From assembly GCF_004010195.1 (NCBI RefSeq), contig NC_057760.1, positions 3,621,907-3,647,284 on the forward strand: a stretch of 25,378 nt of DNA, written 5' to 3'. Positions 1 through 25,378 of the stretch are shown here, one piece after another. The translations under genes and the position numbers were made by a program. The stretch is from Chiloscyllium plagiosum. Lineage: Eukaryota. Positions within the stretch are counted from its first letter, which is position 1. Every line of letters starts with the position of its first letter. The notes beneath the pieces are model-generated. The model searched no databases. It saw only the letters and a list, made by a program, of their open reading frames with translations, and was not told where the DNA came from.

Positions 1-66
1 ACATTCTCCCCATTCTCCAGGTGAAGATGTTATTGCTGAATTCTCACTGGGTTTATTACAGATTAA

Positions 67-203
67 CATCAGGAATGACTGATGAAGGGCTTTTGCCCGA
101 AACGTCGATTCTCCTGCTCCTTGGATGTTGCCTGACCTGCTGTGCTTTTCCAGCACCACACTCTCGACTCTGATCTCCAGCATCTGCAGTCCTCACTTTC
201 TCC
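67..203 (+). mobile_element. Penelope-like element 3'-terminal (pLTR) fragment with hammerhead-like motif
   Basis: Near-identical to 23065-23186, which adjoins a GIY-YIG remnant, and to 16326-16416. Shared text: CTGATGAAGGGC....GCCCGAAACGTCGATTCTCCTG...CTGCTGTGCTTTTCCAGCA...CTGATCTCCAGCATCTGCAGTCCTCACTTTCTCC. Confidence 0.75.
79..106 (+). ncRNA. Minimal type-I hammerhead ribozyme-like core (copy 1)
   Basis: CUGAUGA (79-85), stem II GGGC-UUUU-GCCC (87-98), GAAA (99-102), CGUC with a putative UH cleavage site. The 5' stem I strand is disrupted by an inversion. Confidence 0.5.
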
Positions 204-544
204 AAGTTCTTCTGCACCTTCCCCACCTCCTCAATGCTACCCAGCCCTCTATCTATCTTTGTATTGTCTGCAAAGGTAGCGAGAATGTTCTCAGTTCCTT
301 CATATAGACCCCCACACACTTAGCTCTCATCTCACACGAGACTCTATGGACTTACATTGAGGAATGAGGAATGGCCACAGGGAGAGAAAGGAAACTCTGA
401 GAGAGGGACAGAAAGAGACAGAGACAGATAGGAGAGATAACCGTTGATCTTTTTAATTCATCTGCATCCGATCATGTGAGGCATTGAGTTCACTTCCCTT
501 CTGTATTTGTTCAGTTGAGGTATAAATAACTGAATATAAGGTCA

Positions 545-852
545 GGGTGCCACGGTGGCTCAGTGGTTAGCACGGCTGCCTCCCAACGGGTTCAGGTTCG
601 ATTCCACCCTCAGGCGAATGTTGGTGTGGAGTTTGCACATTCTCCCCCGCATCTACATGGGTTTCCTCCCACAGTCCAAAGATGTGCAGGTTAGGGTGGA
701 TTGGCTGTGCTAAATTGCCCCATAGTGTCCAGGGATGTGCAGGATAGGTGGATTAACAATGGGAAATACAGGGATAGGGTAAGGGTGTGGGTCTGGGTGG
801 GATGCTATTCTGAGGATTGCCATGGGCTGATTAGCCACACTGTAGGGATTCT
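545..852 (+). mobile_element. tRNA-derived HE1-like V-SINE
   Basis: Head GGCTCAGTGGTTAGCAC (A box) and GGTTCGATTCC (B box). V-domain TGTGGAGTTTGCACATTCTCCCC...CCCACAGTCCAAAGATGTGCAGGTTAGG...GCTAAATTGCCC. Tail CACACTGTAGGGATTCT. Confidence 0.88.
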
Positions 853-1419
853 CAGAGTCTCATCACAAAACAGAAAAGAGAGGAATTAAATTAAATTGAG
901 ACTCACCTCCCTCCGAGGCCTTGCTTGGAAATTAAATCACACCTTCTGATTACCAAGAGGTAACACAAACCACCTGTGAAAGGCCCACAGCCAAAATGAG
1001 AGGGTTGCAAAAAAATAGGCAGCAACCCTGAGTTCAAAAAGCAGTTACCAGGTCACCACCCTGCAATTTGAATTTACCACGAGAACTTGGCATCAAATCA
1101 CTTTTCATAAAGTCCATTCAATTTTCAGTAATTTTTTGTTGTTTACTGGTAGTCAGCAAACATGTTGCTACCACCATTACGAGATGCCCACTTTATTCCT
1201 CCCTCATTAATAAATCTCAGGTCCCCCTCCCTCTCCTGAAGGGGCTGACTCTCTCTCACTGGGGTATGGGGTCCCCCTCCCTCTCCTGGAGGTGGTTTGA
1301 GAAACAGCGTGATGGGGAATTATGTATTTTGGAGAATTCCTCCTCGGACACCCCACACCCTGACTGTTTATGTAACAGGGACTGGTCTCGGAGATGAGCT
1401 GAAGAATTCCTTTTGGAAG

Positions 1420-1752
1420 TTGACTGGGTAGATTTGGAAAGGTTATCTCCCTTCATGGGAGAGTCTAGAATCAGAGGATCTCAGAATGAAATGGTTGCAC
1501 ATTTAAGAGGGGTGAGGAGAAATTTCTTCTCTCAGAGTCGTGAATCTGTGGAATTATTTTTGGCAGAGGGTTGCTGAGGCTGGTTTGTTGAGTATTTTCA
1601 AGGCTGTGATAGACAGATTTTTAATCAGTAAAGAAACCAAGGATTCCAGGGGAAAGGCAGGAGAGTGGAGTTGAGGATGATTAGATCAGCCACAATTCCA
1701 TTGAATGACAGAGCAGTCACAATGGGCTGAATGGTCCACCTGCTGCTCTTAC
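1420..1752 (+). mobile_element. Decayed CR1-type LINE 3' end
   Basis: GGAGAGTCTAGAA..., GAGGAGAAATTTCTTCTCTCAGAG..GTGAATCTGTGGAAT (RRNFFSQRVVNLWN-like) and a 3' UTR ending GGGCTGAATGG..C.CCTGCTGCT. Confidence 0.75.
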
Positions 1753-1766
1753 AGTTAGTGCTGGTC

Positions 1767-2082
1767 GGGTGGCATGGTGGCTCAGTGGTTAGCACTGCTG
1801 CCTCACAGCACCAGGGTCCCAGGTTCAATTCCAGCCTTGGGTGACTGTTTGTGTGGAGTTTCTACATTCTCCCCGTGTCTGCGTGGGTTTCCTCCGGGTG
1901 CTCCGGTTTCCTCTCACAGTCACAAAGATGTGCAGGTCAGATGGATTGGCCACGCTAAATTGCTCATAGTGTTAGGTGCATTAGTCAGAGAGGAATAGGT
2001 CTGGGTGGGTTGCTCTTTGGAGGGTTGGTGTGGACTGGTTGGGCCAAAGGGCCTGTTTCCCCACTGTAGGGGATCTAATCAT
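1767..2082 (+). mobile_element. tRNA-derived HE1-like V-SINE (near full length)
   Basis: GGGTGGCATGGTGGCTCAGTGGTTAGCACTGCTGCCTCACAGCACCAGGGTCCCAGGTTCAATTCC, an intact V-domain (GGGTTTCCTCCGGGTGCTCCGGTTTCCTC), and a CR1-like tail GGGCCAAAGGGCCTGTTTCC. Confidence 0.92.
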
Positions 2083-2372
2083 AATGGGATATTTCTGTTC
2101 TCATGCAAATCCATGTTATAAGAAAACAGCAGCACCAATTAAACTAATGGGGATGGAATTGCGTTATAACCAATACAGTACACACTTCAAAAGCTCGCAC
2201 TATAAAAAGTGTCCCCAATTTCTCAATCGCCTAGCAGCGATTGCATGAACAAAATGTTGTTACAACAGCTCGACCTGTATGATTGATGTTCTTAAATGCT
2301 CTGTGAAACGAGTACCTTGACTCAAAAATACGAGCCAAACTGTGGTGTTGTTTTTAACCTTTATGTTGGCAG

Positions 2373-2482
2373 GTTACTGGTCAGTGCCCCCCGGGACGGC
2401 ATTGCCAAGAGCAAGAACGGCGACATATACCGATGTAACATATCGAATAAAAGGAGCTCCAACTGCATGAAACTAAACTCTG
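2373..2482 (+). CDS. ITGA10: Internal exon of an I-domain integrin alpha chain (ITGA10-like), beta-propeller FG-GAP region; probably exon 3
   Basis: Acceptor ttggcAG at 2371-2372 and donor GTaaaa at 2483. The 110 nt (phase 2 to 1) translate as LLVSAPRDGIAKSKNGDIYRCNISNKRSSNCMKLNS(G). This matches my recollection of the integrin alpha1/2/10/11 motif 'LVGAP.....GDVYRC......C.K...G'. Confidence 0.88.
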
Positions 2483-2654
2483 GTAAAACATTTCAGTCAC
2501 ATTGATATCACAACATGGGGACAGAGTGGGAAACCCACCATGAAAGATATAGCCATTGACTCAAGGTGCGGAGGGACAGGAGGGACATTGCATGTGTGAG
2601 GGACCAGGATGAACATCAGCTGAAATCTGTCAGCAGCACAGATTGTTGCATTTG

Positions 2655-4232
2655 TTCAGGGAGTGTTTGATGGGCACAGTATAGAAGGAACTTTACTTGC
2701 AGTTTAAGAGTGTAGAGGGAACTTTACTCTTTATGTAACCCTTGCTGTCCCTGTTCCTGGGAGTGTTTGATGGGGATAGTGTAGAGGGAGCCTTACTCTG
2801 TATCTAACCCTGTTCTGTTTCTATCCTGGGAGTGTTTGATGGGGGGACAGTGTAGAGAGAGCTTTACTCTGTATTTAACCCTATGCTGTCCCTGTCCTGG
2901 GAGGGTTTGATGGGGTGTACAGTGTAGAGGGAGCTTTACTCTGTATCTAACTCCGTGCTGTCCCTGTCCTGGGAGTGTTTGATGGGGGGACAGTGTAGAG
3001 AGAGCTTTACTCTGTATCTAACCCCGTGCTGTCCCTGTCCTGAAAGTTTTTAATGGGGGACAATGTAGAGAGAGCTTTACTCTGTATCTAACCCCGTGCT
3101 GTCCCTGTCCTGGGAGTATTTGATGGGGGGACAGTGTAGAGGGAGCTTTACTCTGTATCTAACCTCATGCTGTCCCTGTCCTGAAAGTTTTTAATGGGGG
3201 ACAATGTAGAGGGAGCTTTACTCTGTATTTAACCCCGTGCTGTCCCTGTCCTTGGGAGTGTTTGTTGGGGGGGACAGTGTAGAGGGAGCTTTACTCTGTA
3301 TCTAACCCCATGCTGTCCCTGTCCTGGGTGTGTTTGATGGGGGGACAGTGTATAGGGAGCTTTACTCTGTATCTAACCCCATGCTGTCCCTGTCCTGGGA
3401 GTGTTTGATGGGGACATTGTGGATGAAACCTTAATATGTTGGTAAAAAATGTAGAGAGAGCATTACTGTCAATTTAAAAGAGTAGAGGGTCAATTTCTAA
3501 TCGTGTGCTGTACCTGGCTTAGGAATGTTTGATGGATGCATTATCAAAGGAACTTTAATTCCACTTTAAAAAAGTAGAGAGAGCTTTACTCTGTATCTAA
3601 CCCCGTGCTGTCCCTGTCCCTGGGAGTGTTTGATTGGGGGACAGTGTAGAGGGAGCTTTACTCTGTATCTAACTCCGTGCTGTCCCTGTCCCTGGCAGTG
3701 TTTGATGGGGGGACAGTGTAGAGGGAGCTTTACTCTGTATCTAACCCCGTGCTGTCCCTGTCCTGGGAACATTTGATGGGGGGACAGTGTAGAGGGAGCT
3801 TTACTCTGTATCTAACCCCGTGCTGTCCCTGTCCTGGGAGTGTTTGATGGGGAGACAGTGTAGAGGGAGCTTTACTCTGTATCTAACCCCATGGTGTCCC
3901 TGTCCTGGGAGTGTTTGATGGGGGGACAGTGTAGAGGGAGCTTTACTCTGTATCTAACCCCATGCTGTCCCTGTCCTGGGAGTGTTTGTTGGGGGGACAG
4001 TGTAGAGGGAGCTTTACTCTGTATCTAACCCCATGGTGTCCCTGTCCTGGGAGTGTTTGATGGGGGACAGTGTAGAGGGAGCTTTACTCTGTGTCTAACC
4101 CCATGGTGTCCCTGTCCTGGGAGTGTTTGATGGGGGGACAGTGTAGAGGGAGCTTTACTCTGTATCTAACCCCATGGTGTCCCTGTCCTGGGAGTGTTTG
4201 ATGGGGTCATTAGAGAAGGACCTTTACTCTTC
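2655..4232. repeat. ~71-bp minisatellite, about 20 units in two blocks separated by a degenerate stretch (~3420-3575)
   Basis: Unit GGGAGTGTTTGATGGGGGGACAGTGTAGAGGGAGCTTTACTCTGTATCTAACCCCGTGCTGTCCCTGTCCT. Period is 71 (e.g. 3841 to 3912), with variable G-run length. Confidence 0.95.
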
Positions 4233-4460
4233 ATAATCCCATGCAGTTATGGGAGGTTGTTCCCAGAACAGATGTCACAAAATATCAAGATGACTTTATA
4301 CAGAGCGATGAAGTGCGAGGATAGTCCTTAGTGAGTGAGGTGTAATTTCTGGTGGGGTGCTTCAGTTTAATGAGGGTGAACATATATTTATGGAGCAGAA
4401 TGCTTCAATTATTCCCTGTTCAATGATAGATGTCTCTTTTGTTTGTCTACATTGCTGCAG

Positions 4461-4546
4461 GGGAGGCAGCTCTGAAAAACATCTCTGATGATATGAAGAA
4501 CACACACTTTGGCATGACACTGACCCGGAACTCCCAGGGGTTCATG
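4461..4546 (+). CDS. ITGA10: Internal exon of ITGA10-like integrin alpha; probably exon 4
   Basis: Pyrimidine-rich tract plus ctgcAG ending at 4460, and donor ATG|GTAAGC at 4547. The 86 nt (phase 1 to 0) are in frame with the previous exon and give (G)EAALKNISDDMKNTHFGMTLTRNSQGFM, resembling ITGA10 'NMHLGMSL...GGFM'. Not in the ORF track. Confidence 0.88.
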
Positions 4547-5147
4547 GTAAGCAGGTTCACTGGTCTCATGGTAAGCACTGGTTCATGGTAAGCACTGGTT
4601 CATGGTAAGCAGGTTCACTGGTCTCATGGTAAGCACTGGTTCATGCTAAGCAGGTTCACTGGTTCATGGTAAGCACTGGTTCATGGTAAGCAGGTTCACT
4701 GGTCTCATGGTAAGTACTGGTTCACGGTAAGCACTGGTTCATGGTAAGCACTGGTTCATAGTAAGCAGGTTCACTGGTCTCATGGTAAGCACTGGTTCAC
4801 GGTAAGCACTGGTTCATGGTAAGCACTGGTTCATGGTAAGCACTGGTTCATGGTAGCAGGTTCACTGGTCTCATGGTAAGCACTGGTTCATGGTAAGCAC
4901 TGGTTCATGGTAAGCACTGGTTCATGGTAAGCAGGTTCACTGGTCTCATGGTAAGCACTGGTTCATGGTAAGCACTGGTTCATGGTAAGCAGGTTCACTG
5001 GTTCACGGTAAGCACTGGTTCATGGTAAGCACTGGTTCATGGTAATCACTGGTTCACGGTAAGCACTGGTTCATGGTAAGCACTGGTTCACGGTAAGCAC
5101 TGGTTCATGGCAAGCACTGGTTCATGGTAAGCAGGTTCACTGGTCTC
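4539..5147. repeat. 17/24-bp compound minisatellite derived from the exon 5' splice site, about 32 units
   Basis: Units GTAAGCACTGGTTCATG (17 nt) and GTAAGCAGGTTCACTGGTCTCATG (24 nt). The first unit overlaps the exon end GGTTCATG|GTAAGC. Confidence 0.95.
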
Positions 5148-5354
5148 TGATCACGTTCACTTTGATACTTTGGGATGTTTGGTTTCAAATCAAACCCAGC
5201 CGAGTGGATAATAGTCCACAAGCTGCAGTCCACGAGCTCAGGCAAAGCCCAACCAGCCCCAAGCTGTCCAGCAGCACTTTTTCAAATTATTCCTCCAAAT
5301 CCCAAGACCAACGTTTCTTAATAACAGCAGCCACAATACACCAACCAAATGACA

Positions 5355-5812
5355 CCCACTACAAGAAGGATATTAGTAAGCTGGAGAGGGTTCAAAAGAA
5401 ATTGACCAGGATGTTGCCGGGAATGGACGGTCTGAGTTATAAAGGAGAGGCTGGATACGCTGGGGCTGTTTTCAGTGCAGCGCAGGAGATTGAGAGGTGA
5501 CCTTATAGAGGTTTACAAAATCATGAGGGGTACAGACAGAGTGTCCTTTCTCTAGGGTGGGGGATTTCTAGACTTGGAGGCACATTTTCAAGGTGAGAAG
5601 AGAGAGATTTAAGAAAAGCTGAAGGGGTAAATTCTTTACACAGAGGGTGGTTTGCATGTGGAATGAACTTCCTGAAGAAGTGGTGGATGTGGGTACAATT
5701 TCAATGATTAAAAAACATTTGGATAAGTACATGAAGAGGAAAGGTTTGGAGGAATATGGGCCAGGAGCAGGCAGGTGGGATTATGGTCAGCGTGGACTGA
5801 TTGGACCGTGTT
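5355..5812 (+). mobile_element. CR1 LINE 3' fragment
   Basis: Translates HYKKDISKLERVQKKLTRMLPGMDGLSY, then (frameshifted) LRGDLIEVYKIMRG and FFTQRVV-like / WNELPEEVVD, the ORF2 C-terminus of CR1. Confidence 0.88.
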
Positions 5813-5819
5813 GTGTGTC

Positions 5820-7770
5820 AGGCAAGAAGGAAGTTGTTGAACGAGGGAGCCATGGTTTACTAAAAAAGTAAGCTCTTGTCAAGAGAAAGAAGAAGGCTCA
5901 TGTTAGGATGAGGTGTGAAGGCTCAGCTAGGGCGCTTGCGGGTTACAAGTGAGCCAGGAGGGGACATGAGAAGTCGTTGACGGATAGGATCAAGGAAAAC
6001 CCTAAGGCTTTCTATAGGTATATCAGGAATAAAAGAATGACTAGAATATGATGATAGCCAATCCAAGATAGTAGTGGGAAGTTGTGTGTGGAGTCCGAGG
6101 AGATAGGGGAAGCACTAAATGAATATTGTTCATCAGTATTCACACTGGAAAAAGACAATGTTGTCAAGGAGAATACTGAGATACAGGCTACTAGACTAGA
6201 CAGGATTGAGGTTCACAAGGAGAGGTGTTAGAAATTCTGGACAGTGTGAAAATTGATAAATCCCCTGGGCCGGATGGGATTTATCCTAGGATTCTCTGGG
6301 AAGCCAGGGAGGATATTGTCAAGCTTTTGGCTTTGATCTTTATGTCATCATTGTCTACAGGAATAGTACCAGAAGACTGGGGGATAGCAAATGTTGTTCC
6401 CTTGTTCGGGCAGGGGATTAGAGACAACCCTGGGAATTATAGACCAGTGAGACTTACTTCGGGTGTGGGTAAAGTGTTGGAAAAGGTTATAAGAGATTGG
6501 AATTATAAGCATCTAGAAAGGAATGATTTGATTAGTGATAGTCAACATGGTTTTGTGAAGGATAGATCATGCCCCACAAACCTTATTGAGTTCTTTGAGA
6601 AGGTGACCAAACAGGTAGATGAGGATAAAGCAGTTGATGTGGTGTATATGGATTTCAGTAAGGTATTTGATAAGGCTCCCTAAGGTAGGCTATTGCATAA
6701 AATACAGGGGCATGGGATTGAGGGTGATTTAGCTGTTTGGATCAGAAATTGGCTAGCTGAAAGAAGACAGAGGGTAGTGGTTGATGGGAAATGTTCATCC
6801 TGGAGTTCAGTTATTTGTAGTGTACTGCAAGGGTCTGTTTTGGGGCTGCTGCTGTTTGTCTATTTTATAAATGACCTGGATGAGGGCATAGAAGGGTGGG
6901 TTAGTAAATGTGTGGACGACACTAAGGTCAGTAGAGTTGTGTATAGTGCCAAAGGATTTTGTAAGTTACCAAGGGACATGGATAAGCTGCAGAGCTGGGA
7001 TGAGAGGTGGCAAATGGAGTTTAATGCGGACAAGTGTGAGGTGATTCACTTTGAAAGGAGTAACAGTAATGCAGAATACTGGGCTAATGCTAGGATTTTC
7101 GGTAGTGTAGATGAACAGAGAGATCTCCGTGTACATGTACATAGATCCCTGAAAGTTGCCACCCAGCTTGATAGGGTTGTTAAGAAGGCATACAGTGTGT
7201 TAGCTTTTATTAGTAGAGGGATTGAGTTTCGGAACCATGAGGTCATGTTTGCAGCTGTACAAACATGGAGTATTGCGTACAGTTCTGGTCACCGCATTAT
7301 AGGAGGGATATGGAAGCTTTGGAAAGGGTTCAGAGGAGATTTACTAGGATGTTGCCTGGTATGGAGGGAAGGTCTTATGAGGAAAGGCTGAGGAACTTGA
7401 GGCTGTTTTCGTTAAAGAGCAGAATGTTGAGAGGTGACTTAAATAAGATAATCAGAGGTTTAGATAGGGTGAACAGTGAGAGCCTTTTTCCTCAGATGGT
7501 GATGGCTAGCATGAGGGGACATAGCTTTAAATTGAGGGGTGATAGATATAGGACAGATGTCAGTGGTAGTTTCTTTACTCAGAGTAATAGGGGCGTGGAA
7601 GGCACTGCCTGCAATAGTAGTGGACTGGCCAACTTCAAGGGCATTTAAATGAGCATTGGAAAGACATATGGATGAGAATGAAATAGTGTACGTTAGATGG
7701 GTTCAAAGTTTGGTGCAACATTGAGGACTGAAGGGCCTGTACTGTGCTGTAATGTTCATTGTTCTATGAC
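5820..7770 (+). mobile_element. 5'-truncated CR1 LINE, ORF2 reverse-transcriptase region (pseudogenised) with 3' UTR
   Basis: KSPGPDGIYPRIL, NYRPVRLTS, SQHGFVKDRSC, YMDFSKVFDK, LQGSVLG..FINDL, CVDDTK (degenerate FADD), WQMEFNADKC, LERVQRRFTRM. A stop at 6681 and frameshifts are present. 3' end GAAGGGCCTGTACTGTGCTGTAATGTTC. Confidence 0.95.
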
Positions 7771-8117
7771 TGTGTGATAAGGAAGGTCTTTCTTTCCCAC
7801 CTACTTGTTTCTCTGATATGTTCCTTTCTCCCCTCTAAGCAGCTGCATGTCACGATGCCTGTAATTTGACACTGTTTCCTGGACCTTGTGTGAGGTTAGG
7901 AGGAGGCCTGTGATAGTGCCACTCACAGTCACCACTGATCTCATAGCCAGCATTTAGCAATATTCACTGCTGGGATACTGTTCAGTTTTAAGATTTATTG
8001 CAGAAGAGATCAGACCCCTCATCCCCGCTGTCCCCTGAATTGTTTCTTGTGTTGTGTTCCACTGGCGTTGATAAAGCTCAGGGGAGGAGAGACCAGAATG
8101 GGCAGGACAGCTGAGTT

Positions 8118-8390
8118 ATCATAGAATCCTGAGAGTGTGGAAGCAGGCCATTCAGTCCATCGAGTCCACACCAACCTTCCAAAGAGCATGATCCCCAGGC
8201 CCACCCTATCCCTTCATCCCTCCATTTCCCATGGCCAATCCATCTCACCTGCACATCTTTGGATTGGGAGAGGAAACCCACGCAAACACAGGGAGAATGT
8301 GTAAACTCTACACAGACAGCCACCCAAGGGTGGAATCGAACCCAGATCCCTGGTGTTGTGAGGTAGCAGTGCAAATCACTGTACCACCCC
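8118..8390 (-). mobile_element. HE1-like V-SINE (reverse orientation)
   Basis: Reverse complement of the SINE: CACCTGCACATCTTTGGA, GGAAACCCACGCAAACACAGGGAGAATGTGTAAACTC, GGAATCGAACCC (B box), and tail ATAGAATCC. Confidence 0.88.
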
Positions 8391-9104
8391 AAATTGTGGT
8401 GAGTTACTGTGATGAGACACAGCTGGTATGAGCTGCACTTGCAGGTTCCAGTCATCTTTTCTGCAGAAAGATCTCTCTGTGACCTCCCCTTTTTATTTTG
8501 TATTTTGTAAGACAATTCATATTTAGTATTACTTGGAGGACTTCAGATTGAAGGATTGTAGAAAACTGGATTTATTTCAAATTTTGTTGAAACACCTGGA
8601 GTGGTTTCTTTAAAGAAGTTTTGAAAATTCACTGTGGTTATTGGAGATGCTTTTAAACAAGCCTTTTTAGAAATTGACTTGATAGCTGCTTATTCTGCTG
8701 TTTGGAGCGTGCTCTGGTATCTGGAAGTAGTTGGGAACACAACACCTGTGAGGATGTGTTGCTCAATTAAACTCTCCCATGGCTGAATAAAACATCTCAT
8801 TGTTGAGTTAAAGGCAAAACCGGTTTGATCTTGTGAAAAATTGTTTGAAGGAATTCTTGGTATTGTATTTCCTGAGCAAGCTGTGACTGCTAAAACTCCA
8901 GAGATGACTGTGTGTGATAAGTGACTCGGTCACACGTGGCAAGACAGCAGACTTTGGAGCATTCTACGCTTTAATCTTTTTGTCTTCAAGAATAATTTTA
9001 GTGATTGGAAAATGATTTTTAAAAATGTCAACCATAGCAGAGTGAAATCCATTTTCTTTCTGAAGACAGTGGGAGTATGTTTGCTTTGAGTTATTTTACC
9101 TTAT

Positions 9105-10385
9105 CAAATCCCCTCAGGTTCTTCTATAAAATCATTCATCTAAACTCCAATGAATAAAGATCCATCTTGTTCAACCTTTCTCAATAAGGTATACCATTCA
9201 TACTGGGAATGAACTGCTTCCAACATAATTGTATCTTTAATCAAATAAGGAGACCATAACAGTACACCATACTCCAGATATTATCGCACCCATGCCTTGT
9301 CCAGCTGTAGTAATAATCCTGACTTTTATTCCCATTTTGCTTAAATGACAAATTCCTAATCACGTGTTGTACCTGCATACTCAGTTCCCGTGGTTAATGT
9401 CCCAGGAAATCTATTCTCTCTCTACCACCAAATCCTGGAATCTTTCTCCATTTAAATAGTCATACAGTATGGAAACAGACCCTTCGGTCCAACTTGTTCA
9501 AACAGACAAGACATCCCAACCTGACCCTGTATTTGGCCCATATCCCTCTAAACCCTTCTTTTTCATATACGCATCCAGATGCCTTTAAATGTTGTTATTA
9601 TACCCGGCTCCACCACTTCCTTTGGCAGCTCGTTCCGTACATGTACCTTAGCTCCCTTTTTAATCTGTCTCCTCTCACCTTAAACCTATGCCCTCTGGTT
9701 TTGACCTTCCCCACCCTAGGAAAAAGACCTTGGCTATTAACCCTCTGCATGCCCTTCATGATTTTATAAACCTTTGTAAGGTCACCCCTCAACCTCCAAA
9801 GCTTTAGTGTAAAAATCAGCCTATTCAGCCTCTCCCCAAAATTCAAATCCTCCAATCCTGGCAACATCCTTGTGAATCTTTTCTGTATCCTCTCAGGTTC
9901 AACAGGATCCTTCCTATAGAAGGGGAACCATAATTGTATGGAGTATTCTAAAAGTGGCCTCACCAATGTCCTATACATCCATGTCATATGCCCCAACTCC
10001 TGTACTCGATGCTCTGACCAATGGCAGCACATGTGTTAAATACCTGCTTCAACACCCAGTCTACCTGCAACTCCACTTTCAAAGAACTATGCAGCTGCAC
10101 CCCGAAGTCTCTTTGTTTGGCTACTCCACAGCTACCGCATTATATCCATCTGCCAATATTTTGCTCAGTCACTTAACTTGAACCTTTGCAGACCCTTTAC
10201 CTCCTCTTGGCAATGTATTTTCCTTAATAGGTTAGGATCATTGGAAAATCTAGCATCCATACATTGAGTCCCCTCAACCAAATCAGTGATATGGATGTCG
10301 ATAGTAAATTGTTGAGGGCACAGAACTCATTCCAGTGACCTTCACTAGGTACAGGTTGCCAACCTGAGGGCTAACCGATCCTTTA
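9105..10385 (-). mobile_element. Old decayed CR1 fragment (about 9105-9457 and 10125-10385) interrupted by a younger CR1
   Basis: GGAGACCATAACAGTACACCATACTCCAG (reverse of LEY.VQ.WSP) left of the insert. CATTATATCCATCTGCCAA (reverse of WQM.YN) right of it, in collinear ORF2 order. Confidence 0.6.
9458..10122 (-). mobile_element. Younger 5'-truncated CR1 LINE 3' end
   Basis: Minus-strand ORF MYRTLVRPLLEYSIQLWFPFYRKD..ERIQKRFTRMLPGLE..RLRGDLTKVYKIMKG..TRGHRFKVRG. The 3' terminus reads ACAGTATGGAAACAGACCCTTCGGTCC on +. Confidence 0.88.
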
Positions 10386-10510
10386 TCCATGTTAATACAT
10401 GCCGGTCATCACCACCTGCTCCGACCTGTTTTGCACGCTCTCTGTTGGTTTACAAAGTGGAGACAGAAACTGAACACAGTAACCCATGTATTCTCAACAT
10501 CTGCTTCCAG

Positions 10511-10625
10511 GTGTGTGCTCCCCTCTGGTCGCAGAAGTGCGGAAGTTCCATCTACAATACTGGTATCTGTACAAACATCAGCTCCACGTTCCAGCCGTCG
10601 GGAATCACTGCACCCACCGCACAAG
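10511..10625 (+). CDS. ITGA10: Internal exon of ITGA10-like integrin alpha; probably exon 5, immediately before the I-domain
   Basis: Acceptor cttccAG ending at 10510 and donor G|GTACGA at 10626. The 115 nt (phase 0 to 1) give VCAPLWSQKCGSSIYNTGICTNISSTFQPSGITAPTAQ. 'CAPLWS..CGSS', 'FQP.G..APTAQ' fit ITGA10 better than ITGA11/1/2 as I recall those sequences. Confidence 0.92.
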
Positions 10626-10635
10626 GTACGAGTAA

Positions 10636-13600
10636 TGTGCTCACAGTGTCCCACTGTATTAGCAGTGTACTCAGTGTCCCACTGTATGAACAGTGTACTC
10701 GCAGTGCCCCACTGTATGAGCAGTGTACTCGCAGTGCCCCACTGTATGAGCAGTGTCCTCGCAGTGTCCCACTGTATGAGCAGTGTGCTCACAGTGTCCC
10801 ACTGTATGAACAGTGTACTCGCAGTGTCCCACTGTATGAGCAGTGTCCTCACAGTGTCCCACTGTATGAGCAGTGTCCTCACAGTGTCCCACTGTATAAG
10901 CAGTGTCCTCACAGTGTCCCACTGTATGCGCAGTGTCCTCACAGTGTCCCACTGTATGAGCAGTGTCCTCGCAGTGCCCCACTATATGCGCAGTGTCCTC
11001 ACAGTGTCCCACTGTATGAGCAGTGTCCTCACAGTACCCCACTGTATGAGCAGTGTCCTCACAGTGTCCCACTGTATGAGCAGTGTCCTCGCAGTGCCCC
11101 ACAGTATGAGCAGTGTCCTCGCAGTGTCCCACTGTATTAACAGTGTCCTCACAGTGCCCCACTGTATGAGCAGTGTCCTCACAGTGCCCCACTGTATTAG
11201 CAGTGTCGTCGCAGTGTCAAACTGTATTAGCAGTGTCCTCACAGTGTCCCACTGTATGAGCAGTGTACTTGCAGTGTCCCACTGTATGAGCAGTGTCCTC
11301 ACAGTGTCCCACTGTATTAACAGTGTACTCGCAGTGCCCCACTGTATGAGAAGTGTCCTCGCAGTGCCCCACTGTATGAGAAGTGTCCTCACAGCGCCCC
11401 ACTGTATGAGCAGTGTCCTCACAGCGCCCCACTGTATGAGCAGTGTGCTCACAGTGCCCCACTGTATTAGCAGTGTCCTCACAGTGTCCCACTGTATGAG
11501 CAGTGTCCTCGCAGTGCCCCACTGTATGAGCAGTGTCCTCGCAGTGTCCCACTGTATGAGTAGTGTACTCGCAGTGCCCCACTGTATGAGCAGTGTCCTC
11601 GCAGTGTCCCACTGTATGAGTAGTGTCCTCGCAGTGCCCCACTGTATGAGCAGTGTCCTCGCAGTGCCCCACTGTATGAGCAGTGTCCTCACAGTGTCCC
11701 ACTGTATGAGCAATGTCCTCACAGTGTCCCACTGTATGAGTAGTGTACTCGCAGTGTCCCACTGTATGAGCAGTGTACTCACAGTGCCCCACTGTATGAG
11801 CAGTGCACACGCAGTGTCCCACTGTATGAGCAGTGTCCTCACAGAGTCCCACTGTATTAGCAGTGTCCTCACAGTGTCCCACTGTATGAGCAGTGTCCTC
11901 GCAGTGTCCCACTGTATGAGTACTGTACTCGCAGTGTCCCACTGTATGAGCAGTGCACACGCAGTGTCCCACTGTATGAGCAGTGTGCTCACAGTGCCCC
12001 ACTGTATGAGCAGTGTACTCACAGTGTCCCACTGTATGAGCAGTGTCCTCGCAGTGCCCCACTGTATGAGCAGTGTCCTCACAGTGTCCCACTGTATTAG
12101 CAGAGTCCTCGCAGTGCCCCACTGTATGAGCAGTGTCCTCGCAGTGCCCCACTGTATGAGCAGTGTCCTCACAGTGTCCCACTGTATGAGCAGTGTACTT
12201 GCAGTGTCCCACTGTATGAGCAGTGTCCTCACAGTGTCCCACTGTATGAACAGTGTCCTCACAGTGTCCCACTGTATGCGCAGTGTCCTCACAGTGCCCC
12301 ACTGTATGAGTAGTGTCCTCACAGTGCCCCACTGTATGAGCAGTGTCCTCGCAGTGCCCCACTGTATGAGCAGTGTCCTCGCATGGTCCAACTGTATTAG
12401 CAGTGTCCTCACAGTGCCCCACTGTATGAGCAGTGTCCTCACAGTGCCCCACTGTATGAGCAGTGTGCTCACAGTACCCCACTGTATGCGCAGTGTCCTC
12501 ACAGTGCCCCACTGTATGAGCAGTGTCCTCGCAGTGCCCCACTGTATGCGCAGTGTCCTCACAGTGCCCCACTGTATGAGCAGTGTCCTCACAGTGCCCC
12601 ACTGTATGAGCAGTGTGCTCACAGTACCCCACTGTATGCGCAGTGTCCTCACAGTGCCCCACTGTATGCGCAGTGTCCTCACAGTGTCCCACTGTATGAG
12701 CAGTGTCCTCGCAGTGCCCCACTGTATGACCAGTGTCCTCGCAGTGCCCCACTGTATGAGCAGTGTCCTCACAGTGTCCCACTGTATGAGCAGTGTCCTC
12801 CCAGTGCCCCACTGTATGAGCAGTGTCCTCGCAGTGTCCCACTGTATGAGCAGTGTCCTCACAGTGTCTCACTGTATTAACAGTGTCCTCGCAGTGCCCC
12901 ACTGTATGCGCAGTGTCCTCGCAGTGCCCCACTGTATGAGCAGTGTCCTCACAGTGTCCCACTGTATTAGCAGTGTCCTCACAGTGTCCCACTGTATGAG
13001 CAGTGCACACGCAGTGCCCCACTGTATGAGCAGTGTCCTCACAGTGTCTCACTGTATTAACAGTGTCCTCACAGTGCCCCACTGTATGAGCAGTGTCCTC
13101 ACAGTGTCCCACTGTATGAGCAGTGTCCTCACAGTGTCCCACTGTATTAACAGTGTCCTCACAGTGCCCACTGTATGAGCAGTGTCCTCGCAGTGCCCCA
13201 CTGTACTCGCAGTGTCCTCACAGTATCTCACTGTATTAACAGTGTCCTCACAGTGCCCCACTGTATGAGCAGTGTCCTCACAGTGCCCCACTGTATGAGC
13301 AGTGTCCTCGCAGTGCCCCACTGTATGAGCAGTGTCCTCACAGTGTCCCACTGTATGAGCAGTGTCCTCCCAGTGTCCCACTGTATGAGTAGTGTCCTCG
13401 CAGTGCCCCACTGTATGAGTAGTGTCCTCGCAGTGTCCCACTGTATGCACAGTGTCCTCACAGTGTCCCACTGTATGCGCAGTGTCCTCACAGTGTCCCA
13501 CTGTATGCGCAGTGTCCTCACAGTGTCCCACTGTATGGCAGTGTCCTTCACAGTGCCCCACTGTATGAGCAGTGTCCTCACAGTGTCCCACTGTATGAGC

Positions 13601-14187
13601 AGTGTCCTCACAGTGTCCCACTGTATGAGCAGTGTCCTCACAGTGTCCCACTGTATGAGCAGTGTCCTCACAGTGTCCCACTGTATGAGCAGTGTCCTCA
13701 CAGTGTCCCACTGTATGAGCAGTGTCCTCACAGTGTCCCACTGTATGAGCAGTGTCCTCACAGTGTCCCACTGTATGAGCAGTGTCCTCACAGTGTCCCA
13801 CTGTATGAGCAGTGTCCTCACAGTGTCCCACTGTATGAGCAGTGTCCTCACAGTGTCCCACTGTATGAGCAGTGTCCTCACAGTGTCCCACTGTATGAGC
13901 AGTGTCCTCACAGTGTCCCACTGTATGAGCAGTGTCCTCACAGTGTCCCACTGTATGAGCAGTGTCCTCACAGTGTCCCACTGTATGAGCAGTGTCCTCA
14001 CAGTGTCCCACTGTATGAGCAGTGTCCTCACAGTGTCCCACTGTATGAGCAGTGTCCTCACAGTGCCCCACTGTATGCGCAGTGTCCTCACAGTGCCCCA
14101 CTGTATGAGCAGTGTCCTCGCAGTGCCCCACTGTATGAGCAGTGTCCTCACAGTGTCCCACTGTATGCGCAGTGTCCTCACAGCGCC
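10636..14187. repeat. 30-bp minisatellite, about 118 units
   Basis: Unit CAGTGTCCTCACAGTGTCCCACTGTATGAG with variant positions. A 1-bp deletion lies near 13168, and there is a homogeneous block around 13560-14060. Confidence 0.97.
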
Positions 14188-14504
14188 CGTCCTAGCTCTG
14201 GTCAGAGATGAAGGGCCTTCCACTCACCACAAGGAACAGACCATTCCCTGACTGCATCGAGGTGTTGTGTAAAACACCAAACACCACCTGGTCAGGATTA
14301 AGCTTCTTTGCTCTGGGCTTTCTTTACAAGAGTTTTTCCTTCAAAGTTGGGTGCAGTAATTGGGACATTGAGGTGGAATCTGTCCTAGTTGGTGAAGAGG
14401 AAGTGGAGGGGCAATTGTTACATACACCTCCATCCCACCCTCTGGTGCCTCGGCCAGATATCTCTCTTTCTCTTCGGGCATTGTTCCCATTGCCACTAGA
14501 TATA

Positions 14505-14825
14505 AGCGGGGACCTGGCTTCTCAGTCAGAAGGTTGTAGGTTCAAGTCCCACTCCAGATCCTTCAATACTTCACCCAAGCCCGACAATGTTTTAGTGTTA
14601 TGGATGAGACTTGAAACCAATCTTCCACCTACCTCTTCAGTGAATGGAAGAGATCCCATGGCACTATTTTGAGTTAGAACAAGGGAGTTCCTGAGCTGGT
14701 CTGGCCAATCTTTAACCTTTGATTAACGTCATTGAAATAACAGAAGAACAGGCCATGTTATTAATTGTGGGATCTTACTGTGTGCACATTGGCTGCTGTG
14801 TTTCTAACATGCTGATAGTGACTAA
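14505..14825 (+). mobile_element. Deu-domain SINE (SacSINE1/AmnSINE1-like)
   Basis: tRNA-like head TCAGAAGGTTGTAGGTTCAAGTCCCACTCCAG. Deu-like core AGATCCCATGGCACTATTTTGA...GGGAGTTC...CTGGCCAAT...TGTGGGATCTTACTGTGTGCACATTGGCTGCTGTGTTTC. Family identified from memory of the consensus. Confidence 0.75.
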
Positions 14826-15000
14826 GCATCAGAAGAGGACCACATGATGCCAGGCCATGAAAAACACTCTGTCAATACAACCCTTCATTCAAGCAGTTTT
14901 AACGTGACACATGGTGTGAATTGTGATGTTTTAAGATATCACCCTCTAGATTCCAGAGCAAGATCTGTGAGTTCAGGGATATGCTGGAATTTCAGCTTGC

Positions 15001-15500
15001 NNNNNNNNNNNNNNNNNNNNNNNNNNNNNNNNNNNNNNNNNNNNNNNNNNNNNNNNNNNNNNNNNNNNNNNNNNNNNNNNNNNNNNNNNNNNNNNNNNNN
15101 NNNNNNNNNNNNNNNNNNNNNNNNNNNNNNNNNNNNNNNNNNNNNNNNNNNNNNNNNNNNNNNNNNNNNNNNNNNNNNNNNNNNNNNNNNNNNNNNNNNN
15201 NNNNNNNNNNNNNNNNNNNNNNNNNNNNNNNNNNNNNNNNNNNNNNNNNNNNNNNNNNNNNNNNNNNNNNNNNNNNNNNNNNNNNNNNNNNNNNNNNNNN
15301 NNNNNNNNNNNNNNNNNNNNNNNNNNNNNNNNNNNNNNNNNNNNNNNNNNNNNNNNNNNNNNNNNNNNNNNNNNNNNNNNNNNNNNNNNNNNNNNNNNNN
15401 NNNNNNNNNNNNNNNNNNNNNNNNNNNNNNNNNNNNNNNNNNNNNNNNNNNNNNNNNNNNNNNNNNNNNNNNNNNNNNNNNNNNNNNNNNNNNNNNNNNN
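15001..15500. other. Assembly gap (exactly 500 N)
   Basis: Run of N. The round length suggests a scaffolding placeholder of unknown true size. Confidence 0.99.
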
Positions 15501-15609
15501 AAACAACATAATGATCCTTTCCCATTCTACTTCATGTTCAAATATTTCCTCAATGCACTTATCCCACTCAATGTACATATCCGTTTATGTGATTAACCTT
15601 GGGAAGCTA

Positions 15610-16185
15610 TAAAATAGGAAGTGCAGTAGTCCTTTTGGACGATGGAGTTTTCTACCCAATTCAATATAATGATGGCTAGCCCTTTATTTCCACACCGTGC
15701 TCTTGCTCTCTGCCCCACCCCATCCTTTTAGTGTCACAAAATTCTTATTTACATTCAGTGTCGTGGCTTGCAGGTGCGAAAACATTCCCCATGTTCACCA
15801 ATCTGTAAGTGCAGACATTTATTCTCATTTCAGTGCAGAGTGCATTGCCTGTACATGGTACTGTGCCCATTGTTTTAGACACCACAGCCTCGGGAATTAT
15901 CACCCCTGCTTCAAATCTGTCTCACCCTGTCAGAGTTTTATATATTTCACTGAGATCTCCACACCTTTTCATAAAGCCCATGGAATAAAGGCCCATTCAC
16001 CCCAAACTCTGCTCCCACAACAAGCTTGTTATTCCAGAGGTCATTTTGGTCATCCTTCGCTGCTCTTCCTCGATGTCAGGTTTGTCCTTTATGAGGTACG
16101 GAGATCAAAACTGCCCACAATGCTGCACAATGTTCGAGATGGGGGTCTCCCCATGCGCCTGTACAGCTGCACTGAGACACCCTTA
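15610..16185 (-). mobile_element. Highly decayed CR1 3' fragment
   Basis: ATAGGAAGTGCAGTAGTCCTTTTGG resembles the reverse CR1 terminus. GGTACGGAGATCAAAACTGCCCACAATGCT is the reverse of HC.QF.SP.L. Confidence 0.55.
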
Positions 16186-16312
16186 CTCCGGGATTCTGAT
16201 ACTGGGAGATTCAGTGATGGTAACACCATTGAATGCCAAGGGGCAGTGGTTAGATTGTATTTTATTGATGATGGTCACGGTCTGGCATTTGTGTGTCGTC
16301 AATATTACTTGC

Positions 16313-16416
16313 AACATTCTCATTCCTGATGAAGGGCTTATGCCCGAAACGTCGATTCTCCTGTTCCTTGGATGCTGACTGACCTGCTGTGCTTTACCAG
16401 CAACACATTTTCAGCT
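16313..16416 (+). mobile_element. ~104-bp Penelope-like pLTR mini-insert with hammerhead-like motif, nested in the LINE
   Basis: Homologous to 79-160 and 23058-23140. Flanked by CTTGC at 16308-16312 and 16417-16421. Confidence 0.75.
16322..16357 (+). ncRNA. Minimal type-I hammerhead ribozyme-like core (copy 2, most intact)
   Basis: CUGAUGA (16326-16332), stem II GGGC-UUAU-GCCC, GAAA (16346-16349), CGUC (16350-16353). Short stem I: AUUC pairs with GAUU with one mismatch. Confidence 0.55.
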
Positions 16417-17072
16417 CTTGCCACATATCAGCCTGGATACTGTACAGATCTTGTCGCATTTGGACATGGATTGCTTCAGTTTCTGAGGAGCCACAAACGT
16501 TGCTGAACATGATGCATTCATTGGCGACCATCCCCACTTCTGACATTATAATAGAGGGAAGGTCATTGATGAAGCAGACCTGAAGACACTTGGGCCTAGG
16601 CCACTGTCCGAGGGATTCCTACAGACTTGTCCTGGAGCTGAGTTTATTGACTTTCATCAGCCATGACCATCTTCCTACATGTCAGGTATGATCATAACCA
16701 GCAGGGACTTTGCCCCGATACCCATTGATTCCAGTTTTGTGAAGGCCCCTTGATGCCACACTTGGTCGAAGGCAGCCTTGAGTTAAAGCCCTGTCACTCT
16801 CACTCCACCTCTGGAATTCAGCTGTTTTGTCCATGTTTGAACCACGGTAATGAGGTCAGGATCTGAGTGGCTCTGGGGGACCCCAAACTGGGCGTCATTG
16901 ACCAGGTTATAGCTGAGCAAGTGCTGCTTAAAAGTATTGACACCTTCCATCACTTTACTGATGATCGAGAGGAGACTGATGGGGTGGTAATTGGCTGAAT
17001 TGGATTTGTTCTACTATTTATATGCAGGAGATACTTGGGTACTTTTCCACACAATCGGGTAACTGTCGTTGT

Positions 17073-18211
17073 TGTAACTGTATTGGAACTGTTTGGCTAT
17101 GGAAGTGGCAAGTTTTAGAGCACAAGTTTTCAGTACTATTGCCAGAATGTAGTCAGTGTATGTACCCTTTGGAGTATCCAGTGTCTATAACCGTTTCTGG
17201 ATATCGCGTGGACTAAATGGAATTGCTGATGACTGGTAACTGAATTCCTGAGGACCACTGAAGGAGGCCAAGATGGATCATCCACTAAGCATTTCTGACT
17301 GAAGATTGTTGCGTATGCATCAACCTTATATTTTGCACTGAAGTGCTGGGCTATTGCATCATTAAGGATGGGGATACTTGTGGAATCTCCTCCTCCAATG
17401 ACTTGTTTAATTGCCCCTAACGTTTCTCGACGAGATGTGGCATAACTGCAGAGCTTAGATCTGATCCGTTGCGTTTTGGGATCACATAGCTCTTTCTGTC
17501 ACTTACTGCTTATGCCGTTTGACACACAAGTTGTCCTGTTTGGTGGCTTCAATAGGCTGACACCTCATTTTCAGGTTTGCCTGGTGCTGTCCCTGCCATC
17601 CTGGACACTACATTGAATCAGGGTTGATCACCTGGCTTGATGTGTAACTGTATTGGAACTGTTTGGCTAGGGAAGTGGCAAGTTCTAGAGCACAAGTTTT
17701 CAGTACTATTGCCAGAATGTAGTCAGTGTATGTACCCTTTGGAGTATCCAGTGTCTATAACCGTTTCTGGATATCGCGTGGACTAAATGGAATTGCTGAT
17801 GACTGGTAACTGAATTCCTGAGGACCACTGAAGGAGGCCAAGATGGATCATCCACTCAGCATTTCTGACTGAAGATTGTTGCGAATGCATCAACCGTATA
17901 TTTTGCACTGAAGTGCTGGGCTATTGCATCATTAAGGATGGGGATACTTGTGGAATCTCCTCCTCCAATGACTTGTTTAATTGCCTCTAACGTTTCTCGA
18001 CGAGATGTGGCATAACTGCAGAGCTTAGATCTGATCCGTTGCTTTTGGGATCACATAGCTCTGTCTGTCACTTACTGCTTATGCCGTTTGGCACACAAGT
18101 TGTCCTGTTTGGTGGCTTCAACAGGCTGACACCTCATTTTCAGGTTTGCCTGGTGCTGTTCCTGCCATCCTGCACACTCCATTGAACCAGGGTTGATCAT
18201 CTGGCTTGATG
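17073..18211. repeat. 570-bp tandem duplication inside the LINE (17073-17642 and 17643-18211)
   Basis: Both copies start TGTAACTGTATTGGAACTGTTTGGC and end CTGGCTTGATG. By eye there are about 15 differences including one 1-bp indel. Confidence 0.95.
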
Positions 18212-19569
18212 GCAACTGGTGTGAGGGGGATATGCCAGACATGAGGTTGGGCTGAAGTACAATTCTGCTGCTATCAATGACCCACGACACCTGATGGACA
18301 CCCAGATTTGAGCTGCTAGATCTGTTCGAAGTCTGTCCTATTCAGCACCGTGATAGTACCACCCAAAATGGTGGAGGTTATTCTCAATGTGAAGGTGTGC
18401 CTTTGCTCCACAATGACTATGTGATGATCACACTTACGGATACTGTCATGGACAGATACTTCTGCAACTGGTAGTTTTGTAAGGCTGTGGTCAAATATGT
18501 CTTTTCCCTCTTGTCGGTGCCTTCACCACCTGCCATAGACCGAGTCGAGAAGTTATATCTTTTAGGAACCAACCAGCTCAATTAGTAATGCTGTTGCCGA
18601 ACCACTCTTTTTGTGGACATTGCAATCCCCCACCAGAGTACATTTTGTGCCTTTGCCTCCCTCCAAGTATTGATCAGCATGGAGGAGTACTGACTCATCA
18701 GTTAAGAGAGGCTGGTACATGGTAATCAGCAGGAGGTTTCCTTTCCCATGTGTAAACTAACGCCATGAGGCGTCATGGGATACAGAGACACTGTTGAGGA
18801 CTCCCAGAGCAATTCCCTTCCAATTGTATCCCACTGTTCCACCTCTTCTGCTGTGTATGTCCTGCTGCTGAGACAGGAGATATCCAGCGAAGGTGATGGT
18901 GTATCTGGAATATAGTCATACTCACAGAATCATACCATGTCAGGCTATTGCTTGACGAGTCTGTTTATTTCTATTCACTGTTTCCTGCCAGCTGTCCCAT
19001 TCTAGAAGAATGTCCATATATTCGCTCGAATCCACTAAGATTTGATTTTGCAAACTGGGCTTGGAGGTTTATCAACATTTTTCTGAAAATCATCGTGTTT
19101 TACATCCATTGCTTCTCTTTCATTTGTCTCCCAGTCTGTTTCTTAAACATAATTCACATTTCATAAATCTATGTTAAATTTGTCTATGACCATTACTTTC
19201 AGTCCCAATAATTTCTCCCAAGCCATTTACTTACTATGTTCTATTTTCCATGTAATATTTCGTTTTCCACACCAGATTTGTTTTTTTTTCTGGTATTGTC
19301 AGAAAGTTCTGTGAAGACAGAACTAAAATAGTAGATTCATAGTTTTGCCATTTCCCTGTTTCTCATTCTCCATTCTCTGGTTTCAAACTGGAAGGACCCT
19401 GCACTGTTTTTTCATACTTCTCACATTGACATAATTTGACAAGCTGTAACAGTTCACTCTTATAAACTTTGTGAACATTATCTTCAGAAACCCATCAGTT
19501 CCTGTCTTAAGCTGGTCAATAATTGAACTTCCACATCACATACTCACAGGAGCATAGTCTCTGTGCCAA

Positions 19570-21300
19570 TAGAAATACAGCATGATATATATTGGCCCCA
19601 CTTTCCAACACCAGGCCCATAGCCTGGAATGTTATGACACTTCCAAGTGCTCATCGAAGTACTTTTAACGGTTGAGAGGTTACCCGTGATAACTCCCCTT
19701 TCAGGAAGTACATTCCAGACCCCAACACTCTCTGGGTGGAAAAAAAGTAATCTTTAAATCCTCTCTGAACCTCAAACCCTTCACTTTAAAAATGTGCTCC
19801 CTTGTTATTGACATTCTGTCTAAAAGGAACAGCTGCTGTCTATCTACCCTGTCCATGCCCCTCGTTATCTTATCCTTCTGAATCACATCCCCCGCAGCCT
19901 CTCTGTCCAAAGTAAACAACCCGAGCTTATCCAGCCTCTCTCCATAGCTGATATGCTCCATCCCAGGGAACATCCTAGTGAATCTCCTCTGCAACCCCTT
20001 CAGTACAATCACATATTTCCTGTAATGTGGGTCCCAGAACTACATATAGTACTCCATCATGGACTAAACAAAGCCCTGTATAGCACTTATAATCTATGCC
20101 CTGATTAATAAACGCTACACCCAAGGTTCAATTCTTAACTAGTTCCATTACTAGTTCAGTCACATTCAGGGATGTGTGGAAATACACCCTCTGAGCTTCC
20201 TATTGTGCTGCCAATCATTGTGTACACCCAATGTCTGGTTCCTCCTTCCAAAGTACATCACCTCATATTGATCAGGATTACATTACATCTGCCATTGATC
20301 TGCCCATCTGATCATTCCACTTGTATCTTCCTGCAAAATCAGACCTTCGTCCTCACTGCCAATCACCCGGCCAATCTTTGTGTCAACCACAAACTTATTT
20401 ATCACAACTCCCACCACTCCACCCCCACCCTCCCCCCACAGATGCACATCTATACCATTTATGAATGCTACAAATAATAAGGGACACAGCACCGATCCCT
20501 GTGGACACCAGCGAACACTGGTCGCCAGTCACACAAACAGCATTCTCCGATCTCCCTCTGCCTCCTGACACTAAGACAATTTTCGTTGCAACTTGTAAAG
20601 TTATCCTTCATACTGTGAGATTTTAGTTTTTTTTTCAGCTTCCCATGTGGAACTTTGTCAAAGGCCTTGCTGCAAAATTAAATAAGCGACCTCCTCAAAC
20701 TAATTCAATCAAATCCACTAAATGTGACTTATCTCTGATAAGGTCATGATGATTATCCCTGATCAAACCTTGCCAATTCTGATTGGAATTCAATTTTCTC
20801 CTTCCCTATTTTCTCCAGTAGTTTCCCTAACAATGATCTAATACTCGCTCGTCTATAGTTCCCTGGTCTATCTCTACGACCCTTACTGTGAATTTGGAAT
20901 CATATTAGCTGCTCCCCAGTCCTCTGGCACCTCCCCTATGGTCAGATTCTAATTAAAATTTCCAGTCAGGGTCTTTCCTCCCTTGATTCCAACAGTATCC
21001 AGAGCTGTGGATTGGTCCAATTTTATACCAGACAAAGCCTCAAACCCCTGTTCGTAATTTACATCAATCTCTTCAAGAGCTTTCCAGTCCATCTTCTCGA
21101 ATTCTGTACCTGCATCCTCCTTCTCTCAAGTAAAACAGCGGTGATAGTCTCATGTCGCAATCTATCAATGTTCTACGGATTGACACACTGATTGCCCCTT
21201 TGGTTTCTAATTGACACTAACGGTTGCTGATTATTCTGTTCTACTTGTATGCGTAGAATATCATGGGATTCTGCCTAATCTCGCCTGCTTGCGCTTCTCC
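19570..21300 (-). mobile_element. Decayed CR1 LINE ORF2 plus 3' end
   Basis: Minus ORFs LKGLQRRFTRMFPGMEHISYGERLDKLGLF and PLLFVAFINGID..INKFVVDTKIG..LQED....RWADQWQM. GTGGAACTTTGTCAAAGGCCTTGCTG is the reverse of SKAFDKVPH. Confidence 0.85.
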
Positions 21301-21314
21301 ATGTCACTCTGTTA

Positions 21315-22480
21315 TTCTCTCCCCTCTATGTTTCTAAGTTTCACTACAATCACCTTTGATCTTTTGAAACTCGAGATCACAGGCTGAATTTCCCCCATAA
21401 GACAATCTTGCCATTTTAGGGATAAATCTGAAGAATACCTTTTGCAGTTCCTCTGTAGGCTGTATATTCTATCTTTGACTGGGACTCCAAATGGTACACA
21501 ATACTTTAAGTTTAATCTCAGCAACACTCTATGCAGCTGACACACAACATCTTCTGTATTCCAATTGCATTCACATGAATGTAAACCTAATTTTTAGTTT
21601 CCTATTTGCATGTGTTCTTCCCAATTCCTTTCACTTTAACTTTTCTTATGATATCAGTGTGAGAGTTCTGAAAAGAAGGTTCTCCTGATTATCCAACTAT
21701 ACGTTCTCCCTTAGCTCCTCATTGCCTACGTCCACAAGAATCATCTTCAAACCATTCCAAAAAATGTTTGCCACTTATAGTTTTCCTTTCATCGATGCTT
21801 TATCATACTCCCCAGTTTCGTCATTACCTTCTATATATCCAGTAACACGTTCTTTGTAATCGAGCCCAACAGACCAAAGATTACAAGTTACTGGTCTGTA
21901 GTTCACCACTCTCCATCTTCATTCTTTCTTAAACTGGCGGATAATATTTATAACCTTTGCCTTATCCAGATTGGCTAAATATCTTTCTGGAATGTATTGG
22001 AAACTATTGTGAAAATCTGCGATGCACTCAACATGTCTACTACTGAAATTCTTGTATGAAGTACATCTGATCTGTCAGATTTACAAATACTGTGTCCAGC
22101 TTCCTTTTAAAAGATGAACTCAACACTGATATGAATGATCTTAGATTTTACTTACATAAGTCCCATGGTCACTTGGTATTTCTGGGAAAATTTCTGGATA
22201 TTCTGCCTTGAAGATAGGTACAAAGAAACAGTTTCTTTCCCCTGTGATTTCTCTGTTCTCTTTAATAAATTATCCTGTCCTCACACCCACTGTTCCACAT
22301 TTGACCTTGTTTTTACTTTTGTTTCATACAGTGAAGTACGTTTTTTTTTCAGCAGACTTTATGCTTTTCTTTTGTTTGCATGCTTTTTTCCTCTTTTTCA
22401 TTTTCTTCTCAGTTTCTTGGTCATCCGTTGCTGGGTCCTGCATTTCTCTGAATCCATTAGCTTACTACAACACTTGGCAT
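21315..22480 (-). mobile_element. Very old CR1 fragments
   Basis: LNLKYCVPFG..KD (21312-21545 ORF). GTTACTGGTCTGTAGTTC at ~21887 is the reverse of NYRPVT. Boundaries are approximate. Confidence 0.5.
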
Positions 22481-22506
22481 TTTTCTAAGCTGCTTCCTTT
22501 GATCTA

Positions 22507-22932
22507 ATAGGTAGTTGAAGGTGAGGCTGAAAGTGATTGGTCGGAGAGACGGGTGAACCAATTGATGGGAAGGAAGATGAACACATAGGAACGTTCAAAA
22601 GGGGGGACGGGGACGGTGCTGAGTTGGAAGATTGGGCTAGGATAAGGTGGAGTTAGGGGAAATAGGGAAACTGGTGAAATCTACATTCATCCCCTGTGGT
22701 TGGAGGGTCCCAAGGTAGAGGGTCCCATGCTTCGGGTGGTTAGGGTTTGTCGATGGAGGAGGTCCAGGACTCTCATGTCCTTGGCAGAGTGGAAAGGGGA
22801 GTTAAAGTGTTTCAGCCACAAGGCGGTGGAGTTGGTCAATGTGACTGTCCCAGATATCTTCTCTGAAATGATCCACTTGTCTCGCCAATGTAGATAAGAC
22901 CACACTGGGTTTAATGAATGCAGTAGATGAGG
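22507..22932 (-). mobile_element. Penelope-like retroelement fragment with GIY-YIG endonuclease remnant and start of 3' UTR
   Basis: Minus translation LIYCIH*TQCGLIYIGETS (22932 to ~22875), then HFNSPFHSAKDMRVL and LGTLQPQGMNVDF, the C-terminus typical of vertebrate PLE ORFs. Confidence 0.85.
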
Positions 22933-22934
22933 CG

Positions 22935-23186
22935 TTCTGTCTCTCTTTCACACCTATCACTTTCACCCTCACCTTCATCTACCTATCGCATTCCTAGATA
23001 CCTCCCTCCTGCCACACCCCCTTCTCACTTACCTCTCAGCCCCCTTGACCCATAAGCCTCATTCCTGATGAAGGGCTTATGCCCAAAACGTCAATTCTGC
23101 TGCTCCTAGTATGCTGCCTGACTGTGCTTTTCCAGCACCATGCTCTTCGATACTGATCTCCAGCATCTGTAGTCCACACTTTCTCC
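22935..23186 (+). mobile_element. Penelope-like 3' UTR/pLTR with mutated hammerhead-like motif (copy 3)
   Basis: Pyrimidine-rich UTR, then CTGATGA (23065-23071), GGGCTTATGCCC and AAAACGTC (GAAA mutated to AAAA). Same tail as 107-203. Confidence 0.8.
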
Positions 23187-23829
23187 TCACACCTACAGGG
23201 TTTGCATGATTCAGATTTATAAAGGTTACTTCAAATAAAACAAAAACTATCGTGTACTCAAACAGCATAAAAGAAAACCAATGCATTGTGGTCACTGTTC
23301 CCAAAAGGTCCTTTATAGCAAAACGTTTAATTAGATCTTCTAATCATCCAACACCAATTACTAAATAACCTGGCAAAATGTTAATGCAAGCCATCTAACA
23401 CATGCTCATGAAATCCATTATTCCCAGCATTAGCTTTCAGTTGGGTTAACACAGTTTAGCTATAATGTAAAGACTACATTATTACTGCAGTAGCCACAAG
23501 TGTCTATATCTCATTTTCCTGTTTTATAACCTGCCCAACATTTGCATTGCAGCATTCACGTTGATATATAACTCCCATCAATGTTTGCTCCTCCTTGCTG
23601 TTATTACGCTCCACCTTACAAGATTCTGTAGAATCTGAGCGAAGTGGGCTTTGGGAAGATTAATGGTAGAGATCATCTCGCCACATCATTTATGTTCTTC
23701 TTAAGCATCATTGTGACATTTTCTCCAGATCTCCCGTTATGCTAATGCAGTAGAGAAATACAATGATCGTTCACCAATGCTCTGTATTTCCCCCAGAGAG
23801 CTGAGACAGCTCTAACTCGGGTGGGAACC

Positions 23830-24090
23830 TTACAGCAGGGTGATAAAGCATTGCTGCTGCTGTACGGGATCTTAGTGAGATCAATCTGGAGTAGTGTGTA
23901 CAGATTTAGTCTCTTCAATGAAGAAAGGATGTTGTTATATTGGAAGCAGCTCACAGATGGTCCCCTCAACTGATTCCTGCAATGAAGGTGCTCGCTTATA
24001 ATCAGGTGATTATATAAAGGATGATCAGGTTGATCAAATAGCCATTGGAGTTTACAAAAAATGAAAGAAGATCTTATTTCAACATAGATT
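23830..24090 (+). mobile_element. Decayed CR1 ORF2 C-terminal fragment
   Basis: CTGTACGGGATCTTAGTGAGATCAATCTGGAGTAGTGTGTACAG resembles LY..LVR..LEYCVQ, followed by KDV..LEA. Confidence 0.6.
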
Positions 24091-24860
24091 ACAGGAAGGA
24101 GTCAACAACTGAAGAGAATTACACAGATAATGGAGGAATCCATTCTGTTCACCAGCCTGTTACACAGGAACAACAGAAGGATATTCAGGCCTTTGACCCT
24201 GTTACACCAGAATACAATGAGGCTATTCAGCCCCTGGAGCCTGATGTATATTTACAGGAGGAGGGAAATAAGCCCCTCGAATCTATAACACTGGACCCAG
24301 AGTCAGCCATGCAGCACCAGTGTCCAGTTACACAGCAACAGGATCAGTCCATTCAGCCACCTCAAGTCCGTAACATAGGAACTGGAAGCGGTCACACAGT
24401 GACTGGAGATTTGTTACACTGGGATAACAGGAGGCCATTCAGACCCAGCGAGCCTGTTACAAAGGAATTGGAGAAGGATAAAAATTGTGTGAGACTTATT
24501 TCATGAGAAAGGAGGAGATAATTCAGTCTGTTGTATGGGAACAAGATAAGACCAATCGCTCCCTTGGTCCCATCTCTGGGATACATGAGGAGACCGTTCA
24601 GTATGTCCACCGATTATGGAGAAATATGACAAGACCCATCAGCCCCTCAAAATGTTACACAGCAGCGGGAACATTCCATAATCCCCCACCCCTCTAACGC
24701 ATCAACAGGAGGAGGTCATTCTGGCCTTGGAGATGACAACATGGGAACACTAGAAAGACTTCATCTCATCAATGTTGTACACCAGTAGGATGATGAGTCC
24801 ATTCAGCCACACATGCCTCTTACACAGCAATTGGAGCAGATTTATTAAAACCTATTGCCC
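24090..24860. repeat. Heavily decayed 42-bp tandem repeat
   Basis: Recurring GTTACACAG(G/C)AACAGGAGGAGGCCATTCAGCCCCT.GAGCCT motif with period 42 (24159 to 24201). Confidence 0.75.
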
Positions 24861-24949
24861 ATTAAACAGGATTTCAAAGAAAACGTGAAGATTTTTGAAA
24901 GGGAAGAACTTATAATGACGGAATACATTATGGAGTTAAATGTAACAAT

Positions 24950-25378
24950 AATCTGTTGTAATTTAAGGCAAATTATTAGACTCCATTGTTGAGGATATTT
25001 GCAAACTTAAACCACCAACTATCCGAGTCAACATGGTTTTTCAAAGGACAAATCAAGTTTGAAGTGTTTTCTTGAATTATTTAAAGATCTGATAGACAAG
25101 GTGGATGGAATCGTGGAGATGGAATATTTCTCGTCTTCCAGAAGGCATTGGACGTGTCGCTTCTCCAAAGAGTAAATGGTAAGATCAGACAACATGGGTT
25201 TAGGAGTAATTTATTAGCTTGAATAGAGGATTGGTTAACCAACAAAACGCAGTCAGATGAATTAAATGTGTCATTTTCTTTTGGAAAATGCAATTTGTTG
25301 GGGTGACATAGATTTCAGTTCTCATGCCTCAACCATTTGTGATCGATATTATTACTCGGTTGACGGGATAGAAAATAC
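24950..25378 (+). mobile_element. Decayed CR1 RT fragment, running off the window end
   Basis: AGTCAACATGGTTTT (SQHGF), TTCCAGAAGGCATTGGAC (FQKA.D), AAGATCAGACAACATGGGTTTAGG and IEDWLTNK motifs. Confidence 0.75.

What the first reader, a model, noticed from the sequence alone, without database searches (positions are those of the whole stretch)
4539..5147. A minisatellite made from the exon's own 5' splice site: about 28 tandem GTAAG donors
Seen in sequence: the repeat unit includes the last 8 exonic nt and first 6 intronic nt (GGTTCATG|GTAAGC), so about 28 GTAAG donors (counted by eye, including the real one at 4547) lie within 600 bp. Donor 2 (GT at 4571) is in frame and would add VSRFTGLM. 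Donor 3 (4588) frameshifts. All later donors include an in-frame TAA at 4589-4591. One downstream copy (GT at 4710, ATG|GTAAGT) matches the U1 consensus better than the authentic site. Established: competing 5' splice sites alter donor choice, and premature stops trigger NMD. Inference: array length could tune productive integrin mRNA, act as a U1 snRNP decoy cluster, or require a mechanism favouring the first donor.
Basis: partly seen in the sequence, partly recalled or inferred. Interest (0 to 1): 0.7.

Follow-up and report, generated by a model that had tools for sequence, protein, structure and literature searches.

The report
Repeated splice donor in shark ITGA10
A 0.6-kb tandem repeat has copied an exon-end splice signal of a bamboo-shark integrin gene 28 times, but the assembled RNA uses only the first copy, so this is a new example of a repeat type already known from several human genes and from lancelets.

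Summary
Window 4539-5147 is a 17/23/24-nt minisatellite with 28 GTAAG motifs, starting at the donor of an integrin alpha-10 exon (4461-4546). The frame, stop-codon and stronger-site claims check out. All three unit types derive from one copy of the boundary by slippage. In 2 of 2 runs with spliced contigs, the exon joins the next exon at the first donor, and no other-donor junction survived assembly; contigs drop minor forms, and the one raw-read run gave no reads. None of 18 ITGA10 proteins carries the donor-2 insertion. Array pieces occur in 3 of 4 runs; a diverged relative has the same ends but roughly 126 nt. The arrangement matches human F7 intron 7, 6-16, CBS, LMNB2 and PDGF repeats and amphioxus 'mirages'; in F7 only the first donor is used, whatever the copy number (PMC1557585). 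The scan noted this type before, twice in this genome (unchecked). Verdict: a new member of a known kind, probably near-neutral; length-dependent tuning is unsupported but not excluded.

The parts
2373..2482 (+). Upstream ITGA10 coding exon (exon A, 110 nt)
   Evidence: tblastn to P0012/P0010 residues 56-92; its end is the loose end before 4460 in spliced contigs of X1 and X5
4461..4546 (+). ITGA10 coding exon whose donor is repeated (exon B, 86 nt; probably exon 4, number recalled from the human gene, not checked)
   Evidence: covered by spliced contigs of depth 88.5 (X1) and 350.7 (X5)
4544..4552 (+). Authentic 5' splice site (GT at 4547), the only donor seen in use
   Evidence: loose end behind 4548 is the next exon in X1 and X5 (the first GT is shared by intron and next exon)
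4539..5147 (+). Minisatellite, 31 whole units (23 x 17 nt, 5 x 24 nt, 3 x 23 nt) plus a final 21-nt piece; 28 GTAAG motifs; 4 altered anchors (4646, 4853, 5042, 5110)
4568..4576 (+). Pseudo-donor 2 (GT at 4571): in frame, would add 8 residues
   Evidence: no junction seen; insertion absent from 18 of 18 proteins
4585..4593 (+). Pseudo-donor 3 (GT at 4588): frameshift; its TAA (4589-4591) is the in-frame stop for every later donor
4707..4717 (+). Pseudo-donor with the best U1 pairing (GT at 4710)
   Evidence: -10.5 vs -8.0 kcal/mol
5127..5147 (+). Last partial unit: the original intron start, running into unique intron
   Evidence: 24-nt unit matches exon end plus this piece with 0 mismatches; a near-identical 3' flank follows the array in X9
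10511..10625 (+). Next ITGA10 exon (exon C, 115 nt), acceptor AG at 10509-10510
   Evidence: 85-98% identity to shark and ray integrin alpha-10; joined to 4546 in X1 and X5

Best explanation
A short duplication across the exon-intron boundary of ITGA10 (shown: the 24- and 23-nt units are copies of -5..+19 and -8..+15 of one boundary; the 17-nt unit is the 23-nt unit minus 6 nt) seeded a minisatellite that expanded and homogenised by slippage or unequal exchange (inferred). Each unit carries a donor as strong as the real one (shown by U1 pairing energy), but the first donor wins (shown for the main mRNA in two runs). It wins most likely because exon definition across the 86-nt exon and 5'-to-3' order favour the most upstream intact site, as tested for human F7 (inferred by analogy). 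Any leak is cheap: donor 2 adds 8 residues in frame, and later donors give frameshifted or stop-containing RNA that NMD should remove (inferred from standard NMD rules). The array is therefore near-neutral intron DNA that is spliced out, and its length drifts.
For: Unit derivation. Spliced contigs use 4546|10511 in X1 (5001 nt, depth 88.5) and X5 (361 nt, depth 350.7), from two studies, and run unbroken through the junction; none of 8 loose ends joins an array unit to the next exon. Array words in X5 average 16.8 per window copy, 4.8% of spliced depth, and are evenly raised across 5 pieces. 17 of 17 shark/ray proteins have the same spacing over the junction and 0 of 18 have the insertion. X9 keeps both array ends, but array words sit at 0.7-1.5 times unique depth, about 126 nt. 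Donor columns +1..+5 vary no more or less than the rest (3 of 125 vs 7 of 300 positions in 25 of 31 units). The RNA folds less stably than all 200 shuffles, so structure does not hide the copies. Tandem arrays fill 23% of the window. F7 precedent: first site only, independent of copy number and of stronger downstream sites up to CV 91 (PMC1557585).
Against: Only assembled contigs were informative, and they drop minor paths: even the real exon-intron boundary words starting at 4519-4524 are missing from X5, so leak of roughly up to a fifth at donor 2 could be hidden (my estimate). X11 raw reads gave 0 reads from about 2% of the run. X5 array words are 2.4 times the upstream-intron depth per window copy, which could mean a longer allele, higher nascent coverage at an intron start, or some exon extension; I could not separate these. 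Human 6-16 and CBS do use the next two copies (PMC1557585 introduction). Protein models are predictions, not independent transcripts. No NMD-blocked data exist here.
Confidence: 0.8

Rival explanations
1. Leaky type, as in human 6-16 and CBS: donors 2 and 3 are used at a few to about 20 per cent, giving a minor 8-residue-longer integrin and a frameshifted NMD substrate, without any selected role.
For: Donors 2 and 3 have the same U1 pairing energy as donor 1; two proximal pseudo-sites are used in 6-16 and CBS (PMC1557585 introduction); contigs cannot exclude it. The loop before the junction varies in length in frog ITGA10 and integrin alpha-4, so the insertion might fold.
Against: No such junction survived in X1 or X5; 0 of 18 proteins carry the insertion, including both bamboo-shark models. 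This rival is compatible with the best explanation in everything but the size of the leak.
Confidence: 0.3
2. Regulatory rheostat: array length or U1 loading sets the share of productive ITGA10 mRNA through downstream-donor use and NMD, or slows removal of the intron.
For: Every donor from the fourth on includes an in-frame stop and one is stronger than the real site; tandem-repeat length is tied to splicing at thousands of human loci (PMC10078293, passages); array words are 2.4-fold above upstream intron depth in X5.
Against: Stops and frameshifts are the default for such units; no conservation of donor columns; the array appears about five-fold shorter in a relative; F7 copy number 1-12 did not alter donor choice; array-crossing RNA is at most about 5% of spliced depth in X5 if that allele equals the window's.
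Confidence: 0.08
3. Assembly artefact.
For: The assembly has a gap and a 97%-identical 578-nt tandem block nearby; exact copy number may be wrong.
Against: Array pieces with 17- and 24-nt units occur in X1 and X5 at multi-copy depth and in X9 DNA with both ends; units carry dispersed variants.
Confidence: 0.02

Closest known systems
Human F7 intron 7 37-bp VNTR (Borensztajn et al. 2006, PMC1557585; read parts 1-4 of 6: abstract, introduction, results, most of the discussion)
   Same: First unit spans the exon-intron boundary; identical donors follow; only the most upstream is seen in use.
   Different: Here the units are shorter (17-24 nt) and of three types, with 28 donors against 5-9; the donor is stronger; pseudo-site function was not tested here.
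Human 6-16 (IFI6) intron 2, CBS intron 13, LMNB2 and PDGF intron 4 minisatellites (known to me only through the introduction and reference list of PMC1557585; the originals were not read)
   Same: Same arrangement; 6-16 has 25 pseudo-sites, close to the 27 here.
   Different: 6-16 and CBS use the two nearest copies as well; LMNB2 and PDGF use only the first. Which subtype this is remains open below the contig detection limit.
Amphioxus 'mirages' (Adh3, globins BflGb6/BflGb9; PMC3087553, passages only)
   Same: Tandem duplications of an exon-intron boundary, units of 10-160 bp, copy number differing between haplotypes, regular splicing reported as undisturbed.
   Different: Described in cephalochordates; this is a shark, donor side. 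My searches (listings only, 10 of 4,450 and 12 of 135 papers shown) listed no paper on this locus.

Membership tests
Boundary-spanning donor minisatellite (F7 IVS7 type / 'mirage') | First monomer spans a real exon-intron boundary | tested here: met
   Array starts at 4539, 8 nt inside the exon; the junction at 4546 is used in spliced contigs
Boundary-spanning donor minisatellite (F7 IVS7 type / 'mirage') | Donor sequence reiterated head to tail in the intron | tested here: met
   28 GTAAG at 32 anchors; 26 anchors pair with U1 at -8.0 kcal/mol or better
Boundary-spanning donor minisatellite (F7 IVS7 type / 'mirage') | Authentic, most upstream donor gives the main mRNA | tested here: met
   2 of 2 runs with spliced contigs (X1, X5); assembled contigs only
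Boundary-spanning donor minisatellite (F7 IVS7 type / 'mirage') | Copy number and unit order differ between related genomes | tested here: met
   X9 has an extra 23-nt unit and about 126 nt of array against 609 nt; the length is an estimate from contig depth
Boundary-spanning donor minisatellite (F7 IVS7 type / 'mirage') | Length polymorphism among individuals of one species (VNTR in the strict sense) | tested here: inconclusive
   X5 depth is 2.4 times expectation, but RNA coverage confounds it; no long reads
Boundary-spanning donor minisatellite (F7 IVS7 type / 'mirage') | Pseudo-sites become active when the first donor is lost | not testable with these tools
   Needs a minigene
Leaky subtype (6-16, CBS) | Second and third donors used in normal transcripts | tested here: inconclusive
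   Not seen in contigs, which drop minor forms; raw-read run gave 0 reads
Integrin alpha-10 (host gene) | Exons match ITGA10 orthologues | tested here: met
   8 of 9 hits named integrin alpha-10; the three exons translate to an exact 103-residue part of P0001

The most novel reading that the evidence does not exclude
The array persists because its first unit is 24 nt: leak to donor 2 stays in frame and ends in GLM, mimicking the exon's own GFM end, so it yields a foldable integrin with a longer loop, while donors 3-28 form an NMD sink whose pull grows with copy number. Bamboo-shark lineages with about 6 versus about 30 units would then make different amounts of this cartilage collagen receptor. 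With other such arrays noted in the same genome (EMILIN1, GIPC1; unchecked), sharks would offer a natural dose series for how the spliceosome picks the first of many identical donors.
Probability: 0.08. Interest if true: 0.55.

Novelty: new member of a known kind. Interest (0 to 1): 0.18.

Why it matters
As it stands it is one more case of a described oddity. Its use is as a test object: donors 17-24 nt apart, tighter than F7's 37 nt, with one stronger internal site and an apparently five-fold length difference between close relatives, would test whether first-donor preference holds in a non-mammalian vertebrate. If length did tune ITGA10 output, it would be a repeat-length control on a collagen receptor in a cartilaginous fish, but nothing here shows that.

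Tried and rejected
No genome is held for this window, so the unit could not be sought genome-wide; it occurs nowhere else in the window. Run search: no RNA holder listed on record, which is no evidence either way; 4 of 22 runs were laid, on 4210-4630 only, i.e. the exon and the first four units, so later donors could show only by mapping onto these. X11 gave 0 reads: no test. PDB search with exon C alone found nothing and Pfam did not name the single exons. AlphaFold on an 8-sequence alignment gave mean pLDDT 33.9: discarded, so the structural effect of the 8-residue insertion is untested. RNA structure masking the pseudo-donors: rejected (z = +3.9). Selection on the donor columns: none seen in 25 of 31 units (the five 24-nt units and one deleted 23-nt unit were left out). 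MaxEntScan and SpliceAI were not available; U1 pairing energy was used. Turri 1995 is not held. Paper searches on duplicated donors and U1 spacing (36), UPF3A (42; 0 papers) and the CBS VNTR (43) gave nothing that I used. No supplements were read.

Full report
Observation. The region 4539-5147 is a tandem array. It holds exactly 28 GTAAG motifs from 4547 to 5127; the rest of the window has 10 in 24,269 bases, 0.25 expected in 609 nt. Parsing at 32 anchors gives 31 whole units: 23 of 17 nt, 5 of 24 nt and 3 of 23 nt; four anchors are altered. Donor 2 extends the exon by 24 nt in frame, donor 3 by 41 nt, and all 29 later anchors include TAA 4589-4591. The donor-3 frameshift meets no stop in the next exon, so its stop lies outside what the window shows. 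By duplex energy with the U1 5' end (11-nt motif recalled), the real donor and most copies score -8.0 to -8.2 kcal/mol and the 4710 copy -10.5; the gene's two other donors in the window score -5.3 and -5.6.

Host gene. Exons 2373-2482, 4461-4546 and 10511-10625 splice into one open frame. The third exon matched 9 proteins: 8 named integrin alpha-10 (7 sharks and rays at 85-93%, one frog at 65%) and one bamboo-shark hypothetical protein at 98%, of which the three exons give an exact 103-residue part. That protein aligns with the N-terminal region of integrins alpha-4, alpha-X and alpha-L in the PDB. No later exon is found in the window.

Origin. Taking the exon end plus the last 21-nt piece as the single original boundary, the 24-nt unit matches -5..+19 with 0 mismatches, the 23-nt unit tested matches -8..+15 with 1, and the 17-nt unit is the 23-nt unit minus 6 nt. 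The exon end and intron +8..+13 share a GGTTCA hexamer (seen in the sequence), a plausible slippage seed (inference). Donor columns +1..+5 deviate at 3 of 125 positions and the others at 7 of 300, in 25 of 31 units, so there is no sign of selection for or against the donors. Tandem arrays cover 23% of the window.

RNA and related DNA. The run search listed 22 runs, none on record as an RNA holder; I laid four on 4210-4630. X11 (raw single-cell reads, about 2% read) gave 0 reads. X1 and X5, from two studies, each hold a contig that joins exon A to exon B and exon B to exon C at the first donor (5001 nt at depth 88.5; 361 nt at depth 350.7), so both contain spliced RNA. None of the 8 loose ends joins an array unit to exon C, although pieces as short as 30 nt were laid. 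The limit is real: contigs drop minor paths, and even the true boundary words starting at 4519-4524 are absent in X5, so modest leak at donor 2 or 3 is not excluded. In X5 the upstream intron has depth 7.04 and array words average 16.8 per window copy, 4.8% of the spliced depth but 2.4 times the intron depth, evenly over 5 pieces. A longer allele or higher nascent coverage at the intron start explains this as well as extension does; I could not separate them. X9 looks like genomic DNA (flat depth 7.5 across intron and exon) from a diverged animal (10 other letters over 4250-4595). It has the same array start, an extra 23-nt unit and a near-identical 3' flank, but its array words sit at 0.7-1.5 times unique depth, about 126 nt or some six donors (an estimate from contig means). 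X1 and X9 carry the same species label yet differ at 4540, so I draw no conclusion on species. All 17 shark and ray proteins retrieved have the same spacing across the junction and none of 18 has the donor-2 insertion; these are gene models.

Mechanism. Shown: equal-strength donors in tandem, first donor used in the main mRNA, no stable RNA structure over 4461-4760 (all 200 shuffles fold at least as well). Inferred: the first donor wins through exon definition and 5'-to-3' order; exon length would pass 300 nt beyond the donor at 4761 (that long internal exons are disfavoured is general knowledge). Inferred: leak is either in frame (donor 2) or an NMD substrate. An AlphaFold attempt to place the junction failed (mean pLDDT 33.9).

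Known systems. PMC1557585 (parts 1-4 of 6 read) describes the human F7 intron-7 VNTR, whose first 37-bp unit spans the donor. Only the most upstream site is used; pseudo-sites work when it is lost; sites up to CV 91 do not compete while perfect ones do; 1-12 copies do not change the choice. Its introduction lists 6-16 (25 pseudo-sites, two nearest also used), CBS (two also used), LMNB2 and PDGF (first only); I did not read those originals. PMC3087553 (passages) calls such boundary duplications 'mirages' in amphioxus and reports unstable copy number with regular splicing. PMC10078293 and PMC2812944 (passages) show that tandem repeats can alter splicing in general. Searches for a shark case (listings only) showed none among the papers listed. 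Earlier notes of this scan report the same type in other animals and twice in this genome (EMILIN1, GIPC1); I did not check them, and one led me to the 'mirage' term.

Verdict. Real, correctly described, and a new member of a known kind. Most likely near-neutral slippage DNA spliced out from the first donor (0.8); minor use of donors 2-3 remains possible; a length-dependent rheostat is unsupported (about 0.08). Interest 0.18.

Noticed in passing
window 10626-14183: A 30-bp array of about 118 copies starts right at the next exon's donor and in register with it (102 GTA motifs at 30-nt period), but the copies lack the exon end and pair weakly with U1 (about -2 vs -5.6 kcal/mol). Two consecutive introns thus open with a minisatellite.
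   Followed up: partly
window 2709-4206: 71-bp tandem array (about 21 copies) filling most of the upstream intron.
   Followed up: no
run X5, record 10, on window 4525-4568: 44 nt of the exon-intron boundary joined to 313 nt of sequence whose adjoining 15-mer is not in the window; probably a library or assembly chimera.
   Followed up: partly
window 17073-18218: A 578-nt block duplicated head to tail at 97% identity; tandem duplication or haplotype mis-join.
   Followed up: no
window 10626-25378; proteins P0001, P0012: No further ITGA10 exon is found in the remaining 14.7 kb, which includes a 500-N gap; both bamboo-shark models are truncated (158 and 251 aa) while X1 holds a 5001-nt transcript contig, so the gene is probably intact and poorly assembled.
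   Followed up: partly
window about 5350-7750: A decayed LINE-like stretch (judged by eye, not searched) follows the array; five AATAAA/ATTAAA hexamers lie in this intron.
   Followed up: no
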